Made by a program: the position numbers and the translations under genes
NCBI GenBank assembly: GCA_022774705.1
Contig: JALFLM010000028.1
Span: forward strand, 1,066-65,065
From: Lachnospiraceae bacterium
Lineage (GTDB): Bacteria; Bacillota; Clostridia; Lachnospirales; Lachnospiraceae
Direction of reading: 5' to 3'
Length of the DNA: 64,000 bases
Part shown: piece after piece, positions 1 through 64,000 of the stretch
How the letters are laid out: each line of letters opens with the position of its first letter
Position numbering within the stretch: position 1 is the first letter of the stretch
Notes under the pieces: generated by a model
The model's database searches: none
What the model saw: only the letters and a program-made list of their open reading frames with translations
Told to the model about the DNA's origin: nothing

Positions 1-452
1 AGGCGTCCTGTGCCGTAATAAGCTATAACAGGAAGAATCAGTGCAGGATCTCCGGCTCTCAGCCTCTCCTGATATCCTTTTGCAATATCAGTCATATCCC
101 TGGCATCTTTGATTGTAGTGCTTCCTCCTTCTCCTTTCAGGGAGCGTTTCCATTCGACAGAAGTTCCGTTCTCTACACCGACTGCAGCGATTTCCACCGG
201 ATACTGCGGCTGAACATCCGATGAATTGCCGAGAAGATATGCTTTCAGGCGCGCATCTCTTTTACTGATACTGAGACCGGAAAGTCCATCCATTGCTGTA
301 AATAATGTCCCCATAGAAACAGCTGCACCTTCAAGAACAGAAGTTTTTCCGGCACCATTACTGCCGACAATAACGGATAATCTGTCATGAAAATCTATCG
401 TAATTTCCTCAAAGCATCTGAAATTCCTCAGTTTTAACGTTCTCAAATACAT
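1..452 (-). CDS. AAA/ABC-type ATPase with RecF/SMC-like N-terminus (5' part only; gene runs off the left window edge)
   Basis: Not in the ORF track because it is open at the edge. Minus-strand translation from ATG (450-452) gives MYLRTLKLRNFRCFEEITIDFHDRLSVIVGSNGAGKTSVLEGAAVSMG...LILPVIAYYGTGR. Walker A is GSNGAGKT. A GAGAGAGG RBS lies 7 nt upstream. Confidence 0.7.
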   Translation of the reverse strand, partial: MYLRTLKLRNFRCFEEITIDFHDRLSVIVGSNGAGKTSVLEGAAVSMGTLFTAMDGLSGLSISKRDARLKAYLLGNSSDVQPQYPVEIAAVGVENGTSVEWKRSLKGEGGSTTIKDARDMTDIAKGYQERLRAGDPALILPVIAYYGTGR

Positions 453-587
453 ACGGTAACCTCTCTCGATTTATTACAGGCAAAATGTTCATAAACATAT
501 AACACTATGATTTTTTGATTTCCTACCTTATAGTATAACACATACCCGCCTTTTTGTGCGCATAAAAATACACTTTTACATTCAGCG

Positions 588-623
588 AAAAGGCCGTGCG
601 GTCCCAAACCACAGCGGCCTTTT
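588..623 (-). terminator. Predicted hairpin terminator downstream of the 701-2665 gene
   Basis: AAAAGGCCG (588-596) pairs with CGGCCTTTT (615-623) around an 18-nt loop. On the minus strand the stem runs into a short U tract. Confidence 0.4.
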
Positions 624-700
624 CAGTTTCAGTTATATTTTAATTTCAGGGACTGCACAATCCATAAAATATTGTCCATTCCGAACCACGCTTCGTGTAA

Positions 701-2665
701 TCAGGCCGTTACTGCTACCTTATTTCTCTGAGCTTTGCCAGCCGCATCCGGCTTCACACCGGCATTAATCAAGCCGTTCACTTCTTCCGGTCTCCTGAAT
801 GTCGGTACCACATGCATCAATGCCTCTTTAACCATTTCATCATCACGTGTGCATGCTTTCTTCAGTATATCAAGCTTTTTGTTCAGCTGTTCCATGCTCA
901 GCGGTTCATCCCGTTCAATGAAGATCAGGCTGTTCTCGGTTCTGTCCAGTTCTTCCGTTCTGACCAGCAGCTCTTCATACAGCTTTTCACCCGGTCTCAG
1001 ACCGGTCTCGATGATTTCTATCCCTTCTGCTCCGCTGAGCTTGATCATATTCTCCGCAAGATCCAGTATTTTAACCGGCTTGCCCATGTCCAGCACAAAC
1101 AGTTCACCATTGTTGGCCATGGCTCCTGACTGGAGCACCAGCTGGCTGGCTTCGGGGATTGTCATAAAGTAGCGCACGATGCGTTTGTCTGTTACGGTTA
1201 CCGGTCCGCCGTTCATGATCTGTCGTTTAAACAGAGGAATCACGGAACCTGCCGAACCAAGTACATTGCCGAACCTTGTTGCGGAATATTTGACATTGCC
1301 CAGCGTACTGTAGGACATTGCAATCATCTCGCACATCCGTTTGGTGGCACCCATTACATTGGTGGGATTAACAGCCTTGTCTGTAGACACCATCATAAAT
1401 CGTTCCGCTTTGAATTTCTCACAGCACTGAACCACATTCAGGGTTCCGAATACATTATTCTCCACTGCTTCAATGCAGTTATGCTCCATCAGGGGAACAT
1501 GTTTATGGGCTGCGGCATTGATAACGATCTGGGGATGATACGTTTCAAATACTTTTTCCAGAGCTTTCCTGTTGGTGACCGATGCGATCTCAATCTTCAG
1601 ATCAATTCCATCACCATAGGCCATCTTCAGATCCTGCTGCACATCGTAAGCGCCATTCTCGTAGATATCGAGAATAATGATCTGCCGGGGCGCCATTTTT
1701 GCAATCTGCCGGCACAGCTCCGAACCGATGGAACCGCCTCCTCCGGTGATCAGTATGACCTTGTCTCTGTAATAGGCGTTGGTCTTCTCATCCGTAACAA
1801 CCAGCGGTTTCCGGAATAACAGTTCTTCCACATCAAATGCACGCAGCTGCCTCTTTTTCCCGGCATTCTGCATGGCGGGGAAATCATAGACCTTGACCTT
1901 GTATCCGGCTCCTGAATAATAACTGTAAAGTTTTTTCTTACCTGTCTCATCCATTCTGGGAACGGCGAATACCACTTCCTGAATCTCAAAGCGTTTCAGC
2001 TGTTCAGCGGTGGCATCATCCTCGGAAATAACCGGTATATTGTGTATGTTCCGTCCGATTTTTTCCTTTTTGATATCAATAAAGCATCTCGGTATGTAGG
2101 CAGACACCGGGTTGGACCACAGTTCTTCTGCCAGATTCACGCCTACACTTCCCGCACCGACGATGGCAATCTTGATCTTCTGAGAATCCACATCCGGTTC
2201 CGTACTCACTCTTCCTCCGGCAAATACTCTCAGCAGAAAGCGGAGAAACCTTCCCTGGTAATTATCCATGCTGCCGCACTTGTAGGCATACCGGTAAATC
2301 ATCCTGATTGCCAGGGATCCCAGCAGATTCATGCAGCAGAAAGCAATCAGCTTCGCCAGCATGATATGCTGAACAGGCAGCAGTCTCTCCAGACAGCAGT
2401 AACACAGAAAAGCCACAAAATCCGTTAACAGAAGACGTATATAGCACTGTATACCGCCGTATCTCCAGATCTGGCTGTAAATCTTTCCCACATATCTGCA
2501 TGTGAATATAGGAACAAATGCCAGCACACTCTGAACTATGACACCTGATAAATCAAGCGCACCGGAACCCTTGTATAAAACGAACAGCAGCACATCCACC
2601 AGCGCAAATATCACTATATCATAGGAAATCAATGACGCTTTGACTTCCAGCTGTTTCTTTCCCAT
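701..2665 (-). CDS. Membrane-anchored polysaccharide biosynthesis protein, CapD/PglF/WbpM-type UDP-sugar 4,6-dehydratase (paralog 2)
   Basis: 654-aa ORF with N-terminal hydrophobic segments. It has a GAGSVG Rossmann motif and a second ITGGGGSIGSEL motif. AAAHKHVPLME and STDKAVNPTNVMGATKR are signatures of the CapD family. GGAGGAG RBS. Confidence 0.9.
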   Translation of the reverse strand: MGKKQLEVKASLISYDIVIFALVDVLLFVLYKGSGALDLSGVIVQSVLAFVPIFTCRYVGKIYSQIWRYGGIQCYIRLLLTDFVAFLCYCCLERLLPVQHIMLAKLIAFCCMNLLGSLAIRMIYRYAYKCGSMDNYQGRFLRFLLRVFAGGRVSTEPDVDSQKIKIAIVGAGSVGVNLAEELWSNPVSAYIPRCFIDIKKEKIGRNIHNIPVISEDDATAEQLKRFEIQEVVFAVPRMDETGKKKLYSYYSGAGYKVKVYDFPAMQNAGKKRQLRAFDVEELLFRKPLVVTDEKTNAYYRDKVILITGGGGSIGSELCRQIAKMAPRQIIILDIYENGAYDVQQDLKMAYGDGIDLKIEIASVTNRKALEKVFETYHPQIVINAAAHKHVPLMEHNCIEAVENNVFGTLNVVQCCEKFKAERFMMVSTDKAVNPTNVMGATKRMCEMIAMSYSTLGNVKYSATRFGNVLGSAGSVIPLFKRQIMNGGPVTVTDKRIVRYFMTIPEASQLVLQSGAMANNGELFVLDMGKPVKILDLAENMIKLSGAEGIEIIETGLRPGEKLYEELLVRTEELDRTENSLIFIERDEPLSMEQLNKKLDILKKACTRDDEMVKEALMHVVPTFRRPEEVNGLINAGVKPDAAGKAQRNKVAVTA

Positions 2666-2984
2666 AGAATGAATCTCCTCCGTAACTTTTATACTCTCTG
2701 CAGTTCTTTACAGCATAGAGCAGAGAAATATCAGAATAATTTAATCCATTTAAGCCTATTTTATTTATTGTACTATCCTTTTTTCTAATTTTCTACACAA
2801 TTATTCACAAATTATTCACACCATTTTTGTGCTCATTTCCCAATGTTTTCTCTGCTGATAAAGAGTATATCAATTCAGAAGACAAATATAATTGTTTTTA
2901 GCGTAGTAAATACTGTGACGAGGCGTTGTATTGTCTGCAGCAGAACAGCTCATCCTCTTCGCATCTGCACTTTCAAAGCAGATA

Positions 2985-3030
2985 AAAGTCCGGGAATACC
3001 CGGTCTACTGACCGAATATCCCGGACCTTT
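2985..3030 (-). terminator. Predicted terminator after the 173-aa secreted-protein gene
   Basis: AAAGTCCGGG (2985-2994) pairs with CCCGGACCTTT (3020-3030). On the minus strand the stem is followed by TTTTATCTG. Confidence 0.4.
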
Positions 3031-3070
3031 ATGAAGATAGATGGGTGACTGGAATTAAAGTGAAAATCAA

Positions 3071-3592
3071 TTAAAAAGTGAAATCCAAAGTAACATTATT
3101 TCTGGTTTCTGTATAACTGCCGTTAATAATATAATGAGTTCCTTTCATGCGATAAACTCTACCTATTACACCCGAACAGGAAAATGACCCCTGATAAGCA
3201 GATTCATTCGTCCAATAACGATTATCCAGAGTAATAATATCATGCCAAATTCCAAGGGAACCTTTATACTGTAATTTAATATTTTTTAATCCGATTTTGT
3301 CAACAGAATGTGTATAAGACGTTGAATACATAGAGACTAATTTACTTCCAGATTTACATAATCTAATAACACCAACCATATTTGTTCGTACGTTCTCTCC
3401 AACATTATAGATTCCGTCTACGTATTCGTCAAAGTCATTAATATTGTCCCAATAATCACCACCCTCACTAAAACTTGTTGTTTCCACCTCTATGGATTCT
3501 TCATCACTTTCTGCAAAAGCTGTCAACCCCATACTACATACTAAAATAATCAGACAGATAACACATGTACTATTTTTTATTAATTTTTTCAT
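3071..3592 (-). CDS. Secreted hypothetical protein (signal peptide, acidic N-region, beta-rich C-terminal domain)
   Basis: 173-aa ORF. MKKLIKNSTCVICLIILVCSMGLTAFA looks like a signal peptide with an AFA-E cleavage site. AGGAGG RBS. The DNA is very AT-rich. It overlaps the end of the upstream gene by 23 nt. Confidence 0.7.
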   Translation of the reverse strand: MKKLIKNSTCVICLIILVCSMGLTAFAESDEESIEVETTSFSEGGDYWDNINDFDEYVDGIYNVGENVRTNMVGVIRLCKSGSKLVSMYSTSYTHSVDKIGLKNIKLQYKGSLGIWHDIITLDNRYWTNESAYQGSFSCSGVIGRVYRMKGTHYIINGSYTETRNNVTLDFTF

Positions 3593-4415
3593 AATTTTCC
3601 ATTCCTCCTAATATAGATTTCATTACGTCTTCTTCAGAATCGCCTACATATACCAAATACCACCATCCATTATATTCAAACGCTACAAGATATTCATTAT
3701 CTTCCATGATGAATACTTTGGCTTCGAGTTCATTAGCAATTTTTATTGGCTTCCCTTCTTCAATTTTCGTGCCAGTTAACCCAGCCAAATCATTTTCTGT
3801 TTTTTTATACATGGCAATGCTTATGATATCATCCGATAATTTATTACCATACTTCCACATATAACTGGCCGTATTTTCAGCCTCTGTAGATAATATTCTT
3901 CTTAATTCCACCCCTTCCGGCAGCCACGTACACACCAGAAAATCATCTCCGAATTCTTCTGCAAATTCTTCTACTGTAGTGAATATCCTGGTTTCATTCT
4001 CCTGAAAATCCTCCAGTTCCACTTCAGTACTTTCTCCGGGCAGGATTGCCATCTGATTCGTCCACAGATTCAGCACATGGAAGAGACTTTCATCCATAAA
4101 GGCATATGTAGTAATATCCGCCACCAGTACGATTGCCAGCATGGCTGCCACGGCCCGGGCAATCCGTCTGCCGGTTGTGTGCTGTTTTTTCTTTTTCTTT
4201 TCTGCTGTGAGCGTCCTGAACCGCTGTTCAAATGCTTCCCGGGCGCTTTCCAGTTCCTGTTCATCACTTCCTTCCTCCAGTTCGATCATTTTCACCAGTG
4301 TTTCCACCTTTTCAGGGGAGTATTCCGATACATCCTTTTCAAAGGTTTCGATATACAGTTGTTCCTTTACCGATCTCAGAAATTCTTTTTCATCTTGATT
4401 TTGTTTTTTACTCAT
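3570..4415 (-). CDS. Putative anti-sigma factor (single TM segment, DUF4367-like extracytoplasmic domain)
   Basis: 281-aa ORF with an acidic cytoplasmic N-half, a KKKKK stop-transfer and TM segment (ARAVAAMLAIVLVADITTYAF). The C-terminal ...YLVAFEYNGWWYLVYVG motif resembles Clostridial DUF4367 anti-sigma partners. ATGA overlap with the sigma-like gene. Confidence 0.65.
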   Translation of the reverse strand: MSKKQNQDEKEFLRSVKEQLYIETFEKDVSEYSPEKVETLVKMIELEEGSDEQELESAREAFEQRFRTLTAEKKKKKQHTTGRRIARAVAAMLAIVLVADITTYAFMDESLFHVLNLWTNQMAILPGESTEVELEDFQENETRIFTTVEEFAEEFGDDFLVCTWLPEGVELRRILSTEAENTASYMWKYGNKLSDDIISIAMYKKTENDLAGLTGTKIEEGKPIKIANELEAKVFIMEDNEYLVAFEYNGWWYLVYVGDSEEDVMKSILGGMENYEKINKK

Positions 4416-4741
4416 CTCATTTCCTCATATTGTCTGATTATTTTTTGGATTGCTTCAGGATCAAGCGTATCTGGTGAATGGTATTTCTCCACTATGTTTT
4501 CGCCCCGCTCCCAGCTGCTGTATATCTCTTTCAGTATAAAGTAGCGGGCAGTCTGAAGGATCCAGCCCCTGACGTCTTTCGTCCTTCTGAATTTCCGGAT
4601 ATTCCTGTGAACAGCTTCAAAGGTTCTGTCTGCTACCTTTTCAGCCAGAGAGCGGTCATTGCATACATAATAGGCATAATGATAAACCAGACTGAAGTAT
4701 TGCTTTATCCACTTCTGCATAAAAGCCCAATCATTTTTCAT
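4412..4741 (-). CDS. Sigma-70 family-like protein containing only a region-2-like segment (no region 4 HTH)
   Basis: 109-aa ORF. YFSLVYHYAYYVCNDRSLAEKVADRTFEAVHRNIRKF...RGWILQTARYFILKE resembles ECF sigma region 2. The ORF ends by overlapping the anti-sigma-like start. GGAG RBS. Confidence 0.55.
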   Translation of the reverse strand: MKNDWAFMQKWIKQYFSLVYHYAYYVCNDRSLAEKVADRTFEAVHRNIRKFRRTKDVRGWILQTARYFILKEIYSSWERGENIVEKYHSPDTLDPEAIQKIIRQYEEMR

Positions 4742-4952
4742 AGTTTTACTCCATTATCATTTGCGTTTTTTCTCCGGTATCAGTTCCGGAGAGTTTTGTA
4801 TCAACCCTTTCCGCAACATAAATACCCCTTTAATTATATATCCCGAAAAAAGGCCAAAAGGTAACGCGTTTTTTTAAAGTGGTTAAAAAATATCTGTCAG
4901 ATAATATCAGATTTAATCTAACCGGAGTTTTCCTTCATCATTTTCCCGTCAT

Positions 4953-4994
4953 AACAAAACAAGCTGCCCGATTCACATCTCTGCCGGGCAGCTG
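4953..4994 (-). terminator. Predicted rho-independent terminator after capD-like paralog 1
   Basis: AAGCTGCCCG (4961-4970) pairs with CGGGCAGCT (4985-4993). On the minus strand it is followed by TTGTTTTGTT. Confidence 0.55.
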
Positions 4995-5010
4995 CTTCTT
5001 AGCTTCAGAT

Positions 5011-6909
5011 TCATCTGACGCTTTTCTCTTCATAATGGTAGGTATCTACCAGTTCTTTTATCCGGAGCCGGATATCGGGGCCGTCCTCACAGGCTGCGCG
5101 GATCAGTTTTTCCACTCCCGGAAGGAATGTGTCTTCATCCATCTCTATGGGGCGTCCGATGTGGATCAGTTTATTGGGCGTGTCCCGCATGCCTTCCTCA
5201 TCCATCAGAAGCTCTTCATACAGCTTCTCGCCGGGACGCAGGCCTGTGATTCTGATTTCGATGTCTATGCCCGGCCTGAAGCCTGCAAGACGGATCATTT
5301 TCTCCGCCAGATCGTATATTCTCACCGGATCTCCCATATCCAGAACGAAGATTTCTCCGCCTCCGGCATAGGCACCTGCCTGCAGCACCAGTGCCACTGC
5401 TTCTGAGATCAGCATAAAGTAGCGGATTATGTCCGGGTGGGTGACCGTTACGGGGCCTCCTTCCCGGATCTGCTGGCGGAACTGCGGGATTACACTGCCG
5501 TTGCTGCCCAGTACATTGCCGAAACGTACCGCTGCGTATTCGGTTTCCGAACGCCGGTTGTATGTCTGAACGAGCATTTCACAGATTCTCTTGGTGGCCC
5601 CCATCACATTGGTGGGATTCACCGCTTTATCTGTTGATATCAGTACAAAACGCTTCACCTTCCATTCATCTGCAAGGCGTACCATATTGTAAGTTCCGCC
5701 CACATTGTTTTTTACGGCTTCATTGGGACTGTCTTCCATCAGCGGTACGTGCTTGTGCGCTGCTGCATGGAAGATAATGTCCGGGCGGCAGGTCTCAAAG
5801 ATCTGATTCATACGGTGATAGTCCCGTACGGAAGCGATCTGAACCTGCAGATCCAGGTTCGGATACTTCCGCTTCAGCTCCTGCTGGATCGTAAATGCAT
5901 TGTTTTCATAGATATCCACAATAACCAGACGCCTGATGGGATGTGCTGCCAGCTGACGGCACAGTTCACTGCCGATGGAACCGCCTCCTCCGGTTACCAT
6001 AATTGTTTTATCCGTCACATAGTCAATGATGGATTCCGTATCCAGTTCTGCCGGTTCTCTTCCCAGCAGATCCTCGATCTCTACTCTTTTCAGTTTGGAA
6101 ACACTTACATCGCCCCTGATGATCTGGTACAGGCCGGGTACCGTCATCAGTTCACAGCCGGTCTGCTGGCATATCTCCAGAATCTTCCTGACTTCGCTTC
6201 GATTTACCGACGGCATGGCAATGATGATCTGGTCAATTCCGTATTTTTTAGCCATTTCGCAGATCCTGCTCCGGTTTCCCACCACCGGTACGTTCTGGAT
6301 ATAACGGCCTTTTTTGTTGGGATCGTCGTCGATGACACAGCATACCTGACGGTTCAGAAAACCGCTGTTGCGGATTTCCTTGATCAGCATGATGCAGGCC
6401 TGTCCGCCGCCTACGATCATGATGCTTTTCGGTTTTGCAGACATCATGCTGTTGTCCGGATCATTCTCCATATGTTTCCGGCTGTAGAGACGTAGCAGCC
6501 GGTATCCCAGCCGGAAGACCATGGTCATCACTGCCATGATTCCATTGGACATCACATAATAGCTTCCCGGTACCGGCATATCCATAATATGCATGCCGGC
6601 ATACTGTACAGCCGCCCCGATCATGCAGGCCCAGACAATATTCATGCATTCCCTGTAACCTGCATACTCCCACAGGCTCTGGTAGATGTGAAACAGGCCA
6701 TATAAAATCAGGATCGTGATGGTCTGAAACGGTGAATATTTCAGAAAAGAAGTCAGAAATAAAGGATCGATCTCCTGGGAAATCATGTCGAAGCGAATTG
6801 CCAGCGCCAGATATCCGGAAACAAGTACACATATGATGTCCAGAAGCATCAGCAGAACCATGCGGCTCTGTCTGACAGGATTTTCGTATATCTTTTTAAT
6901 TATATTCAT
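5011..6909 (-). CDS. Membrane-anchored polysaccharide biosynthesis protein, CapD/PglF/WbpM-type UDP-sugar 4,6-dehydratase (paralog 1)
   Basis: 632-aa ORF with the same architecture and motifs as 701-2665 (VTGGGGSIGSEL, AAAHKHVPLME, STDKAVNPTNVMGATKR). By eye the catalytic half is roughly 55-60% identical. Confidence 0.9.
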   Translation of the reverse strand: MNIIKKIYENPVRQSRMVLLMLLDIICVLVSGYLALAIRFDMISQEIDPLFLTSFLKYSPFQTITILILYGLFHIYQSLWEYAGYRECMNIVWACMIGAAVQYAGMHIMDMPVPGSYYVMSNGIMAVMTMVFRLGYRLLRLYSRKHMENDPDNSMMSAKPKSIMIVGGGQACIMLIKEIRNSGFLNRQVCCVIDDDPNKKGRYIQNVPVVGNRSRICEMAKKYGIDQIIIAMPSVNRSEVRKILEICQQTGCELMTVPGLYQIIRGDVSVSKLKRVEIEDLLGREPAELDTESIIDYVTDKTIMVTGGGGSIGSELCRQLAAHPIRRLVIVDIYENNAFTIQQELKRKYPNLDLQVQIASVRDYHRMNQIFETCRPDIIFHAAAHKHVPLMEDSPNEAVKNNVGGTYNMVRLADEWKVKRFVLISTDKAVNPTNVMGATKRICEMLVQTYNRRSETEYAAVRFGNVLGSNGSVIPQFRQQIREGGPVTVTHPDIIRYFMLISEAVALVLQAGAYAGGGEIFVLDMGDPVRIYDLAEKMIRLAGFRPGIDIEIRITGLRPGEKLYEELLMDEEGMRDTPNKLIHIGRPIEMDEDTFLPGVEKLIRAACEDGPDIRLRIKELVDTYHYEEKSVR

Positions 6910-6967
6910 GGCTTTTCCTTTCCCGGATTCCGGCTTTTAAACGGTTGATTCCGGCTTTCAGCAGGTT

Positions 6968-8464
6968 TTATCCGTATTTGCCTCGGCTTCCGTATTTACC
7001 GTAGCCATACTTTCCGTATTTACCATAGCCGTACTTTCCGTATTTACCGTAGTGTCCGTAGCGGCTGCCGTAACCGGTGCTGCCTTCTGCTGCATCATTC
7101 AGTATGGTCCCCAGTATCCGGCATCCGTTTTCCCCGATCTGTGAAAGCCCTTCAAGGATCAGATGGCGTCTTGCGCAGTCACACCGCACCACATAAATGC
7201 ATCCGTCCGCATATTTTCCCAGAGCCATGGAGTCTCCCAACACCATTACAGGGGGTGTATCAACTATGACGTAGTCCGCATAGTCACGCACCTTGTCCAG
7301 AAAATCCTTCATGGCGGCACAGGAAAGCAGATCGGTGGATCTGCTGGTTGTTTCTCCCGCTGTGAGCACATAGAGGCCTGTATCCGGCAGCTCAGTGATG
7401 GCATCCTCCGCCGGGCATCTGCCCGTAAGCACTTCAGACAATCCATCTCTCTTTTCATCCATCTGCAGGATTCCCGCCACGGAGGGATTGCGCATATCTC
7501 CGTCCACAAGGAGGATCTTACGCCCCGACTCTGCAAGGGACATGGCCAGATTGACTGCCGTTGTTGTTTTTCCTTCTCCGGGAATCGTGCTGGTTACCAG
7601 TACAACTCTGCTGTCGTTTTTCTCCGCCTCCCGTTCAAATCTGGTTCGGACCGTGCGCAGGGACTCCCGGAATCCGAAGGGGACCCGGGGATTATCCATG
7701 GTCAGCTGATTTCTCCTGTGTTTTTTCCGCTTCTTGAATTTTACAGCAGGAAGCACACCCAGATTGACCGCATTCAGATACTGTTTCAGTTCCTCCCTGC
7801 TGGAAATGGTATGTATGGTCAATCCGTACAGGAGAATCGGTACCAGTACCGCCAGATAGACTTTTCCTGCAGATTTTACCGAATTTCTGATGATCGTAAG
7901 CTCGGAGGGTTTTGAATTGACCGGTTCTTCCGGAATTCCCATGTCCTTGAACAGGGTAAATTCCGTCGGTCCCACGATAAAACTCAGCGTATCGGGAAAA
8001 ACCTCCAGAACCGCTTCAAGCAGCTCGTGGATTTCCTCCGGGCTGCTTCCGGTAACGGTAAATGTCAGCAGGTTGGTGCCGGAATCCACTTCCAGATCCA
8101 CTGTCCCCGGCAGGTCCTCCCTCCCCAGCTTATTCTCAATGGCATCGGTCAGAACGCCGTTCTGCATGAGGTAGGGAAAAACTTCTGCCATCTGTTCGGC
8201 ACTTAACATATCCTGATAGGAACCGTTTTCACCGGAGGCCATGCTCACATAGACCGTAGCCGAGGTTTTATACCAGGGCGTATAGCTCCTGTCCGCACAC
8301 CGGTAACTCCATATCCCGGCTGCTGCTGCAAAGATCAGCGGTATCCACCAGCCTGCCCGGAATCCTTTCCATAAATCGGAAAAAAGCTGAAACAGATCGA
8401 TTTTATCTTCTTCATTCCATGAATCTGTTTTGCGGGGGGATGTATTCACAGTATTGTTATCCAT
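6968..8464 (-). CDS. Fused Wzz-like chain-length determinant / BY-type protein tyrosine kinase (copy 2)
   Basis: 498-aa ORF. The N-terminal half has two TM segments. The kinase half has Walker A PGEGKTT, A' LLVDGDMRNP and B VIVDTPP. The C-terminal tail GYGSRYGHYGKYGKYGYGKYGKYGYGKYGSRGKYG carries 11 Tyr. AAGGAGGAGGAG RBS. Confidence 0.85.
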   Translation of the reverse strand: MDNNTVNTSPRKTDSWNEEDKIDLFQLFSDLWKGFRAGWWIPLIFAAAAGIWSYRCADRSYTPWYKTSATVYVSMASGENGSYQDMLSAEQMAEVFPYLMQNGVLTDAIENKLGREDLPGTVDLEVDSGTNLLTFTVTGSSPEEIHELLEAVLEVFPDTLSFIVGPTEFTLFKDMGIPEEPVNSKPSELTIIRNSVKSAGKVYLAVLVPILLYGLTIHTISSREELKQYLNAVNLGVLPAVKFKKRKKHRRNQLTMDNPRVPFGFRESLRTVRTRFEREAEKNDSRVVLVTSTIPGEGKTTTAVNLAMSLAESGRKILLVDGDMRNPSVAGILQMDEKRDGLSEVLTGRCPAEDAITELPDTGLYVLTAGETTSRSTDLLSCAAMKDFLDKVRDYADYVIVDTPPVMVLGDSMALGKYADGCIYVVRCDCARRHLILEGLSQIGENGCRILGTILNDAAEGSTGYGSRYGHYGKYGKYGYGKYGKYGYGKYGSRGKYG

Positions 8465-8467
8465 ACG

Positions 8468-10204
8468 TTACTCCTCCTCCTTGCGCCCGGATGTTCTGCT
8501 GACACGTTCCGCAAAGAAGCCTTTGCCGGAAACCGTTTCACGGCAGCTGTCCGCGCTGTGTTTCTTCTCTTTTCCGCTGTCTGCAGAATCCTGTCCGCCC
8601 TCTGCCTTTTTGCCGTATCCGTATCCGCTTCCGTATCCGTATCTGCTGCCATATCCATAACCTCTTCCATATCCGTAACTGCTTCCATAACCGCTGTACC
8701 GCCCGTAACGGCTGCCTGCTGCGGCGGATATATCAATACCGGTGATCTGCTGAATCAGAAGAGGTATTGTATAAATATTGTTGAGCACACAGCCCAGAAG
8801 CTTTGCGCCACCTTCCTTCAGCTGATCGATGCAGTCATTCACAGCCTCGGTGGGAGCATGGTCAGGCGTGATGACCAGCAGGGAATAGTCCGCATAGCGG
8901 GTCAGGATCTCCGCATCCGCGACCATCTCGACAGGAGGCGTATCGATGATAATGTAGTCCATCCGGCTTTTCATCTGAACCATCAGATTTCTCATGCGTT
9001 CTCCTGTGAGAATCTCACTGGAATCGGCACAGTGGTTTTTATTGCAGATCATATAGATCCCGCTTGTTTCATCCCGTGTCAGGCAGTCTGCAATCGCTGC
9101 TTTTCCACGCAGATAGTCACTGAATTCTTCGTGATTTTCCTCTTCCAGCTCAAAGATTTTGTGCTGAGCCGGTTTTCTCAGATCCCCGTCCATCAGAAGC
9201 ACCTTATCTGAAATACCGGCAAATGCCAGAGCCAGATTGGCGGCAACCGTGGACTTTCCTTCATTTTCCAGCATGCTGGTAATGAGAATCACTTTCCTGC
9301 CGCTGCGGGCACAGCGGGCTGCCAGCTTTTCTCTGAGCCGTCTGTAGCTTTCCACAAATCCGAAGCTTGCTACAGGTGAGCTGATCATCAGTGATTTTTT
9401 CTTTTTGAGTCTGCCCGGGCGAAGTGCCATGCGGAATGTCTTGTATTTGCGTTCATGGTATATAGCCGCATACAGCTTTGTATCCAGTTTTCTTTCCACG
9501 TCTTTTTCGTTTTTTACACTGTCGTAGTAATAGGACAGGATCAGGATCAGAGCCGCTGTGACTGCCATGGCCGCTGCTGCCCACTTCCGGCTCATGTCGG
9601 CTGCATCATAGCTGTTGTCCGGCTCTGACGGATAGACGGCAGGAACCAGTTCCTCCAGCACGTATCCCGGGTACATCATCTCCGAGATATCGGAGTAGTG
9701 CTGCAGAATCCCTTTAATGACCCTGTGCGATGTGGTCGGCTTATCGGAACGTACCGACAGGGATACCATGTTGCTGTCCGCAATAACCTCCGCATGGACT
9801 TCCACATTCAGTTTTTTCAGTCCCATGTCTTCCGACACTTCCTGAAGTATGTAATCATCTGTCAGAATATTGGTAAATCGCTCCGCATTGCCGGAATAGG
9901 TGCTGAAGCTGTCGCCGCTTCGGGCGGTTCCGGTTACGATGACAGTGGTGGAGGATGTGTACATGGGTTTGTATCCGATGCCGGCAATGTATTCAATACC
10001 GGGCACAGAGCCGATGCCGGGCACAGAGCCAATACCGGAAATGCAGGGCAGCGTATTGACCATCAGGCAGGCTGTGATTCCTGCCAGAAGGATAACCCAC
10101 CAGTTTTTCAGCAGATCCTTCAGCAGTGTACAGCAGTCAAGATTGGCGAAAAATTCTTCTTCTCTGTCAGCCGGAGTCCGGGTCATTGTTTCATGTTCGT
10201 TCAA
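8468..10204 (-). CDS. Fused Wzz-like chain-length determinant / BY-type protein tyrosine kinase (copy 1)
   Basis: 578-aa ORF with a TTG start preceded by AAGGAGG. Walker A is ENEGKST, A' is LLMDGDLRKP, B is IIIDTPP. The Tyr cluster SRYGRYSGYGSSYGYGRGYGYGSRYGYGSGYGYG has 11 Tyr and is followed by a 47-aa charged extension. Confidence 0.85.
   Translation of the reverse strand: MNEHETMTRTPADREEEFFANLDCCTLLKDLLKNWWVILLAGITACLMVNTLPCISGIGSVPGIGSVPGIEYIAGIGYKPMYTSSTTVIVTGTARSGDSFSTYSGNAERFTNILTDDYILQEVSEDMGLKKLNVEVHAEVIADSNMVSLSVRSDKPTTSHRVIKGILQHYSDISEMMYPGYVLEELVPAVYPSEPDNSYDAADMSRKWAAAAMAVTAALILILSYYYDSVKNEKDVERKLDTKLYAAIYHERKYKTFRMALRPGRLKKKKSLMISSPVASFGFVESYRRLREKLAARCARSGRKVILITSMLENEGKSTVAANLALAFAGISDKVLLMDGDLRKPAQHKIFELEEENHEEFSDYLRGKAAIADCLTRDETSGIYMICNKNHCADSSEILTGERMRNLMVQMKSRMDYIIIDTPPVEMVADAEILTRYADYSLLVITPDHAPTEAVNDCIDQLKEGGAKLLGCVLNNIYTIPLLIQQITGIDISAAAGSRYGRYSGYGSSYGYGRGYGYGSRYGYGSGYGYGKKAEGGQDSADSGKEKKHSADSCRETVSGKGFFAERVSRTSGRKEEE
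9978..10049. repeat. In-frame 18-bp tandem repeat (2 near-identical plus 2 degenerate units) inside kinase copy 1
   Basis: ATACCGGGCACAGAGCCG / ATGCCGGGCACAGAGCCA are flanked by degenerate units. They encode ...ISGIGSVPGIGSVPGIEYIAGIGYK just after the first TM segment. Confidence 0.7.
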
Positions 10205-10215
10205 GGGGGGCCTCC

Positions 10216-11154
10216 TTACTCGTAAACGATTACGGACAGGGTGTCCCTTCCGATATATCTGTCCTGGGTAATGATCGTATAGGTTACCGTGTAGGCTCCC
10301 GGCTTTCCGGTGTCTGCCTCATTTTCAATATGTATGTCTTTGTAATTGAGTTCTTCGATTACTTTATCTTCGGCCTCTCTGTTTGACGGATCACCGAAAA
10401 GACCATTTACTTTTGTACCTTCCCCGGCAGATTTTCTGGCAGAATCTTTTTTAAATTTATATTCTGTGCTGCCAATGGTTACATTCTCCATATATCTCCA
10501 GGGATCGAATGTTTTTCCTTTTTTGATATAGACCACATAATCGCTCAGATTGACAGATGGCGTGCATGCCATGTCCTCCGGATCATAGATTTCCACCACC
10601 AGATCGATACCCGCCATATCGCCGGCCGAGTTGGATACCTGATACCCCAGCTTATAGCTTCCTGCCTCCGGCAGATCGGGGATATATCCATAGGTCAGCC
10701 GGATTCGTCCGGTCAGATTGCCGTCCAGCCTGTCCTCCACGCTCAGATACTGCAGAAGATCCAGCTCTTTCCCTGCCGGAAAACGAAGCTGAGTGCTGAT
10801 GGAAAAACGGGGAGGCTCATAATCGCTGTAGGTCAGTTTCCTGACTGCCCGCCCCATATTGTTAAAGGAATCACAGACCACGTATGTGATCTCCCTGCTT
10901 CCGTCCGATAAAAACGGTCCGATCTTTTCCACCGCAATTTCATCGGTTATGTCGCCGTCTTTATCATCCAAGGCCGCGACCCCCTCCAGAAGTGCCGACT
11001 CGGGTTCTTCCGTACTGATTTCAATCGCATCGCTGTCACATGTAATAACAGGAGCTGTATCGTCCAGATTCTGCTCATAATAAAAGCGAAGTCCCGCATA
11101 ACTGCCTGCAGAAATAATAAACAGAACCACCGCCAGTATTCTGATATATTTCAT
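10216..11154 (-). CDS. Membrane-anchored protein with bacterial Ig-like (DUF5011-type) repeats
   Basis: 312-aa ORF with an N-terminal anchor (MKYIRILAVVLFIISAGSYA). Repeated ...D..DG.IT..I... beta modules are present (APVITCDSDAIEIS...ALDDKDGDITDEIAVE; VEDRLDGNLTGRIRL). Confidence 0.6.
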   Translation of the reverse strand: MKYIRILAVVLFIISAGSYAGLRFYYEQNLDDTAPVITCDSDAIEISTEEPESALLEGVAALDDKDGDITDEIAVEKIGPFLSDGSREITYVVCDSFNNMGRAVRKLTYSDYEPPRFSISTQLRFPAGKELDLLQYLSVEDRLDGNLTGRIRLTYGYIPDLPEAGSYKLGYQVSNSAGDMAGIDLVVEIYDPEDMACTPSVNLSDYVVYIKKGKTFDPWRYMENVTIGSTEYKFKKDSARKSAGEGTKVNGLFGDPSNREAEDKVIEELNYKDIHIENEADTGKPGAYTVTYTIITQDRYIGRDTLSVIVYE

Positions 11155-11173
11155 ATATAATTCCTTTCCTTTT

Positions 11174-11914
11174 TCAGCCTACCGGCCACAGGATTTCTTT
11201 TCCTTCCAGTATCCTTTCCGGGTTGGCACGGGTGAGAAAATCGGCATAATCCTCTCCGTACTCCTGTGAAAGCATCAGGCGCACTTCGTCCATATACGTG
11301 GTGCGCCACTCCGAATGGTGGGCATCGCTGGCTACGCAGCTGACCATCCCTTCTTCGAGAAGACGGGCTCCGCAGTAATACGGGGCCCTGCCGAATCTTC
11401 CCAGCAGACTGCCTTTATTCACCTGTATCCCGCATCCCATCCAGATCCAGTAATCTACAATTCCCGGATCTTTCTGAACATACTCGTAGCGCTCGGGATG
11501 GGCTACAATGGGAACATAATCCATACGGCAGATATCCGCAAGAATATCCGTAGCATAGTAAGGGGCTCCGCCGAACGGAAATTCTATCAGCAGATATCTG
11601 GTATCATTGATCGTCATAAGACGTCCTTCCTTCAGAAGGTCGGGAACCAGAGGTGTTCCGAATACTTCCATCCCGGTATAGAGCTCCAGAGGAATCCCTT
11701 CTTCACTCACCTGTTTTCTGAACGCCTCCATCCTGAGACGCAGTACGTCATCGTCATTATAATTATCAAACATCTCCGGTATATTGCAGTGGGGAGTCAT
11801 CACCAGACGGTTGACGCCGCTCCTTACCGCCTGTTCCGCCATTTCCAGAGAAATCTCCGGATCCGGTGATCCGTCATCCACCCCCGGAAGAATATGTGTA
11901 TGTATATCTATCAT
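11174..11914 (-). CDS. PHP-family protein tyrosine phosphatase (CpsB/YwqE type)
   Basis: 246-aa ORF. The N-terminus MIDIHTHILPGVDDGS and later HPERY / SDAHH metal-binding motifs are typical of CpsB/CapC/YwqE. Confidence 0.85.
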   Translation of the reverse strand: MIDIHTHILPGVDDGSPDPEISLEMAEQAVRSGVNRLVMTPHCNIPEMFDNYNDDDVLRLRMEAFRKQVSEEGIPLELYTGMEVFGTPLVPDLLKEGRLMTINDTRYLLIEFPFGGAPYYATDILADICRMDYVPIVAHPERYEYVQKDPGIVDYWIWMGCGIQVNKGSLLGRFGRAPYYCGARLLEEGMVSCVASDAHHSEWRTTYMDEVRLMLSQEYGEDYADFLTRANPERILEGKEILWPVG

Positions 11915-11940
11915 TATAACTCATCAATCCTTTGTCACAG

Positions 11941-11974
11941 AAAAGGGAGTTGTAAATCCGTCTTACAACTCCCC
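11941..11974 (-). terminator. Rho-independent terminator of acpP
   Basis: Perfect 11-bp stem: GGGAGTTGTAA (11945-11955) pairs with TTACAACTCCC (11963-11973) around a 7-nt loop. A U tract follows on the minus strand. Confidence 0.65.
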
Positions 11975-12011
11975 GCCATACTTATCAGGCCCCTGTCAAT
12001 CCCTGCTCAGA

Positions 12012-12245
12012 TTATTCGGTAATACCTTTGGATTCCAGATACTCGATCATATCATTGACCGTTTCAATGTTCTCCAGTTCCTCTGCAGGTACTTCAATAC
12101 CGTACTCCTCTTCCAGGTTCATAACCATCTCAAACAGATCGAGGGAATCTGCTCCCAGATCGTCCTTGAAAGATGTGTCTCCCTTTACGTCGGAGGCATC
12201 AACACCCAGCTGATCAACCAATAATTCTGTAATCTTCTCTAACAT
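12012..12245 (-). CDS. acpP: Acyl carrier protein
   Basis: 77-aa acidic ORF with the DLGADSLD phosphopantetheine attachment motif. AAGGAG RBS. Confidence 0.9.
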   Translation of the reverse strand: MLEKITELLVDQLGVDASDVKGDTSFKDDLGADSLDLFEMVMNLEEEYGIEVPAEELENIETVNDMIEYLESKGITE

Positions 12246-12328
12246 GATAAACTCCTTTTTATAATCTCTTGGATTCCTTTGGATTTCAAATCAAAGAATA
12301 AACCAGAATTCTCCTCTTGTCAATCATA

Positions 12329-12799
12329 TTATTTCACAATCTCGCAGGCTGAAGCCCCCAGATATCCGATCAGCTGCTCGGGATTGACGATAATCTGTAC
12401 ACCTCTGGCGCCTCCGCTCAGGTAAATCTCATCAAACAGCAGTGCTGTCTCTTCGAAATATGTGGGATACTTCTTCTTCATCCCCACAGGGGAGCATCCG
12501 CCCCGGATATAACCGGTAAGTCCCAGCAGTTCCTTTACATGGACCATCTCGATCTTCTTATCCTTCGCTGCGGCTGCAGCTTTTTTCAGGTCCAGCTCCT
12601 CGTTGACGGGAATACAGAAAACCATGATTCCTTTCTTCTCGCCTCTGGCCACCAGGGTCTTGAAGCAGGTATCTGGATCGATCCCCAGCTGGGCCACCAC
12701 ATGATCCCCTCCCAGATGCTCTTCATCAAATTCATATTCCTGAGAGCGGTAGGGGATGCCCGCCTGCTCCAGGATACGCATTGCATTTGTCTTTACCAT
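12329..12799 (-). CDS. ybaK: Cys-tRNA(Pro)/Cys-tRNA(Cys) deacylase, YbaK/EbsC family
   Basis: 156-aa ORF. AMRILEQAGIPY...FKTLV...GYIRGGCSPVGMKK...GGARG match the YbaK family pattern. Confidence 0.8.
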   Translation of the reverse strand: MVKTNAMRILEQAGIPYRSQEYEFDEEHLGGDHVVAQLGIDPDTCFKTLVARGEKKGIMVFCIPVNEELDLKKAAAAAKDKKIEMVHVKELLGLTGYIRGGCSPVGMKKKYPTYFEETALLFDEIYLSGGARGVQIIVNPEQLIGYLGASACEIVK

Positions 12800-12865
12800 A
12801 TCTGTAAGCCTTCTTTCATTTATCCCATATTATCTGATCTGCTTTTATAAAGCTCTGTATGTCGT

Positions 12866-15016
12866 TTATCCCACATTCTGCTGTGCCCTTGTTTTCAGCT
12901 TTTTGAGAAAATCAGGTACTTTTCCTTTTTCGATGAAAAACTCGGAAACCATCTCTTCACCGGTTTCAGCATCGGTCATATAGGCTGTTACAAAAAATCC
13001 CGGCTCCACATCCTTCAGTGTAAGGCTGATGTTGCTGTAGTAAGCAGATACCAGATAAGGTCTCAGTTCATCCATCTGCTTCTGATCCTCGGTCCACAGT
13101 GTGTTGTACTGTCCTGATGCGGAACTTGATTCATCCCATTCTGTAACACTGCCTTCTTCATTGCCGATCAGATAGCTGTCACCGTCCATCCCGCTGCCCT
13201 CTTCATAAAGAATCCGGGCCTTGTAGATGGTATCATATATGGATGTCTGCTCATAACCGTAGCCCTTCAGCAGTGTGAGAGTATGCTGGAAGGAAGGATA
13301 TACGGGATAGGAATTGTAATAATCGTTCTGACTTCCGGTAAATTCCAGAAGCAGCACCGGTTCCTCGCTTCGCACTGTCTCCAGAGCCAGATCCTTCAGT
13401 TCCCTTTTATAGGTCCTGAGCAGGGTAATATACTGTGCATCATCCAGTGTCAGCTTCTTTTTGTTCTCGAAATAACTGTTATTGATCCATACGGTGCAGT
13501 TTTCCTCTCCCCTCGTGAGGACAGGATACAGAGCTTCCTTAAAGCGGTCCATGGCAAAGATCTCACTGCACTCCGCAAAATGATCCTTAACCGTAAGGCT
13601 GTAGGACCGGTACACGCATCTGCCGTTCTTAAGCCGGTAGCAGACCGCCATCGTCCCGTACGTTTCTTTACTTTTCCGATCCTGAATCGCCTGCTCCGCC
13701 ATCCTGAGAACCGGCTGAACATTTTTCAGGTTCATCTGTGACAGCGCGGCACACTGTTCCCTGCTGGTATAGGTAGAACTGAACACCATGTTCTGGTTCA
13801 TCAGTTTTTCATATTCTTCCTTTGTATAGTCTTTTATGTAGCTGCGGTAATATTCCAGCTCCGATATGGAGACTCCCACCGAATCCAGCTGATCTTCAGA
13901 GGGCAAATAAGTATCGTATCCGGTCAGATCGAAGCGGAACACACACATGAATACGACGGCAAAGGCGGTACAGATCACCATGGACAGCCTGTTGTGGAAA
14001 AATGCCCGGAAATCCATCTGCAGCACCATCTGCATGATACAGTGCATGATGATGCACCCGGCCACAACACCGAAATACAGCCAGAAATCTTTATTGCTGT
14101 AAGCCATTGACCGCAGTAAAAGCCCTGTCATCACGCCGACAATAGTAACTGTCAGAAAACTGATGACCGGTCCGGCCAGAGGATAGGCCAGACCGCAGCC
14201 CGTCTTTTCCGCAGGTCTTCCGAGAAACAGTACATATGCAGATAACGGCAGAAGAACCGTCATGGCTGCCAGAACCCCCATGGAGAAAATATCGTAATAT
14301 CCTGTCATCTCATACCGTTCCAGCATGTCGATGCAGATGGTAACAGCACTGCCGCTGCCGTAGAGCAGCGGTTTGCCCGTATCCATATACATATCGAAAA
14401 ATATGCCCTGACATTCTTTAACCATGGTACAGAGAACAGGTCCCCCAAAATGCAGGATCAGAAGCGTCACAATGCTGGACAGATAGCTTCCCGCCAGTAA
14501 AACAGCAATCACGCTGACCGAATAAAGGATCCAGTAAAATACCAGGTATACAAAAGCCAGAACCGTCAGTTCTCTCACATATCCCACGATCATGGCGCCG
14601 TGGGCGATCCCCACCAGCACCGCACTGCCGTATATAATGATGTAGGGCAGGGCAAACATCAGAAGGCCGGTCAGATAGCGGCAGAGAAACTGCATTCCTC
14701 TGCTGATGGGCAGAGAATGATAAAAATCAACCTTGCTGCGGCTGAACAGATAGCCGAATTCCAGCACAGCGGCAAATACAGCCATGAAAAATATCATGGC
14801 GATAAGCATGCCGTTGGTGGTCATGAATTCCACCAGAAAACTCTCGGGCATATTGGACAGTTTGTCCGAGTACTGCCCCAGACTCAGTGCCACACTGACA
14901 GGAAGTACAAAGATCATAACAATGGCAAAAATACCTCCCGCCCAGATGGTACGCAGACATTCCTGCCTCAGCAGATGTTCAAAAAGCCTTCTAGCCGATA
15001 ATTTTTTTGATATCAT
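12866..15016 (-). CDS. Putative ABC transporter permease with a large C-terminal soluble domain
   Basis: The track ORF starts at 15037. The ATG at 15016 has GGAGGT 8 nt upstream, so I prefer it. There are about 10 hydrophobic segments in the first ~390 aa, then ~330 aa of soluble sequence. It overlaps the stop of the ABC ATPase gene. Confidence 0.65.
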   Translation of the reverse strand: MISKKLSARRLFEHLLRQECLRTIWAGGIFAIVMIFVLPVSVALSLGQYSDKLSNMPESFLVEFMTTNGMLIAMIFFMAVFAAVLEFGYLFSRSKVDFYHSLPISRGMQFLCRYLTGLLMFALPYIIIYGSAVLVGIAHGAMIVGYVRELTVLAFVYLVFYWILYSVSVIAVLLAGSYLSSIVTLLILHFGGPVLCTMVKECQGIFFDMYMDTGKPLLYGSGSAVTICIDMLERYEMTGYYDIFSMGVLAAMTVLLPLSAYVLFLGRPAEKTGCGLAYPLAGPVISFLTVTIVGVMTGLLLRSMAYSNKDFWLYFGVVAGCIIMHCIMQMVLQMDFRAFFHNRLSMVICTAFAVVFMCVFRFDLTGYDTYLPSEDQLDSVGVSISELEYYRSYIKDYTKEEYEKLMNQNMVFSSTYTSREQCAALSQMNLKNVQPVLRMAEQAIQDRKSKETYGTMAVCYRLKNGRCVYRSYSLTVKDHFAECSEIFAMDRFKEALYPVLTRGEENCTVWINNSYFENKKKLTLDDAQYITLLRTYKRELKDLALETVRSEEPVLLLEFTGSQNDYYNSYPVYPSFQHTLTLLKGYGYEQTSIYDTIYKARILYEEGSGMDGDSYLIGNEEGSVTEWDESSSASGQYNTLWTEDQKQMDELRPYLVSAYYSNISLTLKDVEPGFFVTAYMTDAETGEEMVSEFFIEKGKVPDFLKKLKTRAQQNVG

Positions 15017-15893
15017 ATCCTGCCACCTCCGTTTCACTGATAAAGATCTCTTCCAGACTCAGGGGAAGGATCTCATAAAACAGCGGATTCTGTGCTGTAA
15101 TGGCCGAAATCAGCTGTTCCCTGTGGCCGCGCACGGTTACGGTATACAGGGAGCCGCGGCACTCCCGACTGACCAGATCAAGGCCCTCGAAAGCCCTGGC
15201 CGCATCCCCTTCCTCCCGGAAGACGCACTGCGCCTTGTGAATATGAAGCTTCATGTCCTCCACATCCCTGGAAAGCAGCATGCCGCCTTTATAGAGCAGC
15301 CCCACATGGTCACAGATATCCTCCAGTTCCCGCATATTGTGGGAAGCGATCACCGGAGTAAACTCCCGGTGAGTCATCTCATAGGACAGAAGATTCTTCA
15401 CCATCTGCCGCATCACCGGGTCCAGCCCGTCAAATGTCTCATCACAGAGCATATACTTCGTACCGGCACACACACCGGCGATCATGCTCAGCTGCTTGCG
15501 CATCCCCTTGGAATAGGTATGAATCTTTTTGGAGGGATCCAGTTCCACATCCCGCACCATACGGTCATATCTTCCCGAATCGAAATCCTCATAAATCATC
15601 CGGTAATAATTGCGCATATCCACCAGTGTGGCATTCTCGAAAAAATACTGCTCATCGGATATGTAAAAAATCTTTTTCCTGGCCGGTACATGATCAAAAA
15701 CCTGCTGATCATCCACCAGAATCACGCCTTCATCTGCCCTGTAAATTCCGCTCATCAGACGCAGCAGTGAGCTTTTCCCGGAACCGTTGATCCCGATCAG
15801 ACCGAACACCGCGCCTTCTTTTATCTGAAACGATACCTGATCCACTGCCAGTGTATCTTCAAAGTACTTACTGACATTTCTCACATCAATCAT
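14991..15893 (-). CDS. ABC transporter ATP-binding protein
   Basis: Walker A is GINGSGKSS, the signature is YSKGMRKQLS and Walker B is YMLCDETFDGLD. The track start is 15929; the ATG at 15893 (MIDVRNVSKYF) is preceded by AGGAGG. Confidence 0.85.
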   Translation of the reverse strand: MIDVRNVSKYFEDTLAVDQVSFQIKEGAVFGLIGINGSGKSSLLRLMSGIYRADEGVILVDDQQVFDHVPARKKIFYISDEQYFFENATLVDMRNYYRMIYEDFDSGRYDRMVRDVELDPSKKIHTYSKGMRKQLSMIAGVCAGTKYMLCDETFDGLDPVMRQMVKNLLSYEMTHREFTPVIASHNMRELEDICDHVGLLYKGGMLLSRDVEDMKLHIHKAQCVFREEGDAARAFEGLDLVSRECRGSLYTVTVRGHREQLISAITAQNPLFYEILPLSLEEIFISETEVAGYDIKKIIG

Positions 15894-16023
15894 AGCAAAA
15901 AACTTCCTCCTGGCTGCCTTTTCCGGCATACCGTTATTATTTTAACACAGTGTCTGCAAAATAGCCAATTAAAAGACTGTTAAAATATTAAGCTTCTATT
16001 AAGGGCTTTGATTAGCCGTCACG

Positions 16024-16800
16024 TCATTTGTCGAAAAAAGCAAGGACCCTGTCGTATGCCATATTTCCTCCGAAAAGATCCAGAGCGCTTCCGATGGTGA
16101 CATCCACCTTTTCCCGCCCCAGACTCCGCAGCGTTTCCAGATCCTCAAAGCAGGATACACCCCCTGCGTAGGTTACCGGAATCTTTCCCCAGTCTCCCAG
16201 CATCCGCGCCACATCCTGCTCAATGCCGCCGGCATGGCCTTCCACATCCACCGCATGGATCAGAAATTCGCTGCAGCTTCCGGCAAGGGCATCCAGCAGC
16301 TCCGGCGTCAGTGCTTCTTTGGTGAATTTCTGCCACCTGTCGGTCACAATATAGTAGATTCCGTCCTTTTTTCTGCAGCTCAGATCCAGTACCAGATGCT
16401 CCTTCCCCACCCGGCTGCGGATCTTTTCCAGATTTTCCAGATTGATCCGGCCGTTTTTGAACACATAACTGGTTACGATCACATGGGAAGCCCCCGCTTT
16501 AATGTAATCCTCCGCATTGTCCGCGGTGATGCCGCCCCCGATCTGCATACTTCCCGGGCAGGCCCCAAGAGCGGCCAGAGCCTGTGCCCTGGTGGCCTCA
16601 AACCAGGGTGAAGTCACCGGATTCAGCATAATAATATGGCCGCCCTTCAGTCCGTCCTTTTCATAAAACCCGGCAAACCAGGCCGCATCCTTTTCCGATA
16701 CAAAATTATCAACCGCATAATCCCCCGAATCCTTCAGGCTTCCGCCCACAATCTGTTTTACTTTTCCGTTATGAATATCAATACATGGTCTGAATCTCAT
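16024..16800 (-). CDS. hisA: Phosphoribosylformimino-AICAR-P isomerase, eukaryote-type HisA-like
   Basis: MRFRPCIDIHNGKVKQIVGG..., GGGI, HAVDVEGHAGG and AGGVS are (beta/alpha)8 HisA/His6 signatures. The start at 16800 has a GGAGGAATGGAG RBS. The longer track ORF (to 17004) would overlap the upstream GT2 gene. Confidence 0.8.
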   Translation of the reverse strand: MRFRPCIDIHNGKVKQIVGGSLKDSGDYAVDNFVSEKDAAWFAGFYEKDGLKGGHIIMLNPVTSPWFEATRAQALAALGACPGSMQIGGGITADNAEDYIKAGASHVIVTSYVFKNGRINLENLEKIRSRVGKEHLVLDLSCRKKDGIYYIVTDRWQKFTKEALTPELLDALAGSCSEFLIHAVDVEGHAGGIEQDVARMLGDWGKIPVTYAGGVSCFEDLETLRSLGREKVDVTIGSALDLFGGNMAYDRVLAFFDK

Positions 16801-16940
16801 AAAAACTCCATTCCTCCGCCTTGCTGACTGAAAATTTATCCTGCATGAAACAGTTTTCCAATTGGTATGAGTCATACTGGATTTTATCAGAAAAAAAGCG
16901 GTTTCTCCGTATGAAAAACCGCCTCGTTTTTTATCTGCTG

Positions 16941-17960
16941 TTAATTGAATCCGTATATTTTCTGTGCTGCCGCATATCCCCAGCTTGCAATCTTTCTGCC
17001 CCATCTGCCCGGCAGATTCATGGCGATTCCCAGCAGGCTGAAACGGATCCTGCGGTATGCTTTGGGATTGTGTTCTTTCAGATAAGCCCAGATCTCCACC
17101 TTTTTTTTCAGATTCTCCGGATCTCCCGAGCGGATTGCCAGAATCGAGCTGATGCAGGTGATGATGGTCAGGTAGCTGAGCATATAGCTTCTCAGTTTTC
17201 TGCTGTCGATCCGGTCATGGGTATAGCTGTCGATCATGATACGGTTCACCCTCAGCTGCTGGTCGATCCGCGAAATCATGACTTTTTCGTTGACGGACTG
17301 ATCTTCCCGGCCGATAAAATACCGGTAGAAATTCACATCCAGGTAATACATGGTCTTCACAGCGGCAAAAGGCTGAAAAGCAAAGATGTTGTCCACATAA
17401 AATGTATGCTTCGGAAGCTCCAGTCCGCAGTCCCGCAGCAGCTGTGTGCGGTACATAATGGAATGCATCAGAATGTACTTTCCGGGGGTGAAATGTCCGA
17501 TCTCGTCCCAGGTGAATACCCGGTCACGGGGAAGGACATGCCGGTAACGCATAACCATCTTATGTTCCGCATCAACTTTATCATATACAAAATTGGAGAG
17601 TACCATATCCACCGGATTCTCTCTGGTGGACATCTCCCTGAGAAGATCCAGAATCTTCCTGTAGGGGCCGGTGCTGACGTGATCGTCGCTGTCCACTACC
17701 TTGAAATACAGCCCGGTGGCATTGGCCAGTCCCGCATTGACTGCACCGCCGTGGCCTGCATTCTCCTGATGGATTGCCTTAACGATGGACGGATATTCTG
17801 CAGCATAACGATCTGCGATCTCTGCTGTGTTGTCCTTTGCCGATCCGTCATCAACGATCAGAATCTCCACTTCCTCCCCGCCCTTCAGCAGGGATTTGAT
17901 GCACTTATCCATGTAAGCCGCTGAATTGTAACAGGGAACTGCTATGGATAACAGTTTCAT
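16941..17960 (-). CDS. Family 2 glycosyltransferase
   Basis: LSIAVPCYNSAAYMDKCIKSLL, ILIVDDGS and the VDSDD (DxD) motif are present, with a C-terminal amphipathic/TM region. The ATG at 17960 has a GGAAGGTGA RBS; the track start is 17990. Confidence 0.85.
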   Translation of the reverse strand: MKLLSIAVPCYNSAAYMDKCIKSLLKGGEEVEILIVDDGSAKDNTAEIADRYAAEYPSIVKAIHQENAGHGGAVNAGLANATGLYFKVVDSDDHVSTGPYRKILDLLREMSTRENPVDMVLSNFVYDKVDAEHKMVMRYRHVLPRDRVFTWDEIGHFTPGKYILMHSIMYRTQLLRDCGLELPKHTFYVDNIFAFQPFAAVKTMYYLDVNFYRYFIGREDQSVNEKVMISRIDQQLRVNRIMIDSYTHDRIDSRKLRSYMLSYLTIITCISSILAIRSGDPENLKKKVEIWAYLKEHNPKAYRRIRFSLLGIAMNLPGRWGRKIASWGYAAAQKIYGFN

Positions 17961-18032
17961 ATTGTCACCTTCCATTTTGTTTTTTATCATGTAACTGTAT
18001 CTGTATCTGTTTCTGTATCTGTTTCTTTGATT

Positions 18033-18962
18033 CTAAAATGAAATATCTCCGATTGCTCCGAGTATATCTTCTTTCATGCGGATGGCTTCCGCCCTGGCAG
18101 CCTTTGCATAGTCATGTTCGTCAACGCCGGCTTTTTTATATGCACACATGATACCTCTGGAAGAATTGATCACCGCGCCGAGACCTCTTTTGTCAAATGC
18201 ATAGCTTACATCTTTTGCACCGCCGCCCTGTGCGCCGTAACCGGGTACCAGGAAGAAGGTGTGAGGCATCTTTGCACGCAGTTCTTCCAGCTGAGAAGGA
18301 TAGGTTGCACCTACAACGGCGCCCACTGCAGAGTAACCATATTTACCGGGAACCTCTTCGCCCCATTTTTCACACATCTCACCCATCACTTCGTAAACAG
18401 TCTTATCGCCAATCTTCTGATCCTGCAGCTCTCCGGAGGAAGGATTGGATGTCTTGACCAGAACGTAGATGCCCTTGTCATACTCCTTGCACAGCTTCAG
18501 CAGAGGCTTGATACCGTCGCTTCCCAGATAACCGTTGACTGTCAGACAGTCGCCGCCGAAAGCGGTTACCATCTGACCGTTGACAGCTGTTTTGCCGATA
18601 TGAGCATTGGCATAGGCTTCCATCGTTGTTCCGATATCATTGCGCTTGCCGTCGGTGATAACATACATACCTTTTTCATGAGCGTAGGCAATGGTCTGTG
18701 CCAGAGCACGGACCCCCTGCCAGCCATACATCTCGTAATACGCAGCCTGAGGCTTTACAGCAGGAACAATATCACATAATTCATCAATCAGCCCCTTATT
18801 GAACCGAAGCAGCGCGTTGGCAGCTGCTTCCAGCGGATCAGCGGATGCCGCAAATTCCGCTTTCAGAATATATTCGGGAACATAATCAAGCTTGGGATCA
18901 AGACCCGCCACCGTAGGGTTTTTCATCTGCACAATCTTTTCAATTAATAAATCCATTGACAT
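18033..18962 (-). CDS. pyrF: Orotidine 5'-phosphate decarboxylase, type 2
   Basis: 309-aa ORF. NPTVAGLDPKLDYVP, TDGKRNDIG and LVPGYGAQGG are typical of long-form PyrF. Confidence 0.9.
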   Translation of the reverse strand: MSMDLLIEKIVQMKNPTVAGLDPKLDYVPEYILKAEFAASADPLEAAANALLRFNKGLIDELCDIVPAVKPQAAYYEMYGWQGVRALAQTIAYAHEKGMYVITDGKRNDIGTTMEAYANAHIGKTAVNGQMVTAFGGDCLTVNGYLGSDGIKPLLKLCKEYDKGIYVLVKTSNPSSGELQDQKIGDKTVYEVMGEMCEKWGEEVPGKYGYSAVGAVVGATYPSQLEELRAKMPHTFFLVPGYGAQGGGAKDVSYAFDKRGLGAVINSSRGIMCAYKKAGVDEHDYAKAARAEAIRMKEDILGAIGDISF

Positions 18963-18996
18963 AAATTCAATTCCTTTCTTTCAGAACAGCAGCCGG

Positions 18997-19164
18997 CTAT
19001 TTCTTCCTGCGCGCTGCCTTTCTGCGTTTTTTCTGACTGGTATGAAATTCATTTCTCACGGCCAGCGTAATGGCCATAAAACAGAAAATCAGCTGCAGGG
19101 CTGCAGTAATGCGGACTTCCTGCTGCTGAATCATCATCTTCATCCTGTTCATCAGAGTCTCCAT
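18997..19164 (-). CDS. Small hypothetical membrane protein (tentative)
   Basis: Taken from the internal ATG with an AAAGGAG RBS: METLMNRMKMMIQQQEVRITAALQLIFCFMAITLAVRNEF...KKRRKAARRKK. One TM segment plus a basic tail. No family recognised. Confidence 0.3.
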   Translation of the reverse strand: METLMNRMKMMIQQQEVRITAALQLIFCFMAITLAVRNEFHTSQKKRRKAARRKK

Positions 19165-19261
19165 AACAGCTCCTTTTCCTGCGGAATCTTCTGCCTCCGC
19201 GCATACTCTATCAAAATCTGTCTGTATCATGGCACCAGACCCATCTGACGCCTTCCTATCT

Positions 19262-19290
19262 AATATATAGGTAAATCACAGATTTGTAAA
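19262..19290 (-). promoter_or_regulatory. Candidate sigma-A promoter for the small ORF/pyrF unit
   Basis: On the minus strand: TTTACA (19285-19290), a 17-nt spacer, then TATATT (19262-19267). Confidence 0.4.
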
Positions 19291-19316
19291 GAAAATTTTC
19301 CGACCAGAATCTGAAC

Positions 19317-19345
19317 AAAAAAACCTGCAGGCACTCTGCAGGTTT
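19317..19345 (-). terminator. Rho-independent terminator after the tRNA-Gln pair
   Basis: AAACCTGCAG (19321-19330) pairs with CTGCAGGTTT (19336-19345) around a 5-nt loop. A 7-nt U run follows on the minus strand. Confidence 0.65.
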
Positions 19346-19348
19346 CAG

Positions 19349-19420
19349 CAGGGGTACAAGGATTCGAACCTTGAGATGACGGAGTCAGAGTCCGGTGCCT
19401 TACCGTTTGGCGATACCCCT
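19349..19420 (-). tRNA. tRNA-Gln (anticodon CTG), copy 1
   Basis: The reverse complement AGGGGTATCGCCAAACGGTAAGGCACCGGACTCTGACTCCGTCATCTCAAGGTTCGAATCCTTGTACCCCTG folds as a cloverleaf. The acceptor stem is 7 bp, the T-loop is GGTTCGAATCC and the anticodon loop is CTCTGAC. No CCA is encoded. Confidence 0.9.
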
Positions 19421-19475
19421 AAAACATATATGAAATTGTATGACCGGAAACCCGGCAGGAACTCTGCGTTCCAAG

Positions 19476-19547
19476 CAGGGGTACAAGGATTCGAACCTTG
19501 AGATGACGGAGTCAGAGTCCGGTGCCTTACCGTTTGGCGATACCCCT
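19476..19547 (-). tRNA. tRNA-Gln (anticodon CTG), copy 2
   Basis: 72 nt, identical to copy 1, separated from it by 55 bp. Confidence 0.9.
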
Positions 19548-19587
19548 GTGTCGTTGTTAATCAGCCGCTCTCGCTGCCGACTCAGAT

Positions 19588-19616
19588 ACTATAGCACAGT
19601 TCAAAATAAATTGCAA
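19588..19616 (-). promoter_or_regulatory. Candidate sigma-A promoter of the tRNA-Gln operon
   Basis: On the minus strand: TTGCAA (19611-19616), a 17-nt spacer, then TATAGT (19588-19593), about 35-40 nt upstream of the first tRNA. Confidence 0.5.
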
Positions 19617-19771
19617 GCACTTTTTTCAATTTTTTTAATTATTCACACTTTTTTTCTGCAGATCAACATGCTGCTTTACGTTTATTATCCCTTGTGTTAA
19701 GATACAGGAGAATGCTGAAAAATATGGCATTTATCAGCGTATATTCTATTTTTTGGGGAGGTTTGTTTTTT

Positions 19772-20314
19772 ATGGGTAATGATTATCATGAGAGGGTTGA
19801 AAATCTGGTTGCGGAGTTTCCGATCTGCGAATATGTTCTGCTGGAGAGGGAGGAGCTTGTTTTTTCCGATAAGGTTCGTTTCATCTGTGAAAATGAATGT
19901 CCGCGCTACGGTCATTCCTGGGCGTGTCCGCCTGTAATCGGTACGATTCAGGAGTGCATGGAGCGCTGCCGGCATTTTTCCCACGTGCTTTTGTTCACTA
20001 CCGCGGCTGATGTGCCGGATATTGCTGATTTTCAGGGCTGCCTGAATGCCCGCCGGGACCATGAAGAAGTTTCCTGTGAGCTGACCGGGCGCATGCAGCA
20101 GGAGTTCGGTGATACACTGACGCTGACTACCGGCTGCATGAAGTGCGATACCTGTGCTTATCCCGATGGGCCCTGCCGCCATCCCGAACAGCGTTTTGCC
20201 ACCATTGAAAGCCACGGCATTCTGATCATGCAGACTGCTGCCAATGCCGGGCTCAGCTATAACTTTGACGGACATACGGTGATCTATTTTACATTGATTT
20301 TCTACAATGCCTGA
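19772..20314 (+). CDS. DUF2284-type Cys-rich metal-binding protein
   Basis: CENECPRYGHSWACPP plus the later Cys cluster CMKCDTCAYPDGPCRHP. The ATG at 19772 has a GGGGAGG RBS; the track start at 19694 has none. Confidence 0.7.
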   Translation: MGNDYHERVENLVAEFPICEYVLLEREELVFSDKVRFICENECPRYGHSWACPPVIGTIQECMERCRHFSHVLLFTTAADVPDIADFQGCLNARRDHEEVSCELTGRMQQEFGDTLTLTTGCMKCDTCAYPDGPCRHPEQRFATIESHGILIMQTAANAGLSYNFDGHTVIYFTLIFYNA

Positions 20315-20372
20315 TTCCGGTGCATGGTTTTCAGTCTATCCTGCATACGAAATGCATTGGGGGAGGGGAGCA

Positions 20373-22901
20373 TCAGTCTTCCTCTCCCCAGAAATCTTTC
20401 ACAGTATTTCCAATCGTATTGATATTCACTTCCTGATAATTATCCCAGTCCATGGGAAACAGTTTCACATGATTTTCCAGCAGCATGCGGTTGTCCAGCA
20501 GAACCACCACACCTCTGTCTTCTGCTGTTCGGATCACTCTTCCCGCAGCCTGAAAGACTTTATTGATTCCGGGAAAACGATAGGCATAATCGTAGCCCTG
20601 CCGTCCCTTTTTCTCAAAATAATCCTTCAGCAATTCTCCTTCCGTACTGATCTGTGCCAGTCCTGTACCCACCACCACAGCACCGATCAGCTGCTTCCCG
20701 GTCAGATCGATTCCTTCCGAAAAGATTCCGCCGATCACACAGAAGCCCACCAGAGAACAGTTCCCGGCAGTTTCACTTTGTTCCGGCCGGCTCTCCGGTT
20801 CCGGGCCCCTCCTTTCTGTCCGGGCAAATTCCTTCAGAAATGCGTCCCGGTCATTTTCCGACATACCCTGTTCCTGTCTGATCAGGCGGAAAGGTGGATT
20901 TTCCCCGTACCGTTCTTCAAAAATGGATACTACTTCCATCATATATTGATAGGAAGGGAAAAATACCATGTAATTGCCGGCCCGGCAGGCGGTCACCTGA
21001 ATGATATAGTCCAGCACTCTCCCATACTGCACCGGATTGCGCATGGTGTAGCGGCTGCTCACATCCTCCGATACCGCCAGCAGGCGGCGTGAGTTGTCAA
21101 AGGGTGAATCCACATAGATGGCATATGCCTTCTCTTCCGTGGTCAGCAGTTCCCGGTAATAATGCATGGGCAGCATGGTGGCGGAGAAAAATACGGTGCT
21201 GATCCCCCGCTGGATGCAGTTGTGCACATTTACTGCCGGATTGGCACAGAGAAGCTTCACCTGAAACCGACCGCCCTCCACGCTGCAGTAAGGGACATAG
21301 CTGTCATCCAGGATTTCACACATGGCATTGAAATGACGCAGTTCAAAAAAGAAGTTCAGCAGCTCCTCATCGGCCTGATTTCCCGTTTCCTCCAGAAAAC
21401 TGCTGATACATTCCTGCGCCCGCAGAGAGTACTCATACAGATTGCTGATTCCTTCCAGCACCATCACCTGATCTGTTTCCTTTTTCAGGGACAGCAGCTG
21501 TTTATTGAGGCTTTTCAGCGCACGGGAAGATCTGGCGGCTGCGCGGACAGCCTCCGGCGTATCCATCAGGGGAATATCGGCAATTTCCTTCATCAGTTTT
21601 CCGGCCTTCAGAACCTCTTCCTTCACCAGAACCGCAGAAAACATCTCTCTGGCCCGGTCAGGCAGATTATGGGCCTCATCCACCAGAAAAATGTAATTTC
21701 CCTGGATATTTTCCCCGAAAAAACGGCGCAGATATACATTGGGATCGAATACATAATTGTAATCGCAGATGATTCCCCGGGACCAGAGTGTCAGATCCAG
21801 ATTGAATTCGAAGGGACACACCTGATAACGCTCTGCATATTCCGATACATTTTCCCGGTTCAGGCATTCCTCATGAATCAGCATATCGTAAAGTGCCTCA
21901 TTGACCCGGTCAAAATGCCCTTTCGCCCGGGAACAGCTCTCCGGATTGCAGATACAGACCTCCATGGGGCAGATTTTTTCCTTCGCGGTGATGGTGACGG
22001 AATGGATTTTCAGCCCCCGGCGTCTCAGGATGTCAAATGCCTCCCGGGCCACGGTACGCGTGATGGTTTTGGCCGTCAGGTAAAATACCCGCTCCCCCAT
22101 TCCTTCTCCCATAGCTTTCAGCGCCGGGAAAAGCACGGACATGGTCTTTCCGATTCCGGTGGGCGCCTGGATAAACAGCTCCGCTTTCTGCTCAATGCTG
22201 CGGTACACGGATACCGCCAGTTTGCGCTGCCCGGGCCGGTAGGAAAAAGGAAACTCCATACCCCGGAGGCTTTCTATCAGGTTCTTTTTCATGGACTGCT
22301 CCAGCCTTGCCCACCGCTCGTACTGCCCCATCAGCTCCTCAAACCATTTTCTCAGTTCAGGAAACGTAAAGCAATCATAAAAACGGCGGATTTCCTCTGT
22401 TTCCAGATGGCTGTAGGTCATCTGAACCCCCATGCTGCTTTGGTGATTCTGCAGTGCATAGATATAGGCATAGCACATGGCCTGAGCCTTATGGACCGGT
22501 ACCGGCTCCTTCATTTTCCTCGGATCCCGGTAAATCCCCTTGATCTCATCGATCACATACAGGGTATCAGACTGAAAAAACACCGCCTCTTCCGAATCCA
22601 TCTCATCCCGGTGGGGGACTTTTTTCAGAAAATGCGATGTTTTTTCACTGAAAATGCCGTCTGCACGCCCCTCAATGCGGATTCGGAAATGTTCCATCTC
22701 CACTTCCTGCTTTAAACTTACTTCACTTTCATAGGTGCTGCCCATCTGCCGCTGGATCTTCCGGTGCAGCCGGCTGCCGGCCTCCATGGCCTGCTTCTCC
22801 TTCGCACCGGTCCTGCGGTTATCGATGTCGCCGCTCCTGAAGATGAATTCCACCAGATTCCGCACGGAAATCCGTATCGTATCAGAGCTTTGCATTGTCA
22901 T
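20373..22901 (-). CDS. XPD/DinG (Rad3)-family ATP-dependent DNA helicase with an N-terminal PD-(D/E)xK-like nuclease domain
   Basis: 842-aa ORF. Walker A is QAPTGIGKT and the DEAH box is VDEAHNL. The Cys cluster CPMEVCICNPESCSRAKGH...VCPF looks like an FeS domain. The C-terminal motif is GRVIRTAEDRGVVVLLDNR. The N-terminal ~190 aa carry EGRADGI / VIDEIKG / HKAQAMCYAYI motifs. Confidence 0.85.
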   Translation of the reverse strand: MTMQSSDTIRISVRNLVEFIFRSGDIDNRRTGAKEKQAMEAGSRLHRKIQRQMGSTYESEVSLKQEVEMEHFRIRIEGRADGIFSEKTSHFLKKVPHRDEMDSEEAVFFQSDTLYVIDEIKGIYRDPRKMKEPVPVHKAQAMCYAYIYALQNHQSSMGVQMTYSHLETEEIRRFYDCFTFPELRKWFEELMGQYERWARLEQSMKKNLIESLRGMEFPFSYRPGQRKLAVSVYRSIEQKAELFIQAPTGIGKTMSVLFPALKAMGEGMGERVFYLTAKTITRTVAREAFDILRRRGLKIHSVTITAKEKICPMEVCICNPESCSRAKGHFDRVNEALYDMLIHEECLNRENVSEYAERYQVCPFEFNLDLTLWSRGIICDYNYVFDPNVYLRRFFGENIQGNYIFLVDEAHNLPDRAREMFSAVLVKEEVLKAGKLMKEIADIPLMDTPEAVRAAARSSRALKSLNKQLLSLKKETDQVMVLEGISNLYEYSLRAQECISSFLEETGNQADEELLNFFFELRHFNAMCEILDDSYVPYCSVEGGRFQVKLLCANPAVNVHNCIQRGISTVFFSATMLPMHYYRELLTTEEKAYAIYVDSPFDNSRRLLAVSEDVSSRYTMRNPVQYGRVLDYIIQVTACRAGNYMVFFPSYQYMMEVVSIFEERYGENPPFRLIRQEQGMSENDRDAFLKEFARTERRGPEPESRPEQSETAGNCSLVGFCVIGGIFSEGIDLTGKQLIGAVVVGTGLAQISTEGELLKDYFEKKGRQGYDYAYRFPGINKVFQAAGRVIRTAEDRGVVVLLDNRMLLENHVKLFPMDWDNYQEVNINTIGNTVKDFWGEED

Positions 22902-22922
22902 TGTTCAGTATCCTGTGCTTCC

Positions 22923-23903
22923 TTATCCTATGATGCCTTTATCCATGCAGGCGGCGATTTCTTCTGCAAAATAGGTCAGCAGAATATCACTGCCGGCGCG
23001 GTACATACTGATGGCTGTCTCACTGATAATTTTCTCCTCATCCACGTATCCCAGCTTTGCCGCTGCCTTGATCATGGAATATTCTCCGCTGACGCTGTAG
23101 GCTGCGACGGGTATATCTGTCATATCTTTTACTTCACGGATGATATCAAGATAGGAAAGGGCCGGTTTTACCATGATAATATCGGCTCCTTCATCCACGT
23201 CAAGCATGGCTTCCTTCAATGCTTCTCTGCGGTTGTGAAAATCCATCTGGTACGATTTACGGTCTCCGAATGCAGGTGCTGATCCGGCCGCATCACGGAA
23301 GGGGCCGTAAAATGCGGAAGCGTATTTTACAGCGTAGGACATGATCGGTGTTTCCTGATATCCGCTGCCGTCCAGTGCCTCACGGATGGCCAGTACACGT
23401 CCGTCCATCATATCGGAGGGAGCCACCATGTCAGCCCCGGCTGCCACATGGGATACAGCTGTACGCGCCAGCAGATCCAGTGTTTTATCATTATCCACAT
23501 AATGATCCGGTGTCAGAAGGCCGCAGTGACCGTGATCCGTATATTCACACATGCACACATCGGTGATCAGATACATGTCGGGATACTGTTTTCTTGCTTC
23601 ACGAAGCGCCTTCTGTACAATACCGTTTTCATCGTATGCCTGGCTGCCGCAGCAGTCCTTGTGCGCCGGCAGACCAAAGAACATGACTGCATTCACCCCG
23701 GCCTTCTGAAGTTCCTCCAGTTTCCGTCCCATGGTATCCACACTGTAGCGGAACTGGCCGGGCATTGTATCGATTTCTTCCACAATCCCCTGGCCGTCTT
23801 TCACAAACATGGGATAAATTAAAGAAGATTTGTCCACTCTCGTCTCTCTGACCATACGGCGCAGAGTATCACTTTTTCTCAATCTCCTGGGTCTTATTAA
23901 CAT
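22923..23903 (-). CDS. hemB: Porphobilinogen synthase (delta-aminolevulinate dehydratase)
   Basis: 326-aa ORF. RPRRLRKS..LRRMVRET, the CMCEYTDHGHCG zinc site, VAPSDMMDGRV and MVKPA are present. Confidence 0.95.
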   Translation of the reverse strand: MLIRPRRLRKSDTLRRMVRETRVDKSSLIYPMFVKDGQGIVEEIDTMPGQFRYSVDTMGRKLEELQKAGVNAVMFFGLPAHKDCCGSQAYDENGIVQKALREARKQYPDMYLITDVCMCEYTDHGHCGLLTPDHYVDNDKTLDLLARTAVSHVAAGADMVAPSDMMDGRVLAIREALDGSGYQETPIMSYAVKYASAFYGPFRDAAGSAPAFGDRKSYQMDFHNRREALKEAMLDVDEGADIIMVKPALSYLDIIREVKDMTDIPVAAYSVSGEYSMIKAAAKLGYVDEEKIISETAISMYRAGSDILLTYFAEEIAACMDKGIIG

Positions 23904-23934
23904 TTCAATTACCTCTTTTCAAACATTTTTTAAC

Positions 23935-25467
23935 TTACCGCTGTTTCTTTTTCTCTGCAAACAGTTCTTCTGTAAGCTGTGCCACCGATGCGATGGATGC
24001 CACTTTGGAAATGTGCGTTTTCATTCCAAGCCGGGCTGCTTCTGCTGCCGTCTGCTTTCCGATGCATACGGCTTCCACCATACTGTAATCAAGGCCGGGT
24101 GTTGCTGCTTCAAAACCGCGGACGGTGGAGGCACTTGTAAATATTGCGTAATCCATATTGCCTGAAGCAAATTCTTTTTTCTCGTCGATCAGGTGTGATT
24201 TCACCAGAACCGTTTCGTAAGTAGGAATATCATCGATCTCCAGATTACCTGCTTTTTCCAGTTCACTGATCAGTTCCTGACTTCCGATTTTTGCTCTGGG
24301 AATCAGAATCCGTTCACCGCCCCGGCATACACCGGCCAGTTCCCGTCCCAGCGATTCTCCGTCATAAACAGAGGGGATCAGATCTACAAACATGCCGTGG
24401 TTTTCCACTTCTGCTTTCGTTCCTTTGCCGATGACTGCAATTTTAACACCCGCCATCCTGCGCACATCAATTCCCACCTTTTTCAGCGCCTCAAAGAAAA
24501 TCCTCACACCGATCTGGCTGGTGAAAACAAGCCACTGATATTTTTCGATGGATGCCACAGCTTCCTCCAGCTGCGGGTTGTCGGCAATGGCCTCTGTCTG
24601 AATAGCAGGAAGTTCCACCACTTCCGCGCCTTTTTCCCGCAGCTGATCCGCCATGCGGGAAGCCAGCTCTTTGGGCCGTGTCACCAGTACGCGGCAGCCC
24701 TGCAGAGGCAGTTTTTCATACCAGGCAAACTGCTCTGCTGCGGTACAGACTTTTCCCACAATAATAATGGCCGGTGTTTCGATCTTAGCTGCATCGGATG
24801 CTGCTTTCAGTGTACCCACTGTGGCAACGACCCGCTTCTGTCTTGCAGAGGTTCCCTTCTGGAGAACGGCGGCCGGCATATCGGGAGACATCCCCGCCTG
24901 CATCAGATGATTGCAGATGTCTTCCATGGCTGTAATTCCCATAAGGAATACCAGCGTTCCTTTCGTGCGTACCAGTGCTTCAAAATCAATATTGTAGTCA
25001 TTGCCCTTTTTTTTATGTCCGGTGATAATATGCAGAGAAGAACAGAAATCACGATGAGTAACCGGAATTCCGTTATATGCCGGTACGGAAATGGCTGAAG
25101 TCACTCCCGGTACGATTTCAAAGGGTATCCCGTGCTCAGAAAGAAGCTCCAGCTCTTCTCCTCCCCGTCCAAAAAGGAACGGATCCCCTCCTTTCAGACG
25201 GACAACCCGTTTTCCTTCCAGTGCTTTATCCAGCAGTACCTGATTGATCAGCTCCTGCTTCATGGTATGATGCCCGGCGCGTTTTCCCACGTCCACCAGT
25301 TCCGCATCCTTCGGTACCATGGCAAGGACGCCGTGACCCACCAGCGCGTCGTATACAACCACTTCTGCCTGTTCCAGCACCTGTTTTCCTTTTAATGTAA
25401 ATAACCCCACATCCGAAGGACCGGCTCCAACCAGCCAGACCTTTCCTTTATTCCTGTTCATATTCAT
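23935..25467 (-). CDS. cobA: Bifunctional uroporphyrinogen-III C-methyltransferase / uroporphyrinogen-III synthase
   Basis: 510-aa ORF. The N-terminal half is SUMT-like ([33 protein letters not shown]). The C-terminal half is HemD-like. ATGA overlap with hemC. Confidence 0.9.
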
Positions 25468-26375
25468 GTATTCCTTTCTGATTTTTCCAGCTGATACTGT
25501 CCGCGAAGCTGTGCTGCCAGTTCTCTGCCCAGCGCTGCAGCACTTTCTTTATCTGCCTTTCCGCTCCTGCTTCCAATCAGATGGCCGCCATCCTGTTCAT
25601 CATAATACAGTCCTTTCAGGTAGATGGTACCCTTTTCGATCCGCGCATGAGCGGCCACCGGTGACGTACATCCTCCGTTCAATTCTGTTACAAAAGCACG
25701 TTCTGCCAGAGCAGCCATCTCTCCTTCCAGGTCATTAAATCCTTCCAGAAAGTCATATTCCATGTCCGCACGCCCCTGAACAGCCAGAATCCCCTGGCCG
25801 GCTGCCGGAATCATCTCTTCCGTATCAAAATATCTGCTGATCCGTTCCTCGAGGCCAAGGCGTTTAATACCCGCCGCAGCCAGAATGAGCGCTGAATACT
25901 GCCCTCTGTCCAGCTTGGACAGGCGCGTGATTACATTGCCCCGGACATTTTTGAATTCCGCCTGGGGATACAGCTTTTTAAACTGCAGCATCCGCCTGAG
26001 GCTGGAGCAGCCCACCGGCAGGGAAAAGTCGATTTCGGTCCTGCCCTGAGGGAGGACCAGTACATCTCTTGGATCTTCTCTCCGGGAAAATGCAATCAGC
26101 GGAAGATTGTCGGGAACCACCATCGGCATGTCTTTCAGACTGTGCACCGACATACAGGTCCGCCCCTCAATCAGCGCTTTATCCAGTTCTTTTACAAACA
26201 GGCCTTTTCCTCCCACTTTGTCAAGACTCCGGTCAAGAATGATATCCCCCGTAGTTTTCATGGTCAGCAGTCTTGCTTCCACATCCTCATTATGACTGTT
26301 GATATATTCCCGAACCATTTCAGACTGAACAACCGCCAGTTTACTCTCGCGGCTGCCAATATTCACAATTTTCAT
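25464..26375 (-). CDS. hemC: Hydroxymethylbilane synthase (porphobilinogen deaminase)
   Basis: 303-aa ORF. GSRESKLAVVQS, TTGD, GGKGLFVKELD and the C-terminal GGCTSPVAAHA (cofactor Cys) are present. Confidence 0.95.
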   Translation of the reverse strand: MKIVNIGSRESKLAVVQSEMVREYINSHNEDVEARLLTMKTTGDIILDRSLDKVGGKGLFVKELDKALIEGRTCMSVHSLKDMPMVVPDNLPLIAFSRREDPRDVLVLPQGRTEIDFSLPVGCSSLRRMLQFKKLYPQAEFKNVRGNVITRLSKLDRGQYSALILAAAGIKRLGLEERISRYFDTEEMIPAAGQGILAVQGRADMEYDFLEGFNDLEGEMAALAERAFVTELNGGCTSPVAAHARIEKGTIYLKGLYYDEQDGGHLIGSRSGKADKESAAALGRELAAQLRGQYQLEKSERNT

Positions 26376-26450
26376 CCATATTTCCTCGTTCCATTATTCC
26401 TAAAATGCATAATATATTTTAACATAGAAACCTTTTCTGTCAAATAGATT

Positions 26451-26479
26451 TTGACACTCCTGCAAAAGAATGCTACAAT
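26451..26479 (+). promoter_or_regulatory. Near-consensus sigma-A promoter of cbiK
   Basis: TTGACA (26451-26456), a 17-nt spacer, then TACAAT (26474-26479). An AGGAGG RBS follows at about 26496. Confidence 0.6.
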
Positions 26480-26509
26480 TTTAATAATTCGATTCAGGAG
26501 GATTTACCA

Positions 26510-27298
26510 ATGAACAGCAAAAAAAAAGCCATTCTGGTTGTCAGTTTTGGAACCAGTATCAATGAAGCCCGCGAAAAAACCATCGATAAAATCGAGGATG
26601 ATTTCCGTCAGTCATTCCCTGACTATACCATATACCGGGCATGGACCAGCAAGATGATCATTCGCAAGATTCTGAAACGTGATGGCGTCCGCATCATGAC
26701 AGTAACCGATGCCGTTGAACAGATGATTTCAGACGGAATTCAGGAGCTGATCGTTCAGCCCACTCATATTCTGAACGGAATAGAAAATGATATCATGATT
26801 TCAGAAGTTAATTTTTTTGCAGAGCATTTTGACAGTATTCGATTCGGTAATCCGCTTTTATCTTCTACCAATGATAATCTGGCTGTGATTGCGGCCATCA
26901 AAAAGGAATATCCTGACATTCCCGACAATGAAGCCCTTGTTTTCATGGGGCACGGCACGGTACACTTTACCAACACCGTATACGCTGCGCTTGATTTTAC
27001 TCTGAAGGATTACTGGCACAGCAACATTTTTATGGGCACGGTAGAAGCCTATCCCTCCATCGATACGATGGTCAAGCTGGTTAAAAATCTTGCTCCCGCA
27101 AAGGTTCATCTGGCACCGTTTATGATCGTTGCCGGTGATCACGCTATCAACGACATGGCTGGTGATGAGGAAGATTCCTGGAAAAACATCTTCCGGAAGG
27201 AAGGCTACGAAGTCGTCTGCCATCTGAAAGGAATCGGCGAATACCCCGCCATCCGCAATATTTTTATCAGCCATGCCCGTGAAGCTATGGAATCCTGA
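26510..27298 (+). CDS. cbiK: Sirohydrochlorin cobaltochelatase (CbiK type)
   Basis: 262-aa ORF. KKAILVVSFGTS..., VQPTHILNG.E and FMGHGT..., with conserved His positions typical of anaerobic CbiK. Confidence 0.8.
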   Translation: MNSKKKAILVVSFGTSINEAREKTIDKIEDDFRQSFPDYTIYRAWTSKMIIRKILKRDGVRIMTVTDAVEQMISDGIQELIVQPTHILNGIENDIMISEVNFFAEHFDSIRFGNPLLSSTNDNLAVIAAIKKEYPDIPDNEALVFMGHGTVHFTNTVYAALDFTLKDYWHSNIFMGTVEAYPSIDTMVKLVKNLAPAKVHLAPFMIVAGDHAINDMAGDEEDSWKNIFRKEGYEVVCHLKGIGEYPAIRNIFISHAREAMES

Positions 27299-27472
27299 AT
27301 ATAATCAGACAGTCCATATCCTGCAGGAAAACAACAGATGCTCTATTGCCGGCATGCTGATCTCCTGCAGAATATGGACTGCTTCATATCATCTTCTTTA
27401 TATTATCTTTTTAAATAATCTTCTTCGCTGTAATCTTTTATTCTGCAATTCTGCAGCCCGATATGCGGCGTG

Positions 27473-27928
27473 TTAATCGATAAACTGTTTCTCCAGTATC
27501 CGTGCAGCATCTGCCAGATATTCCAGACACGGTTTCTTCTTATAATAGCGTCCGCCCCGTTCCTGAACCTTGGTCATGACTTCATTTCCTTCCAGCGATG
27601 TCAGCTCACTGCAGTAAATACTGCCGTTTTCCTTTTTAAATTCATTCATCAGATAACGGACCATCTCGTAATTATCCTGCTTTGCTTCAATATTCCTTGG
27701 ATCTGTATTGCCGGTTTCCAATCCCGCAATCATTGCCATGGCGCAGACTGCGCCACATACTTCTTTCATCCTGCCCATACCACCACCAAATGAGCAGGAA
27801 ATCTTCAATGCCAGGTCCTTGTCAATTCCATATCTGTCACAATATGCAAGAAGGACTGCCTGACAGCAATTATAACCCTGTCTGAAATTATCCTTTGTCC
27901 TTTCAACATAATTTTCTTTTTTCAACAT
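27473..27928 (-). CDS. C_GCAxxG_C_C family redox-active protein
   Basis: 151-aa ORF. GYNCCQAVLLAY, GGGMGRMKEVCGAVCAMAM and a C-terminal Cys are present. Confidence 0.8.
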   Translation of the reverse strand: MLKKENYVERTKDNFRQGYNCCQAVLLAYCDRYGIDKDLALKISCSFGGGMGRMKEVCGAVCAMAMIAGLETGNTDPRNIEAKQDNYEMVRYLMNEFKKENGSIYCSELTSLEGNEVMTKVQERGGRYYKKKPCLEYLADAARILEKQFID

Positions 27929-28118
27929 CAGCGTTTCAAGATCCTTTCAGTATACTACCAGTTCCATAATCGTCCGGTGCACTAAAATTCAAAACCCGCA
28001 GATAATTATCCCCGATTCTCGAATCTTAATGCCGACCTCCGGTTTGTGCTTCCTGACTTAATATATCTTACACTAATTCGACCAAAATATAAAGTACTAA
28101 TTTGTAAAAATACTACGA

Positions 28119-28169
28119 AAAAACAAAAAGATGCAGAAGGGAATGTTTTTTTACATTCCCTTCTGCATC
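28119..28169 (-). terminator. Strong rho-independent terminator ending the nifJ transcript
   Basis: Perfect 17-bp stem: GATGCAGAAGGGAATGT (28130-28146) pairs with ACATTCCCTTCTGCATC (28153-28169) around a T6 loop. On the minus strand it is followed by TTTTTGTTTTTT. Confidence 0.75.
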
Positions 28170-28170
28170 T

Positions 28171-28262
28171 TATCCGGTCGATTGACACACCGGTTTCTTC
28201 AAAACCGGCTGTCTCAAACCGGTGTATCCCATAACCGGATACACCGGTTCCAGTCAATCGAT
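28171..28262. repeat. Array of ~15-bp degenerate repeats with (A)ACCGG(T) cores, bracketed by a 9-bp inverted repeat, in the nifJ 3' UTR
   Basis: TCGATTGAC (28178-28186) and GTCAATCGA (28253-28261) bracket the array. Five internal CCGG cores lie at about 28190, 28205, 28219, 28235 and 28244. Confidence 0.6.
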
Positions 28263-28278
28263 CATATAATCTATCAGA

Positions 28279-31200
28279 TTATTCTTCTACTGAATACAGA
28301 GCTACCAGTCTCTGCAGGTGAGCATACTTGTCTACTGCGTTCTTTTCAGACTTGGCAAACAGATCAGCAGCTCTTTCAGGGTTCTTCAGAGCAAGTGAAG
28401 TGTAACGAACTTCGCCCTTTAAGAAATCCTGGTACTGAGACATATCAGGTGTCTTGGAATCAAGGCTGAAAGGATTCTTGCCTTCTTCCTTCAGAGCAGG
28501 GTTGTATCTGAACAGATGCCAGTATCCTGATGCAACTGCCTCAGCTTCTTCTGTCATAGCCTTAGACATACCCTTTCTGATACCATGGTTGATACAGGGA
28601 GCGTATGCGATGATCAATGAAGGACCCGGATATGCTTCTGCTTCAGCGATAGCTTTAACAGTCTGGTTGTAATCAGCACCCATAGCGATCTGAGCAACGT
28701 ATACATAACCGTAGCTCATAGCAATGCCTGCCAGGTCTTTCTTCTTAACATCCTTGCCGCCTGCAGCAAACTGTGCAACAGCACCCACGTTGGTAGACTT
28801 GGAAGCCTGTCCGCCTGTATTGGAGTATACTTCTGTATCGAATACGAAGATGTTGATGTCTTTGCCGGAAGCTAATACATGGTCAACACCGCCGAAACCG
28901 ATATCGTATGCCCAGCCGTCACCACCGAAGATCCACTGTGACTTCTTGGACAGGTAATCTTTCTCAGCAAGGATTGCCTGAGCTTTTTCACAGCCGCATG
29001 CTTCCAGTGCAGCAATCAGTTTGTCTGTAGCAGCAGCATTTGTAGCACCACATGCGAAGGTATCCAGCCATTCTTTACCAGCTGCAACAACTGCTTCGTT
29101 CTTGCCGTTGGCAACAACGTCTTCTACTTCTTCTTTCAGACGTGCTCTGATTGCGTTCTGAGCCAGTAACATACCGTAACCGAACTCAGCATTGTCTTCG
29201 AATAAGGAGTTATCCCATGCAGGACCCTGACCTTTTTCGTTAACTGTATAAGGTGTGGACGGTGAAGAGTTGCCCCAGATTGAAGAACAGCCTGTTGCAT
29301 TGGCAATGTACATTCTTTCACCGAATAACTGTGTGATTAATTTAGCGTAAGGTGTTTCACCACAGCCGGCACATGCGCCTGAGAACTCAAGCAGAGGCTG
29401 TCTGAACTGAGAACCTTTAACGGTTGCAGCAGCGAACTTGGCAGCTACTTCAGGTTTCTTCGGAATAGTTAAGCCGTAGTCATAACCAGCCTGAACACCT
29501 GCATTGGCTTCGAAGTTCTTCATCTCCAGAGCCTTGCCCTGTTTGTTGCCAGGACAAACGTTAGCACATGAACCGCATCCTGTACAGTCGTAAGCGGATA
29601 CTGTCATTGTGTATCTGAATTCTTTCAGACCTGTGCAGGGAACTGTGACTACACCAGCGGGAGCTGCAGCTGCTTCTGCTTCTGTCATAACTACAGGGCG
29701 GATTACAGCGTGAGGACAAACGTATGCACAACGGTTACACTGAATACACTTGGAAGAATCCCATACAGGAATGTTAACAGCGATACCACGTTTTTCGAAT
29801 GCAGCAGAACCTGAAGGTGTTGTACCGTCTACATAATCCTTGAATGCGGATACAGGCAGTTTGTTACCTTCCTGTGCATTGATCGGGATCTGGATATTGT
29901 TAACGAACTTGGCAACATCGGAATCACCTGCAACAGATTTGCCCAGTTCTTCGTATTCGCAGTCAGCCCAGCTTGCGGGTACTTCAATAGCTTTAACCTG
30001 CTTAGCACCTGCTTCGATTGCTGCCCAGTTCTTTTCTACAACGTCCTGACCTTTGCGTCCGTATGTTGCAGCAGCAGCTTTCTTCATCAGGTCGATTGCC
30101 TTTTCTTCAGGAATAATGTTGGCAAGTTTGAAGAATGCAGACTGCAGGATGGTGTTGATACGTGTAGGACCCATACCTGTTTCGATACCGATCTTAACAC
30201 CGTCGATTACATACATCTTGATGTTGTGATCAGCGATGTACTTCTTAGCCTGTCCGGGTAAGTGTTCTTCAATACCTTCCATATCCCAGGGGCAGTTCAG
30301 CAGGAATGTACCGCCATCCTTGATATCCTGAACCATGTTGTACTTACGTACATAGGAAGGATTGTGGCATGCTACGAAGTTGGCCTTGGAAATCAGGTAT
30401 GTAGAATGGATAGCTTCCTTACCGAAACGAAGGTGGGAAATTGTTACACCGCCTGATTTCTTGGAGTCATAATCAAAGTATGCCTGAGCATACATATCTG
30501 TATTGTCACCGATGATCTTGATGGAGTTCTTGTTGGCACCTACTGTACCGTCAGCGCCCAGACCCCAGAACTTGCAGCTGATTGTGGAAGCAGGAGTTGT
30601 GTCAGGGTTTTCGCCCAGTTCCAGTGAAAGGTTGGTAACATCATCAACGATACCGATTGTGAATTTCTGTTTTTCAGTGTTGTTGTAAACAGCAAGGATC
30701 TGAGCAGGAGTAGTATCCTTGGAGCCTAAACCGTAACGGCCTGTGAATACCGGTACAGATTCAAACTTCGTACCCTTTAATGCTGCAACAACATCCAGGT
30801 ACAGGGGTTCACCCATAGCACCGGGTTCTTTTGTTCTGTCCAGAACAGTAATCTTCTTAACTGTTTCAGGAATAGCTGCAACCAGAGCTTCAGCAGAGAA
30901 AGGTCTGTACAGACGAACTTTAACAGCACCAACCTTAGCGCCTGCTGCGTTCATGTATGCGATTGTCTCATCGATTGTCTCGCATACGGAACCCATAGCG
31001 ATGATGATCTGTTCTGCATCAGGAGCACCTACATAGTTGAATAACTTGTAGTCTGTACCGATCTTGGCATTGATCTTGTCCATGTATTCCTGAACTACTG
31101 CAGGTAATGCATCGTAGTAGGGGTTGCATGCTTCTCTTGCCTGGAAGAAGATATCGGGGTTCTGAGCGGAACCTCTCTGGCAGGGATGATTGGGATTCAG

Positions 31201-31821
31201 AGCATGTTTTCTGTACTCAGCCAGAGCATCCATATCCAGCATATCTTTCAGGTCTTCGTAATCCCACTCTTCGATCTTCTGGATTTCGTGAGATGTTCTG
31301 AAACCGTCAAAGAAGTTGATGAAAGGAACTTTGCCTTTGATAGCTGCCAGATGAGCAACCGGTGTCAGGTCCATAACTTCCTGAACGCTGGATTCGCAAA
31401 GCATAGCACAGCCTGTCTGGCGGCATGCATATACGTCGGAATGATCACCGAAGATTGACAGCGCATGGGATGCTAACGCACGTGCGGATACGTTAAACAC
31501 ACCGGGGAGCTGTTCACCTGCAACCTTGTAAAGGTTGGGGATCATTAACAGAAGGCCCTGAGAAGCTGTGTAGGTAGTAGTCAGAGCACCTGCTGCCAGT
31601 GAACCGTGTACAGCACCGGCTGCACCGGCTTCAGACTGCATCTCGATAACCTGAACAGGCTGACCGAAGATATTTTTCTTTCCTGCGGTTGCCCATTCAT
31701 CAGCAGCTTCTGCCATTACGGATGAAGGGGTAATAGGGTAGATTGCTGCAACTTCTGTAAAAGCATAAGAAGCATGGGAAGCAGCATGGTTACCATCCAT
31801 GGTTTTCATTTTTCTTGCCAT
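28279..31821 (-). CDS. nifJ: Pyruvate:ferredoxin (flavodoxin) oxidoreductase
   Basis: 1180-aa ORF. MDGNHAASHASYAFTEVAAIYPITPSS, two 4Fe-4S ferredoxin motifs (CIQCNRCAYVCPH, CTGCGSCANVCP) and the TPP domain GGDGWAYDIG are present. Confidence 0.95.
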   Translation of the reverse strand: MARKMKTMDGNHAASHASYAFTEVAAIYPITPSSVMAEAADEWATAGKKNIFGQPVQVIEMQSEAGAAGAVHGSLAAGALTTTYTASQGLLLMIPNLYKVAGEQLPGVFNVSARALASHALSIFGDHSDVYACRQTGCAMLCESSVQEVMDLTPVAHLAAIKGKVPFINFFDGFRTSHEIQKIEEWDYEDLKDMLDMDALAEYRKHALNPNHPCQRGSAQNPDIFFQAREACNPYYDALPAVVQEYMDKINAKIGTDYKLFNYVGAPDAEQIIIAMGSVCETIDETIAYMNAAGAKVGAVKVRLYRPFSAEALVAAIPETVKKITVLDRTKEPGAMGEPLYLDVVAALKGTKFESVPVFTGRYGLGSKDTTPAQILAVYNNTEKQKFTIGIVDDVTNLSLELGENPDTTPASTISCKFWGLGADGTVGANKNSIKIIGDNTDMYAQAYFDYDSKKSGGVTISHLRFGKEAIHSTYLISKANFVACHNPSYVRKYNMVQDIKDGGTFLLNCPWDMEGIEEHLPGQAKKYIADHNIKMYVIDGVKIGIETGMGPTRINTILQSAFFKLANIIPEEKAIDLMKKAAAATYGRKGQDVVEKNWAAIEAGAKQVKAIEVPASWADCEYEELGKSVAGDSDVAKFVNNIQIPINAQEGNKLPVSAFKDYVDGTTPSGSAAFEKRGIAVNIPVWDSSKCIQCNRCAYVCPHAVIRPVVMTEAEAAAAPAGVVTVPCTGLKEFRYTMTVSAYDCTGCGSCANVCPGNKQGKALEMKNFEANAGVQAGYDYGLTIPKKPEVAAKFAAATVKGSQFRQPLLEFSGACAGCGETPYAKLITQLFGERMYIANATGCSSIWGNSSPSTPYTVNEKGQGPAWDNSLFEDNAEFGYGMLLAQNAIRARLKEEVEDVVANGKNEAVVAAGKEWLDTFACGATNAAATDKLIAALEACGCEKAQAILAEKDYLSKKSQWIFGGDGWAYDIGFGGVDHVLASGKDINIFVFDTEVYSNTGGQASKSTNVGAVAQFAAGGKDVKKKDLAGIAMSYGYVYVAQIAMGADYNQTVKAIAEAEAYPGPSLIIAYAPCINHGIRKGMSKAMTEEAEAVASGYWHLFRYNPALKEEGKNPFSLDSKTPDMSQYQDFLKGEVRYTSLALKNPERAADLFAKSEKNAVDKYAHLQRLVALYSVEE

Positions 31822-32087
31822 TGGAAATTCCTCCTAGATAGTATATAAATTGTTCATTTTAACAATGGGTTGCGGATTACCAGTCCGCATTGCTTTAATT
31901 ATAACATCATGTTATCAAAGTTGCAAATAAATATTCTTTTTTTTTGGGTAAAAACAGGCCAAAAAAGAAGGTGTCTTTCAAAAAATACATCTCTGATCTG
32001 CACAGACGATCTTTTGCCCTGCTGCACAGTCCCTTCCGGCTGCTCAGGATATCATCAGGATATCAGATGTAGCTTCCTGCAGGCGTT

Positions 32088-32876
32088 TTAGATACCGTCC
32101 TCGTAAAGATCATCGGTCTCATAGAAGCAGACCCGTACCAGTTCCGGATCGGCATGTCCCAGTGCCACGCCGTAATCCACCTGCTCCATCATGGTAATAT
32201 CATTGATCCCGTCACCGAAGGCGTAAGTATCGGCATCCAGATACCCGGTAAGGGTTAAAAACCGCCTGATTCCTTTTCCTTTCCCGCAGTCTGCCGGAAA
32301 AATCTCCAGAGAACTTCCTTTATCCAGAACTTCCATACCGGCAGCTTCGGCCAGAAGCGCCGCACGCTTCTTTTTCACCGGAACAGACTCTCCCAAAATA
32401 CCGTAAGTGCTCTCCTGATCCAGTCTCACAGTCAGCTTGCAGATATCATCCGCTTCATAATCTACCGAACGGACCCTGTCTTTATAAAACCGCCTGTAGA
32501 AATCATAAAATTCCCTGGTCTCTCCGGGGTGATCCGGCTCATCCACGTAAAGAAAACGACTTCCTTCAAACACCGGCATCATGTGCTCCTCTTTGCACAG
32601 TCTGTCCATCTGACGAATAAACTCACGGCTCAGCACCTGATACCATAATTCACTGCTGCCATAAATAATATGGGTACCGCATCCCGCAATATATCCATCA
32701 AAACCGATATTCTGAATATACGGCTCGATGCAGGACATACATCTTCCCGTACAGATCACCGCCAGATTCCCGTCTGCCTGAAGCTGACGGATTGCCTCCA
32801 CCGTGCTTCCCGGAATCTTCCTCCTGTCCCCTCTGTAATATAAAGTTCCGTCAATGTCAAAAAATACAATCTTCAT
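32088..32876 (-). CDS. Cof-type HAD-IIB family phosphatase
   Basis: 262-aa ORF. MKIVFFDIDGTL and the late GDGINDITMM motif are present. Confidence 0.8.
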   Translation of the reverse strand: MKIVFFDIDGTLYYRGDRRKIPGSTVEAIRQLQADGNLAVICTGRCMSCIEPYIQNIGFDGYIAGCGTHIIYGSSELWYQVLSREFIRQMDRLCKEEHMMPVFEGSRFLYVDEPDHPGETREFYDFYRRFYKDRVRSVDYEADDICKLTVRLDQESTYGILGESVPVKKKRAALLAEAAGMEVLDKGSSLEIFPADCGKGKGIRRFLTLTGYLDADTYAFGDGINDITMMEQVDYGVALGHADPELVRVCFYETDDLYEDGI

Positions 32877-33150
32877 ATTCTTCCTTCATATGTGATTCAA
32901 TCCATTTTATACTGGCATTGTACCATTTACAGAATCACATGTCAAGTCTTTTAAAAACATATGTTCTGTTCAATAATTTGTTTTTCGTTCAATTCCACAA
33001 ACAATAATTATCTTTTTCCGTATCTGACTGTAAGAAATGCAAAAAACAGTTTGTTTTTTTCCATAAATATGATAAGATATATGAAGCTGACAGGACAGAC
33101 GCACGCACAAACTCTGTCCTCTGTTATTTTAATGGAAAGGAGATTATGTC

Positions 33151-35100
33151 ATGGATATTCGTTATCTGAGATCACTGGCAGGCCGGTTCCCCACTATTTC
33201 AAAAGCTTCGACGGAAATCATCAATCTTTCCGCCATACTGTCGCTTCCCAAAGGTACAGAGCACTTTGTATCCGATCTGCATGGGGAGAACGAACAGTTT
33301 CTCCATGTTTTGAAAAACAGTTCCGGTTACATAAAGGAAAAAATCGAGGAAGAATTCGGCAATACGCTCAGTGAAAAGGATAAAAGAACACTGGCAACGC
33401 TGATTTACTATCCCGAGCAGAAACTGGCTCTCATCGAGAAACAGGAAACAGATATTGATGACTGGTACAAGATTACACTGAACCGTCTTCTGAAGGTAAC
33501 CTGCCGGATTGCCTCCAAATATACCCGCTCCCGTGTCCGCAAGATGCTTTCTTCTGATTTTGCATACATATTTGAGGAAATTATTTTCGAAAATGACGTA
33601 AATCACGACAAGGATGATTATTACAATTCCATCATTTCAACGGTGATCAATATCGGACGCGCGCCTGCATGTATCATTGCGCTCTGTCAGACGATCCAGA
33701 GACTTGCAGTTACACATCTGCATGTTCTGGGGGACATCTACGACAGAGGTCCCGGCCCTCACATTATCATGGATACACTGATGGACTACCATTCCGTTGA
33801 CATCCAGTGGGGCAATCATGACATCACCTGGATGGCTGCCGCCAGCGGTCACCCGGCATGTATCGCCGTTGTACTCCGTTTTGCTGCCCGCTACGGAGAG
33901 CTTGACATCATCGAAGACGGCTATGGCATCAATCTGGTTCCCCTGCTGCGCTTCGTTACGGCAACCTATCCCAACAGCCCGGGTTCCAATTTCAATATTC
34001 ATTATAATAAAGAAACCTACAATGAAATGGATCTGGAATCCGATCGCCGGATTCAGAAAGCCATGGCAATCATTCAGTTCAAGCTGGAAGGTCAGGTCAT
34101 TAAGGCGCACCCCGAATTTCATATGGAGGACCGCCTTCTTCTGGAGAAAATCGATTATCAAAACGGTACCATCAATCTGGACGGAAAGATTTATCCTCTC
34201 AATGATACCGATTTTCCCACCATCGATCCTGCAGACCCCTTTAAACTTACCCCCGAAGAAGAGGCTGTTATGGACCGGCTTGTTTCTGCCTTCACCCACA
34301 GCGAAAAACTGAACCGACATGTACGTTTCCTGTATGATAAGGGCAGCCTGTATCTGATCTACAATAACAATCTGCTCTATCACGGATGCGTTCCCTTTGA
34401 TGATGACGGTAATTTTATCAAAGTTCAGGTAGGTGAAAAGCATCTTTACGGCAAATGCCTTTATGATGAGCTGGATACTCTGTGCCGCAAAGCCTACTAT
34501 CTGCCGCCGGGTCCCGAAAAGACCTACGCTCAGGATATCATGTGGTTTATCTGGTGCAATAAAAATTCCCCTCTTTTCGGCAAGAACAAGATGGCTACCT
34601 TTGAACGGTATTTTATTGATGATGAAAGTACCTGGGTGGAAGTGAAAAATCCTTATTACAAATTTCTGGAAGACGAAACAGCGATCAACAAGATTCTGAC
34701 CGCCTTTGAGCTTGATCCGGAAAAATCCCGGATCATCAACGGCCATGTTCCCGTTAAGAATAAGGAAAATCCTGTAAAATGCAGCGGTAAACTCATGATC
34801 ATTGACGGTGGCTTCTCCAAAGCCTACCAGAAAACAACCGGCATTGCCGGCTATACTCTGGTCTATAATTCAAAGCGCATGTTCCTGGCTGCGCATAAGC
34901 CATTCACTTCCACCGAGGAAGCGATTGCCAATGAAGACGATGTTCACTCCGATCATATGATCGTTGAAAACTTCCCGCACCGTCATCTGGTTGCCGACAC
35001 GGACGATGGCAAGCTGATTCAGGAGCAGATCGCCGATCTGAAAGAGCTTCTGTATGCATACCGTCAGGGCATTATCCGTGAATCCTCCAAATACTTCTGA
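33151..35100 (+). CDS. fbp: Fructose-1,6-bisphosphatase, class 3
   Basis: 649-aa ORF. YLRSLAGRFPTISKASTEIINLSAILSLPKGTEHFVSDLHGE, GDIYDRGP and GNHD match the Firmicute Fbp/YydE type. Confidence 0.95.
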   Translation: MDIRYLRSLAGRFPTISKASTEIINLSAILSLPKGTEHFVSDLHGENEQFLHVLKNSSGYIKEKIEEEFGNTLSEKDKRTLATLIYYPEQKLALIEKQETDIDDWYKITLNRLLKVTCRIASKYTRSRVRKMLSSDFAYIFEEIIFENDVNHDKDDYYNSIISTVINIGRAPACIIALCQTIQRLAVTHLHVLGDIYDRGPGPHIIMDTLMDYHSVDIQWGNHDITWMAAASGHPACIAVVLRFAARYGELDIIEDGYGINLVPLLRFVTATYPNSPGSNFNIHYNKETYNEMDLESDRRIQKAMAIIQFKLEGQVIKAHPEFHMEDRLLLEKIDYQNGTINLDGKIYPLNDTDFPTIDPADPFKLTPEEEAVMDRLVSAFTHSEKLNRHVRFLYDKGSLYLIYNNNLLYHGCVPFDDDGNFIKVQVGEKHLYGKCLYDELDTLCRKAYYLPPGPEKTYAQDIMWFIWCNKNSPLFGKNKMATFERYFIDDESTWVEVKNPYYKFLEDETAINKILTAFELDPEKSRIINGHVPVKNKENPVKCSGKLMIIDGGFSKAYQKTTGIAGYTLVYNSKRMFLAAHKPFTSTEEAIANEDDVHSDHMIVENFPHRHLVADTDDGKLIQEQIADLKELLYAYRQGIIRESSKYF

Positions 35101-35142
35101 TCTCTTGTGACTGTTTTTTCTGACTGATGATGGCAGAATTAT

Positions 35143-35188
35143 AAAAAGACCGCCGTACCCGGAACCTGCCGGATACAGCGGTCTTTTT
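35143..35188. terminator. Bidirectional terminator between fbp (+) and hemL (-)
   Basis: AAAAAGACCGC (35143-35153) pairs with GCGGTCTTTTT (35178-35188). A/T runs lie on both sides. Confidence 0.7.
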
Positions 35189-35224
35189 GTGTATTCTGAA
35201 GAAAACAGGCTTTCCCGTCTCTGA

Positions 35225-36499
35225 CTATCTGAAATAGGTCCGGATCAGTTCCAGCGTGCGTTCAATATCTTCTTTTGTATGCGCCGCAGAAACAAACATA
35301 GCTTCAAACTGTGACGGTCCGAGATGCACATGATTGTCCAGCATATAATGGAAATATCGTCCGAACTGGGCTGTATCGGCTTTCTGCGCTGTCTCATAGT
35401 TCACAACAGGATCCGGAGTGAAGAAAATACTGCCCAGTGATCCCTCATAATTGATCGTACAGGAAGCACCGCTTTCCTTCAGAATCCTGTCGATACTGCT
35501 GAAGAGGCAGGTTCCCATTTCGTTCAGTTTTCTGTAAATATCAGGATTTTCTTTCAGAATCTGCAGCTGAGCAATGCCTGCTGCCATGGCAATGGGATTG
35601 CCGCTGAGTGTTCCCGCCTGATAAACCGGTCCAAGAGGAGATACCACCGACATAATCTCCCTGCGTCCGCCATAAGCGCCTACCGGCATACCGCCGCCGA
35701 TAATCTTACCGTAGGTTACCAGATCTGCCTGGATTCCGAAATACTCCTGTGCTCCGCCTGCTGCCAGCCGGAAACCGGTGATTACTTCATCGAAAATCAG
35801 AAGTGCTCCGTATTTTGTGCACAGTTTCCGCAGACCTTCCAGAAAACCTTTCGCTGGAGGTACAACACCCATGTTGGCGGCAACCGGCTCTACGATTACG
35901 GCAGCCACCTGATCCGGATACTGGTCAAAAACGGCCTGTACGCTGGTAAGATCGTTGTATACAGCGGAAAGTGTATCCTCCGTGCAGCCTCTGGTTACAC
36001 CGGAACTGTCAGGTACGCCGCCCTCCATAACACCGGAGCCTGCCTTGATCAGAATGGAATCACTGTGCCCGTGATAGCATCCTGCAAATTTTACGATCTT
36101 GTTGCGTCCGGTATATCCCCGGGCCGCACGAAGAGCACTCATAACTGCCTCAGTACCGGAATTTACCATACGCACCATCTCCATACCGGGAACCATACCG
36201 CAGATCAGCTCTGCCATAATAACTTCCCGTTCTGTGGGTGCACCGAAGCTGAGTCCGTCCATACATGCTTCTGCCACTTTTTCACGGACTTCCTTCTGAT
36301 TATGTCCCAGAATCATGGGGCCCCATGAACCAATATAATCGAGATAAGTGTTTCCGTCTTCATCTGTAATATACGCACCCTGCGCAGAGGTGATAAATCT
36401 GGGAGTTCCTCCCACACTGCGGAAAGCACGCACAGGACTGTTTACACCCCCGGGAATTACTTTTACCGCTCTTTCAAAAAGTTCTTCTGATCTGCCCAT
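35225..36499 (-). CDS. hemL: Glutamate-1-semialdehyde 2,1-aminomutase
   Basis: 424-aa ORF. FERAVKVIPGGVNSPVRAF, FDEVITGFR and YGKIIGGGMPVGAYGGR are present. Confidence 0.95.
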   Translation of the reverse strand: MGRSEELFERAVKVIPGGVNSPVRAFRSVGGTPRFITSAQGAYITDEDGNTYLDYIGSWGPMILGHNQKEVREKVAEACMDGLSFGAPTEREVIMAELICGMVPGMEMVRMVNSGTEAVMSALRAARGYTGRNKIVKFAGCYHGHSDSILIKAGSGVMEGGVPDSSGVTRGCTEDTLSAVYNDLTSVQAVFDQYPDQVAAVIVEPVAANMGVVPPAKGFLEGLRKLCTKYGALLIFDEVITGFRLAAGGAQEYFGIQADLVTYGKIIGGGMPVGAYGGRREIMSVVSPLGPVYQAGTLSGNPIAMAAGIAQLQILKENPDIYRKLNEMGTCLFSSIDRILKESGASCTINYEGSLGSIFFTPDPVVNYETAQKADTAQFGRYFHYMLDNHVHLGPSQFEAMFVSAAHTKEDIERTLELIRTYFR

Positions 36500-37011
36500 C
36501 AGTCAGTCTCTCCTTCCTCTTCAACAAACTGTTTCAGCCATTTTCTCATACCGGCTGCCACACGCCTGACCAGCCTGTGGTTTTTTCCTCCGGCACACAC
36601 GCCGGCAATCACATCCCCCTGCCGTACAATGGCGGGGAAATAAAAATCGCACTGGGATTTATCCGAAGCATTATTAACAAGAAGCCCCTGTTTTTTGCCC
36701 TCCCGGCAGATTTCCCTGTTCAGGCAGGCATTGTCTGTCGCTGCAATCACCATAAAATAATCGTCTGTAATCATATCCGGTGCATACGCCTGTTTCAGCA
36801 AAGTCAGCTGCCCGGTATCTCCGTACTGCTGAATCGATTCCCTGCATTCGGGAGCCGCCACTGTAAGACAGGCCCCGAAGGTAAGAAGTGTTTCAACTCT
36901 GCGCAGCGCAATACTGCCCGCTCCCACAATCAGGATTTTTTCCCCTTTTATATCAAAAAACATAGGGAAATAGCCATTTACATTATTCTCTGAATCATAT
37001 TTGCCGGTCAT
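36499..37011 (-). CDS. sirC: Precorrin-2 dehydrogenase / sirohydrochlorin ferrochelatase (SirC / CysG N-terminal domain type)
   Basis: 170-aa ORF. YFPMFFDIKGEKILIVGAGSIALRRVETLL has the Rossmann fold. The gene is end-to-end coupled to hemA and hemL. Confidence 0.75.
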   Translation of the reverse strand: MTGKYDSENNVNGYFPMFFDIKGEKILIVGAGSIALRRVETLLTFGACLTVAAPECRESIQQYGDTGQLTLLKQAYAPDMITDDYFMVIAATDNACLNREICREGKKQGLLVNNASDKSQCDFYFPAIVRQGDVIAGVCAGGKNHRLVRRVAAGMRKWLKQFVEEEGETD

Positions 37012-38246
37012 CAGTTTTCCTCGTAAATTCTGGCCACTGCTTCCATACAGTCACGCCAGGTACTGATGCAGAGATTATCTCTCAATCCAAAAAGAATTTT
37101 ATTCACAACCTTCGAAGCGGCCGTTTCGATTGCCTTTTCCAGTTCTTCCTTTTCTTCCTCAGAAGCATTCAGACGGCGCATAGGTTTCGTCAGGCGCAGT
37201 TCCACATCCTGCGCAGCCTGCGCACAGACCTGCTGAACCACCGGTACCAGATCTCTGCATCCATACCAGAGATTAAAATCATCGATAAATTCCTGCAGGA
37301 TTGTCTCTGCCTCTTCAGTTGCTTTTTTCAGCTGCTCATGCTCAATCTCCAGACCAAAACTGTCAATATCGTACAAAGTGATTCCATCCAGATTTCCCAC
37401 TTCTCTGTCGATATCCCGCGGCACCGCCAGATCAATCATAATGACATTCTTTTTTCTCGGAACCTGGGTGACCTCGCAGTATTTTACCGTACAATTGGGG
37501 CTGGCTGTTGCGCTGACCACCAGATCACAGTATTTCAGATATTCCATACGATCCCCGTAATTAATACGGGAACAGTTTCCGGGAATCTGAACCTGTCCGT
37601 TATGGTACTGTCGTACCGTAACCGTAACATCCGCGCCTTCTTTAATAAGCGCAGCTGCCGCAAGCTTTCCCATCTCTCCATTACCGATTACCATACAGGT
37701 CAGGCTTCCCAGATCGATTCCCTGAGCCTTCAGATTATGAACCGCACCCGTGATAGCCGAGGTATCATTTCCCGTCAGTCTGACCTGGGTCTTTACCTTT
37801 TTTCCTGCGGATACTGCTGTGCGAAACAGCGTTTCCAGTACTTTATCCGTACAGAAAACTTCTCTGGACAAAGACAGGGCATTTTTCACCTGAGTGATAA
37901 TCTGATCATCACCGATAATCTTGGATTTCAATCCGCAGGCCGTTTCGAACAAATGTCTGACTGCTTCATCCCCTTCACGCTCGGTGAAAAAGCACCTGTA
38001 CTCCTGTGTCGTAACCCCCTTCAAACCGCACAGTTCATCATACAGCGAAAACGGTACTTCTTCATCCACACTGACCCACAGCTCCATGCGATTGCAGGTT
38101 GAAAGAATAATGACTCCGTCAATCCCTTTTCGTTCTTTCAGCGTTTCCATGGCATGACAGGCTCCGGCCCGGGTAAAGGAAAAAAGTTCACGGTACTCCA
38201 CTGCTGCCTTGCTGTGGTCAATGCCTATCATTTTTATCTTGTTCAT
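37011..38246 (-). CDS. hemA: Glutamyl-tRNA reductase
   Basis: MIGIDHSKAAVEYRE, ILSTCNRMELW (catalytic Cys) and VIGNGEMGKLAA are present. The ATG at 38246 has a GGGGGAG RBS. The longer track ORF (to 38306) would run into the efp terminator. Confidence 0.9.
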   Translation of the reverse strand: MNKIKMIGIDHSKAAVEYRELFSFTRAGACHAMETLKERKGIDGVIILSTCNRMELWVSVDEEVPFSLYDELCGLKGVTTQEYRCFFTEREGDEAVRHLFETACGLKSKIIGDDQIITQVKNALSLSREVFCTDKVLETLFRTAVSAGKKVKTQVRLTGNDTSAITGAVHNLKAQGIDLGSLTCMVIGNGEMGKLAAAALIKEGADVTVTVRQYHNGQVQIPGNCSRINYGDRMEYLKYCDLVVSATASPNCTVKYCEVTQVPRKKNVIMIDLAVPRDIDREVGNLDGITLYDIDSFGLEIEHEQLKKATEEAETILQEFIDDFNLWYGCRDLVPVVQQVCAQAAQDVELRLTKPMRRLNASEEEKEELEKAIETAASKVVNKILFGLRDNLCISTWRDCMEAVARIYEEN

Positions 38247-38279
38247 GTTTCTCCCCCGACATATTTTTACATACTTCGT

Positions 38280-38312
38280 AAAAAAAGCTGGAACACATAC
38301 CCGCATTCCAGC
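38280..38312 (-). terminator. Rho-independent terminator of efp
   Basis: GCTGGAA (38287-38293) pairs with TTCCAGC (38306-38312). A 7-nt U run follows on the minus strand. Confidence 0.55.
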
Positions 38313-38352
38313 CTTTCAATCACATCATCATGCACATCATGCCGTGATTTGC

Positions 38353-38910
38353 TTATACTCTTGATAAATATTCGCCTGTTCTTGTATCGATCTTAATCTT
38401 ATCCCCAAGATTAACAAATAAAGGTACATAAACCAGTGCGCCGGTTTCTACAGTTGCAGGTTTTGTAGCGCCTGTTGCAGTATCACCCTTGAAGCCGGGT
38501 TCTGTATCTGTGATTTCAAGTTCAACAAACAGAGGCGGCTCAACTGCAAATACATTGCCCTTATGTGAAATAACCTTGACCATCTCGTTCTCTTTAACGA
38601 ACTTCAGAGCATCGCCGATCTGATCATGATTCAGACCGATCTGTTCAAATGTATTCATATCCATGAAGTAGAACAAATCGCCGTCATTGTACAGATACTG
38701 CATCTCAACTCTGTCGATACGTGCTTCTTCAAACTTTTCAGTAGGTCTGAAAGTCTTTTCAACAACACCGCCGTTGATAATGTTTTTCAGTTTGGTTCTT
38801 ACAAAAGCAGCACCTTTACCGGGTTTTACATGCTGAAATTCAATAATCTGATAGATGTTATTATCATATTCGATGGTAATACCATTTCTAAAATCGCCTG
38901 CTGATAACAT
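38353..38910 (-). CDS. efp: Translation elongation factor P
   Basis: 185-aa [40 protein letters not shown] and the C-terminal [13 protein letters not shown] are present. Confidence 0.95.
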
Positions 38911-39011
38911 AGAAAATTTCCTCCTTGAGTCGTTCCTTGCCTTTTAGGCCTTTCCGTTCCGAATACATATCAGAACAGTTCAATTCATTTTATACTAAAA
39001 ACAGTTCAATT

Positions 39012-39539
39012 TCAACTGTTTTTCCCGTTTTTCTGTGATTTCTGTTTACTGTAAAAAAACAGTACAATCTTTTCCAGGTAACGTTTTAATACAATCTGGA
39101 TTTCCTCTTTGGGATGAATCGGCTTTACCAGTATGCTGTAAAGCCCTGCTCTTCTTGCTCCGAAAACATCCGTAAAGATCTGATCGCCTACAAAAAATAC
39201 CTGATCTCCCGGCAGCCCCATCTTTTCAACCGCTTTCAGATAAGCCTTTTTTGACGGCTTATGAGCATCATATACATAAAAGGCTCCGCCAATATCCCCG
39301 GCAAACGAAGCAACTCTCGGCTCTTTGTTATTCGATATCAGACAGAACCGGTATCCCATCTCCCGAAGTTTTTCAAAATGCCGGATTGCCCTCTCATCCG
39401 CCGGTGCTCCGTGGGGAACCAGAGTATTGTCAATATCATAGATAATACCGCGGTATCCCCGGTCATACATCCGTCTGTAGTCAAGCGTAAACGTACTGTC
39501 CCGATATTCATCCGGATAAAAAGCTGATAACACTGCCAT
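39012..39539 (-). CDS. yqeG: YqeG-family HAD-IIIA phosphatase
   Basis: 175-aa ORF. IIYDIDNTLVPH, SNN, HKPSKK and VGDQIFTDVFGARRAG are present. Confidence 0.8.
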   Translation of the reverse strand: MAVLSAFYPDEYRDSTFTLDYRRMYDRGYRGIIYDIDNTLVPHGAPADERAIRHFEKLREMGYRFCLISNNKEPRVASFAGDIGGAFYVYDAHKPSKKAYLKAVEKMGLPGDQVFFVGDQIFTDVFGARRAGLYSILVKPIHPKEEIQIVLKRYLEKIVLFFYSKQKSQKNGKNS

Positions 39540-39542
39540 AGA

Positions 39543-40001
39543 TCAACCCTGCTTTCGATACAGTTTTTCCAGTTCAGCCAGAAATGTATTCACATCTCTG
39601 AATTCACGATACACCGAAGCAAAACGGACATAGGCAACTTCATCCAGTTCTTTTAACTGCTTCATCACCAGCTCGCCGATTGTATTGCTGCGGACCTCCT
39701 TGTCCTCCATCGAATAAATCTGTGCTTCGATACTGTCTACTGCAGCATTGATCGCACTGGTCGAAACCGGACGTTTGTGACATGCCCGCATAATTCCGCT
39801 TTCGATTTTGGAACGATCGTAAGGCTCACGGTTGTTATCTTTTTTAATCACCATCAGAGGTATGGTCTCAACCTTTTCGTAAGTCGTAAACCTGCGGCTG
39901 CAGGCATCGCACTGCCTGCGCCGTCGGATCGAACTGTTATCCTCTGCCGGTCTTGAGTCTATTACTCTTGTATTATCTTCACCACAATACGGACATTTCA
40001 T
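39543..40001 (-). CDS. nrdR: Transcriptional repressor NrdR
   Basis: 152-aa ORF. MKCPYCGEDNTRVIDSR...RRRRQCDACSRRFTTYE is the zinc ribbon, followed by an ATP-cone. Confidence 0.95.
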   Translation of the reverse strand: MKCPYCGEDNTRVIDSRPAEDNSSIRRRRQCDACSRRFTTYEKVETIPLMVIKKDNNREPYDRSKIESGIMRACHKRPVSTSAINAAVDSIEAQIYSMEDKEVRSNTIGELVMKQLKELDEVAYVRFASVYREFRDVNTFLAELEKLYRKQG

Positions 40002-40005
40002 AACT

Positions 40006-40278
40006 TTATTTCTCCTGTTTTCCCTGCTTCCCGCAGGAAAGTTCCTTTGGATTTATCTCTACCAGTATGATCTCCTCACCAAACTGCTTCACACAGCAGA
40101 AAGGTATCACAAATTCATTATCCTTCCCCCGGCATGAAAACAATCTGGGAGGTCCCGGAATAATCAATGCTTCAATTAATCCCGTTTTGGGACAGAATTC
40201 CACGTCTGATACAAATCCCAGTTTTCTGCAGTCACAGATATTTACTACTTCTTTGTCACGACAGTCAAACAATCTCAT
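40006..40278 (-). CDS. ylmC: YlmC/YmxH-family (PRC-barrel) sporulation protein
   Basis: MRLFDCRDKEVVNICDCRKLGFVSDVEF...GLIEALIIPG matches the family N-terminus, so I prefer the ATG at 40278 to the track start at 40317. Confidence 0.7.
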   Translation of the reverse strand: MRLFDCRDKEVVNICDCRKLGFVSDVEFCPKTGLIEALIIPGPPRLFSCRGKDNEFVIPFCCVKQFGEEIILVEINPKELSCGKQGKQEK

Positions 40279-40341
40279 AAAATCAGGCTCCGAAAAATCT
40301 TCCGTTCCTCTTATCATATGAGAAAAGGTGACTGCTTAATC

Positions 40342-41931
40342 TTACCAGCGTCCGAATTCTGCCAGTTTCAGATCAGGATTCCTTTCTTCCACCATACCCA
40401 CGCTCCATCTGTTGGCAAAGAGAAGAAGAGGATTACCCTTCAGATCCTTGATCCGCTTCATGTCGGAAGTTCCCTGAATCTTATTCACATCAATATCTTC
40501 ATTCTCAATCCAGCGGATATACTCATAGGGAAGCTGCTCCAGACGCACTTCCACATTGTATTCGGTTTTCAGACGGTGCACCAGCACATCAAACTGCAGC
40601 ACGCCGACTACACCTACTATGATCTCTTCCATACCTGTGTTGAATTCCTGGAAAATCTGAATGGCACCTTCCTGCGCAATCTGACTGACGCCTTTTATGA
40701 ACTGCTTTCTCTTCATGGTATCCGTCTGACGCACTCTCGCAAAATGCTCCGGAGCAAACGTGGGGATTCCCTCAAAAGCAAACCGGGTTCCGGGCTGGCA
40801 GATTGTATCACCGATATTAAAGATACCCGGATCAAACACACCGATAATGTCACCCGCATATGCTTCTTCCACGATCTTCCTTTCCTGAGCCATCATCTGC
40901 TGAGGCTGGGAGAGCTTGATCTTTTTCTCGCCCTGAGTATGGTAAACCTCCATACCTGCTTCAAATTTACCGGAGCAGATCCGCATAAATGCAATACGGT
41001 CTCTATGAGCCTTGTTCATATTCGCCTGAATCTTGAACACAAAAGCTGAAAACTGATTCTCAACCGGATCGATCAGGCCAATATCGGAATTTCTTGCCAT
41101 CGGCGCATAAGTCATGGCGAGGAAATGCTTCAGGAAAGTTTCTACACCGAAGTTCGTCAGTGCGGAGCCGAAAAATACCGGTGACAGTTCCCCCCGGCTG
41201 ACCATCTCCTGATCAAATTCCTGCCCTGCGCCATCCAGCAGCTCAATATCTTCCATCAGCTGATCATAATACTGGAATCCGATCACATCTTCCAGATTGG
41301 GATCATCTATGGAAATATTCTCCACAGCTACCTCTTTCATACCACTGTCCGCTGCCGTAAATTTGGAGATTACCCTTGTGTTTCTGTCATAGGTTCCCTT
41401 AAAGTTTTTACCGCAGCCGATAGGCCAGTTTACAGGACATGTAGCAATCCCAAGAACATTCTCAATGTCATCCATCAGCTCAAAAGGATCATTGGCTTCC
41501 CGGTCCAGCTTATTGATAAATGTAAAAATCGGTATATGCCGCATCACACATACTTTGAAAAGTTTAATTGTCTGCGGTTCCACACCTTTTGATGCGTCAA
41601 TTACCATAACTGCAGAATCTGCAGCCATCAATGTCCTGTACGTATCTTCTGAGAAATCCTGATGCCCCGGAGTATCCAGAATATTGATACAGTATCCATC
41701 GTATTCAAACTGCATTACAGAAGAAGTAACAGAAATACCTCTTTCTTTTTCAATTTCCATCCAGTCTGAGACTGCATGTCTTGCCGTTTTTCTTCCCTTA
41801 ACAGACCCGGCCAGATTAATCGCCCCGCCGTAAAGCAGCAGTTTTTCCGTTAATGTGGTTTTACCGGCATCCGGATGCGAAATAATGGCAAAAGTCCGTC
41901 TTCTCTCTATTTCCTGTTTCAGGTCAGACAC
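40342..41931 (-). CDS. prfC: Peptide chain release factor 3 (GTPase)
   Basis: 529-aa ORF with a GTG start. RRTFAIISHPDAGKTTLTEKLL, DTPGHQDF and NKLD G-motifs are present. Confidence 0.95.
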   Translation of the reverse strand: MSDLKQEIERRRTFAIISHPDAGKTTLTEKLLLYGGAINLAGSVKGRKTARHAVSDWMEIEKERGISVTSSVMQFEYDGYCINILDTPGHQDFSEDTYRTLMAADSAVMVIDASKGVEPQTIKLFKVCVMRHIPIFTFINKLDREANDPFELMDDIENVLGIATCPVNWPIGCGKNFKGTYDRNTRVISKFTAADSGMKEVAVENISIDDPNLEDVIGFQYYDQLMEDIELLDGAGQEFDQEMVSRGELSPVFFGSALTNFGVETFLKHFLAMTYAPMARNSDIGLIDPVENQFSAFVFKIQANMNKAHRDRIAFMRICSGKFEAGMEVYHTQGEKKIKLSQPQQMMAQERKIVEEAYAGDIIGVFDPGIFNIGDTICQPGTRFAFEGIPTFAPEHFARVRQTDTMKRKQFIKGVSQIAQEGAIQIFQEFNTGMEEIIVGVVGVLQFDVLVHRLKTEYNVEVRLEQLPYEYIRWIENEDIDVNKIQGTSDMKRIKDLKGNPLLLFANRWSVGMVEERNPDLKLAEFGRW

Positions 41932-42001
41932 TTTTGTTTTCCTTTCAGTCTTTTAATATTGTAGATTCTATTTCAAAATTACACACATCAAGTTATTATA
42001 C

Positions 42002-42817
42002 TTAAAAAGTGCTTCCTTGACAACAGCTTTTGGAAATTTTGCGAAAATCCCGTTTCCATCCTCTGAAAATCTCTTCGCTGTTATCTCCGTAATCCTTCCC
42101 GTCCATCTCCTGCTCGATTTTTTCTTTTTTCCTGTTGAAGTTTTCCTGCCACTTTCGCATGGTAATCACATGAATTTCGGAAAAAATACCAGGATCACAG
42201 ACCTGTACCGGGCTGATGCAGGACAACTCAAACAGTTCCTGCAGAACAGACTCCTGATGAAGATATTCATACGCTCTGGACAACGCATCTCCGGCTGCCT
42301 TCCATTCAAACGCAGCCATATAAATCTTCCCCAGGCTGTAATAAATCATCCCTGTTTCTTCATCGCTTTTTCCGATTCGCTTCTGCCCGTTATCATGAAG
42401 CAGCTGAAGATATATCTCCGCAGCTTTGTCATATTCTTTATGCTTCAGGAAAAGATCAGCCTGAAGTTTCTTTTTCCCTGAATCCGGGAGCTTCTGAAAA
42501 ACGGATACCTTTTCTTTCAGAAACTTCCGTTCTGTTTCATCCATATCTCCTGTGGCACAGGCCAGCTCTCCGGCCAGAACCACAGAGCTGACCTGAGATA
42601 CCCTGGAAACAACCAGTTCCGCCAGATCACGCCTGTTCAGGTCTTCGCGAAGGAAACGCATCAATTCCGTATCAAAAAACGCGTCATCAATCAGATACAG
42701 GAAATGCTGCAGAAAATAACTCAGTTCTTCCAGAGAATAGAGGTGAATTCCGGCAGCAGCCACATACAAAGGATTTTTTACTTCTCCGGTATCCAGGCAC
42801 CTGACAATTCTTCCCAT
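42002..42817 (-). CDS. Hypothetical cytoplasmic protein with a TPR-like helical segment
   Basis: 271-aa ORF, 18 bp downstream of the 423-aa ORF. ...KHKEYDKAAEIYLQLLHDN...GMIYYSLGKIYMAAFEWKAAGDALSRAYEY resembles TPR helices. No catalytic motif recognised. Confidence 0.7.
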   Translation of the reverse strand: MGRIVRCLDTGEVKNPLYVAAAGIHLYSLEELSYFLQHFLYLIDDAFFDTELMRFLREDLNRRDLAELVVSRVSQVSSVVLAGELACATGDMDETERKFLKEKVSVFQKLPDSGKKKLQADLFLKHKEYDKAAEIYLQLLHDNGQKRIGKSDEETGMIYYSLGKIYMAAFEWKAAGDALSRAYEYLHQESVLQELFELSCISPVQVCDPGIFSEIHVITMRKWQENFNRKKEKIEQEMDGKDYGDNSEEIFRGWKRDFRKISKSCCQGSTF

Positions 42818-42835
42818 ACAAGATCCCTCCTGACT

Positions 42836-44107
42836 TTAAACATTGTAACTCTGCTCTATTATCTGTCCGGTTGACGGATAAAACTCTCCAAAGCCCAGAT
42901 CCTCCACCCGTACTATCATGGTGTTAACCCGGGGGAAAGCAATTGAAAGCCTGATTTTCGTTCTGGATCTTCCATCACTCATGAATGCTGAAAGATCCAG
43001 CGGCAGTTTATAGCTTTCCTGCGCTCCGGTATTCCTGACAAACAGATTCAGACAGTTCTGCCCGATCAGATTAAGATCAGTCGATGTTCTGGCTTCATAA
43101 CAGCTCGTACCTGCCCGTGCAAGAACCAGCTGTTCATTCTCCCCCTTTTCATCAACAAATATACTAACCGTTACGCTGATTCTTCCATCACAGATACAGC
43201 GATACGGAAAATTCCTGTATTCATCCGCAATATGATATGCCGCAAAAGCGGCACCCATACCATATAAGGCCTCTGCCTGATAAACTTTTCTGTTTTTCTG
43301 TGAAGAAATACTCAAAATAAATTGTCTGGCCCAGGAAATATTATGAAATCCCTCGCCGCAGAGCATAACGCTGCTGACAATCTTTCCGGACATTTTTTTC
43401 TGTGCCAGCCCCGCAAACCAGCGGTCTGCCGCAATTCTCTCCTCTCCTTCCTTCGCGGTCATCTCCATGGAAGGGGCACCGTCGATCCTCTCCACATGTG
43501 CCTGGGCAGTAACAGGACGCAGACCTTTAATCTGACTGACCTCATAACAGAACAGCCCTTTTCGGCTGTAATCAAACAACAGACTGACATTGCTCCATAT
43601 CTCGCGTTTCTGGCTCATCAGATAATACATAAAAGATTCCTGACGATTCAGAACATGAATGTTCAGAGGATCCATTCCCAGCCTGCTGCAGATCCGGCTG
43701 ATTTTCTCTGATTCCCGTATTCCCGCCTTTTCCAGACAGATTGCGAGACTTCCGACCTGATTCATACCGGAGCGTTTCACAGCCTCGTTAAGAACATAAT
43801 TCATATACTCCTGCAGCATATCTTCATCAGTATAACATTCTCCATCAATTTTCAGATACTGACCACTTTGAAACAGAGATACCAGACGGTTCAGGACAAC
43901 GCAGCCTTCCTTTCCCCTGGATTCCCAGGCTTTTTCGCCTGCATACCATCGATGCTCATTCTCATCAAAGCACAGACAGGCAGGAATTTCATATATTCCG
44001 GCCTGATTTTCCAGTTTCTGAACTGTCCTGCTTTCAGGATTAAACCATGCCATGCTGCATCCGGCATCATCCAGTTCAATTCCCAGATATAAACTTTCCA
44101 TCCTCAT
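42836..44107 (-). CDS. Hypothetical protein with a degenerate Hsp70/actin-fold ATPase-like N-domain and a beta-rich C-domain
   Basis: 423-aa ORF. LGIELDDAGCS (aa 8-18), HVLNRQESFMYY (151-162), LLFDYSRKGLF (176-186) and VMLCGEGF (247-254) line up with the Hsp70 phosphate-1, connect, phosphate-2 and adenosine motifs, but the Gly-rich loops are substituted. Confidence 0.7.
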   Translation of the reverse strand: MRMESLYLGIELDDAGCSMAWFNPESRTVQKLENQAGIYEIPACLCFDENEHRWYAGEKAWESRGKEGCVVLNRLVSLFQSGQYLKIDGECYTDEDMLQEYMNYVLNEAVKRSGMNQVGSLAICLEKAGIRESEKISRICSRLGMDPLNIHVLNRQESFMYYLMSQKREIWSNVSLLFDYSRKGLFCYEVSQIKGLRPVTAQAHVERIDGAPSMEMTAKEGEERIAADRWFAGLAQKKMSGKIVSSVMLCGEGFHNISWARQFILSISSQKNRKVYQAEALYGMGAAFAAYHIADEYRNFPYRCICDGRISVTVSIFVDEKGENEQLVLARAGTSCYEARTSTDLNLIGQNCLNLFVRNTGAQESYKLPLDLSAFMSDGRSRTKIRLSIAFPRVNTMIVRVEDLGFGEFYPSTGQIIEQSYNV

Positions 44108-44177
44108 ATCAACTTTCTATTTTTATTAAACAATATAAACGACGTTTTGCCGTAATGCAGAACATCTCTGAAATCTG

Positions 44178-47100
44178 TTATTTTCCTACAGAGTCCACCA
44201 GTTTCAGCATTTTTTCATAGTTTTTCATTTTCTCTTCAACCGGTTTCCCGTTTTTCAGGCAAAGGGCTATTTCCTGCAGGATGCCATAACGATCTGTCCG
44301 TTCTGCGGATTCTGTCTCTGCACATTCTGCCTGACGATCATAATTCTTCATTGCATAATCCCGACTCTCTGTATATTGCCACTCCGTTGTCTGTTCGCCG
44401 CAATGAAAACGGTAACAGACTTCCTCTCCGGAAAATATTACAATCCCGGCAGAATACAGACAACTGTACACCTGCCAAACCTTCACCCGATATTTCGACT
44501 CCGGCTCGCCGTCCACATAATATTCCAGCCACAAACTTTTCTGTTCTTTTTTTACTCTGTCACGAAGATCTTCATGGAATGCACCTGCCGGAGAAAGGTT
44601 TACAGAAAGAACCGGTATTGATAACAGCCCGTATTGAGCAGCCTCTTTTTGAACAAAATCCAGATTCATCCCCAGTGCAAGCATATTCTGACACATTTCT
44701 TTCAAAATAATATGCTCAATCTCATGGTTCAGGCCGGATTCCTGATCATATTTCAGACAGGCCAGCTGGCACGGAACAGTGAGAGCGGAGAGATTCCCGG
44801 AATGAATTACCATGCTCTGCAGCGCTGCCATGACATCTGCTTCCATATCACTGCTTTCGCATAAATATTCATGGCAGATTCTGTTGATCGCTGCCCGAAC
44901 CAGAAGTTCAGCCTGCTCCAGTTCCACAACTGAGACAAATACCTCCTGAAGCATATCCATGTCCGTCTCTTCTTCCATCAACAGGTTCAGAAGCAAACTC
45001 AGCTTTAATTCATCACAATTCAGATTTCTGTCCCGACAGACTGTGTATAAACTTTGAATCAGTTCTTTTTTCCCCTGACAATTCCGCGCCAGATACCTGA
45101 GCAGAAAATCATCAAGAATTCCTTTCTGAAACAGATATGTCAGAAGATTCATCAATTCAATACTCGTTTCATTCTCCGGATACCGCGCAAGTGCCTCTGC
45201 CAGTTCCAGAAGCAGACCATCATCCACAGATTCCCAGGATAAACCGGATAAAAAGCCGGCCGCTTCTGTGTAGTACTTTCTATGAATCAGAATTTCAGTA
45301 AAAGCTGACATCTGTTCCCCGTTCATCATATCAGAGTATCTGCAGACCGCCTGAATATCTGAATGTTCAAAACGTCTTCCACTTTTATCTTCCATGATAA
45401 AATCAATCAGTTTTTTTCTAAAATTATCATCCAGTGATTCATCTTTCAGATACTGCATACACAGTCGGAAATCACAGGAACCGAAATCTCCCTGAAGAAT
45501 CCGGTCATGTGTTTTCATCAGAAGCAGGGTTTCATCGTCCGGGCAGAGTTTTTCACAGCATTTCATCAATTGTTCATCCTGCATAAGGGGACAGACTTTC
45601 AGATTCATTCCCCCGATTCTTTTTCCCTGACGGTCCTGCAGATGAAATCTTCCATTTCCCCCGGGCACGCACAAACAGGTTTTTCCATTAATAAATACAC
45701 TTGTCTGAGGTTCCTTATAAATACCGCTTTCAAAAACAACCTGGTATCCGTCCGGAACCTGTGCCTTAACCTGCACCAGATACAGCATGGGAATCAGAGC
45801 CTGAGCCAGTTCACTGTCCAGAATATCAGGTGTAATGATTTCCCCTGCAAGAAGAGCCAGATCCTCACTCCAGCAGCTTCTCATAATCTGATTTTTTACA
45901 AAATCCTGCATACCACGAGTATAGTGAGTATAAATCCGGTCATCTTCCGTATAGAACTGCAGCACATTCAGCAAAAGCTTTGTATAAATCTGAGGATTCA
46001 CCAGTTCATCCAGTGAAAAATAGAGCAGAACTTCACGGTTTACAGGTTTCTCATAACCGGAAGGCAAAGTATACATATAGTAATCGAAAAGTCTTGCTAT
46101 TTTCATGCCTGCTTCAACAGCCTGCTCATAAAATGCAAATGCACGGCTGCTTTTCCTGTCAGATCGGATCATCACAGTACACAATGCTGACAGCATCTCT
46201 CTGGAAGGATACTGTTCATACATTTTTTCATACATCCTGCATATATATGCCGTATACAATTCAGGTCTGCACAAAGATACACTTTCTGCGGTTTTTCCTG
46301 ATATCATATGTTTATTAATACCGGTATACAGGCAGTGGCCTGTCCATTCGTCAATTCCTGCATCCAGTATCTTTTCCATCCGTGGATCATCCAGAAGGGA
46401 AGCGCCATAAAAGAACAGATACGGGCTGGTATTGCCGTTATGATATAGACGCTGCAGTTCTTCCCACAGATTCACCGGTTCCCTGTCCGCAAGCTGCAGG
46501 CATCCGCAGCACAGAAGCAAAACCATATCCGGATCTCCGGGTTCTTTATCCAGCGCCATCTGTATGTAGCTTCCAAGCTGCTGTTTTCTGACTGCTGCCT
46601 CCCGCATCTGATGCTGCGTCCGGGCAATTCCATACTGCAGGTTCAAAAGCATGCAATACTCAATACAATGCTGCTTTCTGGCAGAAATAATCACATTACG
46701 GATCTTGCTTTCAAGTTTTGCTGCATATGCAGCATTGCCGTTTTCAAGAGCAGCCATCGCTTCATATAGTTTATACCGGATACAATCCGGTCTCAAACGG
46801 ACAAGGGTCTGAACTCCGGCAGTAATCATCCCCAGCAGTTCTGTCTGCTTTTCCTGCATCTTCTCCTGCCTGAAAAGAAGCAGCCTTTCCAGATTCAGCT
46901 TTGTCAAACGGATTTTTTCTTCTTTTTCTCTGCGGATATTCCGGGGAAGTGTCCTCCGGCGGGGTATCTGTCCGCTTTCACCTGAAACTTTTTCAGTACT
47001 ATTTTCTTCGGAACAATGCTTTTCCTCCGGCACTTTGAAATGCAGCGGAATCACATATTCACCACCGTTATAACGCAGAAGTATCCCATCGGTACTCCAC

Positions 47101-47378
47101 TCTTTTCTGTTGAAAACCCGTCCCGGTATCAGTTCATAATGCAGTGTGGTATTCCCCCGAAAAATGTTTTCCTTCATGATTAAAGCCGGGTGAAGCGACT
47201 GTACCGTGCCAACCGGTTCCACATCGTTTTTGCTGTAAACAGCAATGGACCCGCTTCGCTTTTCGGTTCCCTCCCAGATAATTTCACCCTTATCCACGCT
47301 GATTACCGCCTGTGCATATACATGTTCCGGTTCACCTGCCGCCATCTGTTCCAGCACTGTTTTAAAAGCAACCGTCAT
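44178..47378 (-). CDS. Large hypothetical protein (1066 aa): beta-rich N- and C-terminal domains around a long helical-repeat core
   Basis: Long uninterrupted ORF. Its ATG overlaps the rarA stop (ATGA at 47375-47378). No Walker, TM or signal motifs seen. Confidence 0.75.
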   Translation of the reverse strand: MTVAFKTVLEQMAAGEPEHVYAQAVISVDKGEIIWEGTEKRSGSIAVYSKNDVEPVGTVQSLHPALIMKENIFRGNTTLHYELIPGRVFNRKEWSTDGILLRYNGGEYVIPLHFKVPEEKHCSEENSTEKVSGESGQIPRRRTLPRNIRREKEEKIRLTKLNLERLLLFRQEKMQEKQTELLGMITAGVQTLVRLRPDCIRYKLYEAMAALENGNAAYAAKLESKIRNVIISARKQHCIEYCMLLNLQYGIARTQHQMREAAVRKQQLGSYIQMALDKEPGDPDMVLLLCCGCLQLADREPVNLWEELQRLYHNGNTSPYLFFYGASLLDDPRMEKILDAGIDEWTGHCLYTGINKHMISGKTAESVSLCRPELYTAYICRMYEKMYEQYPSREMLSALCTVMIRSDRKSSRAFAFYEQAVEAGMKIARLFDYYMYTLPSGYEKPVNREVLLYFSLDELVNPQIYTKLLLNVLQFYTEDDRIYTHYTRGMQDFVKNQIMRSCWSEDLALLAGEIITPDILDSELAQALIPMLYLVQVKAQVPDGYQVVFESGIYKEPQTSVFINGKTCLCVPGGNGRFHLQDRQGKRIGGMNLKVCPLMQDEQLMKCCEKLCPDDETLLLMKTHDRILQGDFGSCDFRLCMQYLKDESLDDNFRKKLIDFIMEDKSGRRFEHSDIQAVCRYSDMMNGEQMSAFTEILIHRKYYTEAAGFLSGLSWESVDDGLLLELAEALARYPENETSIELMNLLTYLFQKGILDDFLLRYLARNCQGKKELIQSLYTVCRDRNLNCDELKLSLLLNLLMEEETDMDMLQEVFVSVVELEQAELLVRAAINRICHEYLCESSDMEADVMAALQSMVIHSGNLSALTVPCQLACLKYDQESGLNHEIEHIILKEMCQNMLALGMNLDFVQKEAAQYGLLSIPVLSVNLSPAGAFHEDLRDRVKKEQKSLWLEYYVDGEPESKYRVKVWQVYSCLYSAGIVIFSGEEVCYRFHCGEQTTEWQYTESRDYAMKNYDRQAECAETESAERTDRYGILQEIALCLKNGKPVEEKMKNYEKMLKLVDSVGK

Positions 47379-48712
47379 GATTCATCCTCTGTATTTCTGT
47401 TTCTTAAATGTTCTATACGCTCTGCCATCTTCTTTTCATAGCCAAGTGTACCCGGATGGTAAAAAGCGATACCTGCCAGCTCATCAGGCAGATACTGCTG
47501 TTCTACATAATGCTCCGGATAAGCATGTGCATACCGATAGGAAATGCCATGCCCCAGCTGCGCTGCTCCACTGTAATGTGAATCCTGAAGATGCGGTGGA
47601 ATTGTCGCAATCTTTCTATTCCGCACATCCTCAAGAGCCGCATCGACTGCCATATAGGAACTGTTGCTTTTGGGTGCACAGGCAATATACACCACCGCCT
47701 GAGCCAGTACGATTCTGGCCTCAGGCATACCCAGACGTTCCACGGCCTGAGCTGCCGCCACGGCCAGAACCAGTGCCTGAGGATCGGCATTGCCCACGTC
47801 TTCAGATGCACAGATCATAATTCTGCGGGCAATGAAGCGGATATCTTCTCCCGCCTGAAGCATTCTGGCAAGATAATATACTGCCGCATCCGGATCCGAT
47901 CCCCGCATACTCTTGATAAAAGCCGAAATCGTATCATAATGATTATCACCTTTTTTATCGTAACGAACCGCTTTCCTCTGAATACATTCCTCTGCAACCT
48001 GCAGAGTAATATGAATCTGATGATTTTCATCCTGAGGTGTTGTCAGAACCGCCAGTTCAATCGCATTGAGTGCCATCCTGGCATCTCCCCCGGAAACTTC
48101 CGCAAGGAAACGGCAGGCATCCTCATCCAGAACAGGTGAAAAACTTCCCATCCCTTTTTTCTCATCTGTTACCGCCCGTTTCAACAACACCATCACATCC
48201 TCCGGCGACAGCGGCTTCAGTTCAAAAATCATCGACCTTGACAGAAGTGCTCCATTCACCTCAAAATACGGATTTTCCGTAGTCGCACCGATCAGAATAA
48301 TGGTACCATCTTCCACAAAGGGAAGCAGATAATCCTGCTGCCCTTTATTAAAACGGTGAATCTCATCAATAAACAGAATTGTTTTCCTGCCATACATTCC
48401 CGAAAGTTCTTTAGCCTGGCTTACCACTTCCTCCATATCTTTTTTCCCTGCCGATGTGGCGTTAATCTGCTGAAAACTTGAACTGGTCGTATTGGCGATT
48501 ACTCTGGCCAGTGTTGTTTTCCCTGTTCCCGGAGGGCCGTAAAAAATCAGAGAACTGATCTTATCTGCCTGAATCGCTCTGTAAAGCAGTTTATCAGGTG
48601 CCAGTATATGTTTCTGACCCACTACCTCAGAAAGTGTCTGCGGTCTTAAACGCGAAGCAAGCGGCGCTTCGCTCTCCTTCTTCTTTTCATTTATATATTC
48701 AAATAAATCCAT
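47375..48712 (-). CDS. rarA: Replication-associated recombination protein A (MgsA/RarA AAA+ ATPase)
   Basis: LASRLRPQTLSEVVGQKH, the FYGPPGTGKTTLARVIA Walker A and the FIDEIHRFNK Walker B are present, with a C-terminal MgsA domain (DNHYDTISAFIKSMRGSDPDAA). The ATG at 48712 has an AGGGAG RBS; the track start is 48796. Confidence 0.9.
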   Translation of the reverse strand: MDLFEYINEKKKESEAPLASRLRPQTLSEVVGQKHILAPDKLLYRAIQADKISSLIFYGPPGTGKTTLARVIANTTSSSFQQINATSAGKKDMEEVVSQAKELSGMYGRKTILFIDEIHRFNKGQQDYLLPFVEDGTIILIGATTENPYFEVNGALLSRSMIFELKPLSPEDVMVLLKRAVTDEKKGMGSFSPVLDEDACRFLAEVSGGDARMALNAIELAVLTTPQDENHQIHITLQVAEECIQRKAVRYDKKGDNHYDTISAFIKSMRGSDPDAAVYYLARMLQAGEDIRFIARRIMICASEDVGNADPQALVLAVAAAQAVERLGMPEARIVLAQAVVYIACAPKSNSSYMAVDAALEDVRNRKIATIPPHLQDSHYSGAAQLGHGISYRYAHAYPEHYVEQQYLPDELAGIAFYHPGTLGYEKKMAERIEHLRNRNTEDES

Positions 48713-48832
48713 GGTTCTCCCTGACTGTAATAAAACTGAGTAACTGTTCAGAGCCACCCTCGAAAACACTGTACGTTTTCTCGGTGTGGCGTACACTGGA
48801 AATCAGTCTTTATTATAGCAGTGGCACCCGGA

Positions 48833-49573
48833 TTATTCAATCATTATCTCATCCACTGTACAGAAACGATACCCCTTTTCAAGAAAGATATCCGCAACCT
48901 TCAGCGCCGCTTCCACCGATGTTTCATACACATCATGGAGAAGGATAATGGATCCGTCTTCTGTCTGCTGAAGAATACTTCTGACTACAGCATCTGTATT
49001 CTGCACCTTCCAATCGTACGGATCCACATCCCACAATACCGCTTCAAGGCTGGTCTCTTGCTGCAGTTTTTCGTTCCAGCATCCAAACGGCGGCCTGATA
49101 TAGCCGGTTCTGAACCCCGACGCCTGATAAATTGCTTCCTGGGTTTTCCTGATCTCTTCCAGAGCACCGGCTTCACTGCATGTTGTCAGCTGTACATGGG
49201 AATATGTGTGATTACCCACCTGATTTCCTTCATCCACCATACGCTGAACCAGCTCCGGATATTCCTCTGCACTTTTTCCTATGACAAAGAACGTTGCCCG
49301 GATTCCTCTTGCTTTCAGACCATCCAGAAGCTTTTCCGTCCAGACAGGATGAGGTCCGTCATCAAACGTCAAAGCAATCTCCATATCTCCTGATTCCATG
49401 GAATATGGCTGATCCGGCTGTACCTGCTCCTGTTCCCATGCTTTCACTATATTCTGCATCGGATCAGATAAACCCGGCAATATCCATTGTGATACAGCTG
49501 TCAGCATGATCATCAAAAGGAAAACAACTGCCGGAATCCATCCTGAAAACGATACTTTTCCACGCTTTTTCAA
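48833..49573 (-). CDS. Polysaccharide deacetylase (NodB homology domain), membrane-anchored
   Basis: 246-aa ORF with a TTG start and GAAGGA RBS. It has an N-terminal TM segment. ALTFDDGPHP, ATFFVIG and GNHTYSHV are NodB motifs. Confidence 0.85.
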   Translation of the reverse strand: MKKRGKVSFSGWIPAVVFLLMIMLTAVSQWILPGLSDPMQNIVKAWEQEQVQPDQPYSMESGDMEIALTFDDGPHPVWTEKLLDGLKARGIRATFFVIGKSAEEYPELVQRMVDEGNQVGNHTYSHVQLTTCSEAGALEEIRKTQEAIYQASGFRTGYIRPPFGCWNEKLQQETSLEAVLWDVDPYDWKVQNTDAVVRSILQQTEDGSIILLHDVYETSVEAALKVADIFLEKGYRFCTVDEIMIE

Positions 49574-49663
49574 CGATATTCCTTCATACTGTTCTTACCA
49601 AAGAATATGTAGGGACAGATTGCCGGTATGCCTTTCGCAGCATTCCATGCTGAAAAATACGTA

Positions 49664-50053
49664 TTAACAAAACATGTGCTGCTTTTCCACAATTACTGCA
49701 TATTTGCGGCAGCTGACCTGAGCTTTTTTTCCTCCGGGCAGTGAAAACCAGGATGTGATTTCAATATCCATAACTCCTTTTTTTAAACTTACCTCATGAA
49801 GTACCACATCAAATTCCGCATCCGCCCCGAGTATCAGAAACAGTTCGCCCAGAAAATCCGCATACAGTTCCTGATCTGTGGTAACAGAATAGTTTTTCTT
49901 TATTACCGCAGCTTCCAGACTGTGGCGCATGGACATCTCCATGGCCATCTCCAGTTCCTCATGATGCAGCTGTTTGGTCTCCATACTGTATATGCACTGA
50001 ATCCCGCCTGTCAGAATACAGATCAGAATAAAAGCGGCCGTAATCTGTCTCAT
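49664..50053 (-). CDS. Hypothetical protein with an N-terminal hydrophobic anchor (last gene of the Tad-like operon)
   Basis: 129-aa ORF. ATGA overlap with the upstream 424-aa gene. The N-terminus is MRQITAAFILICILTGGIQCI. Confidence 0.55.
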   Translation of the reverse strand: MRQITAAFILICILTGGIQCIYSMETKQLHHEELEMAMEMSMRHSLEAAVIKKNYSVTTDQELYADFLGELFLILGADAEFDVVLHEVSLKKGVMDIEITSWFSLPGGKKAQVSCRKYAVIVEKQHMFC

Positions 50054-51324
50054 GTCAACCCTTTCCTGATAATTTCCCGGTTAAGCCTTGCACCGGCAAA
50101 TTCACACCTCTCAATCAGTTCCCGGATCAGCAGGATCCGTGTACGCCCATATCTTATGCTGCGAATCGTTTTGGAATCTCCGGCACCTGTTTTCGGTGTC
50201 CGGAATTCCACCCGGTATTTTTTCACTTTCCAGACAGCATACAACACCGTATCCTTCTCAGGAATAAAGCTTTTTCCCGGTGCCAGAATACTCAGTTTCC
50301 CAATTGTATTTATGTCTGTATCAGCAGGCAGAATCTTTACTTCTTTCCGGCTCCAGCCCAGAAACACATACTGATCGCTGTTCAGTTCCGGAAGTGTATA
50401 CTTTTGTGGGGACCAGAGTGCATACAGATGAATTATCCCGTTATGTTGATCTGTAAGATTTTTCACTTTTGCACAGTCCCCGTACTTTTTTTTGCCGTCT
50501 GCACTCAGACTCCATCCTCTGAAACTGCTTTTCAGCATAGTTGAAACAGGTTTCAGCTTTTTTCCTTTCCATGCGGTGTCTCCCGGTTCCAGTTTAACCG
50601 TGATCACCCTTGAAAAACCGCAGGAGATCAGTTTTCCGGCTTTTCCGTAAGTAAATGCCTGTTTTTTCATCGATCCGCCAGCTGCAGGATCATTTTTATG
50701 ATACGATACATACCACCTGGATGGCTGAAACACCTTAAGCTGAATTCCGAAATAATTTTTCAGGGCTTTTCTTGTGCTCCCGGACCAGTCGGCTGCCTTC
50801 AGAATCTGATCCGGATTCTGATATACATTGCCGCGAAAGACAACCTCTCCGTTATCCAGTTCTGTAACTGTTCCCTGATCTGTTCCATTCAGAACCAGGC
50901 AAAGATAAAAATCAACCTGATAACGGATCCGCCGATTGTACATCAGGCTGCTGAAATCCGTACCGGGATATCTGCTCCGAAACCGTTCAAATAACCGGTC
51001 ATAGGAAACCTGATACAAACTGTAATAGTATCCATCTTTCTTTACATAGCTGATTCTTCTGCAGCTTCCCGTACCGGAACCATCATCCAGCGCAATTCCG
51101 GTAACATACCGCTTTCCTCCGTCCATTTCCATTGCAAATTTCTGACCGGCAACGCCGTAGCGAATCCCTTTCGGGTCTCCCGCTTTTCCCCTGGATGAAT
51201 AATAAAACGCTCCGTCAGAAAAGACAATCTGTCCGGTTCCATAAGTATTATAAAATGCAGCCGCATTGCTGAAAGTATGCGCTGCTGCAAAAGCAGAAGT
51301 ATGCGGCAGCCACAGGAAAAACAA
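50050..51324 (-). CDS. Secreted protein with Listeria-Bacteroides (Flg_new / InlB B-repeat-like) repeats
   Basis: 424-aa ORF with a signal-like N-terminus (...LWLPHTSAFA-AAH). The C-terminal half has repeats with the F.GW...LYA.W pattern (FRGWSLSADGKK...IHLYALW; YVFLGWSRKE...TVLYAVW). The start codon is uncertain (TTG). Confidence 0.6.
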   Translation of the reverse strand: MFFLWLPHTSAFAAAHTFSNAAAFYNTYGTGQIVFSDGAFYYSSRGKAGDPKGIRYGVAGQKFAMEMDGGKRYVTGIALDDGSGTGSCRRISYVKKDGYYYSLYQVSYDRLFERFRSRYPGTDFSSLMYNRRIRYQVDFYLCLVLNGTDQGTVTELDNGEVVFRGNVYQNPDQILKAADWSGSTRKALKNYFGIQLKVFQPSRWYVSYHKNDPAAGGSMKKQAFTYGKAGKLISCGFSRVITVKLEPGDTAWKGKKLKPVSTMLKSSFRGWSLSADGKKKYGDCAKVKNLTDQHNGIIHLYALWSPQKYTLPELNSDQYVFLGWSRKEVKILPADTDINTIGKLSILAPGKSFIPEKDTVLYAVWKVKKYRVEFRTPKTGAGDSKTIRSIRYGRTRILLIRELIERCEFAGARLNREIIRKGLT

Positions 51325-51353
51325 TCCCGCTATCCATAAGACAGCCCCTCTTC

Positions 51354-51695
51354 CTATCTTGCGTATCCCTGAATCACCCCTTCCCTTTTACTGCCTGCAT
51401 TCTTCCACGTATCAGGGACCCTGAGTTCATAATAGAGACTAAGTAACAGGCAGGTGTCTCCCTGCGTCCCATCAATTTGCCGGCATTCCAGACGATATCC
51501 CTGTTTCGCCGCCTCCTCTTTGCACTGCCGGATCACCGATTCATCCATCTGGCTGCATTCAATCCGATCCGACAGTTCATGGAAACAGGTCCTGGCCTGT
51601 AAAATATACAGATTGGAGGAAATCATCTGGGCAAGCAGCACACATCCTGCACACAGCAAAAGTGTCTGAATCATTGTTTCAATCCCGATTTTCAT
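51354..51695 (-). CDS. Hypothetical protein with an N-terminal hydrophobic segment (pseudopilin-like topology)
   Basis: 113-aa ORF. The N-terminus is MKIGIETMIQTLLLCAGCVLLAQMI. GGAGAAAAG RBS. Confidence 0.5.
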   Translation of the reverse strand: MKIGIETMIQTLLLCAGCVLLAQMISSNLYILQARTCFHELSDRIECSQMDESVIRQCKEEAAKQGYRLECRQIDGTQGDTCLLLSLYYELRVPDTWKNAGSKREGVIQGYAR

Positions 51696-51713
51696 ACTCT
51701 TTTCTCCAAAACC

Positions 51714-51977
51714 TCATACTGAATCTGCCGGACATTCAGAGGCCTGCAGATTGGCCGCGCTTCTTCCGTGAATCCCGTCATTATACGGCAGCTTCATACC
51801 GTTTTCTCTTTCCTGAACATACATATAACGGACATATTCCCGGTTCAGGGACATCTCCACCAGCCTCTCAGCCATACAGATACTGCCGGCTGCCAGTATC
51901 AGGCTTGCTGCCAGCAGCGCCAGTACTGTCATCCCCCATGATCTTGCCATCATACTCATTCTTTCCCTTGTACTCAT
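51714..51977 (-). CDS. Hypothetical protein with an N-terminal hydrophobic segment (pseudopilin-like topology)
   Basis: 87-aa ORF. ...RSWGMTVLALLAASLILAAGSI. ATGA overlap with the upstream mini-ORF. Confidence 0.5.
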   Translation of the reverse strand: MSTRERMSMMARSWGMTVLALLAASLILAAGSICMAERLVEMSLNREYVRYMYVQERENGMKLPYNDGIHGRSAANLQASECPADSV

Positions 51978-52081
51978 AATGCTCCTGCAAAACTGTAAAA
52001 TGCCTTCATTACATAAAACAGAACTCTGCCCACTGCAATCAGAATCAGGCAGCCTCCCATTTCTTCAATCATAGCTTTCAT
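51974..52081 (-). CDS. 35-aa hydrophobic mini-protein, pilin-like N-terminus
   Basis: MKAMIEEMGGCLILIAVGRVLFYVMKAFYSFAGAL. Its ATG overlaps the platform-gene stop (ATGA at 52078-52081) and its stop overlaps the next ATG. It is the shorter version of the 70-aa track ORF. Confidence 0.45.
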   Translation of the reverse strand: MKAMIEEMGGCLILIAVGRVLFYVMKAFYSFAGAL

Positions 52082-53418
52082 AAACGATACATCTCCCCCA
52101 AAAATGAAAACAGCATCAGGCTCAGATTCACCACCAGCATAATGACCGAAACCAGCATGGGAACCGCCGCCAGCATCCCCATCCATGACAACACAGAATC
52201 TGTTTTCAGTTCAAATGCAGTCTCTGTAAGGTGACGGTTCTGATCCAGCATGGCATAAATCTGCTCCTTAATTTCTTCCTTTCCCACATCATTGACAGCA
52301 TAAAGCTGAAGCATAACCGCATGAATCTCCGGAAGATCAAATTCCTTCAGAAAATCCAGATAGGGCTGAATGGATACAGGATCTTCCTGCTGTTTTCTAA
52401 TCATCCGATACAGAGGCCGTACCAGGACTTCCGGTGCACCATCCAGAGAATGGGCAATTGCAGTCTGGACATTCTCCGTCTGAAGCCGCAGTATCATGTC
52501 AAACATCCATTCAGGAAAATGCATGCTGATCTCCTGTTCCAGTCTGCGCACAGTGCTCCAGTACCGTATACCATGCACAGGAGAATCCAGCTGTCTGTAC
52601 AGCTTTTCAAGCTGCCTGCTCTCACGGCTGTTCTCTTCCATCCCTGTTTTCTCCAGACCGGCCCCTGCGGACATGGTAGAAAAAACAATATACAGAACCT
52701 GAAAAATCACCAGACCTGTGCCTGTACAGAGCTGATATGCCGTAATATCCGCAACATCTGCTGCAGCCGGCATCATGCGCACAACAGCCAGACAGATCAG
52801 GCAGGACAGGATAACCGCCAGTACCAGGCGGCTCTGAATACTCTTTTTTCGTCCTGCAAACGTCTTCTGATTCTTCTTCCAGTCTCTCAGCTGATTCAGC
52901 AGAAGTTCCAGAGCCAGTACACAGTCTCCTCCCTGCTCCTCAACACGAATCAGAAATGTATGCAGTACATGCATAAGATGATGTCCGTATTCCGTCTCGA
53001 TATGGATAAAAGCCCGCTGAAACAGATCATCCTCCACAAAATCACCTTCCAGCTTCTCCAGTGCTTCCGTCACATATCTTTTCAGATTGCCTTCCGTGAT
53101 GCGGGAAACATCACGAAGTGCTGCCGGGATCTTGTGATGCCTGCGAAAACTGTATATCAGCTGTTCCATATAAAAAGAACTTTCTTCCAGCTTTCTTCTC
53201 TGATCTTCTTCCTTTTTCTTCTGGCGAATCAGTATCGGAATCATGCATGCCGATACACTGCCTGCTGCAATCAGCACAGGCAGCTTCAAATTGCACAGAT
53301 AGGCAGTCACCAGAAAAAAGAGCGGCATTCTCCCCATCAAAACGATGCTGTTTTTCACCCTGTTCCTGTTAATATTCACTTTACACTGCCTCGTAAAACG
53401 GATCCGAAATTCCTGCAA
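52078..53418 (-). CDS. Fused TadB/TadC-like (T2SS-F family) inner-membrane platform protein
   Basis: 446-aa ORF with two helical T2SSF-like repeats, each followed by TM segments. The first contains the LIRVEEQGGDCVLALELLLNQLR signature. The start is uncertain (TTG at 53418 overlaps the ATPase gene by 38 nt). Confidence 0.65.
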   Translation of the reverse strand: MQEFRIRFTRQCKVNINRNRVKNSIVLMGRMPLFFLVTAYLCNLKLPVLIAAGSVSACMIPILIRQKKKEEDQRRKLEESSFYMEQLIYSFRRHHKIPAALRDVSRITEGNLKRYVTEALEKLEGDFVEDDLFQRAFIHIETEYGHHLMHVLHTFLIRVEEQGGDCVLALELLLNQLRDWKKNQKTFAGRKKSIQSRLVLAVILSCLICLAVVRMMPAAADVADITAYQLCTGTGLVIFQVLYIVFSTMSAGAGLEKTGMEENSRESRQLEKLYRQLDSPVHGIRYWSTVRRLEQEISMHFPEWMFDMILRLQTENVQTAIAHSLDGAPEVLVRPLYRMIRKQQEDPVSIQPYLDFLKEFDLPEIHAVMLQLYAVNDVGKEEIKEQIYAMLDQNRHLTETAFELKTDSVLSWMGMLAAVPMLVSVIMLVVNLSLMLFSFLGEMYRL

Positions 53419-54397
53419 ATGCGAACTTCCGCATCATTGTTTCCGGTATCTTCGGTCTGGTCATCCGCCCATCTTCGTAAAACACTGTCATGGTATTCAC
53501 TCCCTGACTCCGGTCAAAAAGTGCCGCCTGCTCTATCCTTCTGCAGATTCCTTTTCCGGGCACATTGTAACATCCGATCAGCACGCCCAGATTCAGAAAG
53601 GAATAAACATCATCCGTAACATCCTTTTTCATCATACTGCAGATACGGTCCGGAATCTTTCTGACATCATCCGTATGAATCGTTGTCATGCAGCTGACCC
53701 CCGTAGACATGGACTCCAGCAGATACTGTACCTCCAGCGACCTGGCCTCGGAAAGAATCAGCCAGCCCGGAAGCTGACGCATGGATGCTTTGATGGCCTT
53801 CCCATAGGAAAAAGTATCCCCTACTTTAATTTCAATCCCGTCTTTATCCGGATTAATGGTACGATACCTGATCTCCAGGTTATCCTCAACGGTAATCACT
53901 TTTCTGCTTGCAGGAATGTATGCCGTCATCGCCTTCAGGTATTCGGTCTTTCCTGCTCCCGGAAGGCCCGCTGCCACCAGAGTAAGCCCTGCACGGACCG
54001 CATTAGCCATAAAAATATCGAGTTCCTCGGTGCAGTAACCGGTATCCAGCATACGTCTGCGATTCAGACGTCGTATTCCGGGTGTCTTACGTATGGAAAT
54101 ACTCCTGCCGGTATTGGTCACAGACTCATGGATGATTGAAATGCGCAGTTCGTCTGTCTCAGCTTCCAGAAGGGGCTCATACTGATTAAAAGAACGGTTC
54201 ATCAGATTGGCAATCCGCATACTGAACCGGTTCAGAAACCCCTTGTCAGCCTGATAGCCTGCTGCACGATACCTTCCTCTGGTCAGATGATCCACCCAAA
54301 GGTCACTTCCATTGTAGTTGATGTCTGTAATCTGGTCATCCCGGATAAACGGAAGAAGATCCCCAAATACTTCATCCTCCAGATATAACTCCGCCAA
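53381..54397 (-). CDS. CpaF/TadA/VirB11-family secretion ATPase
   Basis: 338-aa ORF with a TTG start and an AAGGAGGAG RBS. QITDINYNGSDLWV, ISIRK, the Walker A GLPGAGKT, VEDNLE, LSEARSLE and TTIHTDD are present. Confidence 0.85.
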   Translation of the reverse strand: MAELYLEDEVFGDLLPFIRDDQITDINYNGSDLWVDHLTRGRYRAAGYQADKGFLNRFSMRIANLMNRSFNQYEPLLEAETDELRISIIHESVTNTGRSISIRKTPGIRRLNRRRMLDTGYCTEELDIFMANAVRAGLTLVAAGLPGAGKTEYLKAMTAYIPASRKVITVEDNLEIRYRTINPDKDGIEIKVGDTFSYGKAIKASMRQLPGWLILSEARSLEVQYLLESMSTGVSCMTTIHTDDVRKIPDRICSMMKKDVTDDVYSFLNLGVLIGCYNVPGKGICRRIEQAALFDRSQGVNTMTVFYEDGRMTRPKIPETMMRKFAFAGISDPFYEAV

Positions 54398-54407
54398 ATT
54401 CTCCTCC

Positions 54408-54557
54408 TTACTTCAGTGCGGTCTTCGTAAAATCGGTAATCGTCTTCAGCACAGCCGTCTGAATAGCTTTACCTACCGGTTCTGACATGGCAACCAGAAT
54501 CATAATACAGGCAATTACAAAAATAGCAATCCCGTACTCTTCAAGAAACGCTTTCAT
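54408..54557 (-). CDS. 49-aa pilin-like mini-protein (first gene of the Tad-like operon)
   Basis: Below the ORF-track cutoff. ATG at 54555-54557 with a GGAAAGGAGGACA RBS. MKAFLEEYGIAIFVIACIMILVAMSEPVGKAIQTAVLKTITDFTKTALK has one hydrophobic helix plus an amphipathic tail. Confidence 0.55.
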   Translation of the reverse strand: MKAFLEEYGIAIFVIACIMILVAMSEPVGKAIQTAVLKTITDFTKTALK

Positions 54558-54625
54558 TGTCCTCCTTTCCGCTTTGCATCCGGCATCGAAACCTCCTCCT
54601 TCGATTCCATATTCCTAAAGCATAA

Positions 54626-54680
54626 CTGACACATGTGCTATGTTAATCCGTTACGCAATTTACAGTAACACATGTGTCAG
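54626..54680. promoter_or_regulatory. 12-bp perfect inverted repeat upstream of the Tad-like operon (candidate operator or leader hairpin)
   Basis: CTGACACATGTG (54626-54637) and CACATGTGTCAG (54669-54680) are separated by a 31-bp spacer. A TTGACA hexamer on the minus strand (54685-54690) abuts the distal arm. Confidence 0.35.
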
Positions 54681-54762
54681 TGATTGTCAATATAGTCATA
54701 AATTTATAACAATCTTTATAATCCTTTTAGATTTGGCAAAAAAATTTAATAATCCCTGCGGA

Positions 54763-55686
54763 TCAGTCTTCCCACACTTTTTCAGGGTACAGGCCGTTTC
54801 TGCGCATGGAGGCCAGGGCGTCCACCACAGACTGTTTATCCTCATGGTAAGTCACACCGTACCATTTATCCTCGGATTTCAGAACTTTCACATCTGCTTT
54901 TTCTTCTTCCAGAAGGGCCGTAACCACAAAAGGCAGGAAATATTCACATTTCAGAGGGTTGGAGGGCAGATTATCCTTCAGGAATCCGGCAAACCGGTTC
55001 TCCAGTTCCTTCAGAAAACTTTTTCCAAAGCCCCACATATTCATGGAAACTACTGTTTCCGGTGAAATATCAGTCCAGGTTTTTCCCTGATCTTCGGAAT
55101 ATGCCGCTCCTTCTCCCCGTTTGACGATCATGGTCCGTTCAGTCACACTGGACAGATTGCTGTTTTCATCCATAACACAGCAGCCTCTGGATACATGCCC
55201 GTTTTCTGTTAATGTATTGCCAAGGCGGTATCCTACCATCACATAATGGTATTTTTCATCATCCTCTGTTGAAGACAGATAGCTGTAAATCTGCCTGAAA
55301 GCAGATTTGCCATAGTAATCGTCGGAATTGATTACGGCAAAAGGACCGTCAAGGACATCCCTGCAGCAAAGCACTGCATGGGCAGTACCGAAAGGTTTCA
55401 CACGTTCTTCAGGAACCTCAAATCCTTCCGGCAGATTGGTAAGTTCCTGATAAACGTAGACAACTTCCGCATGAGCAGCTGCTCTTCTGCCGATTCCCTC
55501 ACGAAAAACCGCTTCGTTTTCTTTCTTTATTATAAATATGATCTTTTTAAAACCGGCTTCAATGGCATCATAAATGGAATAATCGATAATAATATTCCCC
55601 CAGGAATCCACAGGGTCAATCTGTTTCAGTCCTCCATACCGGCTTCCCATACCGGCAGCCATAATTACAAGTGCAGGTTCTTTCAT
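54763..55686 (-). CDS. Sugar-phosphate nucleotidyltransferase family protein
   Basis: 307-aa ORF. The N-terminal motif LVIMAAGMGSRYGGLKQ is G-rich and NTP-binding. GTAHAV and NSDDYYG are also present. Confidence 0.75.
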   Translation of the reverse strand: MKEPALVIMAAGMGSRYGGLKQIDPVDSWGNIIIDYSIYDAIEAGFKKIIFIIKKENEAVFREGIGRRAAAHAEVVYVYQELTNLPEGFEVPEERVKPFGTAHAVLCCRDVLDGPFAVINSDDYYGKSAFRQIYSYLSSTEDDEKYHYVMVGYRLGNTLTENGHVSRGCCVMDENSNLSSVTERTMIVKRGEGAAYSEDQGKTWTDISPETVVSMNMWGFGKSFLKELENRFAGFLKDNLPSNPLKCEYFLPFVVTALLEEEKADVKVLKSEDKWYGVTYHEDKQSVVDALASMRRNGLYPEKVWED

Positions 55687-55863
55687 ATCGCTCCTCCTTC
55701 AATCCGGGATTCCGACCCGCCGCACGGTCCATCCATCCCTGTAATTACTTCCGAAAATTTCATAATCTTTTTTTGCAGTATTTTCCTGTCCTGCTGTAAA
55801 ATCTTCACGAACATATCAGTATCATTATAATACAAAACCCCTTTACTGACCAGTCCCTGTTTT

Positions 55864-57132
55864 CTACAGGACGGACCGGCGCCGCATCCGTCTGTTTCTG
55901 TCTCCCAGCATCCCTTCCGCCTGCAGAAGCCGGTACAGTGTGGGAGAAAAATGAAATTCATTCATAAGATTCTCCACTTCCTCCAGATACTGCTCCTTTC
56001 CGGACATTTCCTGACGTACAGCACGAATCAGCAGATTTTTCGGTGTATTATCCATATCCACAAACTCCAGCAGCTGGGTTTTATAGCCGCAGTACTCCAG
56101 CAGATTGGCACGAACAGCATCTGTCATCAGCGCAGATGTTCTTTCTTTTACGATTCCGTAACGTCCCAGCAGGGACAGATTGTCGCTGGAAAACTGTTTG
56201 TTCAGTTCATGCTGACAGCAGGGAACCGAGAAACTCATGCGGGCCTTCCAGCAGATTGCATGGAACAGAGCATAATCTGTAGCCGTATCACAGGCATGAA
56301 GGGTAATCACCATATCAGCCGGTTTTTCACTTTTATAGCCGTTGATATCGCCCATTTCAAAATGCAGACCGGTGTATCCGTATTTTTCCGCGGCCCTGTT
56401 ACAGTTTTGAATCACCGTCTCCTTCAGATCGAGGCCTGTCATATCCACCTTCATATGACGTATCTCCGTAAAATAATAATACAGAATAAAGGTCAGATAT
56501 GATTTGCCGCACCCGAAATCAACGATTTTCAGGCAGTCCTGATTCAGATTTTTCACCGCATCATCCACGATTTCCACAAACCGGTTGATCTGGCGGAATT
56601 TGTCCTGCATGGAAGCCACAACCCGGCCGTCTTTCGTAAAAATCCCCATATCAACCAGCGGCGGAATCACTTCTCCCTCTGCCAGGATATACTGTTTCTT
56701 CCGGTTATGCTCCAGCTGCGCCTGGGGTTTTGAACTGCTTTCGTCCAGATTTTTCTTTTTCCAGGAAATTTTCCCCTTTCTTGAAATCAGAATACTGAAC
56801 TCACAGTTTTCCGACCAGGCATTCATCTGCAGAAACTGTTCCGGCATGAAATCAGCGCAGCGGGAAACCGCTCTGGAAAATGCCAGATTCTCATGGAAGA
56901 CCTGGGTTTTCGTATATCTTTCCACCTGATAATATCCTTTTTTCAGCAAAATATTGATTTTTTTATTCTCCTGGCTTTTTGAAACCGGCTTGCTGATCAC
57001 CAGTTTATAAGGCCTGGACTCCATTATTTCCTGCACATGGGAGGAAAGTTCCGCCTTCATCGCCTCCGGATCCCGCTGATTTCTGTTATCTTCCATATCT
57101 TCTGCTCCTTCATCCATGATTTGCTCTTTCAT
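55864..57132 (-). CDS. Class I SAM-dependent methyltransferase with an N-terminal extra domain
   Basis: 422-aa ORF. The SAM motif I is IVDFGCGKSYLTF, followed by a DL..acidic motif. The substrate is unknown. Confidence 0.7.
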   Translation of the reverse strand: MKEQIMDEGAEDMEDNRNQRDPEAMKAELSSHVQEIMESRPYKLVISKPVSKSQENKKINILLKKGYYQVERYTKTQVFHENLAFSRAVSRCADFMPEQFLQMNAWSENCEFSILISRKGKISWKKKNLDESSSKPQAQLEHNRKKQYILAEGEVIPPLVDMGIFTKDGRVVASMQDKFRQINRFVEIVDDAVKNLNQDCLKIVDFGCGKSYLTFILYYYFTEIRHMKVDMTGLDLKETVIQNCNRAAEKYGYTGLHFEMGDINGYKSEKPADMVITLHACDTATDYALFHAICWKARMSFSVPCCQHELNKQFSSDNLSLLGRYGIVKERTSALMTDAVRANLLEYCGYKTQLLEFVDMDNTPKNLLIRAVRQEMSGKEQYLEEVENLMNEFHFSPTLYRLLQAEGMLGDRNRRMRRRSVL

Positions 57133-57180
57133 CCATGGCTTTTTCCGATACCCTTCAATTTCTTTATGTTATATTTCATG

Positions 57181-57843
57181 TTATATTTCCTGCCGGAGAA
57201 TCCGCAGAATATCTCCGGGTGTGGCCGCAAGGCTGTCCGCTCCCGCCTTTTCCAGTTCTTCCCTGCTTCCGTATCCGAAAAGAACACCGATGGCTGCAAT
57301 TCCATGGCTGTGAGCGCCGATTATATCATATTCCCGGTCACCCACCATGACTGCAGTTTCCCGGTTTTCTGAAGTAATTCCCGCCTGCCGCAGTGCTTCA
57401 CCTACAACTTCTGCCTTATTAACCCGGGTTCCGTCCAGAAAACTTCCCACAATCCCGTCAAAACAGGAAGTCAGACCAAAATGCTCCAGAATCTGCTCGC
57501 TGAACACCTGCGGTTTGGAGGTCGCCAGAAAAACCCGGCAGCCTTCTGCTTTCAGCTGGCACAGCGTCTCCCCCATCCCATCATAAACAGCATTCTCAAA
57601 AATACCTCCGGCACTGTAATATTCCCGGTAATACTGCACAGCCTTCATGGCCTCTTCCGTTGAAAATCCATAAAACCGCTCAAAAGAATCATTCAGCGGA
57701 GGTCCCACAAAACGCCGGAGAACGGCTCTGTCGGGATTTGTAATACCGAATCTGCTCAGCGCATACTGTACGGAATTCATAATTCCAGGTCCGGAATCCG
57801 TAATAGTTCCATCCAGATCAAATAAAACAACCTGATATTTCAT
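57181..57843 (-). CDS. HAD-IA family hydrolase (phosphoglycolate phosphatase-like)
   Basis: 220-aa ORF. VVLFDLDGTITDS, LATSK and VGDREYDIIGA are present. Confidence 0.85.
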   Translation of the reverse strand: MKYQVVLFDLDGTITDSGPGIMNSVQYALSRFGITNPDRAVLRRFVGPPLNDSFERFYGFSTEEAMKAVQYYREYYSAGGIFENAVYDGMGETLCQLKAEGCRVFLATSKPQVFSEQILEHFGLTSCFDGIVGSFLDGTRVNKAEVVGEALRQAGITSENRETAVMVGDREYDIIGAHSHGIAAIGVLFGYGSREELEKAGADSLAATPGDILRILRQEI

Positions 57844-57858
57844 AAATCATCTTCTCCT

Positions 57859-57926
57859 GTCTTTATTCATTTCCGGTCTTTATTCATTTCCGGTTTTTAT
57901 CCATTTCAGCTTTTTATTCTTTATCA
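57859..57926. repeat. Degenerate 17-bp tandem repeat (about 4 units) in an intergenic region
   Basis: GTCTTTATTCATTTCCG occurs twice exactly (57859-57892), then GTTTTTATCCATTTCAG and CTTTTTATTCTTTATCA. Confidence 0.7.
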
Positions 57927-59057
57927 CCGGATTTCCTCGTCTGTCATGGAAAAATCCTCATCTACACAGTCTGCCGCCGCCATGATATCCGGCAGTAAAA
58001 ACGCTCCGGCGGCGGCTGCTGCGCCGGCCACAATCAGATGCAGGGTTTCTGCCAGACAGGGGGACCACACAGCAGTGCATCCTGCGGCAAGAAGTACCAC
58101 AGGAATTCCTATCGGTACCGCAATACTCATATTTCTCAGATACCACCGCCGGCTGTGTTGTGTAAAAGCCAGCTGCTCCCGTACCTTTTCCAGTTCCGGT
58201 CTGATGCGGATCAGCACCGCCGCTGTCAGAAGCAGGGCCGTCACGACAAAACCGGCCGCATACCATCCTGCCCCCGACCGGTTCCGGCTCAGCTGATAAA
58301 GAGCTGTTATGTATACCATCAATGCGTCAAACAGCATGCCTGCTGTGTACAGGAGCATTACTTCCGCACCGCGCACCTCCGGTTCCTGAATCCATTTTCC
58401 GATAATCCGCCGCGTCTCCCCTGTCAGATAAGCAGTTCCCACTACAGACGCAGCAAAAACCAGCAGATACAATACGATCATAAAAACAGAGCCCGACAGA
58501 TACCGCGTCTTCTTCCCGACCAGATCGACACCTGCCTTTTCACTCTGCTTCCGGACAAAGGACATGGCACAGCTTTCGGTCTCCTGATTCCCTGCCTTCT
58601 CCAGCTGTTCCTCCATCAGATCCCGGATTTCCTGATAATCTGTTTTTGCCAGATCACCGTTTTCTTCCAGCAGACTCTCCAGCTCCTCCTGGTCCATCAC
58701 AGAGAGTTTCTGCACAACAGCCTGAGGTACCAGAAACTTCCGCTCCAGTTCTGACATACTGTCCGAAGTTTTGAAACGGTCATCAAGATAATAGAAACCG
58801 TCTTCCTTCTTTTCATAGCAGTCATTCCACAGAGATCTTTCAGAGTCCGACATATACAGCTCCACTCTCTGCCATGCATCCGGTGTCAGCGCATCAGCCA
58901 CCATATACTGAATCCCGCTGCTTTTTGCACCGGTATCCCTCATACGGTACACAGAGCCAGAAACCCCGGTAATACAGTACAGTTCAATCAGAAAAAGCAG
59001 AAAAATTCCGCCCACATACTGCCAGTGTGCCAGCAAATTTTTCATAATCCGCTTCAT
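57924..59057 (-). CDS. Hypothetical polytopic membrane protein
   Basis: The ATG at 59057 (MKRIMKNLLAHWQY) has an AAGGAGA RBS; the track start is 59195. There is one N-terminal TM segment, an acidic ~170-aa domain, then 5-6 TM segments. Confidence 0.6.
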   Translation of the reverse strand: MKRIMKNLLAHWQYVGGIFLLFLIELYCITGVSGSVYRMRDTGAKSSGIQYMVADALTPDAWQRVELYMSDSERSLWNDCYEKKEDGFYYLDDRFKTSDSMSELERKFLVPQAVVQKLSVMDQEELESLLEENGDLAKTDYQEIRDLMEEQLEKAGNQETESCAMSFVRKQSEKAGVDLVGKKTRYLSGSVFMIVLYLLVFAASVVGTAYLTGETRRIIGKWIQEPEVRGAEVMLLYTAGMLFDALMVYITALYQLSRNRSGAGWYAAGFVVTALLLTAAVLIRIRPELEKVREQLAFTQHSRRWYLRNMSIAVPIGIPVVLLAAGCTAVWSPCLAETLHLIVAGAAAAAGAFLLPDIMAAADCVDEDFSMTDEEIR

Positions 59058-59188
59058 ATTTGTCTCCTTTATCGTTTGCTTCCTACAGTATAACACAGGT
59101 TGTCCTTTTCGGAACATGAAATTATCTTTTTTGGTCAGTATGCCTTGATTTCCTGAAAAACCCCGGAAAGTATCAGTAAATGTGCGCC

Positions 59189-59218
59189 TTGACACCCTGA
59201 CCCACCGATTATTATAAT
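59189..59218 (+). promoter_or_regulatory. Candidate sigma-A promoter of glgP
   Basis: TTGACA (59189-59194), an 18-nt spacer, then TATAAT (59213-59218), about 95 nt upstream of the glgP ATG. Confidence 0.55.
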
Positions 59219-59314
59219 AAACACTGATTCCAATTATAGGTCAATCTGGAAAATCGTGCCAGCCGCACATTTTCCGGATACTCTGTAACAAGAGGTACAC
59301 AGGAGGTATGAAGA

Positions 59315-61792
59315 ATGAGCACAACCTTGGATAAGGAAACATTCAAAGCTGATGTAAAGAACTACCTGAAGACACTTTACAGAAAAACAGTTGACGATGC
59401 AAGCAAGCAGCAGATTTTCAATGCTGTTGCCTATGCATTAAAGGAAGTGATTGTTGAGCAGTGGATGGCAACCCACAAGGCTTACGATGAACAGGATGCC
59501 AAGATGGTATATTACCTGTCCATGGAGTTTCTGATGGGCCGCGCACTGGGCAACAATATCATCAATCTGCAGGCATCCGAAGTGGTAAAATCCGCTCTGG
59601 ACGAACTGGGTCTGGATTTGAACGTCATCGAAGATCAGGAAAGAGACTATGCACTGGGTAACGGCGGACTTGGCCGTCTTGCCGCATGTTTCCTGGACTC
59701 TCTGGCAACTCTGGGCTATCCCGCATACGGATGTGGTATCCGTTACAAATACGGTATGTTCAAACAGCAGATTGTTGACGGCTATCAGAAGGAAGTTCCG
59801 GATGACTGGCTGAAAAACGGCAACCCCTTTGAAATCCGTCGTGATGAATACGCCAAAGAAGTGCGCTTCGGCGGCTACACAAAGGTGGAATACGATTCCA
59901 ACGGACGCCCTCATTACAAACAGGAAGGCTATCAGGCAGTGCGTGCTGTTCCCTATGATCTGCCTATCGTAGGATACGGCAACAATGTAGTTAATACTCT
60001 GCGTATCTGGGATGCAGAACCCGTAACAGCATTCGATCTGGAAGATTTCGGCCGCGGCGACTACCGCAAGGCTGTTGAATCGGAAAATCTGGCAAGAAAT
60101 ATCGTAGAAGTTCTCTATCCCTGCGATGATCACTATGCAGGCAAGGAACTGCGTCTGAAGCAGCAGTATTTCTTTATTTCCGCTTCCGTTCAGACCGCTG
60201 TGAAAAAATACCTGAAAAATCCCAAACACACGGATATCCGTAATCTGCCGGAAAAGGTATGCTTCCAGCTGAATGATACCCATCCTACTGTTGCTGTTCC
60301 CGAACTGATGCGTCTGCTGATGGACGAATATGGTCTGGAATGGGATGAAGCATGGGAAATCACCAACAAAACCTGCGCTTACACCAACCACACCATCATG
60401 GCGGAAGCACTGGAAAAATGGCCCATTGAGCTGTTCTCCCGTCTGCTGCCCCGTATTTATCAGATTGTGGAAGAAATCAACCGCCGTTTCTGCATCGAAC
60501 TGCAGCAGAGATATCCCAACTGCTACAAGGAAAAGATTGCAAAGATGGCAGTTATTTACGACGGACAGATCCGCATGGCCAATATGGCAATCATTGCCGG
60601 TTTCTCCGTAAACGGTGTTGCACGCTTACATACCGAAATCCTGAAGAATCAGGAGCTGAAGGATTTCTACGAGATGTATCCTGAAAAATTCAACAACAAG
60701 ACCAATGGCATCACACAGCGTCGTTTCCTGCTTCACGGCAACCCGCTGCTGGCTGACTGGGTAACCGGCAAGATCGGCGATGAATGGATCACCGACCTGT
60801 CCAGGATGAAAGGTCTGGAGGTCTACGCAACCGACCCCAAATGCCAGGCTGAATTCATGGAAATCAAATACCAGAACAAGGTTCGTCTTGCAAAATACAT
60901 CAAGGAACACAACAACATCGATGTGGATCCCAATTCCATTTTCGATGTACAGGTAAAACGTCTGCACGAATACAAACGTCAGCTTCTGAATATCCTGCAC
61001 GTTATGTATCTGTACAACAAGATCAAGGAACATCCCGATATGGATTTCTACCCCAGAACATTCATTTTCGGTGCAAAAGCTGCTGCCGGATACAGACTGG
61101 CCAAGCTGACCATCAAGCTGATCAACAGCGTTGCTGATGTTGTCAACAATGATCCTTCCATCAACGGCAAGATCAAAGTTGTATTCATCGAAGACTACCG
61201 TGTATCCAATGCGGAATGGATTTTCGCAGCATCCGATGTCAGCGAACAGATTTCTACTGCAAGTAAGGAAGCTTCCGGTACCGGCAACATGAAGTTCATG
61301 CTGAACGGCGCACTGACTCTGGGTACCATGGATGGTGCCAACGTGGAAATCGTTGAAGAAGTAGGCAATGATTACGCTTTCATCTTCGGTCTTTCCGCTC
61401 AGGAAGTTATTGACTACCAGAACCACGGCGGCTACAACCCCATGGACATCTTCAACAATGACATGGAAATCCGCCAGGTACTGATGCAGCTGATCAATGG
61501 GTTCTATTCACCTGACGATCCGGATCGTTTCAGGGATCTGTATAACTCTCTGCTGAATACCTACGTAACCTCAAAAGCAGATACCTATTTCATTCTGAAG
61601 GACTTCCGCTCCTACGCAGACGCTCAGTGCCGCGTAGAAGCCGCTTACAGAAACACAGACTGGTGGGCAGAAGCAGCCATCCGCAACGTGGCAAATGTTG
61701 GCAAATTCTCATCCGACAGAACCATCCAGGACTATGTGGATGACATCTGGCATCTGGACAAAATCAAAGTGGAACTGGATTCTGAAGAATAG
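59315..61792 (+). CDS. glgP: Glycogen/maltodextrin (alpha-glucan) phosphorylase
   Basis: 825-aa ORF. YLSMEFLMGR, GNGGLGRLAACFLDS and EASGTGNMKFMLNGALTLGTMDGANVE (PLP Lys) are present. Confidence 0.95.
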   Translation: MSTTLDKETFKADVKNYLKTLYRKTVDDASKQQIFNAVAYALKEVIVEQWMATHKAYDEQDAKMVYYLSMEFLMGRALGNNIINLQASEVVKSALDELGLDLNVIEDQERDYALGNGGLGRLAACFLDSLATLGYPAYGCGIRYKYGMFKQQIVDGYQKEVPDDWLKNGNPFEIRRDEYAKEVRFGGYTKVEYDSNGRPHYKQEGYQAVRAVPYDLPIVGYGNNVVNTLRIWDAEPVTAFDLEDFGRGDYRKAVESENLARNIVEVLYPCDDHYAGKELRLKQQYFFISASVQTAVKKYLKNPKHTDIRNLPEKVCFQLNDTHPTVAVPELMRLLMDEYGLEWDEAWEITNKTCAYTNHTIMAEALEKWPIELFSRLLPRIYQIVEEINRRFCIELQQRYPNCYKEKIAKMAVIYDGQIRMANMAIIAGFSVNGVARLHTEILKNQELKDFYEMYPEKFNNKTNGITQRRFLLHGNPLLADWVTGKIGDEWITDLSRMKGLEVYATDPKCQAEFMEIKYQNKVRLAKYIKEHNNIDVDPNSIFDVQVKRLHEYKRQLLNILHVMYLYNKIKEHPDMDFYPRTFIFGAKAAAGYRLAKLTIKLINSVADVVNNDPSINGKIKVVFIEDYRVSNAEWIFAASDVSEQISTASKEASGTGNMKFMLNGALTLGTMDGANVEIVEEVGNDYAFIFGLSAQEVIDYQNHGGYNPMDIFNNDMEIRQVLMQLINGFYSPDDPDRFRDLYNSLLNTYVTSKADTYFILKDFRSYADAQCRVEAAYRNTDWWAEAAIRNVANVGKFSSDRTIQDYVDDIWHLDKIKVELDSEE

Positions 61793-61805
61793 AATTTACG
61801 AATAC

Positions 61806-61855
61806 AAAATACCCTGCACGGGGACGTTTTATACGTTCCCGATGCAGGGTATTTT
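61806..61855. terminator. Bidirectional terminator between glgP (+) and ribH (-)
   Basis: AAAATACCCTGCACGGGGACGT pairs with ACGTTCCCGATGCAGGGTATTTT in a long, nearly perfect hairpin with A/T runs on both sides. Confidence 0.75.
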
Positions 61856-61887
61856 GTGATTTTGCAGCTATAAAACCCGAACAGTAA

Positions 61888-62355
61888 TTACTCTCCCATT
61901 ACCCGGATCAGATTGATCATTTCCACAGCGCCAAGGGCACAGTCGTAACCTTTGTTGCCTGCCTTTGTGCCTGCCCGCTCGATAGCCTGTTCAATGGTGT
62001 CTGTGGTCAGTACACCGAACATTACCGGGATATCGCTGTTTAATGACACTGCAGCAATGCCTTTCGATACTTCCGCGCACACATAATCATAGTGAGATGT
62101 GCTTCCCCGGATGACAGCGCCCACACAGATGATGGCATCGTATTTGCCGCATTTTGCCATCTTTGATGCGATCAGAGGGATTTCAAATGCGCCCGGAACC
62201 CATGCCACATCGATCATGTCGTCTTTTACTCCATGACGTACCAGACCGTCCACTGCACCGCTTAACAGTTTATTTACGATGAATTCATTAAAACGTGCTG
62301 CTACAATTCCGATCCGTACATCTCCTGCAATCATATTGCCTTCTAAAACTCTCAT
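61888..62355 (-). CDS. ribH: 6,7-dimethyl-8-ribityllumazine synthase
   Basis: 155-aa [23 protein letters not shown] and G.TSHYDYV are present. Confidence 0.95.
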
Positions 62356-62479
62356 ATTGCTTTACTCCTTTAACTGTTTATTCTTAATTTTTCGGCCTGA
62401 GGCTTTCATTTTTTTCTTATAATCTTATTCTTTTAATCCGCTGCTCTGCCGGACTGTTTCATATGCTTAATACTGATGC

Positions 62480-63679
62480 TTAATACTGAATCAGATGCCC
62501 CATCTTTTTCTGCTTTGTTTTCAGATAAAACAGGTCATAGGGCGTGGCTTCCATCTGAATAGGCCGGCGGCCGTTTACCTGCGTTCCGTATTTTTCAAGT
62601 CCTTCAATTTTAAGCGGGTTGTTGGTCATCAGTTCTACTGATTTCACATCCAGATCCCTTAAAATCTGGGAAGCGATGGAATATTCTCTGGCGTCTTCTT
62701 CAAATCCCAGTGCCAGATTGGCCTGTACCGTGTCCATGCCCTGATCCTGCAGCTCGTAGGCACGGATCTTATTGATCAGACCGATGCCGCGTCCCTCCTG
62801 ACGAAGGTAAACCAGCACACCCCGTCCCTCTTTTTCCAGGGCTTTCATAGCGGCGTCATACTGCTGGCCGCAGTCGCAGCGGGCAGAACCAAAAGCGTCT
62901 CCGGTCATGCACTCGGAATGCACACGGCAGAGAACATTATCCCCGCCTGCCACATCCCCTTTGACCAGAGCAATGTGGTGTTCGCCGTTCAATGTATTCT
63001 GATAGCCGTAAACCATAAATTCCCCATAGCGGGTGGGCATCTTTGCCCTTGCTGCACGGACAATCTGCATTTCTGTCCGTCTGCGGTACTCCTGAAGTGC
63101 CTTGATCGTGATGAATTTCAGATTCCATTTTTCCGCCATCTGTGCAATCTCCGGGCTGCGCATCATCGTGCCGTCCTCCCGCATGATCTCGCAGCACAGT
63201 CCGCAGGGCTTCAGGCCTGCAATCCTCATCAGATCAACCGTAGCTTCCGTATGACCGTTTCTCTGCAGGACTCCGCCGGGTCTGGCCTGCAGCGGAAACA
63301 TATGGCCCGGTCTGCGGAAATCTTCCGGCCCGGCATCATCTCTGACACAGGCCATAGCTGTCATGGAGCGCTCCACTGCGGAAATCCCGGTGCTGGTATC
63401 CACTCCGTCAATGGAAACCGTAAATGCCGTGCTGTGGTTGTCCGTATTACAGGAAACCATCTGGGGCAGATTCAGTTTTCTGCACAGTTCCTCATCCATG
63501 GGCATACAGATCAGTCCTTTTGCATGCGTCGCCATGAAATTTACATTTTCCGTGGTGGCAAACTCCGCCGCACAGATCATATCCCCCTCATTCTCCCGGT
63601 TCTCATCATCGGTAACCAGAATAATTTCACCGTTGCGCAGTGCTTCCACTGCCTCTTCTATTGTATTATATTGAAACAC
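62480..63679 (-). CDS. ribBA: Bifunctional 3,4-dihydroxy-2-butanone-4-phosphate synthase / GTP cyclohydrolase II
   Basis: The GTG at 63679 is preceded by AAGGAGG at 8 nt ((M)[17 protein letters not shown]). [10 protein letters not shown] and [18 protein letters not shown] are present. The track start is 63712. Confidence 0.95.
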
Positions 63680-63717
63680 CCTGTTCAGCCTCCTTAATCC
63701 GTATTCAATCAAATGTT

Positions 63718-63765
63718 GTCAATACATCAATTGTCAATACATCAATTGTCAATCTATCCACTGTC
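63718..63765. repeat. 15-bp tandem repeat (about 3 units) between ribE and ribBA
   Basis: GTCAATACATCAATT occurs twice exactly (63718-63747), then GTCAATCTATCCACT. Confidence 0.7.
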
Positions 63766-63771
63766 GCTGCA

Positions 63772-64000
63772 TCAGAATCCATTTTCCGCCAGCCATTCCA
63801 GACTGATTTTCCCGGAACCGGATGATCTGTACGCCCTTTCTCTGCTTTTATCCATCTCCCTGCTCTCCGGCGCAAGTCCCAGCAGTTTTTCCACATACTT
63901 GGAGATCACATCATTCTCCAGATTCACCACGTCCCCCGTTTTTTTCTCTGAAAGGATTGTTTCCTTTGCTGTATGAGGAATGATCGATACGGAGAATGTG
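63772..64000 (-). CDS. ribE: Riboflavin synthase alpha subunit (3' part only; gene runs off the right window edge)
   Basis: Minus-strand translation gives ...[42 protein letters not shown]... ending at TGA (63772-63774). Not in the ORF track because it is open at the edge. Confidence 0.85.

Follow-up and report, generated by a model that had tools for sequence, protein, structure and literature searches.

The three genes downstream of rarA in the 64-kb stretch of Lachnospiraceae DNA that was analysed (the window), X1066, X423 and X271, are an autonomous, vertically inherited module, supported as conserved, cytoplasmic and uncharacterised. The explanation that we prefer, with about even confidence, is that the products of this trio would form an autonomous, vertically inherited cytoplasmic complex of an Hsp70-like subunit (X423), a TPR adaptor (X271) and a solenoid platform (X1066), and that their link to RarA would be a local operon fusion.

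Gene organisation and transcription

The genes rarA (47375..48712), X1066 (44178..47378), X423 (42836..44107) and X271 (42002..42817) follow one another head to tail on the minus strand, and their ORF coordinates were confirmed. The end of rarA overlaps the start of X1066 by 4 nt (47375-47378, ...aatcATGAcgg...), X1066 is separated from X423 by 70 nt (44108-44177) and X423 from X271 by 18 nt (42818-42835); all three junctions are as the earlier note on this DNA had described them. Most homologues of X423 have 421 aa and use the second ATG (44101) as their start. The gene upstream of the trio encodes a true RarA (MgsA/Mgs1) AAA+ ATPase, as judged by its Pfam matches (MgsA_C 2.2e-74, AAA_assoc_2 5e-31, AAA 5e-19) and by NCBIfam models of the PRK13341 type (1.7e-190, below the curated cut-off). 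Its longest ORF spans 47375-48796, and its true start is most likely ATG 48712 (MDLFEY...) and not GTG 48796, since homologues align only from residue 20-29 onward; a GGGAGA Shine-Dalgarno sequence precedes this ATG. On the far side of rarA lies a conserved neighbour outside the trio, a membrane-anchored polysaccharide deacetylase (48833..49573, minus strand; Polysacc_deac_1 7.4e-37) with an N-terminal hydrophobic segment, which is also found directly 5' of rarA in the distant loci L052, L067, L077 and L105. Downstream of X271 follows prfC (40342-41931), whose L024 orthologue contains RF3 domains, and efp is a further neighbour in the window.

A terminator scan of rarA-X1066-X423-X271 found no credible internal terminator. 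It returned a single weak, non-conserved hairpin in the 70-nt gap on the minus strand (44153-44139; 5 pairs, 3 G-C), which is no more stable than shuffled sequence (z = 0.16) and sits in an insertion that the closest relatives are without, in agreement with the earlier reading that no hairpin terminator separates these genes. Promoter-like sites, judged by consensus match only, flank the unit and occur only before rarA and before prfC. The first (TTGAAT-17-TG-TATAAT, 48812..48840, minus strand) has 10/12 sigma-A consensus matches and an extended -10 and is the probable candidate promoter of the whole unit; the second (TTGTCA-17-TATAAT, 41995..42023, minus strand) has 11/12 matches, overlaps the end of X271 and is probably the candidate prfC promoter and the downstream boundary of the unit. 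The earlier proposal of one transcription unit holds up in that the trio is very probably co-transcribed with rarA in the window.

Conservation and spread of the trio

The order DUF5717 (X1066), DUF5716 (X423) and X271-like, adjacent and on the same strand, was observed in 30/30 representative loci and in essentially all of the 105 loci with enough DNA, and it holds down to about 21% X423 identity (range 21-25%), so that the co-occurrence on which the earlier note had staked its proposal is borne out. In some lineages the last two genes are joined even more tightly. Their stop and start codons overlap in L007, L010, L019 and L022, and they are fused in the 747-aa proteins of L016-18, where X271 aligns with residues 466-641 (BLASTP, 2e-12). 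Fusions of 708-745 aa with a full-length X271 domain occur in 7/150 of the best 50%-identity representatives of the DUF5716 family, which comprises 1,610 clusters at 50% identity (E <= 1e-3). Wherever a source of the trio is named, it belongs to the Lachnospiraceae. X423 diverges steadily in step with RarA, being 83% identical where RarA is 96% identical and 25% identical where RarA is 66% identical, which points to vertical inheritance; the trio proteins evolve faster than their neighbours.

X1066 and X423 are clear members of Pfam families (DUF5717_N 5.8e-78 and DUF5717 2e-27; DUF5716_C 6.7e-68), but these entries are names without function, just as the earlier note had supposed, and no Pfam family covers X271. 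Pfam and NCBIfam searches matched none of the three to ATPase, nuclease, helicase or methylase families, and hydrophobicity searches gave no transmembrane-level segment in them; the earlier observation that such motifs and segments are missing was correct. The literature searched contains no relevant mention of the DUF5717 and DUF5716 families, and nothing in it describes the kinship with Hsp70, the TPR gene as a constant third member, the fusions, an optional fourth gene for a membrane protein or the synteny pda-rarA-...-valS (see below).

Large repeat proteins beside a diverged NTPase-fold protein, all of them fast-evolving, superficially resemble sensor/effector defence modules, and the trio could be read as an anti-phage or conflict system in which an Hsp70-like NTPase works with repeat-protein sensors. 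We disfavour this reading and consider it exceedingly improbable: searches gave no plasmid or IMG/VR matches and no PADLOC model matching X1066, X423 or X271, the trio showed no effector domain, the genes occupy a fixed syntenic site between housekeeping genes, and their divergence tracks that of RarA. Five “phage” matches are unverified virome scaffolds, and the sole one examined (H1) carries bacterial housekeeping genes.

Predicted structures and closest known systems

The AF2 model of X423 (pLDDT 92, pTM 0.89) comprises a reduced nucleotide-binding domain (~1-300) followed by a beta-sandwich substrate-binding-like domain (~302-423), the same actin-like and beta-sandwich succession as in canonical Hsp70 (DnaK, BiP, Hsc70; PF00012). 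Its top 50 Foldseek matches are all Hsp70, Hsp110, Ssz1 or BiP structures (E 4e-17 to 2.5e-13) and include the lid-less, atypical Ssz1 (7x3k_B at rank 2, 6sr6 and 5mb9). Residues 302-423 are all-beta and therefore leave no lid, and on this model X423 is a lid-less Hsp70-fold protein; the degenerate Hsp70/actin fold suspected in the earlier note is recovered by both methods. Unlike canonical Hsp70, however, X423 has no PF00012 sequence match, shares only 10-13% identity with these chaperones and has a nucleotide-binding domain about 80 residues shorter. The distance between the D194 equivalent and the G-x-G “adenosine” turn is ~72 residues compared with ~145 in DnaK, and thus subdomain IIB would be largely missing.

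Mapping of X423 onto DnaK (a low hhalign probability of 23.8% against a provisional DnaK sequence, plus motif inspection) places YLGIELDDAGC on IIGIDLGTTNS and N73 on K70. In 150 DUF5716 representatives, neither phosphate loop (GTT, GGGT) is conserved and the position of the catalytic lysine K70 is mostly D or E, whereas the G-x-G-F motif and the counterparts of D8, E171 and D194 have been retained. Because these acidic residues coordinate Mg-ATP in Hsp70, X423 may still bind nucleotide and even hydrolyse it slowly. A further difference from canonical Hsp70 is that the trio operon is without a DnaJ or GrpE partner, no J-domain or GrpE gene being found among the recurrent operon genes of the trio loci.

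Ssz1 of the yeast ribosome-associated complex has a truncated, lid-less substrate-binding domain and no ATP cycle, and it acts as the stable structural partner of a second protein, a segment of which occupies the Ssz1 substrate-binding domain. A similar mode of action may be proposed for X423 by analogy. Ssz1 pairs with the J-protein Zuotin on ribosomes, in contrast to X423, whose putative partners are the TPR protein X271 and the solenoid X1066 (1,066 aa), neither of them with a J-domain; the resemblance is structural, and functional by analogy only, a separate origin from bacterial Hsp70 being likely.

X271 consists of a conserved N-terminal domain (~1-110), TPR motifs (~115-190) and a variable C-terminal helical part. 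Its matches to Pfam TPR models are sub-threshold, but the family profile (A5) matches consensus TPR proteins at 1.8e-16 and substantiates the TPR-like helices noticed earlier. Like the TPR co-chaperones Hop/Sti1, CHIP, Tah1 and Sec72, X271 has real TPR motifs and is genetically locked, even fused, to an Hsp70-fold protein. On the other hand, its weak profile matches to Sti1, CHIP, Tah1 and Sec72 (E 1e-3 to 2e-2) are no better than those to generic TPRs, its conserved N-terminal domain is an extra, and the C terminus of X423 (...EQSYNV) falls inside a predicted beta strand instead of forming a free EEVD tail.

X1066 is modelled by AF2 as a TPR-like solenoid of ~1,000 aa with three beta domains, although the inter-domain arrangement is uncertain (pLDDT 85, pTM 0.53). 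The predicted layout runs from a beta-sandwich (~24-114) through a disordered linker (119-143), a helical solenoid (146-532), a beta domain (534-597), a second helical solenoid (602-915), a beta domain (923-1004) and a disordered loop (1011-1027) to a helical hairpin (1030-1065). The beta-rich ends and long helical core anticipated from the sequence are thus present, plus a third, mid-protein beta domain. Sequence-profile searches found no PDB match, and the Foldseek matches are all generic solenoid scaffolds of the TPR/HAT kind (E 5e-6 to 1e-3, TM <0.2), among them Ctr9, Ski3, IFT-A and Naa15.

The high rank of Ssz1 among the X423 matches, the presence of Naa15 among those of X1066, the neighbouring prfC and efp in the window and the recurrent valS (see below) would also suit a chaperone platform associated with translation, in which an Hsp70 that does not cycle, mounted on a scaffold of helical repeats, would act on nascent chains by analogy with Ssz1-Zuo1 or NatA (Naa15). 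We regard such a role as very unlikely, as the X1066 similarity is that of solenoids in general, no J-domain or ribosome-binding domain was detected, and housekeeping synteny explains the linkage to translation genes equally well.

Linkage to rarA and the gene neighbourhood

The census of rarA linkage covered 23 informative lineage clusters at 50% identity, and that of gene order the 30 representative loci. The linkage of trio and rarA expected in the earlier note was observed in part: rarA lies directly upstream of DUF5717 in 8/23 clusters, within ~4-6 kb in two more (L015, L031) and at 2.3 kb in L105, whereas in 13/23 rarA is absent from at least 5 kb around the trio. Lineages with adjacent rarA occur on either side of the root of the DUF5716 tree (midpoint rooting), and the adjacency is probably ancestral and far above chance. 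The ATGA junction is kept in the relatives L001-L004, L006 and L024, with a 2-nt gap instead in L005, and a clear stop/start overlap of rarA and DUF5717 is confined to the window's clade, with a 0-nt gap in L050 and a possible overlap in L067.

These observations bear on whether the trio serves RarA as an accessory complex at stalled or collapsed forks, where it might load, hold or remodel RarA or its partners and the operon would ensure stoichiometric co-production. The linkage is old and has outlasted X423 divergence to ~25% identity, the overlap persists through the window's clade, and the adjacency, stronger than typical gene-order drift, could reflect a real functional link. We nevertheless judge this role unlikely. 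RarA is no member of the conserved module, and among the rarA-adjacent lineages the junction contains a promoter-like site in L052 and L078 or a gap of 100-170 nt in L025 and L077. DUF5717 is preceded by a promoter-like site in many lineages, and an extended -10 motif at this place is enriched in loci without rarA (11/20 against 3.8 expected). RarA is near-universal in bacteria, in contrast to the trio, whose named sources are all Lachnospiraceae. The trio shows no DNA-binding, nuclease or helicase domain. Moreover, valS downstream of the trio (11/30 loci) and the deacetylase upstream of rarA (8/30) are linked about as often as rarA itself (11/30), and because of these counts the linkage has the look of long-standing housekeeping synteny, pda-rarA-trio-(G4)-valS, and not of a specific partnership. 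The earlier picture of a cytoplasmic scaffold, an Hsp70-fold subunit and an adaptor tied to RarA stands for the conserved module, through the invariant gene order and the fusions, but the functional tie to RarA stays hypothetical.

The optional fourth gene (G4), found after the trio in 13/30 representative loci, encodes a 2-TM coiled-coil protein with two hydrophobic segments whose flanks read as coiled coil from sequence. Together with the recurrent membrane-anchored deacetylase and with the PG_binding_1, choline-binding/Hydrolase_2, GH25 and CotH genes in other trio contexts, G4 could point to a morphogenetic scaffold of the membrane or envelope, a G4-anchored complex that organises wall remodelling, division or sporulation-related assembly. 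This appears quite unlikely to us: G4 is absent from the window and from the whole rarA-coupled clade, which argues against universal membrane anchoring, genes for wall functions are frequent neighbours in Firmicutes genomes, those named here being raw occurrences uncorrected for background, and the promoter-like motifs before DUF5717 are of the vegetative sigma-A type and not recognisably of the sporulation type.

Proposed role in Lachnospiraceae

Returning to the preferred explanation, folds and gene order suggest that X1066, X423 and X271 are three subunits of one Lachnospiraceae protein complex. X423 would keep the actin-like nucleotide-binding and beta-sandwich peptide-binding domains and, having lost the lid, most of subdomain IIB, the catalytic lysine and the two glycine-rich phosphate loops, most likely stands outside the DnaK-type cycle of ATP, J-protein and GrpE. 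It is probably a stable, peptide-clamping structural subunit, as Ssz1 is in the eukaryotic ribosome-associated complex. X271, part of the same polypeptide in some lineages, would be the TPR adaptor that binds X423 directly, and X1066 the platform that recruits clients or partners, while the G4 product of ~40% of lineages probably tethers the complex to the membrane. In the window genome, the trio would have lost its own promoter and be read from that of rarA, with X1066 translationally coupled to rarA, a coupling that may represent a local operon fusion within the ancient order pda-rarA-trio-(G4)-valS. For the Lachnospiraceae that carry it, the complex may provide a chaperone-like platform for assembly or holding that is expressed constitutively.

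Organization of the rarA-X1066-X423-X271 unit

The trio lies in a head-to-tail series of minus-strand genes consisting of a polysaccharide deacetylase gene (48833-49573), rarA (47375-48796 as longest ORF), X1066 (44178-47378), X423 (42836-44107), X271 (42002-42817) and prfC (40342-41931). The gene preceding the trio encodes RarA/MgsA, with Pfam matches to AAA+ (5.1e-19), AAA_assoc_2 (5e-31) and MgsA_C (2.2e-74). Its true start is most likely ATG 48712, as homologues align from residue 20-29 onward, and this codon is preceded by a GGGAGA Shine-Dalgarno sequence. The version starting at GTG 48796 can be regarded as an ORF-calling artefact, since its 28 extra N-terminal residues are common to no homologue and run into a putative promoter region, where a consensus scan placed a promoter-like site with an extended -10 (48840-48812). 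A second ATG in X423 (44101) corresponds to the start of most of its homologues, which mostly have 421 aa.

rarA and X1066 overlap by an ATGA (47375-47378) that contains the stop of the one and the start of the other, and gaps of 70 nt and 18 nt separate X1066 from X423 and X423 from X271. One weak hairpin detected by consensus scan in the 70-nt gap was rejected as a terminator (z = 0.16 vs shuffled sequence; the insertion is absent from the closest relatives). Directly after the unit, prfC appears to have a promoter of its own, a near-consensus sigma-70 site (TTGTCA-17-TATAAT, 11/12 consensus, minus strand 42023-41995) spanning the last codons and stop of X271. None of the three proteins contains a hydrophobic segment of transmembrane strength or matches an enzymatic family in Pfam or NCBIfam. 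The four genes from rarA to X271 very probably form a single transcription unit in the window, and the earlier note was correct in its description of the overlap, the two gaps, the lack of a credible hairpin terminator and the lack of transmembrane segments.

Upstream of the deacetylase gene are four co-oriented minus-strand ORFs of 129, 424, 113 and 446 aa (49664-53418), syntenic in the compared loci L001-L006 and L024, that may represent a divergent pilus or competence cluster. The 446-aa ORF has a weak, sub-threshold match to T2SSF (type II secretion/type IV pilus platform) and the 424-aa ORF a sub-threshold match to Flg_new repeats; otherwise, the 129-, 424- and 113-aa ORFs have no Pfam family.

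X423, a remodelled Hsp70-fold protein by structure prediction

X423 was assigned to DUF5716_C (PF18980; 229.2 bits, 6.7e-68, gathering cut-off 34.7), which also matched 26/26 aligned homologues. When the AlphaFold2 model made from 26 homologues (pLDDT 92, pTM 0.89) was compared with the PDB by Foldseek, the best 50 matches were exclusively Hsp70-family structures (E 4e-17 to 2.5e-13, TMq 0.44-0.59, 9-13% identity), including DnaK, BiP, Hsc70, Hsp110/Sse1 and the atypical Ssz1. Like members of the DnaK family, X423 is predicted to combine an actin-like nucleotide-binding domain of ~300 residues with a following beta-sandwich substrate-binding domain (residues 302-423). The C-terminal helical lid (SBD-alpha) is missing from the model, in which the chain is all-beta from residue 302 to its C-terminus at 423, save a helix of 4 residues. 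This predicted relationship is invisible to sequence searches: Pfam gave no PF00012 (HSP70) match for X423, just one of its 26 homologues came as far as E = 0.037, and the X423 profile reached DnaK in the PDB at an E of at least 0.12. Searches of PDB sequences with phmmer or the profile pointed to no useful function for X423, and a match to a SIL1-ubiquitin fusion was dismissed as noise because the aligned part is ubiquitin.

The putative nucleotide-binding site seems to be strongly altered. In a low-probability hhalign profile alignment, YLGIELDDAGC of X423 maps to IIGIDLGTTNS of DnaK and N73 to Lys70; together with motif inspection, this alignment places ELDDAGC and FDYSRKGLFCYE at the phosphate-1 (DLGTT) and phosphate-2 (DLGGGTFD) loops. 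Among 150 DUF5716 representatives, these loops are variable and the Lys70 position is mostly Asp/Glu; the acidic equivalents of DnaK D8, E171 and D194 are conserved, together with a G-x-G-F turn and a K-G-A motif. With these acidic positions conserved, X423 may still bind a nucleotide; it probably runs no canonical ATPase cycle. The equivalents of D194 and G-x-G are ~72 residues apart in X423 vs roughly 145 in DnaK, suggesting that most of subdomain IIB has been lost. The most conserved DUF5716 motif, D-x-G-F-G-E-[FLI]-[FY]-P-[AS]-[ST]-G, is located in the last beta hairpin (X423 residues 403-414), with D, G, F and G each present in 142-149/150 representatives. Aligned by eye, it resembles the '...DK.[ST]GK...' hairpin of the Hsp70 SBD-beta with a GFGEFYP insertion.

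No DnaJ or GrpE domain was found in the window unit, the scanned partner proteins or the precomputed Pfam tables of neighbours, and the neighbour census yielded no further recurrent partner gene; J/NEF partners might be encoded elsewhere. X423 therefore departs from Hsp70 in sequence membership, phosphate loops, Lys70, lid and operon-encoded J/NEF partners. With several defining Hsp70 features lacking, it is best placed as a variant outside Hsp70 membership, which the model depicts as a lid-less, remodelled Hsp70-fold protein.

X1066 and X271, a predicted scaffold and a TPR protein

X1066 carries DUF5717_N (PF18984; 263.1 bits, 5.8e-78) and DUF5717 (PF18983; 96.7 bits, 2e-27), both with a cut-off of 25. 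In its AlphaFold2 model (pLDDT 85, pTM 0.53), two helical solenoids (146-532 and 602-915) alternate with three beta domains: a sandwich at the N-terminus (24-114), a small domain between the solenoids (534-597) and a last one after them (923-1004). Residues 119-143 form a disordered linker, 1011-1027 a disordered loop and 1030-1065 a helical hairpin. Foldseek with the whole model retrieved only generic TPR/HAT scaffolds (Ctr9, Ski3, IFT-A, Naa15) at E 5e-6 to 1e-3 and TM < 0.2, and the sequence profile had no match in the PDB. As modelled, X1066 is a scaffold without a recognisable catalytic module.

All single-sequence Pfam matches of X271 to TPRs were below threshold. The 12-member family profile (A5) matched consensus TPR proteins in the PDB at 1.8e-16 and 1.9e-14 over residues ~115-190 and revealed tandem 34-residue TPR helix-turn-helix motifs; the first 110 residues, with conserved positions such as C7, E31 and L32, match nothing. 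Matches of A5 to Sti1, CHIP, Tah1 and Sec72 were weak (E 1e-3 to 2e-2) and not better than those to generic TPRs. A free C-terminal tail of the EEVD type, to which carboxylate-clamp TPR co-chaperones of Hsp70/Hsp90 bind, is absent from X423 on sequence inspection.

NCBIfam, PADLOC, Pfam searches with all homologues and PDB sequence searches with X423 and X1066 pointed to no useful function, and the DUF-only labels mentioned in the earlier note were indeed those of X1066 (DUF5717_N and DUF5717) and X423 (DUF5716_C). Both families have until now been catalogued as DUFs only: literature searches on these families, and on an Hsp70-like/TPR pairing in Lachnospiraceae, returned nothing relevant.

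Conservation of the trio and a facultative fourth gene

We compared 105 loci from homologue searches, contig look-ups, a genome scan, which found 6 close relatives (all 'Lachnospiraceae bacterium' MAGs), and a metagenome scan, which added 80 loci. Wherever DNA was available, component HMMs placed DUF5717 directly upstream and an X271-family gene directly downstream of DUF5716. The co-occurrence on which the earlier proposal of an undescribed system depended held in 30/30 representative loci for each component (one fusion counted), and the order persists to 21-25% X423 identity. The DUF5716 profile recovered 1,610 clusters, 631 of them at E <= 1e-30, from 1.84 billion representative proteins (50%-identity clusters). 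Fusions also occur: 7 of the best 150 DUF5716 representatives are proteins of 708-745 aa with a full-length X271 domain, and the 747-aa DUF5716 proteins of loci L016-18 resemble X271 in their C-terminal half (BLASTP 2e-12). Across L001-L006, the trio evolves much faster than its neighbours, with identities of 51-80% (X1066), 56-83% (X423) and 48-86% (X271) vs 85-96% for RarA and 95-98% for PrfC.

A fourth gene family follows the trio in 13/30 representative loci (e.g. L016:13905-15089, L011:2657-3868, L021:13589-14761, L023:13691-14854). Its members (387-417 aa, 24-55% identity) have two central hydrophobic segments with flanks that look coiled-coil-like on sequence inspection, and no Pfam match. 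The fourth gene is absent from the window and its clade. The trio is unlikely to be an envelope-associated scaffold.

Linkage to rarA and chromosomal context

A restriction of rarA linkage to the window's clade, as suggested by 6 close genomes and ~10 distant contigs, was not borne out by the 80 further metagenome loci. Of 23 informative clusters (DUF5716 at 50% identity), eight have rarA immediately before DUF5717, two others (L015, L031) have it 4-6 kb away, and 13 lack it over a distance of at least 5 kb. A neighbour-joining tree rooted at its midpoint has rarA-adjacent lineages on either side of the root, so the adjacency is probably ancestral and was repeatedly lost. As RarA identity decreases from 96% to 66%, that of X423 declines smoothly from 83% to about 25%, which points to vertical co-divergence. 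Moreover, valS lies downstream on the same strand in 11/30 loci, and a deacetylase gene (pda) is present in 8/30 and directly upstream of rarA in L052, L067, L077 and L105. These arrangements are most simply read as an old order of housekeeping genes, pda-rarA-DUF5717-DUF5716-TPR-(fourth gene)-valS, in which rarA is no more tightly linked to the trio than valS.

The functional tie to RarA put forward in the earlier note is thus weakened: the adjacency exists in 8/23 lineages and is probably ancestral, but it is absent in 13/23 and matched by valS. The trio is unlikely to be a RarA-accessory complex. A translation-associated platform, to be weighed beside the recurrent valS, seems less probable than either this or the envelope scaffold.

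The rarA/DUF5717 junction itself varies. The ATGA overlap is limited to the window's clade; other junctions have gaps of 0 nt (L050), 15 nt (L048), ~100 nt (L077) or ~170 nt (L025), and in L052 and L078 the gap contains an extended -10 motif. Motifs of this kind occur 30-90 nt upstream of DUF5717 in 11/20 rarA-less loci vs 3.8 expected. On inspection they look sigma-A-like, and a sporulation-specific promoter in these upstream regions seems unlikely. In the distant lineage L015 (4255-7833), rarA and DUF5717 are separated by genes for an ECF-type sigma factor, a 349-aa family-less protein and an AAA-ATPase_like/PDDEXK_9 protein, which were apparently inserted where rarA and the trio had ancestrally been joined. 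A divergent DUF4364 gene (~175-190 aa) precedes DUF5717 in 5/30 loci (L007:5675-6199, L010:5699-6223, L034, L041, L053), all without rarA, and a class I/II aminotransferase recurs in 8/30 representative loci.

Five X423-matching records from a faecal virome are labelled 'UNVERIFIED: Bacteriophage sp.' (MT835486.1, MT835719, MT835988, MT837634, MT837190). The best of these scaffolds (MT835486.1, 1-19146) carries pda, rarA, DUF5717, DUF5716, the TPR gene, the fourth gene and valS, and is hence a piece of bacterial chromosome filed among phage sequences. Given this housekeeping synteny and the lack of any PADLOC match, plasmid match or IMG/VR relative, a phage, plasmid or defence association of the trio was rejected, and a defence system is hardly credible.

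Proposed function and significance

The best-supported model is that of an autonomous cytoplasmic three-part complex, in which X1066 would provide a giant solenoid platform, X423 a non-canonical lid-less Hsp70-fold clamp and X271 a TPR adaptor in direct contact with that clamp. A membrane tether would have been added in some lineages, and in the window the trio would have been captured into the rarA operon. The closest functional analogy is with Ssz1; in the ribosome-associated complex, this Hsp70 without a lid acts as a structural subunit and has a segment of a partner protein clamped in its SBD. The three-part complex model predicts a stable heterotrimer, independence from J-proteins and GrpE, and a peptide segment in the beta-sandwich.

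A bolder and, in our estimate, improbable extension is an unrecognised bacterial chaperone-like machine with RarA as ancestral operon partner, in which the non-cycling, lid-less clamp on its giant TPR solenoid would hold or hand over RarA or a fork-associated client during replication stress. If true, this would be an analogue, specific to Lachnospiraceae, of the remodelling of replisomes with the help of chaperones, and the four-gene membrane-tethered version would be a variant of it; two large DUF families would acquire their first function, and bacteria would be found to possess a new class of Hsp70 relatives. The ancient pda-rarA-trio-valS order offers a natural experiment on a RarA partnership, since it includes lineages with and without the linkage.

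No paper in the searched literature describes the relationship to Hsp70, the obligatory partnership with a TPR protein, the fusions, the facultative fourth gene or the ancient synteny, and two DUF labels are the sum of prior knowledge on this module. Lachnospiraceae are among the most abundant gut bacteria of humans and animals, and the module is large (1,610 DUF5716 clusters), vertically inherited and apparently constitutively expressed at a cost of ~1,760 codons. If confirmed, X423 and its relatives would bring a bacterial example to the so far small group of Hsp70s that, like Ssz1, are structural and do not cycle.
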